Position numbers and translations under genes: made by a program
The notes under the pieces: generated by a model
Seen by the model: only the letters and a program-made list of their open reading frames with translations
Databases searched by the model: none
What the model was told of the DNA's origin: nothing
Part shown: in pieces, positions 1 to 64,000 of the stretch
Layout: every line of letters starts with the position of its first letter
How positions within the stretch are numbered: position 1 is the stretch's first letter
Assembly: GCA_949299375.1 (NCBI GenBank)
Contig: CASGAH010000001.1
Location: 4,193 to 68,192 of the forward strand
Reading direction: 5' to 3'
Source: an uncultured Eubacteriales bacterium
GTDB lineage: Bacteria > Bacillota > Clostridia > Lachnospirales > Lachnospiraceae
DNA: 64,000 bases

Positions 1-1011
1 GCTCTGGCTCTGGCCGATGGTGTCGTCGTCCAGTTCGGTGTCAAATGTTACAACGGCTCCGGTTACGGCATTGATTTCGTACTCATACTCGTATCCGTCT
101 GCTTTGAATTCCACTTCATATACCATCATGCCGTTTTCATAGTCGAGCTTAACTTCCATTTCTGTGACAGCGGATTCTGCCTTTCCGGCGTGGGAGAGCG
201 CTGCTTCTTTCGCCTTGTCCGCACCGATGTAGTTTTTGTCGCTGGCCGTTCCAACCGATGCCACATGTTCGAGACTCGTCTGCGCGGATTCGCACAGCAG
301 GTTCAGCTCATTGATCGACAGCGGTACAAGCTCGTCAAATGTGTACAGCGGATTTTTTTCTACGATCTGCTGGATCAGCTGCGCCTTTCCAGCTGTGATG
401 CCGTAGCGGTCTGCGAGAGACTGAAGCTGTGTATCCGATGTGATCGTCTGGCTGAGAACTGCACCGTCAAACGTATCGGTCTGCAGAATCACTCGCACTT
501 CTTCCATCAGTTTCTCTTTCAGCGCATCGCCCTTTGCCGGATCGTCATTGTCAACGCTGATGAGAACCGAATTCGACAGTTCATTCAAATATCCGTTTCT
601 CAGCATGGAGCCGATCAGCGCATTGACTGCTACTTCCAGATCACTTCCCTTAAAATCCATATCGCCAATCACGGTCTGGCCTTCCTCATTGAGTGGTTTC
701 ACGCTCAAAACACGTTCTTTTTCGTTTGCTGTAATTTCAATGCTCGGATTCACATCCAGAGACACGGTGGAAGCCACTGCATAATTCGTCCGGTAAATTC
801 CTGCTCCCATCGTTCCGGCAAATACGATTGCCGCCATCGCAGCGACTGCTGCTACCTGTTTTACCCATTTTCTGCTCTTTTTCTTCGCTTCTTTCATGAT
901 CATCACATTTCCTTTCTGATTTTCACAACGGCGGAGTACACAGTCAAGCACATCTGGAGCCGCATGAGAAAAAGCCTGTTTCACTTTTGCTTCCAATTCT
1001 GTATTTTTCAT
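1..1011 (-). CDS. anti-sigma-factor-like membrane protein with C-terminal PepSY-like domain (3' end runs off the window)
   Basis: Own translation of the minus strand. ATG at 1011..1009 (MKNTELEAKVKQAF...), one TM segment (VAAVAAMAAIVFAG), and a C-terminal PepSY-like stretch (...MMVYEVEFKADGYEYEYEINAVTGAVVTFD). The frame stays open to position 1. ATGA overlap with the stop of the sigma gene. Not in the ORF track because there is no stop in the window. Confidence 0.7.
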   Translation of the reverse strand, partial: MKNTELEAKVKQAFSHAAPDVLDCVLRRCENQKGNVMIMKEAKKKSRKWVKQVAAVAAMAAIVFAGTMGAGIYRTNYAVASTVSLDVNPSIEITANEKERVLSVKPLNEEGQTVIGDMDFKGSDLEVAVNALIGSMLRNGYLNELSNSVLISVDNDDPAKGDALKEKLMEEVRVILQTDTFDGAVLSQTITSDTQLQSLADRYGITAGKAQLIQQIVEKNPLYTFDELVPLSINELNLLCESAQTSLEHVASVGTASDKNYIGADKAKEAALSHAGKAESAVTEMEVKLDYENGMMVYEVEFKADGYEYEYEINAVTGAVVTFDTELDDDTIGQSQS

Positions 1012-1589
1012 TTCTGCAACACCCCTCTTTCCAGATTGTTTCGCATTTTTTTCAGTGCCCTATTGTATTTTGAGAGAACGGTGGAGATTCTCATGGAAAG
1101 CAGCTGTGCGATCTCCCGATGTTTGAATCCGGAAACCGCGTGCAGCACGACAATCTGTCGCTCATCCTCTGTCAGACAGTTCATGCACGTATGCAATACG
1201 AGTTTGTCTTCTGATGTAATTCCTTCCTTTTCCTCTAAGTATCGCTCCCAATCCTCCTGGGGAATGGTACTCATTTTCTCATGCTCTCTGAGTTTCCGAT
1301 AGCAAAGATTTCTTGTGATGGTTAAAATCCATGCCAAAGGTTTTCCATAGGAATCATATCCGGATGCTGCGGAGTAAACATTCAGGTAACATTCCTGCAG
1401 CACATCCTCCGCATCATGTACGTTCTTCAAAATTGAAAGAGCAAAACCAAACACACTGTCCTTTGTCCGCAGATAAAGTCTTGAGAGAGCATCGGTGTCT
1501 TTCTCTGCAATTTGTTTCAAACACTCATCCAGCATTGCGGATTCGGAAGTGGTCTTTTCTTCTCTTGCTGACGTCATACAAAGAATCAT
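1008..1589 (-). CDS. RNA polymerase sigma-70 family (ECF-type) sigma factor
   Basis: 193-aa ORF with region 2 (DAEDVLQECYLNVY) and region 4 HTH (SGFKHREIAQLLSMRISTVLSKYNRALKKM). Translationally coupled to the downstream anti-sigma gene. Confidence 0.85.
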   Translation of the reverse strand: MILCMTSAREEKTTSESAMLDECLKQIAEKDTDALSRLYLRTKDSVFGFALSILKNVHDAEDVLQECYLNVYSAASGYDSYGKPLAWILTITRNLCYRKLREHEKMSTIPQEDWERYLEEKEGITSEDKLVLHTCMNCLTEDERQIVVLHAVSGFKHREIAQLLSMRISTVLSKYNRALKKMRNNLERGVLQK

Positions 1590-1654
1590 GGAAGTTTTCC
1601 CCCTTTCATCTAGTTAATCCACGAGCCCTGCATTTTATTGCAGCTTTTTTTATT

Positions 1655-1690
1655 TTTTAAAAAAAGGCAGCTTTGGGGGCTGCCTTTTCC
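1655..1690 (-). terminator. intrinsic terminator downstream of gatB
   Basis: Minus strand reads GGCAGC-CCCCAAA-GCTGCC followed by TTTTTTT. Confidence 0.7.
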
Positions 1691-1710
1691 TGTCTTCTCA
1701 AGCTTCGATT

Positions 1711-3150
1711 TTATTGTTTTTCCATTGCCTCCCGCACCATCTGGTTGACGGCTGCCGGGTCTGCCTTTCCCTTCATCGCTTTCATCGTCTGTCCCACGAT
1801 AAATCCCATCGCCTTTTTCTTGCCGGATTTGTAATCCGCCACGGACTGCGGATTGGCGGCAATGATCGCCTCGATGGTGCTGCGCAGAGAACCTTCATCT
1901 CTGACGGTTTTCAGTCCGTGCTTCTCCACGTACTCGACCGGATCGGCGTCTTCCCGGAAAATCTGTTCAAATACTTCTTTTGCCACAGTACTGTTGATTT
2001 CCCTGGCGTCTGTCATGGCAATCAGCGCCGCCAGATGGGCGGCGGAAAAAGACAAATCATCCGGCTCCTGCTCCGATTCTTTCAGCAGCCGCATCGTCTC
2101 TACCATAAGCCAGTTGGACACTTTCTTGGGAGGCGCGCCAAGCGCAACGGTCTCCTCAAACAGATCCGCCATCTTCTTGGAATCCGTCAGAAGATCGGCG
2201 TCGTAACGCGGAAGGTCAAACTCCGCCTGGTAGCGCGCCATCTTGGCATCTTTAAACTCCGGCTCCCTCGCTTTTACCTGCGCCATCCATTCCTCGCTGA
2301 TGAGAATCGGCACAAGATCCGGATCGGGAAAATAGCGGTAATCCTGCGCGTCTTCTTTGGAGCGCATGGCGTAGGAATACTCCTTGTTGTCATCCCACCG
2401 TCTCGTCTCCTGAATGACCGGCTTCCCCTCTTCCAGAAGCTCAATCTGGCGGTTCTTTTCCCCCTCGATTGCGCGGGCAATGGCTTTGAAAGAGTTTAAG
2501 TTTTTCATCTCTGTTCTTGTGCCAAACGTCTCTGTCCCCATCTCCCGGACGGACAAATTGACGTCCGCGCGCATAGAGCCCTCCTGGAGCTTGCAGTCGG
2601 AAGCGCCCAGATACTGGATGATCAGCCGCAGCTTTTCCAGGTAGGCAACGACTTCCTCTGCGCTCCTCATATCCGGCTCCGACACGATCTCAATGAGTGG
2701 CACACCGGATCGGTTGAAATCGACAAGTGAGCAGTTTTCCCACTCGTCGTGGATCAGCTTTCCCGCATCCTCCTCCATATGAATTTCATGGATGCGGATC
2801 TGCTTTTTCCCCGTTTTTGTCTCGATCTCCACAAAACCGTTGCGGCAGATCGGGGCATACAGCTGTGAGATCTGATAATTTTGCGGATTGTCCGGATAGA
2901 AATAATTTTTTCGGTCGAATTTACTGTATCTTGTGATCTCACAGTTGGTTGCCATCCCTACCGCCATCGCATATTCCACAACTTTGCGGTTCAGCACCGG
3001 AAGCGATCCCGGCATTCCCGTGCAGACGGGACAGGTGTGGGTATTGGGCGCCCCGCCAAACGCGGTGCTGCAGGAACAAAAAATCTTTGTTTGGGTCGCC
3101 AACTCTACGTGTACTTCAAGGCCAATGACTGTCTCATATGTTTTTGCCAT
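1711..3150 (-). CDS. gatB: Asp/Glu-tRNA amidotransferase subunit B
   Basis: ORF 1711..3222. The conserved N-terminus MAKTYETVIGLEVHVEL begins at 3150. Overlaps the gatA stop. Confidence 0.95.
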   Translation of the reverse strand: MAKTYETVIGLEVHVELATQTKIFCSCSTAFGGAPNTHTCPVCTGMPGSLPVLNRKVVEYAMAVGMATNCEITRYSKFDRKNYFYPDNPQNYQISQLYAPICRNGFVEIETKTGKKQIRIHEIHMEEDAGKLIHDEWENCSLVDFNRSGVPLIEIVSEPDMRSAEEVVAYLEKLRLIIQYLGASDCKLQEGSMRADVNLSVREMGTETFGTRTEMKNLNSFKAIARAIEGEKNRQIELLEEGKPVIQETRRWDDNKEYSYAMRSKEDAQDYRYFPDPDLVPILISEEWMAQVKAREPEFKDAKMARYQAEFDLPRYDADLLTDSKKMADLFEETVALGAPPKKVSNWLMVETMRLLKESEQEPDDLSFSAAHLAALIAMTDAREINSTVAKEVFEQIFREDADPVEYVEKHGLKTVRDEGSLRSTIEAIIAANPQSVADYKSGKKKAMGFIVGQTMKAMKGKADPAAVNQMVREAMEKQ

Positions 3151-4633
3151 CTTCCCGCTCCTTTCGCTCTCTCTCCAGCACGACGGCCGGGCGGGCAAAT
3201 TCTCTTGTCTTCTCAAACGCATACGCCGCCCGTATCAGTTTCTTTTCCGTAAAGCAGTCTCCGATGAGCTGCATCCCGATCGGCAGCCCGTTTTTGTCTG
3301 TGCCGCAGGGAACACTCATCGCCGGAAGTCCTGCCAGATTGACGGAGATGGTGTAGATATCTCCCAGATACATTTTGATGGGATCGGACAGGCTCTCCCC
3401 GAGCTTCGGCGCTGTCGTCGGCGCTGTCGGCGCCAGAATTATGTCAAACCGCTCAAATGCTTTGTCGAATGCCTGCTTCATCAGCGCCTTCGTGCGCAGC
3501 GCTTTCAGGTAATACGCATCGTAGTATCCGGAGCTCAGCACAAAAGAACCGAGCATAATGCGCCGCTTTACTTCCGCTCCAAATCCCTCTGATCTTGACT
3601 TTTTATACATCGAATGGAGTCCGTCATATTCTTTTGCCCGGTAGCCATATTTCACCCCGTCAAAGCGGGCCAGATTGGAGCTCGCCTCGGCAGAAGCGAT
3701 GACATAGTAGGCGGGAATTGCGTAGGAGACAAGGCCGAGATCGAACTCCTCGATCACCGCGCCTTTCTTTTCCAGTTCTTTTGCTGCCTTCTGAATCGCA
3801 TCCCGGATCTCCCCGTCCAGGCCATCCCCGTAGTAGTCTCTCGGAAGACCAATGCGAAGTCCCTTCACATCTTCCGTGAGTGCCTCTGTAAACCGGGTGT
3901 CACCGCGTCTGACGGAGGTGCTGTCTTTCGGGTCATAGGATGCGATGGCCTCCAGGATTGCGGCGCAGTCCGTCACGTTTTTGCTGATGGGCCCAATCTG
4001 ATCCAGGGAGGAGCCGTATGCGATTAGCCCATAGCGGGATACCGTTCCATACGTCGGCTTCATCCCCACGACGCCGCAGAATGAGCTTGGCTGGCGGATG
4101 GAGCCGCCTGTGTCGGAGCCAAGTGCATAGCTGCACTCCTCCAGGGCAACCGCAGCGGCCGATCCGCCCGAAGATCCCCCCGGCACGTGATCCGGGTTCC
4201 ACGGATTTTTTGTGACGCCAAAAAAGGACGTTTCGGTCGTGCTCCCCATGGCAAACTCGTCCATATTCGTCTTCCCTACGATTACCGCTCCGGCCTTTTC
4301 CAGATTCACAACGGCCTGTGCCGTATACGTGGGAACGAAATTTGATAAGATATTTGAGCTGCAGGTTGTCCTGAGCCCTCTGGTACATAAGTTGTCCTTT
4401 ATCGCAACCGGGACACCGGCCAATGTCCCGGTGAGTGTTCCCTCATCGATGGCCTTCTGAACGGCTCTCGCCTGCTCGAGCGCCTGTTCCCCTGCCACCG
4501 TGACATAGCTGTGATATATGGGGTCGAGCGCATCGATCTGTCTCAAAACCTCTTTTGTCGCCTCTACAGAAGAAATTTCACGGGCCTGAATTTTCTTCCC
4601 CAACTCTACCGCTCCAAGCGCAGTTATCTTCAT
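3134..4633 (-). CDS. gatA: Asp/Glu-tRNA amidotransferase subunit A (amidase)
   Basis: 499-aa ORF with an amidase signature (GGSSGGSAAAVA). Confidence 0.95.
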   Translation of the reverse strand: MKITALGAVELGKKIQAREISSVEATKEVLRQIDALDPIYHSYVTVAGEQALEQARAVQKAIDEGTLTGTLAGVPVAIKDNLCTRGLRTTCSSNILSNFVPTYTAQAVVNLEKAGAVIVGKTNMDEFAMGSTTETSFFGVTKNPWNPDHVPGGSSGGSAAAVALEECSYALGSDTGGSIRQPSSFCGVVGMKPTYGTVSRYGLIAYGSSLDQIGPISKNVTDCAAILEAIASYDPKDSTSVRRGDTRFTEALTEDVKGLRIGLPRDYYGDGLDGEIRDAIQKAAKELEKKGAVIEEFDLGLVSYAIPAYYVIASAEASSNLARFDGVKYGYRAKEYDGLHSMYKKSRSEGFGAEVKRRIMLGSFVLSSGYYDAYYLKALRTKALMKQAFDKAFERFDIILAPTAPTTAPKLGESLSDPIKMYLGDIYTISVNLAGLPAMSVPCGTDKNGLPIGMQLIGDCFTEKKLIRAAYAFEKTREFARPAVVLERERKEREDGKNI

Positions 4634-4649
4634 CTGTCTGATTTCCCTC

Positions 4650-4943
4650 CTACTCTACCGTCCTTGGCACCTGAAAACTTCCGTCTTTTTGTTTCGGCGC
4701 ATTGGCAAGCATCTGCTCCCGCACATCCGTGTTTGTCACAACGTCTTCCCGAAACACGTTGCTGATCGGGAAAATATGGCTCATCGGCTCCACACCGGTC
4801 GTATCCAGCTCATTGAGCTGATCGATGTAGTCCAGCATCTCGCCCATGTCTTTCTTCGCGGCTTCTTTTTCCTCCGGGGAGAGCTCCAGTTTTGCCAAAA
4901 TTGCCACATACTCGATTGTCTCATCTGAAATGATATTTGCCAT
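4650..4943 (-). CDS. gatC: Asp/Glu-tRNA amidotransferase subunit C
   Basis: 97-aa ORF with typical GatC size and position upstream of gatA. Confidence 0.9.
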
Positions 4944-4974
4944 ACTCTGAATCCTTTCTTTTTTCGCTTCCCCG

Positions 4975-6306
4975 TTACGGTTCCAGCCGTTTTAAGTCTC
5001 TCGGAAACAGCGTTGTCTCCCGGACATTTTCTTCCTCAACCAGGCACATTGTCAATCGCTCCAGCCCGATGCCAAGCCCGCCGTGCGGAGGCATACCGCA
5101 CCGGAAAATCATCAGGTAGTGCTCCATCCCCTCCGTTGACATTCCTCTGTGCGCGATCTTGTTTTGCAGTTCGTCGTACCGGTGAATTCTCTGGCCTCCT
5201 GTTGTAACTTCCAGTCCCCTGTAGAGAAGATCAAAGCTCAGCGTAACAGCCGGATCGGCCGGATCATCCATCGCATAGAACGGGCGTTTTCTCGACGGAT
5301 AGTGGGTGACAAACACAAAATCCGACTGATATTCCTCCTGAAAATATCGGCCAATGAGTTTTTCCTCCTCCGGCTCCAGATCATAGGGGTTTCGGATTGT
5401 CCGATTGTATTTCTCTGCGACAAGCCGTTTGGCTTCCTCAAAGCGAACCGCCGGAATCCGCTCCACCTTCGGAAGCGCAACGCGAAGGATCTCCAATTCT
5501 TTTTTGTATTCTTTTTTCAGCAGCTCCATCGTATATTGTAAAAACCCGGTCTCCATCTCCATAATCTCTTCGAAGCTGTCAATGTATCCCATCTCCAGGT
5601 CCAGGCTTGTATACTCATTCAGATGGCGGACGGTATTGTGCTTTTCTGCGCGAAAGACCGGTCCAACCTCAAACACGCGGTCGTATATTCCAACCATTGT
5701 CTGCTTATAAAACTGCGGGCTTTGCGCCAGAACCGCTTTTTTGTGAAAATAATCGAGCTTGAAAATATTGGATCCGCCTTCGGCGCTTCTGGCGCCGATT
5801 TTGGGCGTATGAATCTCTGTGAATCCGTTCTGATGCAGAAAATCCCGGAACCCCCGCGCAATCCCTTCCTGAATGCGAAACTTCGCGCGCTCTCTCACAT
5901 TTCTCAAGACGATCGGACGGAGATTCAATTTCGTCTCCAGCGAAGTTTTCAGCTTCCATTTGGAAATGGCGATGGGCAGCGGTTCAAACGGCTCGGAGAG
6001 CAGCACAATGTTTGTCAGCCGGATTTCAAATCCCTGGGGAGCTCTCGCCTCCATGACAACGGTTCCGGATATTTCGACAGAAGACTCCTCTTTCAGATCC
6101 TTTCGCGGAATGTTGACTTTGCCTTCCTCATAAACGCACTGCACCAGCCCTTCCGCCTTGCGCAGCACAACAAACGCAATCTCTCCCATGTCCCGGATGG
6201 CGTGTATGGCTCCTCTCATCTTTACTGTGCTGCCGGTATACGATCCCGACAGTATCTGGTCGATTGTTACTTCTCCTCTTTGTTTTACTCCAGTGATAAA
6301 ATCCAT
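4975..6306 (-). CDS. aspS: aspartate--tRNA ligase, archaeal/type-2 class IIb (probably non-discriminating)
   Basis: 443-aa ORF with class II motifs ([32 protein letters not shown]). Heads the gatCAB operon. Confidence 0.8.
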
Positions 6307-6344
6307 TGTGTTGTTCCTTACCTTTCACAAAATTGAAACAGAAA

Positions 6345-6672
6345 ACGAAAAATCCATCCCGGAATACGACTATTCCGGGACGGATTCAAAAAACCCGCGG
6401 TACCACCCGCATTGAAGAGTTCTGACTCTGACGCAGTTGTCTGGACTGCGCAAAATGCAATTCTCCTCCACTTGATGCACGTAACGTGTGCAGCGGGCAT
6501 CCCTACTTGTGCGGCATCCTTGCCTCTGTTCAAAATGCCGGCTCCGGAGTGTTCCCGCGCCCTGTCCTTTCTGCCTGCGCTCTCAGTCGGTGACGCCTGC
6601 TTCCTGTCAAAGTCCTCTGGGGTTGAGTCTCCTTCTTGGCCTTTCTCGATCTCGTTTTTTTTCTATCACGAC
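6345..6672 (-). promoter_or_regulatory. T-box riboswitch leader of aspS-gatCAB
   Basis: Minus strand carries the T-box sequence AAUGCGGGUGGUACCGCGGG (6394..6414). It is followed by the terminator hairpin AAUCCGUCCCGGAAUA...UAUUCCGGGAUGGAUU plus a U-tract (6346..6386). An AGAGAG-type stem I element lies upstream. Confidence 0.85.
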
Positions 6673-6678
6673 GCTGAT

Positions 6679-6708
6679 ATCATACCATAAGATACAGTCA
6701 GAAGTCAA
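6679..6708 (-). promoter_or_regulatory. sigma-A-type promoter of the T-box leader
   Basis: Minus strand: TTGACT (6708..6703), 18-nt spacer, TGgTATGAT (-10 at 6684..6679). Confidence 0.55.
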
Positions 6709-6758
6709 GGCTCTTTTTTTCCGAATGCTGCATTGTTTGCTGCATGGCCCTGCACCTC

Positions 6759-8702
6759 TCACGCAAGTTCAATCTGGTACCGTTTCAGCCACGTATTGAC
6801 CTGGATCAGGTAGGCAAGCATCTGCGGACCGGCCATCAGCTGTCCATACCACGGTTTCCCATAATCGGACGGGGTATGCAGAAATGTCTCCACTTTTTTG
6901 CGGTCCGCAAGCCGTCCAATGGGGGCGTTTGGATCGGACAGAAGGTCGAGCAGATGTTTTCCGAGCTGCCTTTCGTATTCCGGATGATACGTCTTTGGAT
7001 ACGGACTTTTTTTCCGGCACCGCACATCTTCCGGCAAGAGCCCTTTGACGGCGTCGCGCAGAAGCCCTTTTACAGCGCCGCCCGGGCATTTCATGTGCCA
7101 GGGGACATTCCAGATATATTCTACAATGCGGTGGTCCGCAAACGGAACTCTCGCCTCCAGCCCTGAGTACATGGAGGTGCGGTCCATACGGTCCAGGAGC
7201 GTAATCATGAACCAGCGCAGATTAAGCCAGGCAATTTCTCTTCTTCTCGCCTCTTCCTGGGACTCTCCCGATAACCTCGGCGTTTCCCGGATGGTATTGC
7301 GATACGCCTCTCTGGCGTATTCCTCCATCGGAAGCCGCTGCAGCACATCGTCCCGCAAAAGCGCTTTTCTCGGGTCTGTCACAGGCGACCACGGAAACGC
7401 ATCCAAGGCAAGCATTTCCTTTCGGTGAAACCAGGGGTAACCGCCGAAGATTTCATCCGCACATTCTCCGGTCAGAGTTACCTTGTTGTGCTGGACGACC
7501 CGGGAACAAAAGTAGAGAAGAGACGATTCTACGTCTGCCATCCCGGGCAGATCTCTTGCCTCTACCGCCCGTTCGAGATCGCAGATCAGCCGCCCGCAGT
7601 CGCACTCCAGATGCCGGTGGTTTGTATGGCACACGTCTGCCATCCGGTCGGCAAAGGGACGATCCTGCGACGGCTGAAACGCATTGGGCTGAAAATAGCG
7701 GCTGTTTCCCTCAAAATCAAAGGAAAACGTATTCAGCGTCTTCCCCTCCCGCCCGAGTTTTTTGGCACAGATTGCGGTCACGATGCTGCTGTCAATCCCT
7801 CCCGACAAAAATGTGCTAATCGGAATGTCTGACAGCATCTGCATGGTTACCGCATCTTCAAGAAGATATCGGGTTTTCTCCACGGTTTCCTCATAGGAAT
7901 CCTCGTGAACCCGGCTCTCCAGCTTCCAGTAGCATCCCTCTGTCTGGCCGTCGCAGTCGATGCAGAGATAGTGGGCAGGCTTCAATTCCCGGACGCCGTC
8001 GATGACGCCTTTTCCAATCGTTTTGGCCGGCCCAAGGGCAAATACTTCGCACAGCCCTTCTTGCGTCACCCGGGGAGAAAATCCTGGAAAGCAGAGAAGA
8101 CCTTTTATCTCGGAGGCAAATGCGAGGCAGCCGTCCTGCCACAGGTAGAACAATGGCTTTACCCCCAGGCGGTCGCGGTACAGCCACAGCCTCTTTTTTT
8201 CTTCCTCCCATATGGCAAACGCAAAAATACCGTTTAGCTTCTTCACAAAGTCCGGTCCTTCCTCCAAAAAGCCGGTCAAAAGCACTTCCGTATCGCATGT
8301 CGTCGAGAACGTACATCCTTTTCCCATCAACTCACGCCGCAGCGCGTTCATGTTGTAGATTTCTCCATTGTACACAATCGCGGCCTGCCTGACCCATCCT
8401 TCTGGAATTTGCATGGAATCGGCCTCCGGTTCTAGTTTGCCCTGCTGATCTGCATTTCCATACGTCAGAATCCGGCTTTTGTTGCTGTAAATACGCTCCA
8501 CCATCGGCTGTCTTCCATTTTCCAGATCCAGAATCGAAAGCCGGACATGCGCCAGGCCGCAGTGATCGGACAGACAAAAGCCCGCCCCATCCGGTCCTCT
8601 GTGACGCAGCGTCTGATTCATCTTGTGGAGCAGCGCTTCCCACCTATCGGCATCTGACAAGAAACTGGTTTCCCGGCTGAAAAATCCGCTGATTCCGCAC
8701 AT
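6759..8702 (-). CDS. asnB: asparagine synthase (glutamine-hydrolysing)
   Basis: ORF 6759..8705. N-terminal MCGISGFF (class II amidotransferase Cys2) starts at 8702. SGGIDSS PP-loop present. Confidence 0.9.
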   Translation of the reverse strand: MCGISGFFSRETSFLSDADRWEALLHKMNQTLRHRGPDGAGFCLSDHCGLAHVRLSILDLENGRQPMVERIYSNKSRILTYGNADQQGKLEPEADSMQIPEGWVRQAAIVYNGEIYNMNALRRELMGKGCTFSTTCDTEVLLTGFLEEGPDFVKKLNGIFAFAIWEEEKKRLWLYRDRLGVKPLFYLWQDGCLAFASEIKGLLCFPGFSPRVTQEGLCEVFALGPAKTIGKGVIDGVRELKPAHYLCIDCDGQTEGCYWKLESRVHEDSYEETVEKTRYLLEDAVTMQMLSDIPISTFLSGGIDSSIVTAICAKKLGREGKTLNTFSFDFEGNSRYFQPNAFQPSQDRPFADRMADVCHTNHRHLECDCGRLICDLERAVEARDLPGMADVESSLLYFCSRVVQHNKVTLTGECADEIFGGYPWFHRKEMLALDAFPWSPVTDPRKALLRDDVLQRLPMEEYAREAYRNTIRETPRLSGESQEEARRREIAWLNLRWFMITLLDRMDRTSMYSGLEARVPFADHRIVEYIWNVPWHMKCPGGAVKGLLRDAVKGLLPEDVRCRKKSPYPKTYHPEYERQLGKHLLDLLSDPNAPIGRLADRKKVETFLHTPSDYGKPWYGQLMAGPQMLAYLIQVNTWLKRYQIELA

Positions 8703-8711
8703 CACGCGCTC

Positions 8712-9299
8712 CTAAAACGGACTGACTACAACCGGCTGAATCTGTTTTCCTTCCAGAGCGTGCTCAATGGTGGGGATCAAGAGCTCTGCGTGGGCAATCA
8801 TAGAATTTGGTTTTTTCACCGGACTGTCTTGCCCGAATGGCACAAAATAAATGTTTTTGGCATTCATTAAAATTCCGATGTTTTTCAAATTCATTCCCAG
8901 GGCGTCATTTGTGGACAGCGACAACACAACGGGCCGCTCGTTGCGCAAATGCGCTTTGACTGCCATCGTAACCGGGCCGTCTGTAATTCCGTTGGCCAAT
9001 TTCGCAATCGTATTTCCTGTGCAGGGAAGCACCGCGATCACATCAAAAAGCGCCTTCGGACCGATCGGCTCAACTTCCGGTATTTCCCGAAGGACCGGGG
9101 TTTGCGTAATGTCCTCCGCCCTTCTGATAAAATCTTCCCATTTGCCAAAGCGGCTGTTTGTGCCTGCAGACGCGTGAGAAAAAATAGTCTGCACCTGCGC
9201 TCCTTCTTTCACAAGTGCTTCCAGCTGGCGAAATGCGGTCTGGTACGTGCAGAAGGAGCCAGTAAACGCCACCCCAATTTTTCTATATTTCAAAGACAT
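8712..9299 (-). CDS. dpaB: dipicolinate synthase subunit B (flavoprotein)
   Basis: 195-aa ORF with a flavoprotein fold N-terminus (IGVAFTGSFCT). Paired with dpaA. Confidence 0.85.
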   Translation of the reverse strand: MSLKYRKIGVAFTGSFCTYQTAFRQLEALVKEGAQVQTIFSHASAGTNSRFGKWEDFIRRAEDITQTPVLREIPEVEPIGPKALFDVIAVLPCTGNTIAKLANGITDGPVTMAVKAHLRNERPVVLSLSTNDALGMNLKNIGILMNAKNIYFVPFGQDSPVKKPNSMIAHAELLIPTIEHALEGKQIQPVVVSPF

Positions 9300-9338
9300 A
9301 TCCTACCAGCTCTCCTAACCCTATTTTCGTTGCCTGTT

Positions 9339-10205
9339 TCATTTTATCGCATTCTGTTCGTTCTCCAGCCAATCTGCCAGAATTCGGGCGGAGGCTCTCG
9401 GGGAATACTTCCCTGGAAGCCCCGGACAGAGCACGGCGGAACGCCCCAGCCTGGAGGCTTCCGCAAAATCCGTTCCGCCTCCCTGTCCGGCAATGTCAAG
9501 AATCTCTGTTTGGGGAGATATTTTTTCCAGCTGTTCACGCCCCAGCACCCGCGCCGGAATCGTGTTGATGATCAAATCCTGGCATGAAAGGACTTCCTCC
9601 ATGTCGCGGATTTGCCTCATCTCATATCCATACATCTCTCCCTGGCACAAAACATCGCGTCTTCTGGCACAGACGGTGATTTTCGCGCCAAGGCGGGCAA
9701 ACAGACGGGCAATCGCCATCCCGCAGCGCCCAAATCCGAGAATCAGGCATCGGGACCCTTCGATGTGGTCCGGGCAGCGCCCAATGGCCTCCGCCAGTGT
9801 TCCCTCTGCTGTGGAGACCGCATTTCTCCATGCAATCTCCTCTATCTTCATATAATCCGTCAGATGCAGCTGGCGCCTTCTCGCCAACAGCATCCACTCT
9901 CTTGGAATTCCTCCTGCATAGACACGATGAGACGGGGTCAGTTCCTGAAACATCGCTCCGATCGTCATCGCTTTCGTTTCCTCTGTTTTTTTCAGCGCAT
10001 ACAGCGTCGTTCCATCGCTCGTCAAGGGAACCGGCGCCAGAATGCAGTCCGCCTGCCGTATGGCTCTCTCCAAAGAAACTTCCTCCGGCACGGACTCCGG
10101 GACGCGGCACAGTCCGCAGGCAATCACACGATGACTGCCCGCAAGAAATTCTGCCAAATATCCCTGCCGCTCATCCCCTCCGATCACGGCATATTCATAC
10201 CTCAT
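9339..10205 (-). CDS. dpaA: dipicolinate synthase subunit A
   Basis: 288-aa ORF with a Rossmann-type motif (ILGFGRCGMAIA). Lies upstream of dpaB. Confidence 0.85.
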   Translation of the reverse strand: MRYEYAVIGGDERQGYLAEFLAGSHRVIACGLCRVPESVPEEVSLERAIRQADCILAPVPLTSDGTTLYALKKTEETKAMTIGAMFQELTPSHRVYAGGIPREWMLLARRRQLHLTDYMKIEEIAWRNAVSTAEGTLAEAIGRCPDHIEGSRCLILGFGRCGMAIARLFARLGAKITVCARRRDVLCQGEMYGYEMRQIRDMEEVLSCQDLIINTIPARVLGREQLEKISPQTEILDIAGQGGGTDFAEASRLGRSAVLCPGLPGKYSPRASARILADWLENEQNAIK

Positions 10206-10331
10206 TTGGCATCATCCTTCCATATCAGACAGATCGTTCCATGGATTCCGGAAACACAGCTCCGCAAAAAGGGAGAAACTTCTCTGTCTATTATAAAATA
10301 TGTGCAATCCGGAAAGATGTGCATCAAACGA

Positions 10332-11669
10332 TTACTCCACCCGTCCCATCAGCCACTGTCCATTCTGCACGATGGCCTCATAGGAGAACGACGGGTCATA
10401 TGCGATCCGAATGCCGTGCCGTTCTGCCAGCTGCGGCGTGTACTGATCGAGCGGGTACGTCGTAACATTTGTAAAATATGGGTTCCCTTCCTCCACCTCG
10501 TAGTGTGTCACCAGCAATTTGAGGGAATGATCTGTAATGTACGTCTCTCCATTTTCCTTTCGTATCGTAATATTTGCCATTCCTCCCAACATCGTGCTCG
10601 TCTTGTCCTGAATGGATACGAAATTTCCGAGAGAATAGTAGACAAGCATCGGGCGTTCGTACCCCTCCCGATCGACCCACTGCACCGGCTGTACGACATG
10701 AGGATGGCTTCCAATGACAAGATCCACACCGAGATTCGCCATCATCCGCACAAGGTTTTGCTGCTGTTCGTTTACGTCGTAGGAATACTCGGTTCCCCAG
10801 TGCGGCATCACGATGACAAAGTCAGCGTTTGCCCTGGCCGTCTGAATGTCCGCCTGGATTTTTTCCGTGTCCTGGAGAAGATCGACGAGATACTCCTGCC
10901 CTGCCGGAAGGGTATATCCGTTCAGCCCATATGTATAATTGAGAATTGCAATCCGAATTCCCTCCTGATCGATCACCCGGATCCGGTCCTGATCGTCTTT
11001 GCTCTCATGAATCCCCGTGACACATACCTGCGGGTACTGTTCGTTCCAAAAGCGAATGGTCCTTAAAATCCCATCTGCCCCCTTGTCCATCGTATGGTTG
11101 TTGGCAGACGCAACGACATTGAACCCCGCATTTACAATACTGTGTCCGACTTCCTGTACGGTATTAAAATTCGGATATCCGCTGATCCCAAGATCCAATC
11201 CGCCCAGAATGACTTCCTGGCAGAGAATCTTTACATCTGCCGACTGAAGATCCGGCCCGATCGGCGCAAACAGATGGTCAAAATTCCACGACCCGTCAGC
11301 CTGAAGGCCGCTGTAGCTGACGGAGGCATGCATCAGGTTGTCCCCGACGGCCAGAATGGTTGCTTCCCCGGAAATCTCCGGTTCAGATGGAGTCGGTTCG
11401 GACGCATCGGACTCAGATGGAGTCAATTCCGATATATCCGATTCCGGCTTGCTCTGTCCGTTTGAGTTTTCTTCCGGGAAAGCATCCCACACGGTCGCGG
11501 CGGCTTGCTCCCAGTTTTCGTTTCTGCCGATGATCCCATCCCTCAAATCGGAGGGTTCCCTGGAATTTCCCGATGCAGCGGCGGCCAAAAGCAGCCAGAA
11601 TATCACCAGGGAAAACAGCGTTCCCTCCATAATATGCCTGATCTCTTTCCACATTCTCTTGTTTCTCAT
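10332..11669 (-). CDS. CapA-family (PGA_cap metallophosphatase-like) membrane-anchored protein
   Basis: ORF 10332..11855. Start at MRNKRMWKE (11669) avoids overlap with the upstream gene. TM segment, then HWGTEY / GSHPHV CapA-type motifs. Confidence 0.75.
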   Translation of the reverse strand: MRNKRMWKEIRHIMEGTLFSLVIFWLLLAAAASGNSREPSDLRDGIIGRNENWEQAAATVWDAFPEENSNGQSKPESDISELTPSESDASEPTPSEPEISGEATILAVGDNLMHASVSYSGLQADGSWNFDHLFAPIGPDLQSADVKILCQEVILGGLDLGISGYPNFNTVQEVGHSIVNAGFNVVASANNHTMDKGADGILRTIRFWNEQYPQVCVTGIHESKDDQDRIRVIDQEGIRIAILNYTYGLNGYTLPAGQEYLVDLLQDTEKIQADIQTARANADFVIVMPHWGTEYSYDVNEQQQNLVRMMANLGVDLVIGSHPHVVQPVQWVDREGYERPMLVYYSLGNFVSIQDKTSTMLGGMANITIRKENGETYITDHSLKLLVTHYEVEEGNPYFTNVTTYPLDQYTPQLAERHGIRIAYDPSFSYEAIVQNGQWLMGRVE

Positions 11670-11797
11670 CTGTCCTCCCATTTGCGCGGCTTCCTGCTTC
11701 CACCGCATCGATGCGGCCGCTATTCTTCCACCGCATTTTTTCTTTTTCCACACATGTTCTTTTCCCCTCAGAGGAAACACACCGCTTCTCTCTGATG

Positions 11798-13501
11798 TCA
11801 CAGCAAGGCGAGCCGTTCCAGCGATTGATACAGATTCAGCGTTCCAAATCCCCATTCACGGTTTGGATACGACATCGAAGGGGAACGATCTGCCCCCCGG
11901 ATGAAAAACGTAATTGCCTCCCCTGTGCTGAGATCCGGATCGATTCCCCGATAGACCGCCCACTCCATGAGCAGAGCGCTCGCCCCCGCTGTATGCGCTG
12001 CGGCCACACTCGTTCCGGTTCGCTCCCCATAAAATCCGTTCTGTTCCGGTCCGTAGACAGAGACTGCAGGAGCCGCCAGACTCGGCTTGATCGCTCCATC
12101 CGCCGTATATCCCCGGCTGGAATTCAGGTACAGCCCTCCCGTCCGGTGATCGTACCCGCTTACGGTCATCACAAAATCCGCATTGGCAGGAACCGTCAGC
12201 GTCGTATCCGGACTGGGACGCAAAAACCGGGTTTCCGAAGAGAGAAACTCCCGCATCGGAAGCCACATATGATACGTTCCGGAGACAAACAGAGAATTGT
12301 ACACCTGAAAGCGCCACAGACCCGGCGTTGGATCCAAAAATCGCATCTGAATCAGAAAATTTCCCGACTTGGGATCGGCCAGCTGATACTCTACCGCAAT
12401 CTTTGTCTGGTCGAACACAAAGCTGAGCTGCTGGCTCTGCCCGATTCTCGAGGGAATCCTCGGGACGCGCTCCCCCACCGGGGATTGAATGCTGACAGAG
12501 TAAAGCTCCGGAGCCGATGCCCACAGCTCCAGTGTAAATCCGCGTTCCTCCGCTCCCACCCGAAGCTCCACCTCCTCGTACGGGTCCATCTGTCCGATCT
12601 TCCCCTGAAAGTGGTGCCCTGTCCCGGCCTCATTTCCTCCTGCGGCGACGACAATATGCCGCGGCGCTCTGGCAAATGCGGAGAGCATCTCCGACAATGG
12701 GCCTGTGCCCGTGTGGCTCCCCTGGCTCGATCCGAGGCCAAGACAGATGACAAGCGGAAGCTGCGCTCTCCTGGAAACATACTCCAGATATTGAAGCCCC
12801 AGCATAATATCATTTTCCTGAAATGCCGTCGCGCCCGGTCGAATCCGATAGTAGTCCCGCAAATATTGTTTCGCCGGTTTTAATTTTACCATGGCAATCG
12901 ATGCCCCTGGCGCCGCCCCGATAAAATCGTTTGCCGCATCCTCTCCGCCAGCGGCAATCCCTGCCAGAAACGTTCCGTGCCCCGATTCGTCCTCCTGCGG
13001 CACAGCCGAGAACGGATTTTCCGACCGGAGCGCCGCATCGATGTCTTCTTTTGTATATTCCCTTCCGAACGCCAACCCCGAGGGCGGATCTCCCGTCTGC
13101 TCTGCCTGATCCCAGATTCCGACAATCCGGCTGCTTCCGTCCGGGTTTCGAAAAATCGAAAGCGAGTAGTCAATTCCCGTGTCAAGAAAGCCAATCAACA
13201 CGTTTTTCCCTGTCAGATTGAGCGCCGGCTGCCTTTGAACGTCCAGAATCCGAGACCGCTCCATACTGCTTTGATCCAAAAGCCCAAACAGCTTCGGAAA
13301 GGCATCATATCCGACATCCTGCGCCGATATTTGCCCCAGCACGGAAAGCGGTGCGTGGACAAGGCGATGCCGAAAATCAAGCGGGACACTGCACACCGCC
13401 TGCGGCATCAGCTCCCTGTTTCCCCCAATCGCCTCATAGGGCAAAATAAAATCCGCGTACTCCTCTGACACTGCCACTTCTCTGCATGACCGTTCGCTCA
13501 C
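11798..13501 (-). CDS. S8 (subtilisin-like) serine peptidase, Csp-like germination protease candidate
   Basis: 567-aa ORF with an intact D/H/S triad context (GFLDTGID, SGHGTFLAGIAAG, GTSVAAAHTAGASALL). Size and spore-gene neighbourhood resemble clostridial Csp proteases. Confidence 0.7.
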   Translation of the reverse strand: MSERSCREVAVSEEYADFILPYEAIGGNRELMPQAVCSVPLDFRHRLVHAPLSVLGQISAQDVGYDAFPKLFGLLDQSSMERSRILDVQRQPALNLTGKNVLIGFLDTGIDYSLSIFRNPDGSSRIVGIWDQAEQTGDPPSGLAFGREYTKEDIDAALRSENPFSAVPQEDESGHGTFLAGIAAGGEDAANDFIGAAPGASIAMVKLKPAKQYLRDYYRIRPGATAFQENDIMLGLQYLEYVSRRAQLPLVICLGLGSSQGSHTGTGPLSEMLSAFARAPRHIVVAAGGNEAGTGHHFQGKIGQMDPYEEVELRVGAEERGFTLELWASAPELYSVSIQSPVGERVPRIPSRIGQSQQLSFVFDQTKIAVEYQLADPKSGNFLIQMRFLDPTPGLWRFQVYNSLFVSGTYHMWLPMREFLSSETRFLRPSPDTTLTVPANADFVMTVSGYDHRTGGLYLNSSRGYTADGAIKPSLAAPAVSVYGPEQNGFYGERTGTSVAAAHTAGASALLMEWAVYRGIDPDLSTGEAITFFIRGADRSPSMSYPNREWGFGTLNLYQSLERLALL

Positions 13502-13624
13502 CCAAAAACTCCTTTTCTATCCGATCGATATTGGAGTCAGAACCCCTCATATCATCTTATCGAAAACAAGCATAATTTAGAACTGCTTTTATGCGGTGAA
13601 CCGCAGCTCATCGCATAAAAGCAG

Positions 13625-14986
13625 TTATCCCTCCAATGCCAGATACCCGCGTGTCTCGATCAGCGGGCCGCCTTTTCTTTCAATATAGGACTCTGTGATC
13701 GTAACTCTTCCAATGTTGTCATCTTTGGGAATCTCGTACATGATGTCCAGCATAAATTCCTCGATGATGGCGCGAAGCGCTCTGGCTCCTGTATTTTTCT
13801 TCATGGCAAGCTCTGCGATGGCGCGAAGCGCCCCCGGCTCAAAGCAGAGATCGACCTCATCCATCGCCAGAAGCTTTTGATACTGCCGCACAATCGCATT
13901 TTTCGGTTCCGTGAGTACCCGAATGAGGATGTCCCGGCTCATCGGCTCCAGCGTATAGACGATGGGAAGGCGTCCCAAAAACTCCGGTATCATGCCGAAG
14001 GTGCGCAGATCCTCAATCTGAACATAGCGCAAAAGATCCTGCTCCTTGTCATAGTGATCTCTCAGCTGTGCCTGAAATCCCATCGAGGACTTCTCCCGCA
14101 GCCGCTCCTTGATGATCTCCTCCAGATCCGGAAAAGCTCCGCCGCAAATGAAAAGGATGTCCTTTGTGTTGACCGTTTTTAAAGGAACCATTGCATTTTT
14201 GCTGTTTGCCCCCACCGGGACTTCAATCTCAGCCCCCTCCAGCAGCTTTAGCAGCCCCTGCTGCACCGCTTCTCCGCTGACATCTCTCTGATTTGTATTC
14301 TTTTTCTTGGCAAGCTTGTCAATCTCGTCGATGTAGATAATTCCACGCTGCGCGCGCTCCACATCGTTATCCGCCGCCGCCAGAAGTTTTGAGACGACGC
14401 TCTCGATGTCATCGCCAATGTATCCCGCCTCTGTGAGGGAGGTGGCATCGGCGATCGCCAGCGGAACGTCCAGAAGTTTGGCCAGCGTCTTTACAAGATA
14501 TGTTTTTCCGCTTCCTGTAGGGCCAATCATCAGCATATTGGACTTTTCAATCTCAACCTCTCCGTCTTCTTCGGCGCAGATCCGTTTGTAGTGATTGTAT
14601 ACCGCCACAGAGATAATCTTTTTCGCGCGGTCCTGACCTACCACATATTCGTTTAACCGTTTGTTGATCTGATGCGGAGCGGGAATGGAGTGAATGTCAA
14701 TCACCGGCGTTGACTGCTCATCGTTTCCCGGCTTTTTGATCTTTTGATACCCCGGCCTTTCCTGTTCGTTTTGATCCACCGGGGGAACTCCAAATCCCAT
14801 CATGTTGAACCCTCCATACGGAAATCCCTGGTTCATCTGATCCATTGTGCGCTGCATACAGTCATTGCAGATACAAATATTCCCCGGCATTGTGATCATC
14901 CGACCCGTTTTGCTTTCCGGGCGGCGACAGATATAACAAATTTGTTCATATTCTTCCTTTTTGTTCTTGTTCTTGTCTTCTGCCAT
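13625..14986 (-). CDS. clpX: ATP-dependent Clp protease ATP-binding subunit ClpX
   Basis: C4 zinc-binding N-domain (CYIC...CICNDC), Walker A (GPTGSGKT), and Walker B (IIYIDEIDK). Start at MAEDKNK with an AGGGG RBS. Confidence 0.9.
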   Translation of the reverse strand: MAEDKNKNKKEEYEQICYICRRPESKTGRMITMPGNICICNDCMQRTMDQMNQGFPYGGFNMMGFGVPPVDQNEQERPGYQKIKKPGNDEQSTPVIDIHSIPAPHQINKRLNEYVVGQDRAKKIISVAVYNHYKRICAEEDGEVEIEKSNMLMIGPTGSGKTYLVKTLAKLLDVPLAIADATSLTEAGYIGDDIESVVSKLLAAADNDVERAQRGIIYIDEIDKLAKKKNTNQRDVSGEAVQQGLLKLLEGAEIEVPVGANSKNAMVPLKTVNTKDILFICGGAFPDLEEIIKERLREKSSMGFQAQLRDHYDKEQDLLRYVQIEDLRTFGMIPEFLGRLPIVYTLEPMSRDILIRVLTEPKNAIVRQYQKLLAMDEVDLCFEPGALRAIAELAMKKNTGARALRAIIEEFMLDIMYEIPKDDNIGRVTITESYIERKGGPLIETRGYLALEG

Positions 14987-15209
14987 AATACCCCTAACCA
15001 TTCATTGTATGTTTTTTCTCAGCATCATTCCGGATCCAAATCCGATCCGCTGAAATCCATTATATCGTTTACCGGGAAAAGATACAATGAAGTTTTTATT
15101 AATTTTTTATCGAAATTCCCTCGCCCGGGCGAGATGTCAAAAAGGCGGACCGTCTGACGGGCATTTGTCCGCCAAACGGTCCACCTGTATCGTTTCGTCT
15201 CTTGACCTC

Positions 15210-16752
<1,543 letters not shown>

Positions 16753-17087
16753 GTTTTATCCACCTTTTATACTGTGTTCCATCTTCCGCTCTTTGCAAAA
16801 AAGATCCGATGGATTGAAATAATATGGCGCACTGCCATTGGATTAGCCGTTTCTCCTATCATAGCAAGCGGCCCGGATTTTGTCAATCTCTTTCCGTCTT
16901 CGCAGGCATACCGTTTTCTCTATCATTGTCATAACTGTTGATTATACCGCGCCCCATTATTATACGCTTTTCATCATACAGCTCCCCGCCCTGCCTCTTC
17001 TGGGAATCGAAACGCAACGCGCCCTCCTCCGCTTTGGGATGCAAACCGTCTGAAATTCTGCAAATTTGAAAAACATTTTCATTTTGC

Positions 17088-17116
17088 TTGACAAACCTTT
17101 CCCTGCTGTTTAGAAT
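17088..17116 (+). promoter_or_regulatory. sigma-A-type promoter upstream of the Fur-family gene
   Basis: TTGACA (17088..17093), 17-nt spacer, TAGAAT (17111..17116). Confidence 0.5.
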
Positions 17117-17153
17117 AAGAAAATGACTTTGGAAAAAAGGAAGGGGAAATGGT

Positions 17154-17663
17154 ATGACCAGACAATACCGCACCAAACAGCAGCAGGCGATTTTAGACTG
17201 TATGCGGGAAAATCAGGATTCCTATGTCACCGCAGGCATGATTGCAGAATATGTCACAGGCAAGGGAATGTCCATCGGCCTCGCAACGATCTATCGCCAG
17301 CTCGATAAGCTGGAGCGAAACGGGGACATTCACCGGATCGCAGTGGACGGCACTTCCAGTGTATGCTTTCAATACTGTCCCAAGGAGGATTCTTCCTCCC
17401 AGTTCTATCTGAAATGTGAATGCTGCGGGAAGATCATTCATCTGGATTGTTCCCATCTTCAGGGACTTTATTCCCATGTGGAGACCGACCATCAATTTCA
17501 GATCAATCCTCAGCGCACCATTTTCTACGGGCGGTGTCAGGACTGCATCGCGCCCCTTCCTGCGGCACCCGCCTCCACCCCGAAGATGACGATGCATTCC
17601 TGCAAAGTCGGATGCCGCTGCCGCCACAAACAACAGATTGAAGAAGAACGGAGGTTTTCTTAA
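17154..17663 (+). CDS. zur: Fur-family transcriptional regulator (Zur-like by context)
   Basis: 169-aa ORF with a winged-helix N-terminus (QQQAILDCMRENQ...ATIYRQLDKLERNGDIHR) and CxxC pairs. Heads a Zn-type ABC uptake cluster. Confidence 0.75.
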   Translation: MTRQYRTKQQQAILDCMRENQDSYVTAGMIAEYVTGKGMSIGLATIYRQLDKLERNGDIHRIAVDGTSSVCFQYCPKEDSSSQFYLKCECCGKIIHLDCSHLQGLYSHVETDHQFQINPQRTIFYGRCQDCIAPLPAAPASTPKMTMHSCKVGCRCRHKQQIEEERRFS

Positions 17664-17664
17664 A

Positions 17665-18666
17665 ATGAAACGACACGCTCATTTTGTTCCTTTTCTTTTG
17701 TTTCTTATATTGTTCTCCCTGTCCGTTTCCCTGACCGGGTGCGCTGCAGGCACATCTTCCGCTTCGGAGGAAGGCGACGACGGAAAACTTCGTGTTGTTG
17801 TCACCCTCTTTCCCTACTACGACTTTGTGCGTCAAATTGCAGGGGATCACGTTCACCTGACGATGATGGTTCCTGCGGGAATGGACACACACTCCTTTGA
17901 GCCGACCCCCTCTGACCTGGTTCAGCTTCAAAAGGCAGACCTTTTTGTTTACAACGGGGGCGAACTGGAAGGCTGGGTGGATTCCATGCTCGAGTCCATT
18001 TCGACCGATCGGCTCACCGTTTACAACGTGCTCGAATCGCTGGAATCTCAGCAGGAAACCGCTTCCCTTCTTTTAGAGGAGGAAGATCAGCACGAGGATG
18101 AGAGCGGAAAAAGTCACGAAATCGATGAACACATCTGGACGTCCCCGCTTCTTGCGCAGACAATCGTTTCGGAACTGACGCAGTGGCTGTGTGAGGCAGA
18201 TCCTGACCAGGCCGAGATCTACAGGGAAAATGCCGCCTCTTATCTGGAGCAGCTGGCACAGCTGGATGCACAATTTCGGGAAACGGCAGAAAACAGCCCG
18301 CTTTCTGTCCTTGTATTTGGCGACAAGTTTCCCTTCCGCTACTTTACCCACACGTACGAGCTTGACTATTACGCCGCATTCTCCTCCTGCAGCTCGGAGA
18401 CAGAGCCAAGCGCCGCCACGCTTGCTCTGCTGATTGATACCGTTCGGGATCAGGAGATCCCTGTTGTCTACTATGTGGAGCTGAGCAGCCAGAAGGTGGC
18501 CGACAACATCTGCGAGGCAACCGGAGCACAGAAGCTTCTCTTTCACTCCTGCCACAATGTCACCGCGGAGGAATTCAACGATGGCGTCACCTATCTGGAT
18601 TTGATGAAGCAAAACCTGGAACACTTAAGAATCGGTCTCGCCTACAGCGCCAATGACCCGTCCTAA
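17665..18666 (+). CDS. znuA: metal (zinc-type) ABC transporter substrate-binding lipoprotein
   Basis: Signal peptide with lipobox (LTGCAAG) and an acidic/His-rich loop (EEEDQHEDESGKSHEIDEH) typical of ZnuA/AdcA. Start at MKRHAHF, immediately after the zur stop. Confidence 0.8.
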   Translation: MKRHAHFVPFLLFLILFSLSVSLTGCAAGTSSASEEGDDGKLRVVVTLFPYYDFVRQIAGDHVHLTMMVPAGMDTHSFEPTPSDLVQLQKADLFVYNGGELEGWVDSMLESISTDRLTVYNVLESLESQQETASLLLEEEDQHEDESGKSHEIDEHIWTSPLLAQTIVSELTQWLCEADPDQAEIYRENAASYLEQLAQLDAQFRETAENSPLSVLVFGDKFPFRYFTHTYELDYYAAFSSCSSETEPSAATLALLIDTVRDQEIPVVYYVELSSQKVADNICEATGAQKLLFHSCHNVTAEEFNDGVTYLDLMKQNLEHLRIGLAYSANDPS

Positions 18667-19412
18667 TGAAGAAAGGAAATGGAATCCCAATGGAAGAAAC
18701 GCAAAAAAAACCGCTGCTCTCCTGTGTTCACACCCGGCTCGGCTACGAAGACCGCGTTGTGATGGACGATCTCAACATTTCGATTTATCCGGGAGATTAT
18801 GTGTGCGTCGTCGGAGAAAACGGATCCGGGAAAAGTACGCTGATTAAGACGCTGCTCGGATTGATTAAGCCGCTGAAAGGGGAGGTGCAGGCCGCAGACT
18901 GCCTAAAGGGAGGCAGCATCGGATATCTCCCCCAGCAGACGCTGGCTCAAAAAGATTTTCCCGCCACGGTCATGGAAGTTGTCCTCTCCGGTTTCCTCAA
19001 TGAGTGCCGGCACCGTCCCTTCTACACCCGAAAAGAGCGGGAAATGGCATATCAAAATATGGAAAAGCTCGATGTTTTGAGCCTGAAGAAAAGCTGTTAT
19101 CGGAATCTGTCCGGCGGACAGCAGCAGCGGGTTCTCCTTGCGAGAGCCTTGTGCGCCGCAGACAGACTTTTGATTTTAGACGAGCCGGTGACAGGGCTTG
19201 ACCCCGCCGCCGCCGCAGATCTGTATGAGACACTGGATTTTCTAAATCAGAAAGAACAAATGGCGATCCTGATGGTTACCCACGACATTCAGAATGCCCT
19301 TTTCCGAGCGCACAAAATTCTCCACATCGGAGCGGAAACACATTTTTATTCCTCTCCGGAACAATATCTGCGCTCAGAAGAGGGAAAACGGTTCGCTGCG
19401 GTCCCGAGATAA
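18666..19412 (+). CDS. znuC: metal ABC transporter ATP-binding protein
   Basis: Walker A (GENGSGKST), ABC signature (LSGGQQQR), and Walker B (LLILDEP). Confidence 0.85.
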   Translation: MKKGNGIPMEETQKKPLLSCVHTRLGYEDRVVMDDLNISIYPGDYVCVVGENGSGKSTLIKTLLGLIKPLKGEVQAADCLKGGSIGYLPQQTLAQKDFPATVMEVVLSGFLNECRHRPFYTRKEREMAYQNMEKLDVLSLKKSCYRNLSGGQQQRVLLARALCAADRLLILDEPVTGLDPAAAADLYETLDFLNQKEQMAILMVTHDIQNALFRAHKILHIGAETHFYSSPEQYLRSEEGKRFAAVPR

Positions 19413-19452
19413 TGCCGTCTGATTCACACCAATCGAAAAGAGGAGCAATCCA

Positions 19453-20283
19453 ATGAATGAAATTGTGCAAATGTTTTCCTATCCCTTTATTGTCCGGGCG
19501 TTTGTCGTAGGAATTCTCGTTTCCCTCTGCGCCGCCCTCCTGGGCGTAAGCCTTGTCCTGAAACGGTATTCCATGATCGGAGACGGCCTCTCCCATGTCT
19601 CTTTCGGCGCCCTGTCTGTCGCTGTGGCGATGGGATTGGCTCCACTGAAAGTCTCCATCCCCGTTGTCGTCATCGCCGCGTTCTTTCTCCTTCGCCTTCG
19701 GGAAAACGGCCCGATGAGAAGCGACGCAGCCATCGCAGTCATGTCCGCCGCTTCCCTTGCCATCGGTGTAACCGTCACAGCTGTCACGACCGGCATGACA
19801 ACCGATGTGTGCAGCTATATGTTTGGAAGCATCCTTGTGATGAATCAGGAAGATGTCATTTTAAGCATTCTTCTCTCCTGTCTTGTCCTCGGTATGTTTC
19901 TTCTGTGCTACCATAAAATATTTGCCGTCACGTTCGATGAGAGCTTTGCGCGGGCTACCGGCGTGAAAGTCAACTTCTATAACTCTCTCATTGCTGTGCT
20001 GACTGCTGTCACCATTGTCCTCGGCATGAGAATGATGGGAGCCATGCTGATTTCAAGCCTTATCATCTTCCCGGCGCTCACTTCTATGCGTCTGCTGAAA
20101 AGCTTCAAGAGTGTTGTCATCTGTTCCGGGATCCTGTCCGTCGTCTGCTTCTCCATCGGCCTGATCTGCTCCTACTTCTTTAACACTCCGGCGGGGGCAA
20201 GCGTCGTCCTTGTGAATTTGCTCGCCTTCCTCCTCTTTTGGAGCATTCAGTACATTCAGGAATCGATTTCACGGAAACGCTGA
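19453..20283 (+). CDS. znuB: metal ABC transporter permease
   Basis: 276-aa polytopic membrane ORF of ABC-3 family size, in the expected position. Confidence 0.85.
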   Translation: MNEIVQMFSYPFIVRAFVVGILVSLCAALLGVSLVLKRYSMIGDGLSHVSFGALSVAVAMGLAPLKVSIPVVVIAAFFLLRLRENGPMRSDAAIAVMSAASLAIGVTVTAVTTGMTTDVCSYMFGSILVMNQEDVILSILLSCLVLGMFLLCYHKIFAVTFDESFARATGVKVNFYNSLIAVLTAVTIVLGMRMMGAMLISSLIIFPALTSMRLLKSFKSVVICSGILSVVCFSIGLICSYFFNTPAGASVVLVNLLAFLLFWSIQYIQESISRKR

Positions 20284-20290
20284 CCCGCGC

Positions 20291-20869
20291 TCACTGCATC
20301 CGCTCCATGATGCGCCTTAGCTGCACCGCAAGGAAGGCTGCCGCGATACACTTCAATAGATCCAACGGAATGTAGGGGACAACTGCCATCAGAAGGGCTG
20401 CCGACAGACTGATTTTCAGTTGAATCATCAAATGGATTGTACCGATTGCATAAATAATCGGCATCCCAATGCCAATGGCAGCAAAGGTGTACCCGATTGT
20501 GTCCGCAGCCGCATGTGATTTGCAGAATTTTCTCATCCAAAGAGACGCACAGTGGCTGCATGCTGACAGCGCTGGCGCTGCCGCAAGAAAGGCCACAATA
20601 TATCCGCCTGTAGGCCCGAAGAGCTTTGCCGGGCCTCCTGTTCCCCCGGCAAAGACGGGGACTCCGATCAGGCCAAGAAGAATGTAGACAAAGACAGTCA
20701 AAAAGGACGGGTAAGGCGTTAAAAGCAGCGCAATCAGATTCACCATCAGCGTCTGCAGCGTCAGCGGGACATCGCCGCCAATCGGAATGCTCACATAAGC
20801 GGATGCAGAAAGAAGCGCGGCCAGAAGCGCCATCATCGTCAAATCCCTCGTTTTTAATTTTCGTTTCAC
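20291..20869 (-). CDS. bioY: biotin transporter BioY
   Basis: BioY-like hydrophobic protein (SIPIGGDVPLTLQTLMV, GYIVAF). I prefer a GTG start at 20869, preceded by GAGGAG, over the track start at 20974. Confidence 0.8.
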   Translation of the reverse strand: MKRKLKTRDLTMMALLAALLSASAYVSIPIGGDVPLTLQTLMVNLIALLLTPYPSFLTVFVYILLGLIGVPVFAGGTGGPAKLFGPTGGYIVAFLAAAPALSACSHCASLWMRKFCKSHAAADTIGYTFAAIGIGMPIIYAIGTIHLMIQLKISLSAALLMAVVPYIPLDLLKCIAAAFLAVQLRRIMERMQ

Positions 20870-20940
20870 AACTTTTTCTCCTCTATCATAAGACTTGCCG
20901 TGTCGTCCGGCGTATCTTATTATAGAAGGGTTTATTCTGA

Positions 20941-20975
20941 TTGTCAACTTGTTTCTTTCATAATTGGTTAACAAT
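20941..20975. promoter_or_regulatory. candidate BirA operator (inverted repeat) upstream of bioY
   Basis: TTGTCAAC-N-GGTTAACAA imperfect palindrome (TGTcAAC / GTTaACA half-sites). Resembles Firmicute BirA sites. Confidence 0.45.
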
Positions 20976-21030
20976 CCACTTCCTTTCCTGCTCCGACCGT
21001 TCCGCCATCCGGCACGATAACCGTCTTATC

Positions 21031-21966
21031 TTATCCTGAGATCGTACACAGAAATGAGATGGCCGTTTTGTATTTCGACGTGAGCCGCTCATATTCTTCC
21101 TCTGTGATTGCCAGCACGCCTCCATGACGCTTCTTTCTCGTTCCCATATCGTACGCATTTTCAGGCAGGATGCAAAATTCGCCGCTGGAGAGATCGGATG
21201 ACACCATCGGCAAATATCCCTTCCCCGCGAGGAATTGATCGGCAATCACGCACCATGTCTTGTTATCCCTCAGCAAATACCCTTCCGGGCCTTCTACCCC
21301 CTCCAGATCTCTCAAAACAGGAGAATCAATCTCACGGTACGGTCCGCCAAGCGCCTGGGACTGCTCCAGAATCAGACGTTTTTTCGTCTCGTCTTTTGAG
21401 ATTCTATAATAGAATCCTTCGCTCTCTAAAATTGTCGTATCAATCACATCGTTTTCCCGCTCCATATAGAGAAATGTCTGCGAGAATGAGCGAAAATCTT
21501 TCGTATATGCGGCATATATCCGATGTTTTCCTTCCTTCTCCCCCGGATCCTTTACGTGAGAGGCAAAGAAGACGAAAAATTCTCCTTTTTCTCTGTCAAA
21601 TACGGCCTCCGGCGCCCATACGCATCCGGCTTTCGGAATTCCCACGCTACAGCTTCTCTCCCGACTCCAGCAGACAAGATCTTCTGATTCCCAGACAATC
21701 AAGCTGCGGCTTCCGCTCTCCTGGGCAGCGCGCCATCCGTTTCCCGCTTCAATCCGAAGATCCGTCGCCATCAGATAAAACTTCCCGTCAAGCGGACTTC
21801 GGACCAAAAACGGATCGCGCACCCCGCAGGTCCCAGTCCGGGAGACAAGAACGGGATTTCCGCCGTTTAGATCGTTCCAGTGCAGTCCATCGCGGCTCAC
21901 AGAAAAATAGACCTGTTCCCCGTCCTTCTCCTCTCCGATAAAATAGACAAATAGATATCCTCCCAT
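21031..21966 (-). CDS. glycoside hydrolase family 43-like protein
   Basis: ORF 21031..22077. Start at MGGYLFVYF (21966) with a GGAAGGAG RBS. Beta-propeller GH43-type motifs (VRDPFLV, WAPE). Confidence 0.7.
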   Translation of the reverse strand: MGGYLFVYFIGEEKDGEQVYFSVSRDGLHWNDLNGGNPVLVSRTGTCGVRDPFLVRSPLDGKFYLMATDLRIEAGNGWRAAQESGSRSLIVWESEDLVCWSRERSCSVGIPKAGCVWAPEAVFDREKGEFFVFFASHVKDPGEKEGKHRIYAAYTKDFRSFSQTFLYMERENDVIDTTILESEGFYYRISKDETKKRLILEQSQALGGPYREIDSPVLRDLEGVEGPEGYLLRDNKTWCVIADQFLAGKGYLPMVSSDLSSGEFCILPENAYDMGTRKKRHGGVLAITEEEYERLTSKYKTAISFLCTISG

Positions 21967-22199
21967 GGCATACACTCCTTCCTCTCCGCCCTTCCCTATC
22001 CTCTGCGATCCGTCCTGCCCGTCAGATGCCCTCCGGGCGTATCGCAGAAAAAAAGGAGAAGACATAATGCGATGCAATCATGCCTGCTCCTTTTCTACAA
22101 AAACTAGCTGCTGTTCGCAGTTTTGCGGGTTCCAAAGTCATGCATCACCATGTAACGGGATGCATGGCCGTTCGACCCTGATAGCATAGGATGGGATTA

Positions 22200-23210
22200 T
22201 CAGAACTTTCCGGCTTTTGCTGCCTCTTCGATGGAAACGGCAACGGCAACGGTCATACCTACCATCGGGTTGTTTCCTGCTCCGATCAGACCCATCATTT
22301 CTACATGGGCAGGAACAGAGGAGGAACCTGCAAACTGTGCATCAGAGTGCATCCGTCCCAGTGTATCCGTCATTCCGTAGGAAGCCGGTCCTGCTGCCAT
22401 ATTGTCCGGATGAAGGGTACGGCCTGTACCGCCGCCGGAAGCAACGGAGAAGTATTTCTTTCCGGCTTCCAGACGCTCTTTCTTGTATGTACCTGCAACC
22501 GGATGCTGGAATCTTGTCGGGTTGGTGGAGTTACCTGTGATGGAAACGTCTACATTTTCTTTCCACATGATTGCAACACCTTCCGGAACGCTATTTGCAC
22601 CGTAGCAGTTTACTTTGGCGCGAAGTCCGGTGGAGTATGATTTGCGGAATACTTCTTTTACTTCGTTGGTATATGGGTCATACTCGGTTTCTACGTGTGT
22701 GAATCCGTTGATTCGGGAAATGATCTGTGCAGCATCTTTGCCAAGACCATTCAAAATAACACGGAGCGGTTTCTGACGAACTTTATTTGCCTTCTCTGCA
22801 ATTCCGATTGCACCTTCTGCAGCGGCAAAGGACTCGTGACCAGCCAAGAAGCAGAAGCAGTCAGTCTCTTCTTCCAGAAGCATCTTTCCTAAGTTTCCGT
22901 GTCCCAAACCTACTTTACGGGTATCCGCAACGGATCCCGGGATACAGAACGCCTGCAGACCTTCGCCAATTGCAGCCGCTGCATCGGCAGCTTTGCGGCA
23001 TCCCTTCTTGATGGCGATCGCTGCGCCAACGATGTAAGCCCAGCAAGCATTTTCAAAACAGATTGGCTGAATTCCCTTGATCTGAGCGTAAACGTCCAGT
23101 CCGGCATCTTTTGTGATCTTTTCTGCCTCCTCAAGAGAAGCGATGCCATAGCTGTTCAATACAGCGGTGATTTTGTCAATTCTTCTTTCATAAGATTCAA
23201 ATAAAGCCAT
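22200..23210 (-). CDS. GGGtGRT-family protein (function unknown)
   Basis: 336-aa ORF containing the eponymous ASGGGTGRTLHPDNMAAGPASYGMTD motif. Confidence 0.8.
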   Translation of the reverse strand: MALFESYERRIDKITAVLNSYGIASLEEAEKITKDAGLDVYAQIKGIQPICFENACWAYIVGAAIAIKKGCRKAADAAAAIGEGLQAFCIPGSVADTRKVGLGHGNLGKMLLEEETDCFCFLAGHESFAAAEGAIGIAEKANKVRQKPLRVILNGLGKDAAQIISRINGFTHVETEYDPYTNEVKEVFRKSYSTGLRAKVNCYGANSVPEGVAIMWKENVDVSITGNSTNPTRFQHPVAGTYKKERLEAGKKYFSVASGGGTGRTLHPDNMAAGPASYGMTDTLGRMHSDAQFAGSSSVPAHVEMMGLIGAGNNPMVGMTVAVAVSIEEAAKAGKF

Positions 23211-23228
23211 TTCTTGTTACCTCCTCAA

Positions 23229-23921
23229 TTACTCTTTACGCGGATCAATGATTTTTACCGCATCTGCCACACGGCCATACTGTCCTTTTGCCTTCTCCCA
23301 AGCGGTGTTCGGATCGTCACCTTTTTTGATGAAGTCGGTCATCTTTCCAAGGGAAACAAACTGATAGCCAATAATCATGTCATCCTCGTCCAGAGCAATG
23401 CCGGTTACATATCCTTCTGCCATTTCCAGATAACGAGGTCCCTTCTTCAAAGTTCCATACATTGTACCAACCTGAGAGCGGAGTCCCTTTCCAAGGTCTT
23501 CCAGTCCTGCGCCGATCGGAAGTCCATCTTCAGAGAATGCAGACTGGGAACGGCCATATACAATCTGCAGGAACAATTCTCTCATTGCGGTATTGATGGC
23601 ATCACATACAAGGTCCGTGTTCAATGCTTCCATTACCGTTAATCCCGGCAAAATCTCAGAAGCCATCGCTGCGGAGTGGGTCATACCAGAACATCCGATT
23701 GTCTCAACCAATGCTTCCTGGATAATTCCTTCCTTCACATTCAGGGTCAGTTTGCAGGCGCCCTGCTGCGGAGCACACCACCCGATTCCATGTGTTAAAG
23801 CGGAAATATCCTTCACTTCTTTTACCGGCACCCATTTTGCTTCTTCCGGGATCGGCGCAGCGCCGTGATGAACGCCCTGCGCTACTGGACACATTTCTAA
23901 TACTTCATGTGAATAAATCAT
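23229..23921 (-). CDS. NifU/IscU-N-terminal-like iron-sulfur scaffold-type protein
   Basis: 230-aa ORF with a Cys-containing IscU-like core (GWCAPQQGACKLTLNV...ETIGCSGMTHSAAMASE). Lies 18 nt upstream of the GGGtGRT gene. Confidence 0.65.
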   Translation of the reverse strand: MIYSHEVLEMCPVAQGVHHGAAPIPEEAKWVPVKEVKDISALTHGIGWCAPQQGACKLTLNVKEGIIQEALVETIGCSGMTHSAAMASEILPGLTVMEALNTDLVCDAINTAMRELFLQIVYGRSQSAFSEDGLPIGAGLEDLGKGLRSQVGTMYGTLKKGPRYLEMAEGYVTGIALDEDDMIIGYQFVSLGKMTDFIKKGDDPNTAWEKAKGQYGRVADAVKIIDPRKE

Positions 23922-24173
23922 TTTCTAACTCCTTTCAACTATGTGAAATACTTTCTGAGAAGGTGAAAAACAGCACTGTCCCCCGATCCGATGACCCGGA
24001 GGTGAAGGCCCTCCCGACAGCTCTGTTTCGTCTTCCTCATACTCCTTTTATTTTCTCACAAAATTCCAGTTTCGTCTAGTCTTTTTTCGTAAAATCTTTA
24101 AAAAAGTGTGGAAAACAAGGGACTTTTCCACTTTTTTACGCCTTTCCACAGATTTCCTCCCCTTCCCCTGCAA

Positions 24174-24200
24174 AGAAAAAAGGGAGGTCTGTCCCTCCCT
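24174..24200 (-). terminator. intrinsic terminator ending the exporter operon
   Basis: Minus strand reads AGGGAGG-GACAGA-CCTCCCT followed by TTTTTT. Confidence 0.7.
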
Positions 24201-24212
24201 GTCGCTGTCTTT

Positions 24213-24350
24213 TTAGCTTTTTTGTTTTTGGATCATCTCCCAGATCAAATCGTGCATCCATGCGATCGTTTCATTTAGTTTTTTGTTCTCCTCCCGCAGT
24301 GCATTCAGCTGCGCCTCCAGTTCTTCGATTGTCTTCTGCTCGTCTCCCAT
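24213..24350 (-). CDS. 45-aa coiled-coil-like small protein (hypothetical)
   Basis: Own translation: GAGGGGGG RBS, ATG at 24350, MGDEQKTIEELEAQLNALREENKKLNETIAWMHDLIWEMIQKQKS, TAA at 24215..24213. A terminator follows. Below the ORF-track size cut-off. Confidence 0.45.
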   Translation of the reverse strand: MGDEQKTIEELEAQLNALREENKKLNETIAWMHDLIWEMIQKQKS

Positions 24351-24402
24351 TTTGATCCCCCCTCGTCGGGAGAGCAAACGGACCGCCTCCAAAAATCCCG
24401 GA

Positions 24403-24942
24403 TCATTTGATATACCCCTGGAGGTACGTCATGACCCTTTGCGTCCCCGCCAGGATTCTTGCCTCGCAGCGCATTTCTTTTTGCAGCGGAACTTCTTTTC
24501 CATTTCTCCCCGTCATCGAACTCGTATTCAGACGTATTTTTGCCGTATAATACCCCTGCCCATTCTCATCCAGTGAAAGATTGGGGGAAATCTCCACAAG
24601 CGTCCCATAGGCATATCCGTACTCGGAAGAGGGAAGCGCCTCCACAGAAAAGATGACCTCCATTCCAGGCTCAATCCACTGAATCTCACTGCTTGACACG
24701 CTCATTTGGGCCCAGAGCGTCTCTTCTTCCGCCAATCTCCCGTCCGCGTCCTGCGCTTCCAGAAACGTAGTGGCATTTCCCTCCACGACGAGATTGATCT
24801 GCCCTGTGTAAACCCAGACAAAGCAGAGGACGCAGATGACAAACACGGCATACAAAAATGCCACACAGACAACGGGAGGGCGGCTATGGTACAACTCCCG
24901 GCTGTCGCTCATCTGAGACATTTCCACAATCATTGTACGCAT
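24403..24942 (-). CDS. short HlyD/membrane-fusion-like protein (TM plus C-terminal beta-barrel part only)
   Basis: The distal part of ORF 24403..25395. AAAGGAG-N7-ATG at 24942 gives MRTMIVEMSQ..., a TM segment (VCVAFLYAVFVICVLCFVWVY), then an HlyD C-terminal-like region (WIEPGMEVIFSV...YGYAYGTLVEISPN...YYTAKIRL). Confidence 0.6.
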   Translation of the reverse strand: MRTMIVEMSQMSDSRELYHSRPPVVCVAFLYAVFVICVLCFVWVYTGQINLVVEGNATTFLEAQDADGRLAEEETLWAQMSVSSSEIQWIEPGMEVIFSVEALPSSEYGYAYGTLVEISPNLSLDENGQGYYTAKIRLNTSSMTGRNGKEVPLQKEMRCEARILAGTQRVMTYLQGYIK

Positions 24943-25011
24943 AGCTGCACTCCTTTCGATTGACATCTGTTTTCTTCTTTCCCGAAGCCGTTCTTCTTTC
25001 GTCCTTCGCTT

Positions 25012-25259
25012 TCTTTTGTATCGTCCTGATTGTTTTTTCTCTTGTATCTTTGATTTTCTCTTTTGCAGCTCTACTATTTTTCTTTTGTATTTTTCTTTTT
25101 TCTCTTTTGTGTTTTCGCGCTTTTCTTTTGTATTCGTTTTCTTTTCTTCTGTTTTTTGAATCTTCTCTTTGGTAATGCCTTCGTTTTCTTTTGTTTTTTT
25201 ATGTCTTTTCTTTTGTACTTCTTCTTTTTTCTTTTGTACTGTCGGATTTCTCTTTTGTA
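25012..25259. repeat. array of 12 degenerate direct repeats phased at 21-22 bp (core TCTTTTGTA on +, TACAAAAGA on -)
   Basis: Core 9-mers start at 25012, 25038, 25059, 25081, 25103, 25124, 25145, 25166, 25187, 25209, 25230 and 25251. Spacings are 26, 21, 22, 22, 21, 21, 21, 21, 22, 21, 21. The tract is strongly polypyrimidine on + and lies between the ABC stop (25266) and the RBS/ATG of the next gene. Confidence 0.85.
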
Positions 25260-25265
25260 TGTTCC

Positions 25266-27476
25266 CTACGCCTCTGCAAAATTTTCTTCTGCCAGCCCTG
25301 TCTGCTGTTTCCACATCAGAAAATATTTTCCTTTTGCGCGGATCAGCTGCTGGTGCGTTCCATATTCCACAATCTTCCCATGGTCCATCACACAAATATG
25401 GTCACAGCGAAGAATGGTGCTGAGCCGATGGGCAATGATAATGCAGGTCATATTCTGCGATGCCTCATCAATGGCCTTCTGAACCGCCTGCTCTGTCATC
25501 GAGTCCAGGCTGCTTGTCGCTTCATCCAGAATCAGAATGTCCGGTTTTTTCAGCAGCGCTCTGGCAATCGCCAGTCTCTGCCTCTGGCCCCCGGACAGGT
25601 TAGATCCATTTTCCTCCAATTTCGTCTCATAGCGGGCCGGAAGTTCATTGATAAACTCATGGGCATGTACCTGTTTGCAGACACGAATGACCTCCTCTAC
25701 CGAATATTGCTCCAGTCCAAGGGTGAGATTTTCAATGATATTTCCGGAAAACAAGTGCGTCTCCTGCGGAACGTATCCGATTCGGTTTCGCAGCGCCTCC
25801 TTCTGAATGTCCTCCACATTGTTGTCGTTGATCAGAATATTGCCCGTCTCCGGAGGATAAAATTGAAGAAGCAGCTTCACCAGCGTCGTTTTTCCGGATC
25901 CGCTCTCCCCGACAAGGGCGAGCTTTTCTCCTCTGTGAAGCGTCAGGCAAATGTCGTCAAGGCACAATGCCCTGCTTCCATAGCGGAAAGAGACATGGTC
26001 AAACACGACATCCCCCTCCAGTTTCCGGGGAATGATCCGGTATTCTTCCTCCTCCACTTCCTCCTCCGGCAGCGCCATGACTTCCTGGAGCCGCTCCATC
26101 GCAACAACAGCCGTCTGCAGCTTCTGCTGGAGGTTCAGAAGATTCATGACAGGTTTTAGAAAATACGAGAGCAGCGAATAAAATACAAGCAGGTTGCCCG
26201 CCTCCATTTCCCCTTTCATGACAAAGTAGGCACCGGCGGACAGGATCCCATTCGTTCCCAAAAGCTGCACTGCCATTTTCAGCGTTTCCTGTATGTTCCC
26301 GGCTACACCGAGCTGAAAAACCCGTTTCAGCAGGGAGACAAACCGAAACTCGGTCTGCATATCCACTTTCTGTTCCCCGCCAAACGCTTTGATCGTCTGA
26401 ATGCCGTTTAGCGTCTCCACCATGTAGGATGTCAAAAGGGCATTGTCCTCCATCTGCTTTTCATTCAGTCTGCGGTATTTCCCCCGAAACGCGTACACAA
26501 TCCCCGCATACAGCACAATCATCCATCCCGTCATGAAGGCCATTTTCCGGTTCTGCACGACCAGCAGGGCAAATCCGCCTGCCGCCATAATGCTGTCAAT
26601 CAAAATTGTCATGGCCGCGCTGGAAATGGCCTCCCGAACTTTCGAGGCATCCTGAAAGCGGGAAATGATTTCCCCCATTCTTCGTGTTCCAAAAAAATCC
26701 ATCGGAAGACGCAGCACATGGCTGTAATACCCAAGAAGCAGCGAGATGTCCAGCTTCTGACTCAGATAGAGAAGCATCTGGCTGCGGATTGCACCCATCA
26801 CACAGTAGAACAGATACAGGCACAGCATTCCACTCGCCACAAAATACAATGTCTCATAGGACAGGTCCGGAATGATGTCATGAAACAAAATTTTGAAGTA
26901 GTATGCTCCTCCAATTCCAAAGACAGAGTAGGCAAACGATGCCATCACAATGTACCAGAGAAGCCGCTTCTGGGGCTTCATCAGCATCCAGATCTGCCTT
27001 CCAATCTTCTCTTTTTGAGAACCCTTGTGAAAGTTTTGCCCCGGAACGAGAAAAATGAGCACTCCTGTCCATCGGTAAACGACATCATCCTCGTTTTTTC
27101 GGGTTCCTCCGAAAAATTCGCGGGGCGACAGCGTCACAATCCCCTTTGCCGGATCCGCAATGGTAATCTTCTTCCGGGTGATTCTGTGAATGACAACATA
27201 GTGCATCAGCGTCTGATTGACAATGACATGCGCCACACAGGGAAGCGGAAACTCCATAAAAAACGCTTCCTCATCCCCCTTGACGCCCTTGGCCGAAAAT
27301 CCAAGCTTCTCCGCCGCACGAATCATCCCGGCGACATTGGTTCCCTGGCGGTCCGTCCCCGCAATGGTGCGTATCTTGGAGATGGGAATATTCAGGCCAT
27401 ACTGGCGTGAGATCGTCGCAAGACAGGCTGGCCCGCAGTCGGTGATGTCATGCTGTTTGTAGCAGTACAGTTTCAT
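25266..27476 (-). CDS. peptide-cleaving/export ABC transporter with N-terminal C39 peptidase domain (ComA/LagD type)
   Basis: 736-aa ORF with a C39 catalytic Cys context (QHDITDCGPACLATIS) and His (MHYVVIH), six-TM region, Walker A (GESGSGKTT), LSGGQRQR, and ILILDEATS. Confidence 0.9.
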   Translation of the reverse strand: MKLYCYKQHDITDCGPACLATISRQYGLNIPISKIRTIAGTDRQGTNVAGMIRAAEKLGFSAKGVKGDEEAFFMEFPLPCVAHVIVNQTLMHYVVIHRITRKKITIADPAKGIVTLSPREFFGGTRKNEDDVVYRWTGVLIFLVPGQNFHKGSQKEKIGRQIWMLMKPQKRLLWYIVMASFAYSVFGIGGAYYFKILFHDIIPDLSYETLYFVASGMLCLYLFYCVMGAIRSQMLLYLSQKLDISLLLGYYSHVLRLPMDFFGTRRMGEIISRFQDASKVREAISSAAMTILIDSIMAAGGFALLVVQNRKMAFMTGWMIVLYAGIVYAFRGKYRRLNEKQMEDNALLTSYMVETLNGIQTIKAFGGEQKVDMQTEFRFVSLLKRVFQLGVAGNIQETLKMAVQLLGTNGILSAGAYFVMKGEMEAGNLLVFYSLLSYFLKPVMNLLNLQQKLQTAVVAMERLQEVMALPEEEVEEEEYRIIPRKLEGDVVFDHVSFRYGSRALCLDDICLTLHRGEKLALVGESGSGKTTLVKLLLQFYPPETGNILINDNNVEDIQKEALRNRIGYVPQETHLFSGNIIENLTLGLEQYSVEEVIRVCKQVHAHEFINELPARYETKLEENGSNLSGGQRQRLAIARALLKKPDILILDEATSSLDSMTEQAVQKAIDEASQNMTCIIIAHRLSTILRCDHICVMDHGKIVEYGTHQQLIRAKGKYFLMWKQQTGLAEENFAEA

Positions 27477-27486
27477 TCAGGACGAA

Positions 27487-27627
27487 TCACGGGAGTAATG
27501 GTCTGTGATCCGGGTCGTCCAAACCAAGCAGATGCCCAAGCCAATTAATTACGGACATGAGGAAATCATCTATTCCGCCATTGATCGCCTCTTTTTCCTG
27601 ATTGTTTAATTCCACAAAATTTGACAT
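27487..27627 (-). CDS. double-glycine-leader peptide precursor (pheromone or bacteriocin-like), 46 aa
   Basis: Own translation: AGGAGGTGAAAAGA-ATG (27627), MSNFVELNNQEKEAINGG / IDDFLMSVINWLGHLLGLDDPDHRPLLP, TGA at 27489..27487. The leader fits L(-12) E(-8) I(-4) G(-2) G(-1). Ends 10 nt upstream of the C39 exporter. Too short for the ORF track. Confidence 0.75.
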   Translation of the reverse strand: MSNFVELNNQEKEAINGGIDDFLMSVINWLGHLLGLDDPDHRPLLP

Positions 27628-27644
27628 TCTTTTCACCTCCTGCC

Positions 27645-27673
27645 TTTACACTACCATTTTCGCATGATATAAT
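27645..27673 (+). promoter_or_regulatory. candidate promoter of the histidine kinase gene
   Basis: TTTACA (27645..27650), 17-nt spacer, TGaTATAAT (27665..27673). Overlaps the 5' UTR of the divergent peptide gene. Confidence 0.5.
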
Positions 27674-27725
27674 CAATCCATCTGTGGTGATTGGCAGGAA
27701 AGTTGTGCTATTTGGAGAGATCAAA

Positions 27726-29024
27726 ATGACGCCTTTTTTGATAACTGTTGTACGAATTGTAAATGAACTGCTGATATTTTGTATATTTTTAAGATATGTA
27801 AAGTCCAACGCAAACTTTCATCACTGTGAATATTATTTTCGTTTTCTTGTAACTATTCTAATCATTGCTATCAAGACGTCCCCCTACACTTCCTATTTTG
27901 ACATTTTTAGCTATCTACTGTACTATTGCTATCTGATTTTTCTTTCAAATAAGACGTTTCTATCTTCCTCCTGGCTTTACATTAAGTTTGCATCTGGAAT
28001 ATCTTTTTGGGTTGTAGTCGCACATCTTTGTTTTAGTATTACTTTCAACTGGCCAGTACTATATAACAACGCGCTCTACAAATCTCTCACCAATATGGCC
28101 ATCTATCTCTTGATCTATATGTTTCTCTCTCTGTTTATTGCCCCGCCGAACAGGAAAGGACCCCCTTTTATGAAATCCAACAAGATCTTTTTGCTCGCTC
28201 TGTTCCTCGTATCGACCGCCCTTCTCTGTTTTGCCGCTTATCTGTACAATCCAAAGGAATCTTCTGTCAACACTTCTCTTTTGGTATTTCTCCTGATTGT
28301 CCTGTCCATTCTCATCTTTTCTCTCATTCTCTGTCTCTCCTCCCGCTTTTTGGAGGAGGAGGAAAAGCGCCATCTTCTTGAACAGCGGCTGCAAAAGCAG
28401 GAGCTGGATCTGGCCTACTACGAAGATGTGTCCAATGCGCTGCGGCAAGTGTCGAAGCTGCGCCATGATTTCAAAAATCACCTGATTATCCTTTCCAATT
28501 ATGTGGAAAATGGTCAGCCGGAGCTTGCCCTCCACTACATTCACCGCATCTCGGATTTGAGCCGCACTGCAGTGGAAGGTGTTTTTACCAACAACAATAC
28601 CGTTTCCGCTGTTTTAAACATCAAACAGCGCGAATGTCAAGAGCGGAACATTCCGTTCTACACAAGGCTTTCTTTTCCCCAGATTTATCTGCTGGAGGAC
28701 GTTCACATTGTCGCCATTCTCGGAAATCTGCTGGACAATGCCATTCAGGCGACGGAGAAATTGGCAGAGTCGCAGCGGCGCATCTGCCTTTCCATCCTGC
28801 AGATCGATACGTATCTGGACATTTCGTGTGAGAATTCATTTGACGGAGTGCTCCGCACCGGAAAGCACGGAGAGCTTCTGACGACAAAGAAAGGAAACCA
28901 CAGATCTCACGGATTCGGCATTCCAAGCATCCGCGACACGGTGGAGCAGTATGGCGGTAAATTTACGCTTTCCTACAGCGATTCTGTTTTTACCGTCCAT
29001 ATTGTTGTGCCCAATCACGACTGA
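27726..29024 (+). CDS. AgrC/ComD-like (HPK10-type) sensor histidine kinase
   Basis: ORF 27621..29024. Start at MTPFLITVV (27726) with a GGAGAG RBS. Polytopic N-terminal sensor. H-box (KLRHDFKNHL), N-box (LGNLLDNAIQA), and G-box (SHGFGIPSIRDTVEQYGG). Confidence 0.85.
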   Translation: MTPFLITVVRIVNELLIFCIFLRYVKSNANFHHCEYYFRFLVTILIIAIKTSPYTSYFDIFSYLLYYCYLIFLSNKTFLSSSWLYIKFASGISFWVVVAHLCFSITFNWPVLYNNALYKSLTNMAIYLLIYMFLSLFIAPPNRKGPPFMKSNKIFLLALFLVSTALLCFAAYLYNPKESSVNTSLLVFLLIVLSILIFSLILCLSSRFLEEEEKRHLLEQRLQKQELDLAYYEDVSNALRQVSKLRHDFKNHLIILSNYVENGQPELALHYIHRISDLSRTAVEGVFTNNNTVSAVLNIKQRECQERNIPFYTRLSFPQIYLLEDVHIVAILGNLLDNAIQATEKLAESQRRICLSILQIDTYLDISCENSFDGVLRTGKHGELLTTKKGNHRSHGFGIPSIRDTVEQYGGKFTLSYSDSVFTVHIVVPNHD

Positions 29025-29033
29025 TTCTGCATA

Positions 29034-29822
29034 CTACTTTGCCGGATAAAATTGCATGCTCTCCTCAAGAAGTTTGCGCTCTCTGGCATGATTGACCCGC
29101 TCCATCATTCTTTGCCGCAGCTGCGCGTAATATTTCCTGCTCATCGGAACTTCCATATGGCTGGAAAAGCAGACCTGATTCTGCCGAATGGATTTCACGC
29201 GATTGAAGTTGATGATATACCCCTGGTGGCAATATACGAACCGGGGATGATCCAGATGTTCATAGATTTGTGAGAGCGTGTCATAGCAGGCGTATTCGCC
29301 ATCCACCGTATGAATGATGCACTGATTTCGCCGCTTTTCGATGTAGTAGATGCCGCTGATCTCAATGGAGATCTCTCTGTAGTTGACCATGACAGTGAGA
29401 TAACGGCTGTCTGCGGTAAAGCGGTCATACAGGTAATCCACATCAATGATCGCCTTTGCCATCCTCGCTTTCAGCTGAACATATTCCACCGGCTTCACAA
29501 GATATCCCACTGCGTCCACATCAAAGGCGTCGATGGCATACGAGGGATAATTGGTGACAAAAATGATGCTCACCATTTTGTCCGTCTTGCGGATTTCTTT
29601 GGCTGCCTCTGCTCCATTGATGGAGCCCATCTCTACGTCCAGAATCAAAATCTGAAACGGATGCATTCCTTCTCTGTACAGTTTCAAAAGCTCCTCTGCG
29701 CTTCCAAATTCCTGAATCGACAATTGATTGGCACTCTCGCTCTGATATGCGGTAAACATTTCAACGATTCTCCTGCGAAATTCCGGTTCATCATCTACAA
29801 CTGCAACGGAATATGAATACAT
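29034..29822 (-). CDS. LytTR-family response regulator
   Basis: ORF 29034..29837. Start at MYSYSVAVVDDE with GGAGG-N8. Receiver domain (ILILDVEM) plus a C-terminal LytTR domain (IYYIEKRRNQCIIHT...CHQGYIINFNRV). Confidence 0.9.
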   Translation of the reverse strand: MYSYSVAVVDDEPEFRRRIVEMFTAYQSESANQLSIQEFGSAEELLKLYREGMHPFQILILDVEMGSINGAEAAKEIRKTDKMVSIIFVTNYPSYAIDAFDVDAVGYLVKPVEYVQLKARMAKAIIDVDYLYDRFTADSRYLTVMVNYREISIEISGIYYIEKRRNQCIIHTVDGEYACYDTLSQIYEHLDHPRFVYCHQGYIINFNRVKSIRQNQVCFSSHMEVPMSRKYYAQLRQRMMERVNHARERKLLEESMQFYPAK

Positions 29823-30064
29823 AAAACTATCCTCCATTTCTCTTGCAAAAGGAATTCTATAAAATCTCCTCTAGTACCCTTTACAGGATATAGTCTACCA
29901 TGTTTCCAATTAAAGTCAATTAGATCATGCTCTTTTGATTTGAAATTATGGTGTTTTGACCGGAAAAACAGCCGGAAATCGCCCTCCGGGCGTATCACAT
30001 AGACGAAGCGCGGTGTAACCCGCTTTGCGAAGTTACGCCGCGCCTTGTAAGCACTTCACATCAT

Positions 30065-31603
30065 TTATTTTACAATAAGACTTTTTCCTGTCATTTCTTT
30101 TGGCTGTTCCATTCCCATCAGCTCGATCAGCGTCGGAATGATGTCCGCCAGGCATCCGCCTTCCCGCAATTTGCAGGACGGGTCTGCGTTGACAAGAATA
30201 AACGGAACTGGATTGGTCGTGTGCGCAGTAAACGGCGCTCCGGTCTCATAATCCACGAGCTGTTCTGCATTTCCGTGGTCAGCGCAGATGAACATCTGTC
30301 CATCCACTTCCCGGATGGCGGCAACTGCTCTGCCGACACACTCATCCACCGTTTCAATTGCCGCAATGGCAGCCGATTCCACACCGGTATGGCCTACCAT
30401 ATCCGGGTTTGCGAAGTTGATGATGATGACATCATATTTTCCGGAACGAATGGCCTCGCAGAGTCTGTCGCACACTTCATACGCGCTCATCTGCGGCAGC
30501 AAATCATAGGTCGCCACTTTGGGAGAGTTGACAAGAATCCGGTCCTCCCCTTTGTTTGGCGTCTCCACGCCGCCGTTGAAGAAAAATGTGACATGGGCAT
30601 ATTTTTCTGTCTCCGCGATTCTCGCCTGGGTTTTTCCATTTGCGGCCAGATATTCTCCAAATGTGTTGGTAATGGACACTTTGTGGAAGGCGATTTTCTT
30701 ATTCGGAATGGTTGCGTCGTATTCTGTGAAGCATACATACGTCACCTGCGGTCTTGGCCCTCTGTCAAATCCGCTGAAATCGTCGCAGCAAAATACTCTT
30801 GTCATCTCTCTTGCGCGGTCCGGACGGAAGTTGAAGAAGATCACCGAGTCGTTGTCCTGAATGGTTGCAACGGCTTTTCCGTTCTCTGTCACAACCGTCG
30901 GAATGACAAACTCATCGGTCTTTCCCGCTTCATAGGATGCCTGAATGGCGCAGGCGCCGCAGGCTGCCGTTTTTCCTTCTCCATAGCGAAGCGCGCGGTA
31001 TGCCAGCTCAATCCGATCCCAGCGGTTGTCACGGTCCATCGCATAGTATCGTCCCATAACGGAGGCAACTTTTCCGACACCGATCTTTTCGCACTCCGCC
31101 ATAAGTTCCTCCACATATCCTTTTCCGGAAGTCGGAGGCGTATCGCGCCCGTCCAAAAAGCAGTGCAAAAATACTTTGTCCAGTCCCTGCCTTTTGGCAA
31201 ATTCGAGCAGGCCGTAAATGTGTGTATTGTGACTGTGCACGCCGCCGTCAGATACAAGTCCAAACAGGTGAAGGGCGGAATGATTTTTCCTGCAGTTTTC
31301 CGCCGCCTCCAGGAATGCCTCATTTTCAAAGAAGACGCCGTCCTGAATCTCCTTTGTGATGCGGGTCAGTTCCTGGTACACAATGCGGCCGGCTCCCATG
31401 TTCAGATGTCCTACCTCGGAATTTCCCATCTGGCCTTCGGGAAGACCGACTGCCATTCCGCTGGCATTCCCCTTCACAAACGGGCATTCCGCCATCAGCT
31501 GATCCATAACCGGTGTCTTGGCCTGCGCCACGGCATTGCCCTCCGCGTTCGGATTCAAACCATATCCGTCTAAAATCATCAATACTGTTGGTTTCTTACT
31601 CAT
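30065..31603 (-). CDS. gpmI: 2,3-bisphosphoglycerate-independent phosphoglycerate mutase
   Basis: 512-aa ORF (MSKKPTVLMILDGYG..., NSEVGHLN). Confidence 0.95.
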   Translation of the reverse strand: MSKKPTVLMILDGYGLNPNAEGNAVAQAKTPVMDQLMAECPFVKGNASGMAVGLPEGQMGNSEVGHLNMGAGRIVYQELTRITKEIQDGVFFENEAFLEAAENCRKNHSALHLFGLVSDGGVHSHNTHIYGLLEFAKRQGLDKVFLHCFLDGRDTPPTSGKGYVEELMAECEKIGVGKVASVMGRYYAMDRDNRWDRIELAYRALRYGEGKTAACGACAIQASYEAGKTDEFVIPTVVTENGKAVATIQDNDSVIFFNFRPDRAREMTRVFCCDDFSGFDRGPRPQVTYVCFTEYDATIPNKKIAFHKVSITNTFGEYLAANGKTQARIAETEKYAHVTFFFNGGVETPNKGEDRILVNSPKVATYDLLPQMSAYEVCDRLCEAIRSGKYDVIIINFANPDMVGHTGVESAAIAAIETVDECVGRAVAAIREVDGQMFICADHGNAEQLVDYETGAPFTAHTTNPVPFILVNADPSCKLREGGCLADIIPTLIELMGMEQPKEMTGKSLIVK

Positions 31604-31615
31604 CGCTTTTTTCCT

Positions 31616-32365
31616 TTACTTGTTATAATTTACGATTTTTCCGAAATCCGGCTTCAGGGAAGCGCCGCCGACCAGACCTCCATCAATATTGGGCTGTACG
31701 AACAATTCCGGAGCACTGGAGGCGCTTACGCTGCCGCCGTACTGAATCCGGATGGTCTCTGCCGTATCTGCGTCATAAATCTCTGCGATGCACGCACGAA
31801 TTGCAGCGCACACTTCCTCTGCCTGCGCTGTCGTTGCCACTTTTCCGGTTCCGATGGCCCAGATTGGCTCATAGGCGATGACTGCGGATGCAGCCTGCTC
31901 TGCTGTGACATTCTGGAATGCAATCTTGATCTGCATCCGAATCCAGTCCAGCGTGATTCCCTGTTCTCTCTGCTTGAGGGATTCTCCGCAGCAGATGATT
32001 GGTGTCAGTCCGTGCTCAAATGCTTTGAGAATCTTTAAGTTTACGGTCTCGTCTGTCTCCGCGAAATACTCTCTTCTCTCGGAGTGACCGATGATAACAT
32101 ACTTTACGCCTGCATCTGCCAGCATTGCAGGGGAAATCTCTCCCGTATAAGCGCCGCTGTCCTTGAAATACATATTCTCTGCGCCGATCTGGATATTTGT
32201 TCCCTTGGCAGCCTCGATCGCCGGGATAATATCAATTGCAGGCACACAAAATACAACATCCACGTCCTCATTTACAACCAGTGGTTTTAATGTATTGACC
32301 AGTTCCACAGCCTTGCTTGGAGTCATATTCATCTTCCAGTTTCCGGCAATAATCTTCTTACGCAT
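31616..32365 (-). CDS. tpiA: triose-phosphate isomerase
   Basis: 249-aa ORF ([27 protein letters not shown]). Confidence 0.95.
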
Positions 32366-32541
32366 TATGATCTTCCTCTCTTTTCTTCTTCCATTTCACA
32401 ACAACGGATCTCCCGCCGGCAGGGTGTCCATCGGACCGGGAATGATTCCTTCCCCGATCCGATCTCACCCGCTCCTTATCTCTGCGCGGATTTTGTTCTC
32501 CTTTTTTGCCGTCCGGCTCTGCGGTGCGTTTCTCTCGCCGC

Positions 32542-33735
32542 TTATTTGTCGTTGGCAGCAACAACGCCCGGCAGTGCCTTGCCTTCCAGAAATTCCATGG
32601 AAGCGCCGCCGCCTGTGGAGATGTGGGTCATCTTGTCGCCAAATCCAAGCTGGTTAACTGCTGCTGCGGAATCGCCGCCGCCAATGATGGTCGTTCCATC
32701 GATGTGCGCCAGAGCTTCTGCCACAGCCACGGTTCCGGCTGCAAAGTTCGGCATCTCAAATACACCCATCGGTCCGTTCCATACAACTGTCTTTGCGTCT
32801 GCAACTGCGTCTGCAAACAGCTTTCTTGTCTCCGGTCCGATGTCCAGTCCCATCTCATCTGCTTGAATCTCGCCTCTCTTTGCGATTCTGGACGGAGCGT
32901 CATTGTTAAATTCCTTTGCAACAACGGTGTCGATCGGAATCAAAAGCTTCACGCCCTTGTCAGCAGCCTTCTGAACCATCTCTTTGGAATATTCCAGATA
33001 GTCGTCTTCCACAAGAGACGTACCGATCTCTTCTCCTTCTGCCTTCATGAAGGTGTAAGCCATACCGCCGCCGATGATCAGTGTGTCAACCTTATCCAAC
33101 AGGTTGTTGATTACAGAAATCTTCGAGGAAACTTTGGAGCCTCCCAGGATGGCAACAAGCGGACGTACCGGGTTGTTTACCGCATTGCCAAGGAAATCGA
33201 TTTCCTTCTGCATTAAGTATCCAACCACTGCGGTGTCTACAAACTGGGTTACGCCCACATTGGAGCAGTGTGCTCTGTGTGCCGTTCCGAATGCGTCATT
33301 GACAAATACATCGCAAAGAGACGCCAGATCTTTTGAGAACGCCTCCCCATTTTTTGTCTCTTCTTTTCTGTAGCGGGTATTTTCCAGCAAAATAACATCG
33401 CCGTCATTCATCGCCTCTACTGCAGCCCTTGCGTTTGGTCCGACAACTTCCGGATCTGCGGCAAACTTCACTTCCTGTCCGAGAAGTTCCGACAGGCGCA
33501 CTGCAACCGGAGCCAGGGACAGATCCGGCTTTGGCTCTCCCTTCGGCTTTCCAAGGTGGGAGCAAAGAATTACTTTTCCTCCATCGGCAATCAGCTTTCG
33601 AATGGTCGGAAGCGCAGCAACGAGACGATTCTCGTCTGTAATCTTGCCAGCCTGCAGCGGCACGTTAAAATCACAGCGAACGAGGACTCTCAGACCTTTT
33701 ACATTGATATCATCTACAGATTTTTTGTTCAGCAT
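32542..33735 (-). CDS. pgk: phosphoglycerate kinase
   Basis: 397-aa ORF ([23 protein letters not shown]). Confidence 0.95.
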
Positions 33736-34007
33736 AATTCTATGTTCCTTTCAAATCTCAAACGTGAACCGCCCATTGTCAAAACCCAATGGGCTTCCTG
33801 CTTCCCGGACCTTAAAATCTACGGTCTCCACAGGCGTTACTTCGGACAGTCCCTGCCCTAAAAAGATCGGCTGATCCGTCCTGCCCGTCGAATGCCTGCT
33901 CGTGCAGGCACGGCAGGCGCCCTCCGGGCGTCTCGTGAAAAAAGAGCCCGGTCCTTCGGACCGGACCCTTGATGAGTCATACTCCTGCAAATATCTCGCT
34001 TAATCCA

Positions 34008-35024
34008 TTAGCCTAATTCAGCGAAATACTTGATTGTTCTAACCATCTGGCTTGTGTAGGAGTTCTCATTGTCATACCAGGAAACAACCTGTACTTCATA
34101 CAGATCGTCTGCAACCTTTGCAACCATTGTCTGTGTTGCATCAAACAGAGAACCATAGCGAATGCCGATGATGTCAGAAGATACCAACGGCTCCTCGGTG
34201 TATCCAAAGGACTCGGAAGAAGCTGCCTTCATTGCTGCGTTGATGCCGTCTACGGTGATGTTCTCGCCCTTTACAACTGCAACAAGGATTGTCGTAGAAC
34301 CGGTCGGTACCGGAACTCTCTGTGCAGAACCGATCAGCTTGCCGTTCAATTCCGGAATAACAAGGCCGATTGCCTTTGCTGCTCCAGTGGAGTTCGGAAC
34401 GATGTTCACTGCTGCTGCACGAGCTCTTCTCAGGTCACCCTTTCTGTGCGGTCCGTCCAATACCATCTGGTCGCCGGTGAACGCATGGATGGTGCTCATG
34501 ATACCAGCCTGAATCGGAGCAAAGTCGTTCAATGCCTTTGCCATAGGAGCCAGACAGTTTGTTGTACAGGAAGCTGCGGAGATAATGGTGTCTTCCGGAG
34601 ACAGTGTCTCATGGTTTACACTGTAAACGATGGTCTTCAGGTCGTTGCCGGCCGGAGCGGAGATTACAACCTTCTTTGCACCTGCATCAATGTGAGCCTG
34701 AGATTTTGCCTTGGAGGTGTAGAAACCGGTACACTCCAGAACAACGTCAACGCCAAGCTCTCCCCACGGAAGATCTGCTGCATTCTTTTCTGCATAGATG
34801 GTGATCTCATGACCATCTACTACGATGGAGTTTTCCTTTGCTACAACGGTATCGGCCAGTGCATAGCGTCCCTGAGCAGAATCATATTTTAACAGATGAG
34901 CCAGCATCTTCGGGCTTGTCAGGTCGTTGATTGCAACGATTTCATATCCTTCTGCGCCAAACATCTGTCTGAAAGCCAGACGACCAATACGGCCAAAACC
35001 ATTAATTGCCACTTTTACTGCCAT
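34008..35024 (-). CDS. gap: type I glyceraldehyde-3-phosphate dehydrogenase
   Basis: ORF 34008..35066. The conserved start [15 protein letters not shown] is at 35024. Active site SCTTNC. Confidence 0.95.
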
Positions 35025-35433
35025 GATAAAGTTCCTCCTAAATAGAATAAAATATCTTAACTGCAAAATCTCGCGGCTGCAAGATCACAGACGCTCGAAT
35101 CCGCAGCTATGGTCATGGTTGCACTTCAATCACAAATGAACCTGTCTTTATTTTACCTTTTTTATCAAGAAAAGGCAAGCATTTTCCTCTATGTTTTTTT
35201 GTTTTTTTCAAAATTTAGAGACCATCTCTTTTCTTTCCCACCCTCTCCTGACGGTTCTTTTTGATTTCTGTTTTCGCAGTACGTTTCCGTAACAAGTCTG
35301 TGCAGTTTTTCGGCTTTCTATTCCTGCTCAGACGCAGAATGCGCAGTCCCAAAGACAGCATTGACTTTTTCCCAAAACAGCTTTATTCTTATGGAAGAAA
35401 GATTTCTTGCCGACTGGCTCACAGGAGGATGTT

Positions 35434-36882
35434 ATGGATACCGATTTGCAAAAGAGTTCCGAGCAGCTGCTTCGCTATTGCGACACACTTCAAAAGAAAT
35501 ATGGCATTTACCAGGGTCAGGAGATTTCCCTGAGAGACTGCATGAAACTGGAGTGGCTTTTTTATCTGTTGTACCTGGCATGTGACGGGCGAAAGCTGAA
35601 CTGGTATGAATACCGTTTTCTGACCGAAAAACTCGGCTTTTCCCAGGCAAAGGAACAGATGGACCAGCTCTATTATGAACGGCAGCTCGGTTCGGTTTTG
35701 TTTGCCTCAAAAATCCCCCGATCGCTCCAGGAATTTGTCCGCATGGATCTGATTCATCAGGGAAACGGAAAGGTTTCGTCCTACGGACAGTCTCTTGTCA
35801 ATTTTTATAAGAAAATCGGCGAGCGCTTCATCGCCTGCGACAGCCATGTGGATGTCGGCGAGCTAAAGCGCCATTCGGAATATATCAAAAATCTGCAGAC
35901 ATATCTTTCCCGGCAAAATGTTGCCCGGAAAAAGAAGGCCTCCTCTTCCGATGACGCCGCTTCCCCGGAAAAGGGCAGTCTCTCCCAGGCATCGCCGGAG
36001 GCAAGCGGGAAAATAGAAACGGCCAAACCGGATTTTGAGGCGGTAGACCAGCTTGTGGAGGAGCTCAACAATCTCATCGGCCTGGAAAATGTCAAGGAGG
36101 AAATCAGCAGCCTCATCAATCTCGCAAAGATCCAGCAGCTTCGCAAAGAGCGCGGGATGCCCAATACTGAACTTTCCCTGCACATGGTTTTTTCCGGAAA
36201 TCCCGGCACCGGCAAGACGACGGTTGCACGTATGCTCTCCCGAATCTACTATGAGCTCGGTCTCTTGTCCAAAGGTCATCTGGTGGAAGCGGAGCGCTCC
36301 AGCCTTGTCGGCGGGTATGTCGGGCAGACGGCGCTCAAGACAAAAGAAGTCATTGAATCCGCCTACGGGGGAATTTTGTTCGTCGACGAGGCGTATACGC
36401 TCACTTCCGGAAAAGGCAATGCGGATTTCGGGCAGGAGGCAGTGGATACGCTGCTCAAGCTGATGGAGGACAACCGGGATAAGCTTGTCGTCATAGTCGC
36501 CGGTTACACCGAGCTGATGAAAGAGTTTCTGGCATCCAACCCGGGACTAAAATCCCGCTTTAACAAATTCATTGAATTTCCGGACTATCAGCCGGAGGAG
36601 CTGACCCGGATTTATGAGCTTCGCTGTACACAAAACCAATTCTCTCTCACGGAGGCTGCCCGCGAAAAGATCAAGTCTTACTTTACGCGAAGGTGCCAGG
36701 AGAAGGAGGAGAATTTTGCAAACGCCAGAGAGGCGCGCAACCTTTTTGAGCGAACGATCACGGCACAGGCCAATCGGCTGGCAGGGCTAAAGGAAGTGAC
36801 CGACGCGCAGCTTGTCTCCATTGAGGCGGACGACGTCGATACCGATTCCCTCCATCCGGTTCGAAGGGAGGGATTGTCTTGA
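35434..36882 (+). CDS. AAA+ ATPase of the CbbX/SpoVK type (stage V sporulation protein K-like)
   Basis: ORF 35407..36882. AGGAGG RBS before MDTDLQ (35434). Walker A (GNPGTGKTT), Walker B (ILFVDEAY). Confidence 0.75.
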   Translation: MDTDLQKSSEQLLRYCDTLQKKYGIYQGQEISLRDCMKLEWLFYLLYLACDGRKLNWYEYRFLTEKLGFSQAKEQMDQLYYERQLGSVLFASKIPRSLQEFVRMDLIHQGNGKVSSYGQSLVNFYKKIGERFIACDSHVDVGELKRHSEYIKNLQTYLSRQNVARKKKASSSDDAASPEKGSLSQASPEASGKIETAKPDFEAVDQLVEELNNLIGLENVKEEISSLINLAKIQQLRKERGMPNTELSLHMVFSGNPGTGKTTVARMLSRIYYELGLLSKGHLVEAERSSLVGGYVGQTALKTKEVIESAYGGILFVDEAYTLTSGKGNADFGQEAVDTLLKLMEDNRDKLVVIVAGYTELMKEFLASNPGLKSRFNKFIEFPDYQPEELTRIYELRCTQNQFSLTEAAREKIKSYFTRRCQEKEENFANAREARNLFERTITAQANRLAGLKEVTDAQLVSIEADDVDTDSLHPVRREGLS

Positions 36883-37682
36883 TTCTGGCCGACTTCCACA
36901 CACACTCCTGTTTTTCCGGGGACAGCAGCGCTTCCCCTCGGCAGCAGATCCAGGCCGCCATTGACGCCGGGCTGCGCCATTTGTGCTTTACCGACCACCA
37001 GGATCCCGATTATACCGACGGGGAGATTCCGTTTGTCTTTGATACGGAAGCATACTTTCAGACGATGCGCCCGCTTAAGCAGCAATATCGCGGCCAGATC
37101 GACCTTTCCATCGGCGTGGAGCTTGGACTGCAGCCCCATCTTTCCAAAACGCTCCCGGAATACGCGGCCTCCTACCCCTTTGACTATATCATCGGCTCCA
37201 CCCATGTCGTGGACGGGCTGGATCCGTATTATCCGCGCTACTGGCAGCAGCACAGCGGCGAGGAAGGCATTTTGCGATATTATGAGTGGACACTGAAAAA
37301 TGTTCAGACCTTTGACTGTTTCGACTGCTATGGACATCTGGACTATATCGTTCGCTACGCGCCCGGGCAGCGCCAGTCCTACTCCTGGCGCCGGTATGCG
37401 GATCTTGTGGATGAAATTTTAAAGACACTCATCCAGCGCGGGAAAGGCATCGAGTGCAACACCGCCGGTTTTGCCCACGGACTTGGCCATCCAAACCCGG
37501 AGGAATCCATCCTCCGGCGCTACATGGAACTCGGAGGGGAGCTGCTTACGATCGGCTCCGACGGACACACGCCAGAGCGCATCGCCTTCGGGTTTGATCG
37601 GCTGCCCGATCTTTTAAAACGCTGCGGGGTTCGCTATTATACCGTCTTCACCAACCGGACGCCGCAATGGATCCCGCTCTGA
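36879..37682 (+). CDS. PHP-family histidinol-phosphatase-like protein
   Basis: 267-aa ORF with a TTG start overlapping the upstream stop by 4 nt. N-terminal ADFHTHSCFSGD metal-binding motif. Confidence 0.75.
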   Translation: MILADFHTHSCFSGDSSASPRQQIQAAIDAGLRHLCFTDHQDPDYTDGEIPFVFDTEAYFQTMRPLKQQYRGQIDLSIGVELGLQPHLSKTLPEYAASYPFDYIIGSTHVVDGLDPYYPRYWQQHSGEEGILRYYEWTLKNVQTFDCFDCYGHLDYIVRYAPGQRQSYSWRRYADLVDEILKTLIQRGKGIECNTAGFAHGLGHPNPEESILRRYMELGGELLTIGSDGHTPERIAFGFDRLPDLLKRCGVRYYTVFTNRTPQWIPL

Positions 37683-37815
37683 TGCGACCGATTTGTTCTT
37701 TTTCCGCCTTGACAAACCGGCCCGCCTCTCCTACAATAAAATCCCGCGCAAATGCTGACCCGAATCGCGTCGGCTTTGCGCAGGCTGTTTCACCCTCGAT
37801 GTCTGGAGGCGATTT

Positions 37816-38271
37816 ATGAAATCATTTGTATGGCTGTTTGTTTTTTTGATCTTTCTCCTGTTTGAGGCGGTAATTCCGGGCTTCTTTCTCATCTGGTTTG
37901 CAGCGGGAGCCCTGGCCGCATATCTGGCCTCTCTCGCCGGCGCATCGCTTGTCCTCCAGTGCTGCGTCTTTTTTCTGACGTCCGCCGCTGTCTTTTTCCT
38001 CTTCCGTCCTTTGACGCGAAAGTTAAGTCAAATCCCTGCGGTTAAAACGAACGTGGAGAGCTTCATCGGAATGACCGTCCGCGTTGTGCAGACGATCCAC
38101 AATGAGGAGGAGACCGGAATGGTTGTGTTAAACGGCTTAGAGTGGACGGCGCGCAGCGCGCAGGAACAAGTCGTAATCCCGGAAGGTTCTTATGGAATTG
38201 TGCGGGAAATCTGCGGGGTAAAGCTGATCATTGAGCAGATGACGGAAGAGGATCTGCCGGATTTCAGTTGA
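37816..38271 (+). CDS. NfeD-family membrane protein
   Basis: 151-aa ORF with N-terminal TM helices and a C-terminal OB-like soluble domain (GMVVLNGLEWTARS). Confidence 0.7.
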   Translation: MKSFVWLFVFLIFLLFEAVIPGFFLIWFAAGALAAYLASLAGASLVLQCCVFFLTSAAVFFLFRPLTRKLSQIPAVKTNVESFIGMTVRVVQTIHNEEETGMVVLNGLEWTARSAQEQVVIPEGSYGIVREICGVKLIIEQMTEEDLPDFS

Positions 38272-38316
38272 AATGGCTTTCAATTGAAATGACTACAGGG
38301 AGGAGAATGAATCAAA

Positions 38317-39561
38317 ATGGAAATGAAATGGGACACGACGAAAAAATATGGCCTCGTTTTGGAAGGCGGTGGAGCGAAAGGCGCGTACCAGATCGGAGCC
38401 TGGAAGGCTTTGCGGGAAGCCGGGATCCGCTTCTGCGCGGTGTCCGGCGTCTCCGTGGGCGCACTCAACGGCGCGATGGTTGTGATGGATGACATTGACC
38501 GCGCCGTTCAAATCTGGGAGAACATCCGCTATTCTCATGTCATGGATGTCGACGACCAGAAGATGAAAGAAGTGTTTCGGGGGACGTTTTCCAAAGAGAC
38601 GCTGCGGAGTCTGCTCCGGGCTGGATTTCGCGTCCTCACAGAAAAGGGATTTGATGTGACGCCTCTGCGGAATCTGATTGCCAAAGCCGCCGACGAGGAG
38701 AAAATTCGCAGTTCTGACATTGCGTTCTATCTGATCACGTACTCTATCACCGACCATCAGCTTCTGGATCTGGACATTCGGGATGTGGAGGAGGGGCTGA
38801 TCGGAGATATGCTTTTGGCAAGCGCCTATTTCCCCGCCTTTCGAAATGAAAAGCTCCACGGAAAGCGCTACACCGACGGCGGGGGATGGAATGTCGTTCC
38901 GCTTGACTCCCTTGTGAAACGGGGATACCAGGATATCATCGTCATCCGCATTTACGGCATCGGAGTGGAACGAAAGGTTGAAATTCCAGCGGGCGTTCAC
39001 GTCCTGGAAATCGCACCCCAAAAGAACCTCGGAAGTGTCCTTGATTTTGACGCGCAGCGCAGCAAGCGGAATATGGTTCTTGGATACTACGATGCCAAAA
39101 AAGCGCTCTACGGTCTTCTCGGAAAAACATACTATATCGATTCGCTTTTGAACGAACAGCAGTGCTATGAGAAACTGATGGAACTTGTCCAGGCTGCATG
39201 GAGGCGGGAGGAAGGGCAGGAAGTGTCCCTGAGAAGCCTCCACAAAGACGTCTTCCCCCGGATTGCAAGATCGTGCGGATGCAAAGGGGACTGGGACTAC
39301 CGGACGCTCTACATTGCCCTTTTGGAGCGAATGGCAGATTTTTGCCGGATTGACCCGTATCAGATCGTGACAGAAGAAAGCCTGTACCAGAAAATAGTGG
39401 AGGTTGGAAATCAGATGAGCCGGGCGCCCTGGGAAATGGAGGAGACAGAAAAGCGAATCCGCGGCTGGGCCTGGCTCTGGCCGTGCGGCGCAAACGCATC
39501 CACTTCGTCCGATGTCTCAGACGAGGCCGCCTGCCATCTGCCCGCAAATCCGGGGGTATGA
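38317..39561 (+). CDS. patatin-like phospholipase family protein
   Basis: 414-aa ORF with an oxyanion GGGAKG and GxSxG (SGVSVGA) near the N-terminus. A DGG motif follows later (YTDGGGWN). Confidence 0.8.
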   Translation: MEMKWDTTKKYGLVLEGGGAKGAYQIGAWKALREAGIRFCAVSGVSVGALNGAMVVMDDIDRAVQIWENIRYSHVMDVDDQKMKEVFRGTFSKETLRSLLRAGFRVLTEKGFDVTPLRNLIAKAADEEKIRSSDIAFYLITYSITDHQLLDLDIRDVEEGLIGDMLLASAYFPAFRNEKLHGKRYTDGGGWNVVPLDSLVKRGYQDIIVIRIYGIGVERKVEIPAGVHVLEIAPQKNLGSVLDFDAQRSKRNMVLGYYDAKKALYGLLGKTYYIDSLLNEQQCYEKLMELVQAAWRREEGQEVSLRSLHKDVFPRIARSCGCKGDWDYRTLYIALLERMADFCRIDPYQIVTEESLYQKIVEVGNQMSRAPWEMEETEKRIRGWAWLWPCGANASTSSDVSDEAACHLPANPGV

Positions 39562-39586
39562 CAGGCAAACCGGGACAAGGCGTGTG

Positions 39587-40522
39587 TCAGGAAATGATCG
39601 TTCCGGTCTTTCCGAGAATTCCGCCCAGCGCTTTGTCAATGGAAGTGATGATTGCCGTGCGCCCTTTTCCGTTGGAGACAAAGTTCACGGCAGCGGCAAG
39701 TTTTGGCATTCCGCCCGACTGGGACAGACCGCCCCGGTCTAAAATATCGAGCGCCTGAGAAAGCGACAGCTTCTCAAGCATCGCTTCCTGCTCGGTGTCC
39801 TCATACAGGAAAATATGCTCACGCGCCGACAAAAACAGCAGTATCTCGGCATCCAGCTCGTCTGCCATTTTGGCTGCGGTGGCGTCTTTCTCGATGACAG
39901 CGCTGGCTCCCTTTAAGCGGGTTCCCTGCTCCAGAACCGGAATTCCGCCTCCGCCTCCCGCAATGACAACGTGTCCGGCGTCAGAGAGGGCGCGGATGGA
40001 ATCAATTTCATAGACTTCGATGGGGGAGGGGGAAGCGATGATGCGGCACCATCCCCCATTTGTTTCCACCACATAGTTGCCTTTCTCGACCTCAGCATCC
40101 GCCTCTTCCTTCGTCATCAGACGTCCGATCGTCTTGATGGGGTGATTGAAGGCGCGGTCAAACGGATCTACCTTCACCTGAGTAATAATGGTGCAGACCG
40201 GTTTGTAGATTCCCCGGTTCAGCAATTCTGTGCGGATTGCATTCTGAAGATCAAATCCCATAAATCCCTGGCTCATGGCACTGCACACAGACATCGGGGA
40301 GGCGGTAAATCCTTCCTGCCTGTGGTTGACCGCAAACTCATTCATCGCCGTATGAATCATTCCTACCTGAGGACCGTTGCTGTGGGTCAGAACAACCTGG
40401 TATTTGGCTTCCACAAGATCTGCAATCGCCTTTGCAGCTGCGGTCACACCCTTTTTCTGCTCCGGAAGGTTCGTTCCAAAGGAAGTACGGCCGATGGCAA
40501 CAACAATACGTCTCTGCTTCAT
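39587..40522 (-). CDS. arcC: carbamate kinase
   Basis: ORF 39587..40639. Start at MKQRRIVVAIG (40522). HSNGPQVG motif. About 311 aa. Confidence 0.85.
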   Translation of the reverse strand: MKQRRIVVAIGRTSFGTNLPEQKKGVTAAAKAIADLVEAKYQVVLTHSNGPQVGMIHTAMNEFAVNHRQEGFTASPMSVCSAMSQGFMGFDLQNAIRTELLNRGIYKPVCTIITQVKVDPFDRAFNHPIKTIGRLMTKEEADAEVEKGNYVVETNGGWCRIIASPSPIEVYEIDSIRALSDAGHVVIAGGGGGIPVLEQGTRLKGASAVIEKDATAAKMADELDAEILLFLSAREHIFLYEDTEQEAMLEKLSLSQALDILDRGGLSQSGGMPKLAAAVNFVSNGKGRTAIITSIDKALGGILGKTGTIIS

Positions 40523-40880
40523 AGATAACATCCTTTCGTTTTGGGCAGGCTCCTGGCCTACGGTCTCATTGACGTTCCGTATCCTGGCACAGAAAACGGT
40601 TTCGCTCTGCAAGACGGAGGGAGGAGCCTTGTAAATCATGCTTCTTTATGTTATGATGTGGAGGGCAAACATCTGTTTCCCTCCAGATCTCACGGATTTC
40701 TTCGTGCAAAAGCACTCCCGCATTCCGCAGCGCCGTTTTGCTGTCCTGCGGGTTTCAAAAGTCATCTATATTATATCAGCTTCCGCATGGCCGTGCAAGG
40801 TGATTCCGGGAAAAATATTTCGGTCATCTTCTGCCGCCAGGCGGCCGCGTCAAACCGTACCAGAGGAAAGGAATGGATTC

Positions 40881-41948
40881 ATGAAGAAAAAAATCGTTGT
40901 CGGAATGTCCGGGGGAGTGGATTCCTCGGTTGCGGCATATTTGCTGAAGGAACAGGGGTATGATGTCATCGGCATAACGATGCGAACCCACCCAGAGCAG
41001 GACTCCGTGCAGGAACGTCTCTTTTCCCGCACCGTGGAGGACGCGCAGAGAGTGGCAAGCACGCTTGGCATCCCCTATGACATCGTCGATTTTCAGGCGG
41101 AGTTTCAGCGGCATGTCGTCGATTATTTTGCAGCGGAATATCTCCAGGGCAAGACGCCAAACCCATGCGTTATGTGCAACCGGTTTGTAAAATGGGAGGC
41201 ACTCTTAAAAAAGGCATTCTCCCTCGGTGCGGAGGGCATCGCGACCGGACACTACGCCCGCATCTGCCGTCTGGAAAACGGAAGATATACCCTCCGCAAG
41301 TCCGCCTCCGACGCCAAAGATCAAACCTATGCGCTCTACAACCTCACGCAGTTTCAGCTGAGCCATACGCAAATGCCGGTCGGAGCGTATCCCAAGGAAG
41401 AGATCCGCAAAATCGCAAGACAGATCGATGTGCGGGTGTCCGAAAAACAGGACAGCCAGGAAATTTGTTTTATCCCCGACAACGACTACCCGCGCTTCAT
41501 CCGGCAGATGGCGGGCGAGCGTGTACCCGGCGCCGGGAATTTCGTCACCCAGGACGGGGAAGTCGTCGGAAGGCATCGGGGAATCATCCACTACACCATC
41601 GGGCAGAGAAAGGGGCTGAATCTTTCGATGGGGCACCCCGTATTCGTCACAGAAATCCGCCCCGAGACAAATGAAGTTGTCATCGGAGAGAGCGAAGATG
41701 TGTTTCAGAGCAGCCTCGTGTGCGACCGGTTAAACGTCATGGCAATTCCCTCCCTGGACCGCCCCATGCGGCTGTATGCCAAAGTGCGCTACGCGCACAA
41801 AGGCGCGCCTTGCCTCGTCACCCCCCTTGAGGGCGGACGGGCCAGCGTTGTCTTTGACCGTCCGCAGCGCGCCATCACGCCCGGACAGGCCGTTGTCTTT
41901 TATGAGGGGGAGTGTGTTGTCGGCGGAGGAACCATCTGCTCTGTCTGA
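40881..41948 (+). CDS. mnmA: tRNA 2-thiouridine(34) synthase
   Basis: ORF 40638..41948. The conserved start MKKKIVVGMSGGVDSSVAAYLL is at 40881. Confidence 0.9.
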   Translation: MKKKIVVGMSGGVDSSVAAYLLKEQGYDVIGITMRTHPEQDSVQERLFSRTVEDAQRVASTLGIPYDIVDFQAEFQRHVVDYFAAEYLQGKTPNPCVMCNRFVKWEALLKKAFSLGAEGIATGHYARICRLENGRYTLRKSASDAKDQTYALYNLTQFQLSHTQMPVGAYPKEEIRKIARQIDVRVSEKQDSQEICFIPDNDYPRFIRQMAGERVPGAGNFVTQDGEVVGRHRGIIHYTIGQRKGLNLSMGHPVFVTEIRPETNEVVIGESEDVFQSSLVCDRLNVMAIPSLDRPMRLYAKVRYAHKGAPCLVTPLEGGRASVVFDRPQRAITPGQAVVFYEGECVVGGGTICSV

Positions 41949-42061
41949 AAACACGCAAACGCCCTTCCAGCCAGAAACGGACCGGAGAAAATTTCTTCCC
42001 CGATCCGTTTTGTTTTGATTCGCTTTGATTCGTCTCTATTCTTTTTTGCTCTTCCGCCCGA

Positions 42062-43336
42062 TTATTTTACCCGAACGAATACTTCCCGGTAGATGACGCC
42101 AAGCTGGAATGCCAGGTCGTGGTCTCCGACGAAAATATCCAGGCAGTTCGTCTTGATTCCGCCGCCGCAGTCTTCCGCAACATAGGCATGTCCATCTACA
42201 ACCACGGTAGACCCGTACGGAATCTGTTTCGGATAAACCGCCACACTTCTGCCTACGGTGGGAATGGTTCCTGTCGCTGTCGTCGCATTCTGGCGCCCGG
42301 TACAGCTTTCACACGCACAGTAGTGGGTAATCCGGAAAATTCCCAGAGAGATCAGAGATCCTGCCGGAAGTCCGGCCTGTGCCGCGATGGCATCGAGCCG
42401 CTGCTGCTCCTTTGCGGCCGCCGCTGCTGCGGCTGCCTCCTGCTGTCTGCGCGCTTCCTCTTCTTTTTGTTTTCTCTCCGCCTCTTCCCTTTGCCTTCTC
42501 TCTTCTTCCTCTTTCTTTCTTTTCTCCTCTGCAATCCGCTGCTCTTCCTTCGCAGAAATGCTTCCCTGGAAGTTGTACTGGATGGAGATGTACTCCGCTG
42601 CTACGTATCCTGTCCTGCCGCTCTCGTCAAGCAGAATCTCGCACCAGGCACCGCCCTTTTGCTGTATAACGTAGGTCTCCCCTGCTTTTGCTCTCCCAAT
42701 GCGTTCGCCCTCTGCGGAAGGAATCTGACGAATGTTCAGCACATCCGCCACAACAAGTGCTTCCTCCGTCAGCTGTGCCGCAACCTTGTCTGCAGCGTCA
42801 TCTCCGGACAGCACATCTTCTTTGCGCACATATCCCTCAAAATCGACGCTCCGGATCTGATACCACTGTCCCTCCTGTCCGATGAGTTCTGCGCAAGCTC
42901 CCGGGAAAAGTTTTCCCGTGTAAGCGCTTCCCGTATCCGTCTGACTGTACACCGTCACAAACGACTCCTTCTCCAGATCTACATATACTTTTGCGGAAAA
43001 CTCCTGGCGAAGGCGAAACATCTCCATGTCTACGTTTTCCCATCCTCTTTTTCCAATTCGGATCGGGTCGTCCTCTTGTGTCTCTTCGGATGTTTCCTCA
43101 GAATCATCCGACGGCTCCTCCTTCTCCTCGCTCCACCCCTTAGACTCCAGAGCGAGCTTCATCTGCTGTTCAATTTCCGGATTGCGGAAATCATATGTAA
43201 ATTCTACGGACTCTTCTGCTGTATTTTCTCCTGCCTCCCAGTCCTGTTCTGCTCTCGCTGCAGTTCCTCTCCCCAGGAAAACCAGCGCCAGACCAAGAAG
43301 AGCGATGCATTTGAAATACATTCTACACCTGCTCAT
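42062..43336 (-). CDS. secreted SH3b / 3D (DPBB, RlpA-like) domain cell-wall protein
   Basis: ORF 42062..43369. Signal peptide starts from MSRCRMYF. A charged E/K/R/A low-complexity linker is present. C-terminal 3D domain (FRITHYCACESC...AYVAEDCGGGIK). Confidence 0.75.
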   Translation of the reverse strand: MSRCRMYFKCIALLGLALVFLGRGTAARAEQDWEAGENTAEESVEFTYDFRNPEIEQQMKLALESKGWSEEKEEPSDDSEETSEETQEDDPIRIGKRGWENVDMEMFRLRQEFSAKVYVDLEKESFVTVYSQTDTGSAYTGKLFPGACAELIGQEGQWYQIRSVDFEGYVRKEDVLSGDDAADKVAAQLTEEALVVADVLNIRQIPSAEGERIGRAKAGETYVIQQKGGAWCEILLDESGRTGYVAAEYISIQYNFQGSISAKEEQRIAEEKRKKEEEERRQREEAERKQKEEEARRQQEAAAAAAAAKEQQRLDAIAAQAGLPAGSLISLGIFRITHYCACESCTGRQNATTATGTIPTVGRSVAVYPKQIPYGSTVVVDGHAYVAEDCGGGIKTNCLDIFVGDHDLAFQLGVIYREVFVRVK

Positions 43337-43437
43337 GATACCCTCCTCTTTTCTCTTCATGAGATGCATTGTTTTGTAACAATTTCGGCTGCATTTGTTG
43401 CATCTTTTTGAACTTATTACAGTTTTATTACAAATGT

Positions 43438-43466
43438 ATAATAGCAGAATTACAATCCGTTGTCAA
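43438..43466 (-). promoter_or_regulatory. sigma-A-type promoter of the 3D-domain gene
   Basis: Minus strand: TTGACA (43466..43461), 17-nt spacer, TATTAT (43443..43438). Confidence 0.5.
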
Positions 43467-43473
43467 GTTCCAA

Positions 43474-43515
43474 AGAAAAAAAAGACACATCTTCCTTTTG
43501 GGAAGATATGTCTTT
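43474..43515 (-). terminator. intrinsic terminator after the TrmH-family gene
   Basis: Minus strand reads AAAGACATATCTTCC-CAAAA-GGAAGATGTGTCTTT followed by TTTTTTT. Confidence 0.7.
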
Positions 43516-44305
43516 CATCTGTCCACGGTTTGTCTTCGCTGCCTTGCCGCTTCATAGAGAAGGACGCTGGATGCGATGGCCGCATTCAGCGATTCTACTT
43601 TGCCGGCCATTGGAATCTGAATACAGATGTCCGCCTGCCCGGCCGTCTCGTCGGACAGCCCGTTTGCCTCATTTCCGATCAGGAATGCACAGGACTGTCG
43701 ATAGGAAACTGCGTCGTAGGGCAGCGCCCCCTTTAAATGTGCACCGTAGAGGGAGACCCCCTGCTGTTTTAAGCGCTTTAAATCCGAAACGATGTCATCG
43801 GTATACAAAAATGGAATGCGAAACAGCGATCCCATCGTTGCCCGGACGGTCTTGGGATTGTAAATGTCCACCGTATCCCGGGTCATCAAAATCCCGGTGA
43901 TGCCCGCGCCCTCTCCGGCCCGCATCATTGTCCCGAGATTTCCCGGATCCTGAATTGTATCCAGAACCAGAAGCAGCGCCGGCCGGCCGCTGGGAAAGAA
44001 ATCCTCCCAGCGATAAACCGGCTGACGCGCCAGCGCCAATATTCCCTGCGGCGTTTTCGTGTCACACATCGTCTCAAACACAGAATCTTTCACCACTTCG
44101 CAGGCATGGCGTTCAAGAAGCGCTCTGTTTTGTCCGTCCCGGAAAAACTGTTCCGAGACATAGACTTCTCTCACCCATTCCAGAGGGAGTTCCCCGTACA
44201 TCTTCGGACCTTCCACAAGAAAGAGGCCCTCTGCTTTTCGAAGCTTCGCCTTCTTTTGCAGCTGCTGCACGAAGCGCACTCTGGAATTGGAAGAAGCGGT
44301 AATCA

Positions 44306-44306
<1 letters not shown>
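43515..44306 (-). CDS. TrmH/SpoU-family RNA 2'-O-methyltransferase
   Basis: 263-aa ORF with SpoU motifs (VLDTIQDPGNLGTMMR, FLIGNEANGL, IPMAGKVESLNAA). Confidence 0.85.
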
Positions 44307-45340
<1,034 letters not shown>

Positions 45341-45345
45341 TTATT

Positions 45346-46577
45346 CTAATTCATTTTGTCCCAATTTTCAATAGTCTTTTCGACAACTCTTATATTATTT
45401 TCCCCGTATTTCTCTTTCAATATCGCTAAATTCTCCGAATTCACCGCAATATTCCAGTTTCGGGGCATTTTTTTATACTGCCGCGTCGCCCGGACAAAAA
45501 TGACCAGCACATTCGTTCCTTCCCACGGCTCCACCGTCTTTTTCAGCTCTTCCTCCTGTCTCTTATAAGAGTTCCAGTCCTCAAACTGGATCCAGAGCTC
45601 TTTGGGTGTCTCCTCAAACGGGACGATTCTCTCACAAATCAGTTTTCCCGTCTGCTCTTCCCCCATAGAAACTCTTCCCCGAATGAAAAGCTTGCGGTCT
45701 TCCGTGAGCAGGGCTCGGTACTTTTCGTATTGCTTGGGGAACAAGATGACCTCAACGGTTCCGACAAGGTCTTCCATTGTCACAAATGCCATCATTTGAT
45801 TGTTCTTTGTCCCTTTCACGGTTTTTGCCGTCAGCATGCCTCCGATCACTGCCGTACTGCCGTCTGTCAGCTGGGACAGGCCCGTTTCTTCATCGACCGC
45901 AAACTGGCTGCTGACCGCTGTGGCATTTTTCTTCATCGCCCCCTCATCCTCCATCAGCGGGTGTCCGCTGATATAAATACCCAAAACGTCTTTTTCCATG
46001 GACAAAAGAACCGAGGAATCGTATTCCCCCACATCCGGGAAATCAATTTCAAAGTCTTTCCTGTCCTCTTCCTCCACCAGGTCAAACAGGCTCATCTGGC
46101 CGCTCATTGTCTCTTTTTTTTCTCTGGCGGCCTGATCCATCATCGCGGCGTACACCTGCAGTTTCTGTTTTCTCGTCCCCGGAAGCGCATCCAGCGCTCC
46201 CGCCTTGATGAAGCTCTCGATGGTTCTTTTGTTCGCCTCTTTTCCAGACATCCGGGTAATAAAGTCCTGGAGGCTGTTAAAGCGTCCATTCTCTCTGCGC
46301 TCCGCAATCAGAGCGTCAATGACAGACTTCCCTACACTTTTCAGGGCGGACAGCCCATATCGGATGTTGTCACCTGCAACCGAGAATCCGCTCTCTCCGG
46401 AATTGATGTCCGGAGGCAGAACGGAAATGCCCATCTGTCTGCAGATTTGAATATACTCCGATACTTTTCCCAGATGATCCATCACAGATGTCATCAGGGC
46501 GGCCATAAATTCCACCGGATAGTAGTGTTTTAGATAAGCTGTCTCATATGCGACAACCGCGTAACACGCAGCATGAG
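45346..46577 (-). CDS. dnaE: DNA polymerase III alpha subunit DnaE, exon 5 of 5
   Basis: Begins (T)CT CAT GCT = SHAACYAVVAYETAYLKHYYPVEFMAALM, the conserved DnaE motif that follows ...YAFNK. Runs to the stop at 45346. Confidence 0.85.
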
Positions 46578-47331
46578 ATACCGATAGGTCAGCGTTTGAT
46601 GTCATCTCTGGCTTTTCCCCCGGTCCACACCGGACATGCACCTTTCAGCGCATCCGGCGTTCCCCCGATTTCTGCGTCTTTTCCTGCAAAAACCGGCTTG
46701 AGGTCATCCCTCCCTCTCCATTACAGAGATTTCACAGGTGCGGCCTCTGCTTTTTGGCATCCGTTCAGCGGCTTATTGTGCTTCGTCCGCTTACCGAGCG
46801 CACTCGGCCCGATGCCTTTCCCCGTACCAATCCATCCTATCTGTGCATTGATATCCTTAGGTGCCTGGCTCTGAGCCTGCGGGCCTGACAGCGCCTGTAA
46901 CGCTGTATGGTGTTTCATAACAAACATTTTTACTCCACCACACCCGCGGCGTGAACGAATCTCTGCCAATCCGTATGCACTCACGCCCGGTCCGTTTCCG
47001 GACCGTCTCTCTTTAGACTCTTTCCTTCGCCGGTTCGTCAGCTGCACAGCGCAGCATTCTCACCATAGATATGTTATAGACCCCCGGCATATCACCTCCC
47101 ATGCCCAAGCGCTCAGGTTTAGGGAAGTTTCTGCCGACTTTACCGAACTTCTGACTGCCGCATTGCTTTGCACAGCCAGTCGGAGAATCAGGGCGCGTGT
47201 TTCCGGGCGTTACCCCCTCATTCCACGCAGTCGGATGATTCGTTCTCCTTCCTTCTCTTTCCGAAACAGAATTTTCGGTTTTGTAAGGCAGTGCCGGCTC
47301 TTTGTTGATTTTAAGCCGGAACGGGTCGAAC
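46578..47331 (-). mobile_element. ORF-less group II intron 4 in dnaE (754 nt)
   Basis: 5' GUUCGACCCG directly after exon AAC AAA U. Domain V at 46627..46660 (ACGCCGGAU-GCGCU-GAAA-GGUGC-AU-GUCCGGUGU). Domain VI ACCGGGGG...CCU-A-UCGGU with a bulged A 8 nt from the end. 3' AU. Confidence 0.8.
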
Positions 47332-47568
47332 ATTTGTTGAATGCGTATTTCGCGAAGTCAATCATTTCATCAAAAATCGTCTGCGCCACCGTCTCCGGAA
47401 TTCCATTGGCAACGCAGCCCTTTACACCTTCCTCCTCATTTCCATATACGAAATTCCTTCGTTCCTTCTCCATAACGGAGCCTTTCTTTTTTGACATGGC
47501 TCTGCGAACCAGGTCGCTTCTCCCAAGGGTGTATCCGGCCAGATCGCGCACGATCTGCATAACCTGTT
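47332..47568 (-). CDS. dnaE: DnaE exon 4 of 5
   Basis: (G)AA CAG GTT ATG... = EQVMQIVRDLAGYTLGRSDLVRRAMSKKK...IDFAKYAFNK. Corresponds to track ORF 47210..47560. Confidence 0.85.
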
Positions 47569-48310
47569 ATGGTGATAGGTCAGCGTTTGATTTCTCTCCG
47601 GCTTTTCCCCCACCCCGCACCGTGCGTGCAGCTTTCACCGCACACGGCGCTCCATCGTCGTCGCCTTCGATAACTCCGGCGGCGGCGACTTGTGCCCATC
47701 CCTCCATCTCCATTACAGAGACTTCATCGGTTCGAACACTGCTTTTTTGCACCGGTTCAGCCGCTTATTGTTCTTCGTCCGCTTATCGCCCGACTCGTGC
47801 ACCGTCTCAGTCCCATTTTAGAACGTCGATGAGACAATACACGAGTCCGACAACCCGATACATTTCCGTGTTCCAATAATTCTATCCCTCCAGATATCCT
47901 TAGGTTCCTGCCAGCAGCCGTCGGCTGTCTTGTGCCTGTAACACAACATGGACTTTCATAACCAGGAATTTTACTCATCCACACCTTTGTATGCGGCTGC
48001 TTCTGTCGCAGGTTCGTCCGTCTTTTGACATTCTAACCATAGATATGTTATGGACCACCGGCATATCAAGCGCCCGATCCGGTTTGCCTTTTTTCGGATC
48101 GCAGCTCTCCTGTGCCGACTTCACCGAGCTTCACACGCTGCGGCTTTCGCCGTTTTGCGCATGTCGGAGTATTATGGAGTGTGTTTCTCATCCATTTTGG
48201 ATGTCTCTTGTCCGAGAAGGCGTTACCCTTTCATTCCACACTTCGAATTATTCGTTCAGATCCCGGTTGAAAAGATCTGCCCGGTCTTTTCAACCGGGAA
48301 CGCGTCGCAC
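47569..48310 (-). mobile_element. ORF-less group II intron 3 in dnaE (742 nt)
   Basis: 5' GUGCGACGCG. Domain V at 47617..47650 (GCGCCGUGU-GCGGU-GAAA-GCUGC-AC-GCACGGUGC). Domain VI GGUGGGGG...CCU-A-UCACC. 3' AU. Confidence 0.85.
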
Positions 48311-48418
48311 CCTGATATACAATACACCCATACGTAGGAGCAAGAATTGGCTCCAATTGAGGACATTCATACGTAATCGAAGATTTGTCATTCTTTCCCT
48401 TCAGGTATTTCGGAATAA
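48311..48418 (-). CDS. dnaE: DnaE exon 3 of 5 (108-nt micro-exon)
   Basis: Own translation: (T)TT ATT CCG... = FIPKYLKGKNDKSSITYECPQLEPILAPTYGCIVYQ(E). This supplies the conserved ...P.LEPIL..TYG..VYQEQVM segment missing between the neighbouring fragments. Confidence 0.8.
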
Positions 48419-49144
48419 ATAGCGATAGGTAACCCTTTGATGGAATCCTCGGGTTTTCCCCCGCTCCGCACCGTACGTGAGTCTTTCGAGCTCATACGGC
48501 GCTCCCCCTCTGCCGCCGCACCAGGCGATGCGCGGCAGCGGCTTGTGGCTGTTGCTCCATCCTCATTACAAGGACTTCTTCGCTCGTGCCACTGCTCTCC
48601 CTGTGACAAAGGACAGTTATAAAAATACTTTTCTTTCCTGCCCACTAGATCATCGAACATAAAGGTTCTCCCTATTCACAGCTTTCAACGTTCCGATCCT
48701 TCTTCCTTCTCATCTCATACTTAGGTGCTTCCTTTGAACTCTCATGCCTAACCGTGCCTGTAACACGGTATGGCGTTTCATTTCGACCAGGATTACTCCG
48801 CCACACATGATTTTCCTATGAAGTCCGTACATTCGGAAGTTCGTCAGCTCCCTTTGGGGAAGCATTCTCACCCTATATGAGCATCGACGCCCGCCCGATC
48901 CGTTCCCCCATCACACCCTCAGCACCCTTTCGCTCCCACAAAATGGCGCGCTTGATGGAGTCCGTTCAGACGACTTTACCGAGCTTATAACATCGGATGC
49001 TTTATCATCTCCTGCTATTCGGAGGTCTCAGCGCAAACCCTTCCAGGCGTTACCCTCTCATTTGGTTTGTTGAAAGATCAGTTCTCCGCAGTCGGATTCT
49101 CTCCCGCCTGCAGGTTGGGGGTTCTCCCCCAAAACGTTTCGCAC
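48419..49144 (-). mobile_element. ORF-less group II intron 2 in dnaE (726 nt)
   Basis: 5' GUGCGAAACG after exon ...AUG GAC U. Domain V at 48468..48502 (GCGCCGUAU-GAGCUC-GAAA-GACUC-AC-GUACGGUGC). Domain VI AGCGGGGG...CCU-A-UCGCU. 3' AU. Confidence 0.85.
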
Positions 49145-49400
49145 AGTCCATTGGTCCCGGCCTGTACAGGGAAATTCCCGCAATGACATCTTCCAGATTT
49201 TCCGGTTTCAGTTCCTTCATGAAGTTTTTCATTCCGGAACTTTCCAATTGAAAGACCCCCTCTGTTCGTCCGGTCCCCAGAGAGGCAAATACTGCACTGT
49301 CATTCATTTCCATTTTGTCCATGTCAATCACAATCCCTCGGTTGTGCTTCACATTGGCGACCGCATTCTGAATGACCGTGAGTGTGCGGAGTCCAAGAAA
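49145..49400 (-). CDS. dnaE: DnaE exon 2 of 5
   Basis: TTT CTT GGA CTC... = FLGLRTLTVIQNAV...AGISLYRPGPMD. Part of track ORF 49050..49490. Confidence 0.85.
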
Positions 49401-50113
49401 ATAGGAATAGGTAAGGATCTTCCTCAGCCATTGCCTGTCCGGCGTCCTTTTCCCCTCCTTCACACCGTGCGTGCGGCTTTCACCGCACACGGCGTTCCGC
49501 CAAACACATCGCCCGCACTCGCTTTGTTCTGGCTATGGGCCTTTGCTCCAGGGGAATTGCCCCCCTTCTTCACTACTACGCCCTGCTGCCGCCCGGATTC
49601 ACAGGCCATTTCCTGCCTGTTGGAGGTTTCGACGCTTAAACATCTTGGCACCCTCCTCCGGGTTTCAATTGTTCCGTTGGTTCTATCCTTTCATTATAAC
49701 AACTTAGCTGCCGCCTTTGGCCCGCAGGCCATTCTTTCACCCTCTGCTGAATGGATTCAGAACTCCTGCTGCATTTCCAGCAGAAGCCGCAGCCGCAATG
49801 GACAATGCGTCTGCCGCGGCCCAAATCCTTGTTGGATTTGTCTCTGCGGGTCTTTCCCACGGCGGTTCCCGGTGAGTCAGCCTATTGTTTTTCAGAGGAC
49901 CCCCGGCGATTGTCTCGCCGACTTTACCGAGCTTCATACCGTTTTGCTTTAAGCCAAAACCGCATGTCGGAGGATCAGGGAGTGGGGCATCAGCATTTGC
50001 TCCGTAGACGGAATTGCACCGTCCTCATCAAACCAACCGTTAAACAGGTTTCTTTCCCTGTTCCGCTGACTTGTTTCCGTTTCCAGAGTGTTTCGCCAGC
50101 GAACAATTCGCAC
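49401..50113 (-). mobile_element. ORF-less group II intron 1 in dnaE (713 nt)
   Basis: 5' GUGCGAAUUG directly after ...LGLLKMD (GAC at 50116..50114). Domain V at 49462..49495 (ACGCCGUGU-GCGGU-GAAA-GCCGC-AC-GCACGGUGU). Domain VI GGAGGGG...CCU-A-UUCC. 3' AU. Confidence 0.85.
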
Positions 50114-51778
50114 GTCCATTTTTAACAATCCAAGCTCCTCTAGCGTCGTCATCGTAAACTGCGTTGTGATGGAACCGTCCGCTCCCTTAGACAGGGGGAC
50201 GTACTCATCGACCGGCAGCTGGCTGATGACAACACCCGCCGCGTGCATTGAGGTATGTCTTGGCATTCCCTCTAATTTTCGCGACATCTCAATCAGGTTG
50301 TGAATTTCCGGATCCGCCGTATACAGACTCCTGAGTTCGGGGTTCCTCTCCAAAGCTTCATCGATGGTGATGTTTAATTCGTTTGGAATCATCTTTGCCA
50401 CCGTATCGCACCGGGAATAGGGGAGATCCAGCACCCGCCCGACATCCCGGATGACGCCTTTGGCCGCCATCGTACCAAATGTGACAATTTGCACGACCTC
50501 ATCCTTGCCGTATTTTTGAACAACATAGTCGATCACTTCCTGACGGCGCTCAAAGCAGAAGTCAATGTCGATGTCCGGCATTGAGATCCGCTCCGGATTC
50601 AAAAAACGCTCAAAGATCAGGCTGTAGCGGATCGGGTCAATGTTTGTAATTCCAAGACAGTAGGCGACAAGACTTCCCGCTGCGGATCCTCTTCCGGGTC
50701 CGACCATAATCTTTCGGCTTCTCGCAAAGCGGATGAAATCCCACACAATCAGGAAGTAGTCCACGTATCCCATTGTGCGGATCACGCTTAATTCGTACTC
50801 CAGCTTGTTTTCCAGCGCTTCCTTCCCGCCTGCTTTCTCCGGATCCGGATACCGCTTTTGAAGCCCTTCCCGGCAGAGTTTTCTTAGATATTCCCAGGCG
50901 GTATACCCTTGCGGGACATGGAATTTTGGCAGCTTTGTCACGCCAAACTCAATCGTTACGCTGCACCGCTGCGCGATCTTGTGTGTGTTTTCCAATGCCT
51001 GCAGTGCATAGGGAAACAGCTGCGCCATTTCCTGCTCCGACTTGCAGTAGTACTGCCCGCCCTCATAGCGCATCCGCTTCTCATCTTTTACTTTCTTTCC
51101 GGTCTGGATGCAGAGCAAAATGTCGTGGGCTGCCGCATCCTCTTCTCTGATGTAGTGAATGTCATTTGTTGCTACCAGCTCGATTCCCGTCTCTCTGGAC
51201 ATGCGCAGAAGAGACATATTGACCGTCTTTTGCGCGGAAATGCCATGATCCTGCAGTTCCAAAAAGAAATTTCCTTTTCCGAAAATGCGCTCATAGCGAA
51301 GCGCCGACTGTTTCGCCTCTTCGTACATTCCCCGCTCCAGAAAGCGGGCGACCTCACCGGCCAGACAGGCGCTCAAGGCAATGATCCCCTCATGGTATTG
51401 CGCAAGCACCTCGTAATCCACCCGTGGTCTGTAGTAGTAGCCATCCACAAATCCTTTGGATACAATCTTCATCAGGTTGTGGTATCCGGTGTCGTTTTCG
51501 GCCAGGAGGATCAGGTGGTAATACCGGTCTTCTCCCTCGGTCTTTTCCCGGTCAAAGCGGGAACCTGGCGCCACGTATACTTCGCAGCCGAGAATCGGCT
51601 TAATGCCAGCCTCGCGGGCCGCCCGGTAGAAGTCGATGACACCATACATTACCCCATGATCTGTTATGGCCATACTGTCCATTCCCAATTCTTTTGCGCG
51701 GGAAACAAGCTCTTTGATTTTGCAGGAACCATCCAAAAGGCTATATTCCGTATGCACATGAAGATGGGTAAATGCCAT
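50114..51778 (-). CDS. dnaE: DnaE exon 1 of 5 (PHP and palm/thumb region)
   Basis: Start MAFTHLHVHTEYSLLDG at 51778 with an AAAGGAAAGGAAG RBS. 555 codons ending ...TMTTLEELGLLKMD. The track ORF then runs 165 nt into intron 1 before a stop. Confidence 0.9.
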
Positions 51779-51982
51779 AGTCTTCCTTTCCTTTCTCTCT
51801 ATTGTGACGCCCGCCAGGACTGTCCGGACGGGCGTGCGGTGAATCACCAGGCCAGATGGCCTGGCTCCCCATTTATTATACCATAGGTTGCAATGAAATT
51901 CCAGAAACAGAAAAGCTGTGAAGAGCGTTCGCATCACTTCTTCACAGCATCCGATCAATTGTTTGCGCCGTACGTTTCTGTT

Positions 51983-53359
51983 TTATTCTATCTTGGGAAG
52001 TTTGGCACGGTATGCGGCAAGCTCCTCATCCGTCGGGATATAATCATTCATCATTCCATCGTGGAATTTCTCGTACGCAACCATATCGAAATATCCTGTA
52101 CCCGTCAGGCCAAATACGATCGTCTTCTCTTCCCCGGTCTCTTTGCAGCGGAGCGCCTCGTCTATGGCAACACGGATGGCGTGGGCGCTTTCGGGAGCAG
52201 GCAGAATTCCCTCGATTCTGGCGAAATATTCTGCTGCCTCAAACACTTCTGTCTGTTTGACACTCGTTGCCTCCATCAATCCCTGGTCGTAAAGTTCCGA
52301 TAAAATAGAGCTCATTCCGTGATAGCGGAGTCCTCCGGCATGGTTGGCAGACGGGATGAAGTCGCTTCCCAGTGTATACATTTTTGCCAGCGGGCAAACC
52401 ATTCCTGTGTCACAGAAATCATAGGCATACACACCTCTTGTCAGACTCGGGCAGGAGGCAGGCTCCACAGCAATAAAGCGGTAATCCGCCTCCCCGCGAA
52501 GTTTCTCTCCCATAAACGGGGCAATCAGTCCTCCTAGGTTGGAACCGCCTCCGGCACAGCCGATGATGATGTCAGGCTTCACCCCGTACCGGTCGAGCGC
52601 GGTCTTTGTCTCCAGACCGATGACGGACTGGTGCAGAAGAACCTGGTTTAAAACGCTGCCCAGCACATAGCGGTATCCCTCACTCGTCACCGCCTTTTCC
52701 ACCGCCTCGGAGATGGCACATCCAAGGCTTCCTGTCGTTCCGGGATGCTTCTCCAGAATTTTTCTTCCCACTTCCGTTTCCATAGACGGGGACGGCGTCA
52801 CAGAGGCGCCGTACGTCCGCATTACTTCGCGGCGGAACGGTTTTTGTTCGTAGGAGCATTTTACCATATATACTTTGCAGTCAAGCCCAAGGTAGGAGCA
52901 GGCCATCGAGAGGGCCGTTCCCCACTGACCGGCTCCGGTCTCTGTCGTGACGCCTTTGAGCCCCTGCTTTTTTGCGTAATATGCCTGTGCGATCGCCGAG
53001 TTTAGCTTATGGCTGCCGCTCGTATTGTTTCCCTCAAATTTGTAATAAATTCTGGCAGGGGTCCCGAGCTTTTCTTCCAAACAGTATGCGCGAATCAGCG
53101 GGGAAGGACGGTACATCTTATAGAAATTGCGGATTTCCTCCGGAATCTCAAAAAATGCGGTATCCTCGTCCAATTCCTGCTCAATCAGTTCGTCACAAAA
53201 AACGCCCGCAAGTTCTTCTGCCTTCATCGGTTTGTGTGTCGCCGGATTCAAAAGCGGCGCCGGTTTCTTTTTCATGTCTGCGCGCAGATTATACCATGCC
53301 CGCGGCATCTCCGATTCTTCCAGATAAATCTTATAGGGGATCTTTTCCTCATGCTTCAT
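51983..53359 (-). CDS. TrpB-like PLP-dependent enzyme (tryptophan synthase beta, TrpB2 type)
   Basis: ORF 51983..53392. Start MKHEEKIPY with GGAGG-N8. About 458 aa. PLP-Lys region (NTSGSHKLNSA) and GGGSN motif. Confidence 0.8.
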   Translation of the reverse strand: MKHEEKIPYKIYLEESEMPRAWYNLRADMKKKPAPLLNPATHKPMKAEELAGVFCDELIEQELDEDTAFFEIPEEIRNFYKMYRPSPLIRAYCLEEKLGTPARIYYKFEGNNTSGSHKLNSAIAQAYYAKKQGLKGVTTETGAGQWGTALSMACSYLGLDCKVYMVKCSYEQKPFRREVMRTYGASVTPSPSMETEVGRKILEKHPGTTGSLGCAISEAVEKAVTSEGYRYVLGSVLNQVLLHQSVIGLETKTALDRYGVKPDIIIGCAGGGSNLGGLIAPFMGEKLRGEADYRFIAVEPASCPSLTRGVYAYDFCDTGMVCPLAKMYTLGSDFIPSANHAGGLRYHGMSSILSELYDQGLMEATSVKQTEVFEAAEYFARIEGILPAPESAHAIRVAIDEALRCKETGEEKTIVFGLTGTGYFDMVAYEKFHDGMMNDYIPTDEELAAYRAKLPKIE

Positions 53360-53496
53360 TTCTGCTACCTCCACATTCCTTTTTTGTCTCATATTTATGT
53401 CTCATCAAATCCGGAAAGATTCCTTCCCTGATCCGATCGTGATACCTCGGCCAAATCACGGCAGGGACAGTTGATGCGCTTGGCGGGTTTATCGCA

Positions 53497-53795
53497 CAAA
53501 AAATGCCCTTGACAGAATGGTTTTGCATTTCTGTCAAGGGCGAATACGGTACAGTTTGTACAGCGCCATCCGCGGTGCCACCTTGATTCGCGGCATACGC
53601 CGCGCACTCAGAAGGATACTAACATATCCCCGGCATTTATACGCCTGCCTTCAGCGTCGCAGAATACTCTGGGATTGTCCCATTTGACTGCGCCCTCAGC
53701 GGTCCATTTGACAAGGTGTTTCTCACCCGGCTCTCAGCATCCCGGGCTCTCTGTAAAGGCATCCTTTGCCGTTACCTCCGCCTCAACGGTTTTGT
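53497..53795 (-). promoter_or_regulatory. T-box riboswitch leader (probable Trp specifier) of the trpB2-like gene
   Basis: Minus strand: T-box AAUCAAGGUGGCACCGCGG (53570..53588). Terminator GCCCUUGACAGAAAUGC...CAUUCUGUCAAGGGC plus U6 (53498..53541). Stem I AGAGAG element and AAAUGGA / AAAUGGG candidate specifier contexts. Promoter TTGACA-17-TATACT at about 53800..53830. Confidence 0.8.
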
Positions 53796-53835
53796 TCTAA
53801 ATTTTCACACAGTATAACACTTCACCTGGAAATTG

Positions 53836-55197
53836 TCAATAGGAATTTTTGCTTTTTAAATGTTTTTTCCCCCAAAGGCAGATTCCCCGGTTGTTTTTTC
53901 CTGTTATGGCAATGGTTGGCTCCCATCGATCCCAGTCCCACGCCGGAACCATTGTGTACTCTTCTGTGATCGGACCAAATTGCACGGTGAGGCGATTCCC
54001 CCCAGAAAATTCCCAATGTCCCTGGAGGGAAGCCGCCTGTGCTGTTTTATCCCGGGACAGCACCATCATGCCGGAATGGCAAACTCCCTGGGGAACTTCC
54101 GGTGAAAGCGTCATTCTTTCGTAAACGCCTGCAGCCGCCTCCGGTGCAAAGGGCTGGATTGTTTCGCCGGCATAGCACATCGGGTTTAAAATCGGCCATC
54201 CGTCGTCTGTCCAAAGCATCTGATGAATTTGCATTATGGACGGTTCCGGTCCGGAGAGATTGTGATGACGAATGTGGCACACGAGATACCATCTGCCGTC
54301 CTCATCCTCCAGGACGGAGTTGTGTCCCGGCGCCATATATGCCTGTCCTCCGTCAAACGCATAACCACATGCCAGAAGATAGCCGACTTTGTTCTCCGCA
54401 TCCTCCACATCGGTCATCGGACGTCCATTGTAATCGACGTACGGTCCTGTGAGTTTTCGGCTTCTCGCAACCCGGATGTTGTAATCCCGGCTCAAATGTC
54501 CGTAGGAGACGAACAGGTAGTAATACCCTGTGTTTCGGTTGTAGCGGATATATGGTCCCTCAATGGCGCCGTCTGTCCACTTCGGTCTTTTGGCAATGCA
54601 TGTCCCAATTCCTTCCTCTGCCGCATATCCGGTTTCTTTGTCCAGTTTTAAGATGTGGCATCCTTCCCAGAAAGATCCATATGCCATGTACAGATCCCCG
54701 GTCTCTTCCTCCTCAACCAGGTTGGCATCAATGGCATTGACGGGAGAGCCTTCCTCCTCTTTTGTTTTCAGGACACATCCGCGAGGTTCAAACGGTCCCT
54801 CCGGATTTTTGGACTCCGCGAGAAAAATGGCGGATTGGCGCACGCCCCAACTGGAGTTGGAGCAGTACAGCCGATACGTATCCCCCACTTTCACGATATC
54901 CGGAGCCCAGATTGCGTGACTCTTCGTCCATTCCAGCGCTTCCTTCGGGGGATCTGTAACCACTTTTCCAATCGTCTCCCAATGAATCAAATCTTCCGAC
55001 TTTCGGGCAATGGCGTTTGTCTGATACACATAATACATTCCGCTTTCCGGATCCCGATAGATCGCCGGATCATGCGCGCCCCAGAGGCTGTGGGAATCAA
55101 AGACGTTCACCGGCTTTCCCCTTTGCAGTTTCGGTTTTTCCCCGGGTCTTGGCGGTTCTTGCGGGAAAGAAACACCGCAGCGTACTGTTTGTTTCAT
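53836..55197 (-). CDS. glycoside hydrolase family 43 protein (arabinanase/xylosidase-like)
   Basis: ORF 53836..55395. Start at MKQTVRC (55197) with a CAGGAG RBS. GH43 motifs (WGAHDPAIY, WAPDIV). Confidence 0.75.
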   Translation of the reverse strand: MKQTVRCGVSFPQEPPRPGEKPKLQRGKPVNVFDSHSLWGAHDPAIYRDPESGMYYVYQTNAIARKSEDLIHWETIGKVVTDPPKEALEWTKSHAIWAPDIVKVGDTYRLYCSNSSWGVRQSAIFLAESKNPEGPFEPRGCVLKTKEEEGSPVNAIDANLVEEEETGDLYMAYGSFWEGCHILKLDKETGYAAEEGIGTCIAKRPKWTDGAIEGPYIRYNRNTGYYYLFVSYGHLSRDYNIRVARSRKLTGPYVDYNGRPMTDVEDAENKVGYLLACGYAFDGGQAYMAPGHNSVLEDEDGRWYLVCHIRHHNLSGPEPSIMQIHQMLWTDDGWPILNPMCYAGETIQPFAPEAAAGVYERMTLSPEVPQGVCHSGMMVLSRDKTAQAASLQGHWEFSGGNRLTVQFGPITEEYTMVPAWDWDRWEPTIAITGKNNRGICLWGKKHLKSKNSY

Positions 55198-55339
55198 CTT
55201 GTTACTCCTGTCAGCTGTTTTCAGGCCGTCGGTTTGACCCTGGCCTTGCTTACAGTACTCTATCACAGTTCTCCCCAAAAGACAATCCCAAATTGACCGG
55301 CAATGCTGCGAATGCAGGGCCTTTGCTCCCCGCCCGCCG

Positions 55340-56170
55340 CTATTTTCGAACTGCCATCTCGGACTCCATGCGGATCCGGTCTGCCACAAACGCAATAAAC
55401 TCCGAGTTGGTCGGTTTGCGCTTTCCCATCAGGTAAAAGCATTCCTCCGGCTCCACCACCTGATCTTTGCTGCGGGTACACGCGACTTCTATGGCATGGC
55501 GGATGGCCCGCTCCACCCGGCTTGGTGTCGTATGGTATTCTCTGGCAATGCTTGGATACAGATCCTTTGTCACTCCGTTGAGCCGGTTCATATCCTGGAT
55601 GCATAGAAAAATGGCCGTCATCAGGTAACGAAATCCTTTGATGTGGTGCGGAACGCCCATTCCGCTGATCCGCCGGATCACTTCCCGCTCCAGATGCTCC
55701 TCCGGGTCTTTTCGCGTCGGTTCCAGCCATCTGGAATGTCCCGCGTCCTCCGGAGTCGGCGCTTTCATCATCTCGAGATCCATCCAATCCGAAATTTCAC
55801 TGATTTGACGAACACGTTCCAGAACGACCGTTACGTGAAAAGGTTTGAGCATGTAGTAATGGATTCCAAGGGAAAACGATGCATGAATGATCTCCTCATT
55901 GTTCAGTTTTGTCAATACGAGAATCTTTGGACGACAGGAGATATCCCTCTCCTCCCGAAGCTTTTCCAGAACGGTGATTCCATCCACCCACGGCAAAATG
56001 AGGTCCATAATCACCAGATCCGGTTGATGTTTTCGAATCAGACTCAAAAGCTCCATCCCATTCCCGGTCGTCCCAATCACTTTCATATTGTCTTCCTGCT
56101 CTATCGCAGCCGTCAATACACTCCTTACTTTTTCGTCGTAATCTGCTATGATGATCTTTTGTTCTTCCAT
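55340..56170 (-). CDS. spo0A: sporulation master regulator Spo0A
   Basis: 276-aa ORF with a receiver domain (DLVIMDLILPWVDG) and the diagnostic Spo0A C-terminal helix SRVERAIRHAIEVA. Confidence 0.95.
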   Translation of the reverse strand: MEEQKIIIADYDEKVRSVLTAAIEQEDNMKVIGTTGNGMELLSLIRKHQPDLVIMDLILPWVDGITVLEKLREERDISCRPKILVLTKLNNEEIIHASFSLGIHYYMLKPFHVTVVLERVRQISEISDWMDLEMMKAPTPEDAGHSRWLEPTRKDPEEHLEREVIRRISGMGVPHHIKGFRYLMTAIFLCIQDMNRLNGVTKDLYPSIAREYHTTPSRVERAIRHAIEVACTRSKDQVVEPEECFYLMGKRKPTNSEFIAFVADRIRMESEMAVRK

Positions 56171-56598
56171 CTCTGTGTTGCCTCCAGTTTCTTTCTTCTG
56201 TCTTTTGCATTGGTTTCTCAGGGATTGCGCGCTGTTTAAATTATCTCAATATAATTATATTCATTTATATAATCTTTATTTTTTGTTTTGGCTATGTTAT
56301 AATACATTACAAAACAGCTTTCAGATTTTACTCCCCGTTCAGCTATTTTTCGCCTGTACTCTCGTCCTGGAAGCTCGTTCCTGGCACGTTGGATCTTCAC
56401 AAAATTTCGCCTTTTTGCATCCCATTTCCGAATTGTGCAGACTTTTCTGAGCGGTTATTTACAGTTCCCGGTAACTTGCAGTTCCAATCATAGCAAAAAG
56501 TAAAATGCCCTACAATTCCATTTATGGTATCCGCCTGTTGTTTCCGGCTTTTGCTTTTATACTATTTCCATATCATACACCAGAAAAGGAAGAAAAAT

Positions 56599-57324
56599 AT
56601 GAACAAACAACTATTTGACGAGGTCCGCGCGAAGCGAAATATCTCTCTGGAAAAGCTCTCTGAAATGACACAAATCCCCCTCAGCACGCTCCTGAAAATC
56701 AGCTCTGGAAAGGTCCAGACATCCTTTCAGAACATGTGCCGCATTGCCAGAGCACTGGAATGTTCCCTGGATGATTTCACAGACATGCGTTATCCGGCTC
56801 TGACTGTGGCGGACAGATCGTTTGTCCAGCAGTTTCATGCGCTCAGCAGTCACAGCAAAAATGCCATCCGGATGATTCTGGAGATGGAGCAGCAGCCCGT
56901 TGACAGCACGTATGGTCCGACCCGCCCCATTCCATGTCATGTGCCGATTTTTTCTCAGGGGGATTCTTTCTTTCAGGGATCCTGCAATGTCATCACCATA
57001 CCGCTGCCAATGGTTGACCGCTATTCTGAGGCCGATTTCGGATGGAAAATTACAAATGATGCCTATACGCCTTCTTTCCTGCGCTCCGATTTTTTGCTCT
57101 TTCAATACCGCTACCCATTGGCGGAGGAAATCGCTCTTTTCCAACAGGGAGATCGTCTCTTCATCCGGCGCTATGTCATCTGTGAACATACGCCGATGTT
57201 TCAATCTGTCAACTTCGAAAAGTGTCCGCTCCAGCCCATTGTACAGAAAAAATGCAGGTGCCTTGGCACACTGCATTCTATCATTCGAGCCGATTCGCCT
57301 CTGGCCCAGAGGATTGACTTGTAA
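56599..57324 (+). CDS. XRE-family HTH transcriptional regulator with uncharacterised C-terminal domain
   Basis: ORF 56524..57324. Start at MNKQLFDEVRAKRNISLEKLSEMTQIPLSTL (HTH_3-like). Confidence 0.7.
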   Translation: MNKQLFDEVRAKRNISLEKLSEMTQIPLSTLLKISSGKVQTSFQNMCRIARALECSLDDFTDMRYPALTVADRSFVQQFHALSSHSKNAIRMILEMEQQPVDSTYGPTRPIPCHVPIFSQGDSFFQGSCNVITIPLPMVDRYSEADFGWKITNDAYTPSFLRSDFLLFQYRYPLAEEIALFQQGDRLFIRRYVICEHTPMFQSVNFEKCPLQPIVQKKCRCLGTLHSIIRADSPLAQRIDL

Positions 57325-57351
57325 CAAAAACAGAAGGATTGTCGAAAAACG

Positions 57352-58566
57352 TCAATGCTGGCGGTAGTGGCTCAGGAACAGCTCTAGCTTATCCATCGCT
57401 ATTTTGAGTTCCTCCACCCTCGGCAGATAAACGATGCGGAAATGGTCGGGCTGCGGCCAGTTGAATCCTTTTCCATGCACAATGAGCACCTGCTGCTGCT
57501 TTAGGAAGTCGAGCGCAAATTTTTCGTCATCGGTGATTCCAAAGCGCGCAATGTCGATTTTCGGGAAAATATAGAAGGCAGCCCTTGGCTTTACTGCGGA
57601 CAGTCCGGGGATATCATTTAACGCTTTGTAGATGAATTCCCGCTGTTCGTAGATTCTTCCTCCGGGGAGAAGCAGTTCGTCTGCGCTCTGCACGCCGCCC
57701 AGAGAAGTCTGCACGATGCTCTGGGCCGGCACGTTCGAGCACAGGCGCATCGAGGACAAAAGGTTGAGTCCTTCAATGTACCCCTTTGCCTTCGATTTGT
57801 CGCCGGACAGACACATCCATCCGATGCGGAACCCTGCGATGCGGTGAGATTTGGAAAGTCCATTTAACGTCACACAAAACAGGTCCGGGCAGAGGGAGGC
57901 GATGGAAATATGTTCTCCTTCCATAACAAGGCGGTCGTAAATCTCATCGGAGAAGATAATCAGCTCATGCTCTCTTGCAATCTCAACAATCTCCATCAGC
58001 AGTTCTTTGGAATACAGCGCACCCGTCGGATTGTTCGGATTGATGATTACGATTCCTTTCGTCTGGGAGGTGATCTTCTTGCGAATGTCCTCTGGGTCGG
58101 GATACCAATCCGCCTGCTCGTCGCAGATGTAGTGTACCGCCTTCCCGCCTGACAGATGGACCGCTGCGGTCCAGAGCGGATAATCCGGCGCTGGAACAAG
58201 GATTTCATCGCCAGTATCCAAAAGTCCCTGCATACACATCACAATCAACTCGCTGACCCCGTTGCCGGTGTAGACATCGTTGATGCCGACATTTGGAATC
58301 TTTTTCAGCTGACAGTACTGCATAATGGCTTTGCGGGCAGAAAAAATCCCCTTGGAGTCGGAGTATCCTTCTGACCTCCGAAGATTATAGGATAAATCCT
58401 GGATTACTTCGAGCGGAGCGGTAAATCCAAATGGAGCCGGGTTTCCGATATTGAGCTTCAGAATATCCACACCATCCTCCACCATGCGGTTGGCCTCCTC
58501 CACGACCGGTCCTCTCACATCATAACATACATTGTCTAATTTGCGGGATTTTTCAAATTCTCTCAT
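57352..58566 (-). CDS. class I/II PLP-dependent aminotransferase (AlaA/aromatic-type)
   Basis: 404-aa ORF (LNIGNPAPFGF, SLNGLSKSHRIAGFRIGW with PLP lysine context). Confidence 0.85.
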   Translation of the reverse strand: MREFEKSRKLDNVCYDVRGPVVEEANRMVEDGVDILKLNIGNPAPFGFTAPLEVIQDLSYNLRRSEGYSDSKGIFSARKAIMQYCQLKKIPNVGINDVYTGNGVSELIVMCMQGLLDTGDEILVPAPDYPLWTAAVHLSGGKAVHYICDEQADWYPDPEDIRKKITSQTKGIVIINPNNPTGALYSKELLMEIVEIAREHELIIFSDEIYDRLVMEGEHISIASLCPDLFCVTLNGLSKSHRIAGFRIGWMCLSGDKSKAKGYIEGLNLLSSMRLCSNVPAQSIVQTSLGGVQSADELLLPGGRIYEQREFIYKALNDIPGLSAVKPRAAFYIFPKIDIARFGITDDEKFALDFLKQQQVLIVHGKGFNWPQPDHFRIVYLPRVEELKIAMDKLELFLSHYRQH

Positions 58567-58679
58567 AGATACCTCCTGTTTTGCTCTATTTCAGCGGACC
58601 ACGGAATCTCTTATCAAATGCCACCCTGCTTGTGCAAGCAAGCTTGCCCGCAGGGCGGCGCTTGGCGGGCTTATCGCAC

Positions 58680-58990
58680 AAAAAATCGCCCTGACCGTGC
58701 TGGGACGGTTTAGGGCGAATTGTTCCGTGGTACCACCTAATTTCAGAGATGAGCTCTGCACTTTCTGACATTTTATTGCGGTGTTGCAGCGCATGCTACT
58801 GCATCCGATTGTGTCGTCCATTCTAACGGTTGGATTCCGATGAAGCCTACTTTGGGATTTGATCCTGCCGTAAGCAGAGATGCCCCGGTTCGGTCCATGG
58901 CTCGGAGACTGCTTCTGCCGCCCCTTCACCAAGATTTTCACCAGCCATCTTTTCTCTGTCCATCCGGATGCCGCATACTCTTTCTCGTCA
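58680..58990 (-). promoter_or_regulatory. T-box riboswitch leader of the aminotransferase gene
   Basis: Minus strand: T-box AAUUAGGUGGUACCACGG (58724..58742). Terminator CGCCCUAAACCGUCCCAGCACGGUCAGGGCG plus U6 (58681..58717). Stem I GGACAGAGAAAAG element upstream. Promoter TTGACG-17-TATACT near 59020..59050. Confidence 0.75.
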
Positions 58991-59070
58991 CTGCCTTTTT
59001 TTGTATACCTTTGACGGCTATCAGTATAACACAAATCCCGGAGGGCGTCAATGATTTTCTCTGCGTTCGG

Positions 59071-59685
59071 TTACGGCGTTTGTCTTAGAATTTTCTCTCC
59101 GGTCAGGGAGCAGTATTGTTCTGTTCCGTCCTCCCATCCGGACAGCAGATAGAAGGAATCCAACTCCTCGTCCATCTGATATACGCCTTTGTCCATGCGT
59201 TTGGGGTAAAATCTCCACAGGATGCGCTGTCCTTCCTGCACGTCGGCAGGTATTTTCGAAAAGACTGCCTCCACCGACATGCCCGACCAGTCTCCCGCTT
59301 CCTCCTGTTCGTCGAGCAAAATCACAAGTCTGACACCGTTTTTTATCTCTTCTATCCGGGATATCTGTCCCGTTGCCTCAATAATTGTCAGCTCCAGACG
59401 TTCGTACTGTTTGGCAGCGTCGTCCGGACTTGCGGAGCAAACCTGCGGGTTCCCCTTTTCAGACTCATCTGCTTTTCGAACTTCAAAGGAGGATTCCATG
59501 CCTGCCCAAAACTGCGGCTCTCTCTGCATTATTTGGCTGCCCACAGCGCCAGACAGCAGGAGCACTGCCGCAGCAGCGCCGTACAGCGCCGCATAGCGGA
59601 CAGTTTTCTGCGGGCGTCTGGAAGAACGCTCCTTCGCACGCGCTTTTTCATAAATTCCGTCTAAGAATTCTCTGTCAGTTTTCAT
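59071..59685 (-). CDS. putative anti-sigma factor / membrane protein
   Basis: ORF 59071..59700. Start at MKTDREF overlaps the sigma stop. Single TM (YAALYGAAAAVLLLSGAV). Confidence 0.55.
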   Translation of the reverse strand: MKTDREFLDGIYEKARAKERSSRRPQKTVRYAALYGAAAAVLLLSGAVGSQIMQREPQFWAGMESSFEVRKADESEKGNPQVCSASPDDAAKQYERLELTIIEATGQISRIEEIKNGVRLVILLDEQEEAGDWSGMSVEAVFSKIPADVQEGQRILWRFYPKRMDKGVYQMDEELDSFYLLSGWEDGTEQYCSLTGEKILRQTP

Positions 59686-60229
59686 ATCGATACCCCTCAC
59701 TTTCCAGTTGCTTTTTCAATGATTTTCTGGCACGAAAAATTAGTATTTTCATCTGGGGCAACGTTTTATTTAGAATTTTTGCAGCATCCGCATAAGACAT
59801 CTCTTCCAGATCAATCAATTCAATGGCAGCCTGATAATCCGGTTTCAACTTTCGAAGCGCCCGCCTCACAGTCTGACTCGTCTCCTGCGCGACAATCTGC
59901 TCCTCCGGATTTTGTCCCTCCGCCTCGATGTCATCGTTTTCCTCGTCGCCCATCAAAACGAGACGGCGATGTTTCCGAATGTAATCAATGGCTTTGTTTC
60001 GTCCAATTGTAAACAGGTATGTTTTGAAACTGACACGAAATGTATAACGCTCTTTGTACACATAGACATCGACAAACGCGTCCTGTGCAAGATCTTCTGC
60101 CGTATCCAAATCCTTCACATATCGATGAATAAAATAGATCAAACTGTCTTTATGCGTGAGAACAAGATTTTCAAAGCCATCGATATCGCCCTCCAGAAAT
60201 GCTCTGTAGTTTGCTTCATCGTTGTTCAT
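59675..60229 (-). CDS. RNA polymerase sigma-70 family (ECF-type) sigma factor
   Basis: ORF 59675..60241. Region 2 (AEDLAQDAFVDVY) and region 4 (MSYADAAKILNKTLPQMKILIFRARKSL). Confidence 0.85.
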   Translation of the reverse strand: MNNDEANYRAFLEGDIDGFENLVLTHKDSLIYFIHRYVKDLDTAEDLAQDAFVDVYVYKERYTFRVSFKTYLFTIGRNKAIDYIRKHRRLVLMGDEENDDIEAEGQNPEEQIVAQETSQTVRRALRKLKPDYQAAIELIDLEEMSYADAAKILNKTLPQMKILIFRARKSLKKQLESEGYRYEN

Positions 60230-60289
60230 AAATCCTCCCACCCCTTCATCTATTATTCGGATAACACGTGGAAAAGTTACAGGACCGGC

Positions 60290-61435
60290 TTATCTCCAGA
60301 TTGGATTGTCCAACTCCGCCTGCACTCTCTGTAAGTCTTCCCGGATCGAAATCTTCTGAGGACAGACTGTCTCACATTTTCCGCAGCGAATGCAATGCTC
60401 CGGTTTTTGAGCATCCGCAAGATGTTTTTCCCACATCTCTTTTACAATGCTGTAGCGCTGGTACATATGGTACTGATTCCAGATTCGAAAACTAAGTGGA
60501 ATGTTTACCCCGGCAGGGCATGGCATACAGTATCGGCATCCCGTACAGCTGTTCTGCACACGGCTCTTGATCTGTCCGGCGATGGAAGCGATCTCCTCCT
60601 GCTCCTTCTTTGACAGCGGACGAAATGGCGAAACTGTTTTTAAGTTGTCTCTCACCTGCTCGATTGTCGACATTCCGCTCAGCATTACTTTTACATTTGG
60701 AAAGCTTCCAACCCACCGCAGGGCAAAGGAAGCGATGCTGGCATTGGCGTCCATCGCCTGGAAGCGGTCTTTGATCTCTCCGGAAAATTCCGCCAGGGAT
60801 CCTCCGCGAATCGGTTCCATAATGACAAGCGGCACGCCAAGGCGCTCGGCCAAGTCATATCCTCTCTGCCCCGGCTGCCCTTCCGTGTCCATATAGTTGA
60901 ACTGAATCTGGCAGAAATCCCACGAGCGGGATGTGAGAATCTGTTCAAATACTTCATATTTATCATGGAAGGAAAATCCAAAGTACCGTATTTTCCCTTC
61001 TTTTTTCAGCTGCTCGCAGTAATCCACAACGCCCAGACGAACCATCTGCTCCCAGCGTTCCCGGTTCAGGGCGTGCAGCAGATAGAAATCAATATACTCT
61101 TTCTTCAGACGTTTTCGCTGCTCCTCAAACAGTCTTTTGGCATCGTCAAGTGACGCTACGTTCCACACTGGAAGTTTTGTTGCCAGGTAGTACGCACTGC
61201 GATCGTATTTTTCCAGCACTCTTCCGACAAATGGCTCGCTCTCCCCGTTGTGGTACGGATATGCCGTATCGATGTAGTTGACTCCGGCCGCGATTGCCTC
61301 ATCCAACATCCTTTCCGCCTCGGCTTCCTCAATTTTGCCGTCTTTCCCTACCGGAAGACGCATACAGCCAAATCCCAACAGTGACAGCGAAATGCCAAGC
61401 TGTCCCATTTCTCTTCTCTCCATGTTTGCCTCCAT
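60290..61435 (-). CDS. aldo/keto reductase with C-terminal 4Fe-4S ferredoxin-type domain
   Basis: 381-aa ORF with an AKR N-terminus (LGFGCMRLP, IDTAYPYHNGESE) and two Cys clusters (CTGCRYCMPCP, CIRCGKCETVCP). Confidence 0.8.
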   Translation of the reverse strand: MEANMERREMGQLGISLSLLGFGCMRLPVGKDGKIEEAEAERMLDEAIAAGVNYIDTAYPYHNGESEPFVGRVLEKYDRSAYYLATKLPVWNVASLDDAKRLFEEQRKRLKKEYIDFYLLHALNRERWEQMVRLGVVDYCEQLKKEGKIRYFGFSFHDKYEVFEQILTSRSWDFCQIQFNYMDTEGQPGQRGYDLAERLGVPLVIMEPIRGGSLAEFSGEIKDRFQAMDANASIASFALRWVGSFPNVKVMLSGMSTIEQVRDNLKTVSPFRPLSKKEQEEIASIAGQIKSRVQNSCTGCRYCMPCPAGVNIPLSFRIWNQYHMYQRYSIVKEMWEKHLADAQKPEHCIRCGKCETVCPQKISIREDLQRVQAELDNPIWR

Positions 61436-61529
61436 TTCTTTTTTGTGATGATGTTGCTGCTTATTTCTGAAATCCGTATCAAACGGTATTTGACGCGGGT
61501 TCTAACCGGCTGCCTCGTGCGGGCGCACA

Positions 61530-62414
61530 TTACCTTTTCTCGCCGCGCTTCGATTCATGCCGCTTTGGTTCTGGCTCGTTGACAACGTGACTCTTATGTA
61601 TCATGTAGAGCATCCCTCCCACACAGATCATGCCTCCAATCATGTTCCCAACGGTGACGGGAATGATCTGCGTCCAGAAACTCCCCCAATTGAGCCGTTC
61701 CAACTGCTCGGATGTGTAGCCGTAGAGACGCATTGCCTGCTCTCCATACTGTTCTTTTGCGGCAATGCCCGCCGGGATATAATACATATTTGCCACGCAA
61801 TGTTCAAACCCGGACACGACAAATGCCATGATCGGAAAGAAGATCGCAAAAATCTTTCCGGTGATATCTCTGGCACTTCCCGCCATGAGAACGGCAAGGC
61901 ATACCAAAATGTTGCAAAGAATTCCGCTGTATATGGCGGTGTCGGGAGCTATCGAAATTTTGCCCATCGCAATCTTTATCGTAAATGCCCCAAGCATCCC
62001 GTCGCTGTAGTTCCACTGCCCGCAGTGCGCTGTGAGAAAGACGATCACAAGCGCGCCGACGAGGTTGCTGACAAACACAATGCCCAGTGTTTTAAACATC
62101 TGAAGAACTGTAATTCTCTTCCCTAGGACGTCCATCATCATCAGACAATCCCCTGTAAACAGCTCGCCTCCGATAAAAACGATCATCATCAGACCGATTG
62201 GAAAGACGCAGCCTGCAGCAAGCCGGGCAATTCCAACGTTTTGGATGTCGTGCATCGCCAGGCTGCTCGCCTCTGCCCCGAGCGCGATAAACGCGCCCGC
62301 CAAAATGCCGAGAAGCGCACATTTTAAAGCCGATGTCCTAACTTTTGACTCCCCCGCCATCATATTGGCATCTACAATCTGTATCGGTGTGTTAAACATA
62401 TTTCCTGTATCCAT
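61530..62414 (-). CDS. formate/nitrite transporter (FNT) family protein
   Basis: 294-aa polytopic ORF with FNT-like motifs (GGELFTGD, VSGFEHCVANM). Confidence 0.8.
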   Translation of the reverse strand: MDTGNMFNTPIQIVDANMMAGESKVRTSALKCALLGILAGAFIALGAEASSLAMHDIQNVGIARLAAGCVFPIGLMMIVFIGGELFTGDCLMMMDVLGKRITVLQMFKTLGIVFVSNLVGALVIVFLTAHCGQWNYSDGMLGAFTIKIAMGKISIAPDTAIYSGILCNILVCLAVLMAGSARDITGKIFAIFFPIMAFVVSGFEHCVANMYYIPAGIAAKEQYGEQAMRLYGYTSEQLERLNWGSFWTQIIPVTVGNMIGGMICVGGMLYMIHKSHVVNEPEPKRHESKRGEKR

Positions 62415-62586
62415 CGCATTCCCCTTTCTCCATCTTATGCGGTGTTTCTCTCTTCTCTGTCCTTCGCCGGCGCACTACCACTCACGACATGTTTTCGGCG
62501 CCTTCCCCGGCACTTCTTTACAAACTTCCTGCGCCGTGCTATACTGAACGTGCATCTGAACGGCTTTGCACAGAAAGAAGGTATCC

Positions 62587-62832
62587 ATGAAACAATCGCG
62601 GCGCATCATCGCCCTAGGAGGCGTTGTCCTCCTCGTTCTCTTGTACGTCTCTGCTCTTGTCTTTGCCCTGATCGACAGTCCCCTGGCGTTCGGCCTCCTG
62701 AAAACGGCCCTTCTGCTCACATTTCTTCTCCCCATTTTGATCTATTTCGTTACAATGGCAATGAAGAGCGGGACCGATCTGTTTGAGGAGGAGAAAAAAG
62801 GCAGTGACGACCAGCCGGAAAGCAAACGCTAA
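62587..62832 (+). CDS. small two-TM membrane protein (hypothetical)
   Basis: ORF 62566..62832. MKQSRRIIALGGVVLLVLLYVSALVF..., with an acidic/charged tail. Confidence 0.45.
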   Translation: MKQSRRIIALGGVVLLVLLYVSALVFALIDSPLAFGLLKTALLLTFLLPILIYFVTMAMKSGTDLFEEEKKGSDDQPESKR

Positions 62833-62954
62833 CGCACGCCATCCTTTCCCGGCACCGGCAGTGAAACGGTCTGAAAATGGGCTCTGCAGCATCTTCATGC
62901 CCGCACAGCCCATTTTTCTTTCTTCTTTTTTGCGCGATCTCTTCTGCGTTCGGA

Positions 62955-64000
62955 TTACTCGCCTCTCACAATAATCTCATCTCTTCCCGGACCGTTGCTT
63001 ACAAGTGTGATCGGCACCTGAATTTCCTTTTCAATGGCCTCCACATAAGCCCGGCACGCTTCCGGCAGATCTTCATAGCGGCGGATTCCGCGGATGTCAC
63101 ACTTCCATCCCTGGAACGTCTCAAACACCGGTTTTGCGCGGTTGAGCCGATCGGTTGTCGGGAAATCTTTTGTCACCGTCCCGTCGATCTCATAGCCAAC
63201 GCAGATCTTCAGCTCATCCAAATATCCAAGCGCATCCAGCACGGTCAGGGCAACTTCCGTCGCGCCCTGGATTCTCACTCCGTAGCGGGTTGCCACAGCG
63301 TCAAACCAGCCGACCCGTCTCGGCCGTCCTGTCGTCGCTCCGTATTCTCCCTTGTCGCCGCCGTGCTTTCTCAGCTCTTCGGCTTCCTCTCCAAACAGCT
63401 CGCTGACAAATGCTCCCGCTCCTACTGCGCTGGAGTATGCCTTTACGACTGTGGTAATGTTTTTGATCTCATACGGCGGAATTCCCGCTCCGATGGCGCC
63501 ATATGCGGCAAGCGTGGAGGACGAAGTCACCATTGGATAAATTCCATGATCCGGATCTTTTAAGGAGCCAAGCTGCCCTTCCAGCAAAATCTTTTTCCCC
63601 TCTTTGATTGCATTGTGCAGATATGAGGAGACATCGCACACATAGGGATCCACCATTTCCTTGTAGCCAAGCAATGTCTCATACAATTCCTCTGCGTCAA
63701 GCAGCGGCTTGTGATACAAATGCTCCAGCAAAACATTCTTCATCTCCACCACGCGGTAGATCTTTTCCTTCAGCGCCTTTTCGTCATACAATTCGCTGAT
63801 CTGGAATCCGATCTTTGCATATTTGTCGGAATAAAACGGTGCGATGCCGGACTTGGTAGATCCAAAGGATTTTCCGCCGAGACGCTCCTCCTCATATGCA
63901 TCAAACAAAATATGATACGGCATCAAAATCTGCGCACGGTCGGACACAAGAATTTTGGGAGCCGGGACTCCCTGATCTACCAGAGACTGAATCTCCTTCT
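62955..64000 (-). CDS. purA: adenylosuccinate synthase (5' end beyond window)
   Basis: Track ORF 62955..63947 starts at an internal GTG. The frame stays open to position 64000 (...KEIQSLVDQGVPAPKILVSDRAQILMPYH). TKSGIAPFYSDKYAK and GATTGRPRR motifs present. Confidence 0.9.
   Translation of the reverse strand, partial: KEIQSLVDQGVPAPKILVSDRAQILMPYHILFDAYEEERLGGKSFGSTKSGIAPFYSDKYAKIGFQISELYDEKALKEKIYRVVEMKNVLLEHLYHKPLLDAEELYETLLGYKEMVDPYVCDVSSYLHNAIKEGKKILLEGQLGSLKDPDHGIYPMVTSSSTLAAYGAIGAGIPPYEIKNITTVVKAYSSAVGAGAFVSELFGEEAEELRKHGGDKGEYGATTGRPRRVGWFDAVATRYGVRIQGATEVALTVLDALGYLDELKICVGYEIDGTVTKDFPTTDRLNRAKPVFETFQGWKCDIRGIRRYEDLPEACRAYVEAIEKEIQVPITLVSNGPGRDEIIVRGE

Follow-up and report, generated by a model that had tools for sequence, protein, structure and literature searches.

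Group II introns are generally held to avoid bacterial housekeeping genes, and copies devoid of an open reading frame (ORF) are regarded as rare and short-lived (PMC4424553). The main exception to this textbook view is cyanobacterial. As summarized in PMC12584367, dnaN of Trichodesmium erythraeum contains four ORF-less group II introns, which are spliced with the RT/maturase of the RIR intron; the same paper mentions single group II introns in recA of Geobacillus kaustophilus and, as a stop-codon intron, in groEL of Azotobacter vinelandii. Among clostridia, the ORF-less intron C.te.I1 of Clostridium tetani resides in a surface-layer protein gene, where alternative splicing occurs via extra D5/D6 copies and the 5' splice site is shifted (PMC4024640). 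Here we describe a member of the Lachnospiraceae, a gut-associated Firmicute, whose core replication gene dnaE contains four ORF-less introns. The arrangement resembles that of organelles and is rarely met among bacteria.

As in Trichodesmium dnaN, several ORF-less introns interrupt one bacterial replication gene, the expression of which would need multiple splicing events, and a related intron-encoded protein (IEP) acting in trans would be the likely helper. The two cases differ in host (Lachnospiraceae versus cyanobacterium) and gene (dnaE versus dnaN); moreover, the dnaE introns appear class B-like with a CGC triad, share 55–59% identity with each other, unlike the “closely related” copies of dnaN, and occupy sites common to several species in differing subsets. 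With C.te.I1 they have in common, by description rather than by sequence, the clostridial host, the lack of an ORF, the CGC triad and the location inside a protein-coding gene (PMC4024640), but their host gene belongs to the core replication machinery, and they possess single D5/D6 copies and canonical boundaries. Like the recA and groEL introns, they illustrate that essential or conserved genes can accommodate a group II intron which must splice; those introns, however, are single, ORF-containing and mobile, whereas dnaE harbors four without an ORF. The absence of ORFs, the fixed positions in a conserved gene, the occurrence in related genomes and the obligatory splicing are reminiscent of organellar introns. 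The latter are inherited vertically and depend on host nuclear factors, whereas conflicting trees of dnaE introns and hosts suggest continuing horizontal movement.

The window analyzed is a 64-kb stretch of DNA, in which the dnaE locus extends from 45346 to 51778 on the minus strand; all features described below are on this strand. Joining 51778–50114, 49400–49145, 48418–48311, 47568–47332 and 46577–45346 results in one ORF of 3498 nt (1665 + 256 + 108 + 237 + 1232 nt), i.e., 1165 codons and a single terminal stop, coding for a complete DnaE protein of 1165 aa. Conceptual splicing revealed no internal stop or frameshift in this ORF. The initial annotation, which had proposed these four frame-restoring junctions, is correct in its coordinates and arithmetic, including the coding span of about 0.6 kb (601 nt for exons 2–4) and PCR products of about 3.7 kb from genomic DNA and about 0.77 kb from cDNA, which are consistent with a total of 2935 nt of intron. 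The junction peptides LLKMD/FLGL, GPMD/FIPKY, IVYQ/EQVMQ and AFNK/SHAACY and the intron starts (three GUGCG, one GUUCG) are likewise read from the sequence as claimed.

Exon 1 (50114..51778; aa 1–555) codes for the PHP domain and the polymerase core, and its N-terminus, MAFTHLHVHTEY, is the same in orthologues. Its last residue, which one of the insertion sites directly follows, is the Asp aligned with D555 of E. coli Pol III alpha (D556 of chain 4jom_A, equivalent to native D555). Together with D401 and D403, D555 is one of the catalytic aspartates of the E. coli enzyme. Exon 2 (49145..49400) comprises aa 556–640 plus 1 nt. Exon 3 (48311..48418; 108 nt, aa 641–676) shares 97% amino acid identity with exon 3 of L088, the nearest relative. 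Exon 4 (47332..47568; 237 nt) codes for aa 677–755, and exon 5 (45346..46577; aa 756–1165 and the stop codon) contributes the HHH and OB domains.

In the spliced protein, PF02811, PF07733, PF17657, PF14579 and PF01336 follow each other in this order, corresponding to the full DnaE architecture of PHP, pol3_alpha, finger, HHH and OB domains. The protein aligns with Pol III alpha of Taq (1e-116) and E. coli (2e-109), its MPDIDIDF sequence lines up with the E. coli motif, and Asp is kept at the positions aligned with the catalytic aspartates of E. coli. It is colinear, and gap-free at the junctions, with 80 intron-less orthologues and with solved Pol III alpha structures, confirming its earlier identification as DnaE. 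Its designation as replicative polymerase has to be narrowed, since in Firmicutes DnaE acts together with PolC and is not the sole replicase, as described in PMC5627055 and PMC3664799. The gene is under selection and not decaying: compared with L088, dN/dS is 0.042 overall at a dS of about 1.8, and 0.02–0.11 for the individual exons, so the relaxed selection which the initial annotation had named as a sign of a pseudogene was not observed.

The four inserts, all ORF-less, were searched with the Rfam models RF02004 (group-II-D1D4-5) and RF00029, which have gathering thresholds of 34.5 and 40 bits, respectively. Matches in I1 (49401..50113; 713 nt) were located at 49892–50044 (RF02004, 53.4 bits) and 49401–49497 (RF00029, 59 bits), those in I2 (48419..49144; 726 nt) at 48880–49086 (96.3 bits) and 48419–48504 (54.1 bits), those in I3 (47569..48310; 742 nt) at 48047–48259 (98.5 bits) and 47569–47652 (61.8 bits), and those in I4 (46578..47331; 754 nt) at 47073–47247 (121.9 bits) and 46578–46662 (54.9 bits). 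All scores, 53–122 bits for RF02004 and 54–62 bits for RF00029, exceed the thresholds; Rfam searches detected no group II matches in the 64-kb window beyond I1–I4. Because the RF00029 matches (E 1e-9 to 8e-8) terminate exactly on the 3' junctions, at 49401, 48419, 47569 and 46578, the agreement goes far beyond chance. With domains V/VI and D1–D4 detected in four of four inserts, the inserts are group II introns as judged by the covariance models, and ORF-less as the initial annotation had it. The 5' end is GUGCG in I1–I3; the GUUCG of I4, a one-base variant, also occurs in I4 of L090, the sole further copy of I4 that is complete. The 3' ends read ...CCUAUNNNNAU (...CCUAUUCCUAU in I1), except for I3, which ends in ...CCUAUCACCAU.

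Domain V of group II introns is a 34-nt hairpin with an AGC or CGC triad, a G·U wobble and a 2-nt bulge, and domain VI contains a bulged branch-point A 7–8 nt from the 3' splice site; the introns start with GUGYG and end in AY. An alignment of domains V and VI from 14 copies, the four window introns and ten from relatives, gave a consensus with 29 base pairs, 15 of them showing compensatory changes. The C-G-C triad and its G·U pair are invariant, all 14 copies have an unpaired A at position –8 in the domain VI helix, and every copy ends in AU. The branch-point A is thus predicted at 49408 (I1), 48426 (I2), 47576 (I3) and 46585 (I4). Replacement of AGC by CGC in domain V is a hallmark of class B (PMC4024640). 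Bacterial class B (IIB-like) is indicated by the CGC triad and by the finding that, in another genome, an RT-HNH-encoding relative occupies the I1 site; this assignment is based on triad and RT architecture rather than on phylogeny. The class B-like I1 belongs to a lineage with an extended domain VI. A single-sequence minimum free energy fold of I4 showed two hairpins, at intron nt 12–38 and 44–81.

Candidate exon-binding sites were found in all introns. EBS1 of I1, GUCCAUU (49797..49803), would form seven of seven Watson-Crick pairs with AAUGGAC, the final 7 nt of exon 1; its loop, UUGUCCAUUG, is unchanged in the window, L085 and L090, and the sequence of the closing stem is wholly different. 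In I3 (47960..47992), EBS2 (AUACAA, 47987–47992) and EBS1 (CCUGGUU, 47960–47966) are predicted to pair with 12 contiguous exon nucleotides, UUGUAU-AUCAGG, at six pairs each, and EBS1 of I4, GUUUGUU (46919..46925), with AACAAAU (seven pairs, one of them G·U). The EBS1-equivalent loop of I2, GGUCGAA (48782..48788), pairs weakly with AUGGACU (four contiguous pairs plus one); at the same loop positions, L092, L088 and L220 have six pairs each. EBS2 was not identified in the I2 lineage, nor was EBS3/IBS3 located in I1–I4. Predicted EBS1 covaries with exon changes across genomes at I2 (AGUCUA to AUUCCA alongside exon GGACU to GGAAU) and I3 (CCUGG to CUUGG alongside exon CAGG to CAAG), which is a new observation; at EBS2 of I3, C is replaced by U alongside exon G by A. 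The changes at I3 were seen in L088 and L220.

The same dnaE sites are filled in other Lachnospiraceae (L084–L092, L219–L223) by I1 alone, I2 alone, I2 and I3, I1 to I3, or I1 and I4, and dnaE of 80 other species contains none of these introns. The arrangement, initially annotated as very unusual, is thus not unique to this genome. Among the carriers are Ca. Fimimorpha-type genomes, which many independent sequencing runs have yielded, and the spliced dnaE ORFs are intact in those checked (L088, L090, L092 and L220). The I1 site of L085 is occupied by a 3.27-kb intron that codes for an HNH-containing RT/maturase; this RT-X-HNH protein matches TIGR04416 with 322 bits (cutoff 300), its best PDB match being LtrA (7e-57). 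RT-encoding relatives with the same domain V signature are abundant in gut metagenomes. The window introns are 50–62% identical to same-site introns elsewhere, and are the shortest (713–754 nt) and most GC-rich (52–55%) among all copies found. Introns of L088 and L220 are 90–92% identical, and third positions of their exons are saturated, which argues for recent mobility of ORF-less copies. Since intron and host trees conflict in one or more pairs of lineages, ORF-less copies evidently still move between species. The shared use of sites and the continuing interspecies movement of ORF-less copies that the trees indicate are new here.

Our preferred reading, to which we assign a probability of roughly 85%, is that dnaE is functional and that its four class B-type introns excise themselves, most likely assisted by an RT/maturase in trans that also drives homing. 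Each intron would fold as a ribozyme whose EBS1 (and EBS2) pairs with the last 6–12 nt of the upstream exon, and would be excised as a lariat, the bulged A at –8 serving as branch point and domain V contributing its CGC triad, with the exons rejoined in frame; DnaE would be produced only after all four splicing events. As the introns are devoid of an IEP, splicing in vivo is most probably assisted by the RT/maturase of a related class B intron that carries an ORF at another genomic locus, and the same protein would account for homing of ORF-less copies into conserved dnaE sites across the family. We infer splicing in vivo from a spliced ORF that is intact and under selection, and we likewise infer a trans maturase and retrohoming as route of transfer. 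For trans-acting maturases there is precedent in PMC4424553 and in PMC12584367. The weak EBS1-IBS1 pairing of I2, the failure to identify an EBS2 in its lineage and the absence of an RT/maturase gene from the 64-kb window count against this explanation, and one maturase would have to serve quite divergent RNAs, given the identities among I1–I4 and among same-site introns.

The main alternative, ranked below trans-maturase splicing, is protein-free self-splicing, i.e., that the introns are streamlined, maturase-free ribozymes, now fixed and immobile as in organelles. C.te.I1, an ORF-less clostridial class B intron, shows robust self-splicing in vitro, and its host genome encodes no IEP (PMC4024640, PMC4424553), so a maturase may be unnecessary for the dnaE introns as well. 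The compactness and GC content of the window introns would fit long residence and streamlining, their Rfam scores are comparable to those of relatives, indicating that the ribozyme cores are not degenerate, and no RT/maturase gene is present in the 64-kb window, although this finding covers 64 kb of the genome only. Most bacterial ORF-less introns, however, share a genome with a related IEP (PMC4424553), the clear interspecies movement of ORF-less copies among the relatives requires an RT, and the weak EBS1 of I2 argues for a helper; we therefore consider autonomous splicing possible but rather doubtful.

Two further readings question the locus itself. A dispensable gene copy would tolerate four insertions most easily, and a second dnaE outside the window is conceivable, so dnaE could be a decaying or silenced pseudogene invaded by introns, another polymerase gene doing the work. 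This is highly improbable in view of the uninterrupted 3498-nt spliced ORF, dN/dS values of at most 0.11 in every exon at the dS given above, five intact Pfam domains with conserved residues at the catalytic Asp positions, a dnaE-pfkA-spoU gene order that agrees with intron-less relatives, and the intact dnaE ORFs of relatives with intron subsets. Mis-stitching of multicopy introns into dnaE by the metagenome assembler might be suspected because introns are repeats, because Logan contigs of relatives are often broken at intron ends, and because some “split” dnaE genes in databases are frameshift artefacts. Introns as divergent as I1–I4 (55–59% identity) are not collapsible repeats, however, the identical four-intron structure recurs on L081, an independent contig from ENA, the insertion points are nucleotide-exact, frame-restoring and matched by EBS1, and the same sites recur across samples, assemblers and species, which makes this the least probable of the readings considered.

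Gene callers break such dnaE genes into three to five fragments or discard them as pseudogenes, so that estimates of completeness, marker-gene phylogenies and catalogues of essential genes are distorted for these metagenome-assembled genomes. The dnaE introns offer a tractable system for studying the tolerance of obligatory multi-intron splicing, the source of the maturase and the mobility of ORF-less copies, and their compactness and GC content make them candidates for ribozyme biochemistry. More speculatively, and with considerable doubt, Lachnospiraceae might share, throughout the family, a stable repertoire of ORF-less class B introns specific to four conserved motifs of dnaE, persisting yet re-homing via an RT in trans. 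If so, this would contradict the notion that bacteria do not keep non-autonomous group II derivatives for long (PMC4424553), and the long-lived dnaE introns (dS above 1.7) would be a bacterial counterpart of the “resident” introns of organelles. DnaE synthesis would then be gated by four splicing events, which maturase or Mg2+ could regulate.

The dnaE gene of the window starts with an ATG at position 51778 on the minus strand, and the DnaE homology of its first open reading frame ends at 50114; beyond this position, homology is distributed over three short pieces and one long C-terminal piece. Joining of the exons 51778–50114, 49400–49145, 48418–48311, 47568–47332, and 46577–45346 (all minus strand) yields 3498 nt, i.e., 1165 codons with a single terminal stop. 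The four inserts, I1 (49401–50113, 713 nt), I2 (48419–49144, 726 nt), I3 (47569–48310, 742 nt), and I4 (46578–47331, 754 nt), lack any notable ORF; their 5' ends read GUGCG (I1–I3) or GUUCG (I4), and their 3' ends ...CCUAUNNNNAU. Recomputation reproduced all figures of the initial annotation, which had described the five exon segments and four inserts as one intact gene. The spliced protein shows the complete PHP / pol3_alpha / finger / HHH / OB architecture, aligns with the Pol III alpha subunits of Taq (1e-116) and E. coli (2e-109), and, in agreement with the proposed joins, runs colinearly with those of 80 intron-less orthologues, none of the junctions showing a gap.

An Rfam scan of the 64-kb window at curated thresholds identified the inserts as group II introns, as had been proposed. 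RF00029 (domain V/VI, DV/DVI) gave exactly four matches of 54–62 bits, whose 3' ends (49401, 48419, 47569, and 46578) coincide to the base with the resumption of the exons, and RF02004 (group-II-D1D4-5) gave four matches of 53–122 bits, one per insert. The 3'-terminal ~100 nt of the four window introns and of ten copies in relatives were aligned; in this 14-copy alignment, the DV and DVI helices are canonical, comprising 29 pairs, 15 of which show double compensatory changes. The C-G-C triad, the G.U wobble, and an unpaired A at position -8 relative to the 3' end, the predicted branch point, are invariant across the 14 copies. In the window, the predicted branch-point A is at 49408 in I1, 48426 in I2, 47576 in I3, and 46585 in I4. 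A CGC instead of an AGC triad is common to essentially all bacterial class B introns (PMC4024640); the putative assignment of the dnaE introns to class B is based on this triad and on the RT architecture of a relative's intron. Elsewhere in the window, a T-box leader (58708–59000, minus strand; RF00230, 99.3 bits versus a gathering score of 93) is directly followed by a class I/II aminotransferase ORF (57352–58566, minus strand), which is predicted to be under tRNA-sensing control.

The nearest relative on a long contig, L088, shares 87% amino acid identity in DnaE and the dnaE-pfkA-spoU synteny with the window. Comparison of the two genes gave a dN/dS of 0.042 overall and of 0.02–0.11 by exon, at a dS of ~1.8. 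The relaxed selection that the initial annotation had considered as a sign of a pseudogene is thus not seen, and a decaying gene is ruled out. All four intron sites fall in conserved motifs; ranked by conservation among 8-residue windows of DnaE, they are in the top 0.3% (I1), 1.7% (I3), 5.5% (I4), and 16% (I2). The I1 site directly follows the codon of the Asp aligned with D556 of chain 4jom_A; the numbering of this chain is one ahead of 2hnh, and D556 therefore corresponds to native E. coli D555, which we take to be a catalytic residue of Pol III alpha. The proposal that replication depends on splicing is plausible, but has to be qualified in that DnaE is not the sole replicase: it acts jointly with PolC in Firmicutes (PMC5627055, PMC3664799).

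The four dnaE sites are occupied also in other Lachnospiraceae. Relatives were found by searching a protein collection with the exon-5 product, which matched fragments beginning at discrete positions, and by retrieving the contigs of these fragments; the hit lists comprised the best 120 matches and are apparently skewed to fragments, so that any estimate of prevalence is biased. Both I2 and I3 are present in L088 (ENA ERZ27271098) and in the Ca. Fimimorpha-type loci L219–L223 (NCBI MAG GCA_051879775.1 and several independent Logan runs), I1, I2, and I3 in L089 (Logan ERR11553347), I1 and I4 in L090 (NCBI GCA_051879015.1), and only I2 in L092 (NCBI GCA_045121495.1). Three contigs from different assemblies (L084, L086, and L087) start with the 3' end of I1, followed by an ORF unbroken to the C-terminus. 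Only I1 is found in L085 (Logan SRR27608107), where it measures 3.27 kb and encodes a 621-aa reverse transcriptase (RT)/maturase with HNH domain (TIGR04416, 322 bits) and an additional lipoprotein-like ORF. Among the loci found, all four introns occur together in the window only. The junctions in the relatives are nucleotide-identical to those of the window, and the GUUCG 5' end of I4 is present in both genomes with a complete I4. In the DV-DVI region, the same-site copy is the closest for I1, I2, and I4, with identities of 0.76–0.98 versus 0.54–0.78 between different sites; the relationship is less clear for I3. Intron-less alleles, as asked for by the initial annotation, were found as well: in the best 80 species-representative genomes among the matches listed (DnaE identity ≤75%), a list from which the window's own species may be missing, dnaE is uninterrupted in 80 of 80, and an nhmmer profile of the introns gave no match in them.

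The additional ORF of the L085 intron (3207–3572, plus strand; 121 aa) is located 3' of the RT gene and encodes a lipoprotein-type signal peptide (MMKRIISICLVICLATLALTGC...); it gave no match in NCBIfam and may be a cargo gene within a group II intron. A search of all introns, including those of the relatives, for RT remnants found none in the window introns; in I4 of L090 (9826–9855; intron nt 734–763), a 10-residue exact match to residues 228–237 of the L085 RT (tblastn E = 0.05) might be left over from an intron ORF that has since been lost. In the record of L090 (5709–9992), exons 1–4, which make up the first three-quarters of dnaE, have no listed protein, and the 3' fragment carries just the name "OB-fold nucleic acid binding domain-containing protein", from which we conclude that intron-split dnaE genes are mis-annotated or dropped by standard pipelines.

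The view that split dnaE genes are widespread since most database hits are fragments had to be rejected in part. The long-read assemblies L082 (8162–11636) and L083 (7235–11425) contain overlapping ORFs totalling ~3.5 kb and ~4.2 kb, respectively, and their dnaE splits are frameshift errors of assembly, not introns. Likewise, 54 clusters starting at Met680, just after the I3 junction, were not accepted as I3 occupancy: exon 3 lacks a Met codon, so that Met680 is the first start after I2 or I3, as exemplified by L092 with its single I2. The contigs of the populous DnaE cluster P0148 (L214–L218), from various runs and assemblers, start 0–18 nt before Met680, i.e., no more than 9 nt ahead of the I3 junction, and contain no intron sequence; this cluster is ambiguous and was left out of the intron evidence.

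Exon-binding sites (EBS) were placed by motif-anchored extraction, because the four introns, when aligned globally with MAFFT, matched too loosely for this purpose. I2, I3, and I4 share a 23-nt terminal loop with a covarying closing stem (GUGUGGNN...NNCCAUAC), and the EBS1 heptamer at loop positions 11–17 is complementary to the 3' end of the preceding exon (IBS1). EBS1 of I4 (GUUUGUU) forms seven pairs with AACAAAU, and that of I3 (CCUGGUU) six pairs with UAUCAGG, the next six exon bases pairing with an upstream AUACAA (EBS2). EBS1 of I1 (GUCCAUU; 7/7 Watson-Crick) resides in a hairpin other than that of I2–I4; three genomes share the same loop sequence, UUGUCCAUUG, and have wholly different stem sequences. 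EBS1 of I2 (GGUCGAA, 48782–48788, minus strand) forms only four contiguous pairs plus one with AUGGACU, the weakest EBS1-IBS1 pairing among all copies, compared to six pairs each for I2 of L088, L092, and L220; it is the sole blemish in the evidence for exon recognition. Candidates inside conserved core motifs (e.g., CUUGAUA in GAUAUGCCGG) were discarded as occupying non-loop positions. No convincing EBS2 was found in I2 or I4, nor was one recognised across the I2 lineage, and a search for EBS3 in all four introns gave no convincing candidate. In L088, the exon change CAGG to CAAG at I3 is matched by a change of EBS1 from CCUGG to CUUGG; in L220, GGACU to GGAAU at I2 is matched by AGUCUA to AUUCCA in EBS1, and at I3 a C to U change in EBS2 by G to A in the exon. 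The EBS loops thus track the exons between genomes, and this comparison gives direct evidence of selection on exon binding in these ORF-less introns.

Intron and host histories disagree. The dnaE exons of L088 and L220 are 65–76% identical at the nucleotide level, with saturated synonymous sites and a third-position identity of 0.29–0.50, yet I2 and I3 of these loci (L088, 7441–9983; L220, 4769–6992) are 90–92% identical over their first 500 nt; the window and L088, in turn, share 79% nucleotide identity in dnaE, yet only 50–54% in same-site introns. This mismatch indicates a recent entry of ORF-less copies into the same sites in separate lineages by horizontal movement, which would require an RT supplied in trans. 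Exon identity between L088 and L220 does not rise near the junctions; retrohoming would likewise leave the flanks without co-conversion. The window introns are the shortest (713–754 nt versus 859–1397 nt at the same sites in L088, L090, L092, and L220), and their GC content of 52–55% compares with 50% in the window's own exons and 33–41% in the introns of these relatives, which are lower in GC than their own exons. Their shortness and GC content suggest either that they have resided and been streamlined in this lineage for long, or that their donors were different.

Human-gut metagenomes abound in RT-encoding introns that share this DV-DVI signature. A signature scan gave at least 120 matches, mainly from human-gut assemblies; among the matches listed, at least 80 loci (L094–L173) share the signature. 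An RT ORF immediately precedes the signature in most of them, and the introns return to the same few target sites. None of the 80 loci resides in dnaE, all being other insertions. Two of the recurrent sites examined are in genes for a T4SS coupling protein (PF02534) and an NlpC/P60 protein (PF00877), which are typical of conjugative elements. The autonomous relatives thus act like usual bacterial group II introns, the dnaE residents representing an unusual branch.

We propose that dnaE would be transcribed as a ~6.4-kb precursor, in which EBS1 (and EBS2) of each intron would pair with the 5' exon, the bulged A and the CGC-triad DV then effecting excision, and that DnaE mRNA would result from four correct splicing events. 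The most likely mode, with a probability of about 0.55, is splicing aided by the maturase of a related class B intron that harbors an intron-encoded protein (IEP) elsewhere in the genome; no RT is encoded in the 64-kb window. This mode is favored because ORF-less bacterial introns are nearly always accompanied by a related IEP in the genome (PMC4424553), because the ORF-less members of the family are demonstrably mobile, and because in L085 the I1 site is occupied by an RT-bearing member. A serious, though less likely, alternative is autonomous self-splicing: the closest intron type, the ORF-less class B intron C.te.I1 of Clostridium tetani, splices without an intron-encoded protein (PMC4024640). 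The closest arrangement is that of Trichodesmium dnaN, which contains four ORF-less introns served in trans by the maturase of the RIR intron (PMC12584367).

In full-text literature outside subscription journals, no earlier account was found of a clostridial or Lachnospiraceae dnaE that contains group II introns. A regulatory use of dnaE splicing is possible, albeit hypothetical. The biochemistry of the dnaE introns is expected to be that of ordinary group II splicing; what is new lies in the host gene and phylum, in how many introns there are and how far they diverge from one another, and in the sites held in common across the family.
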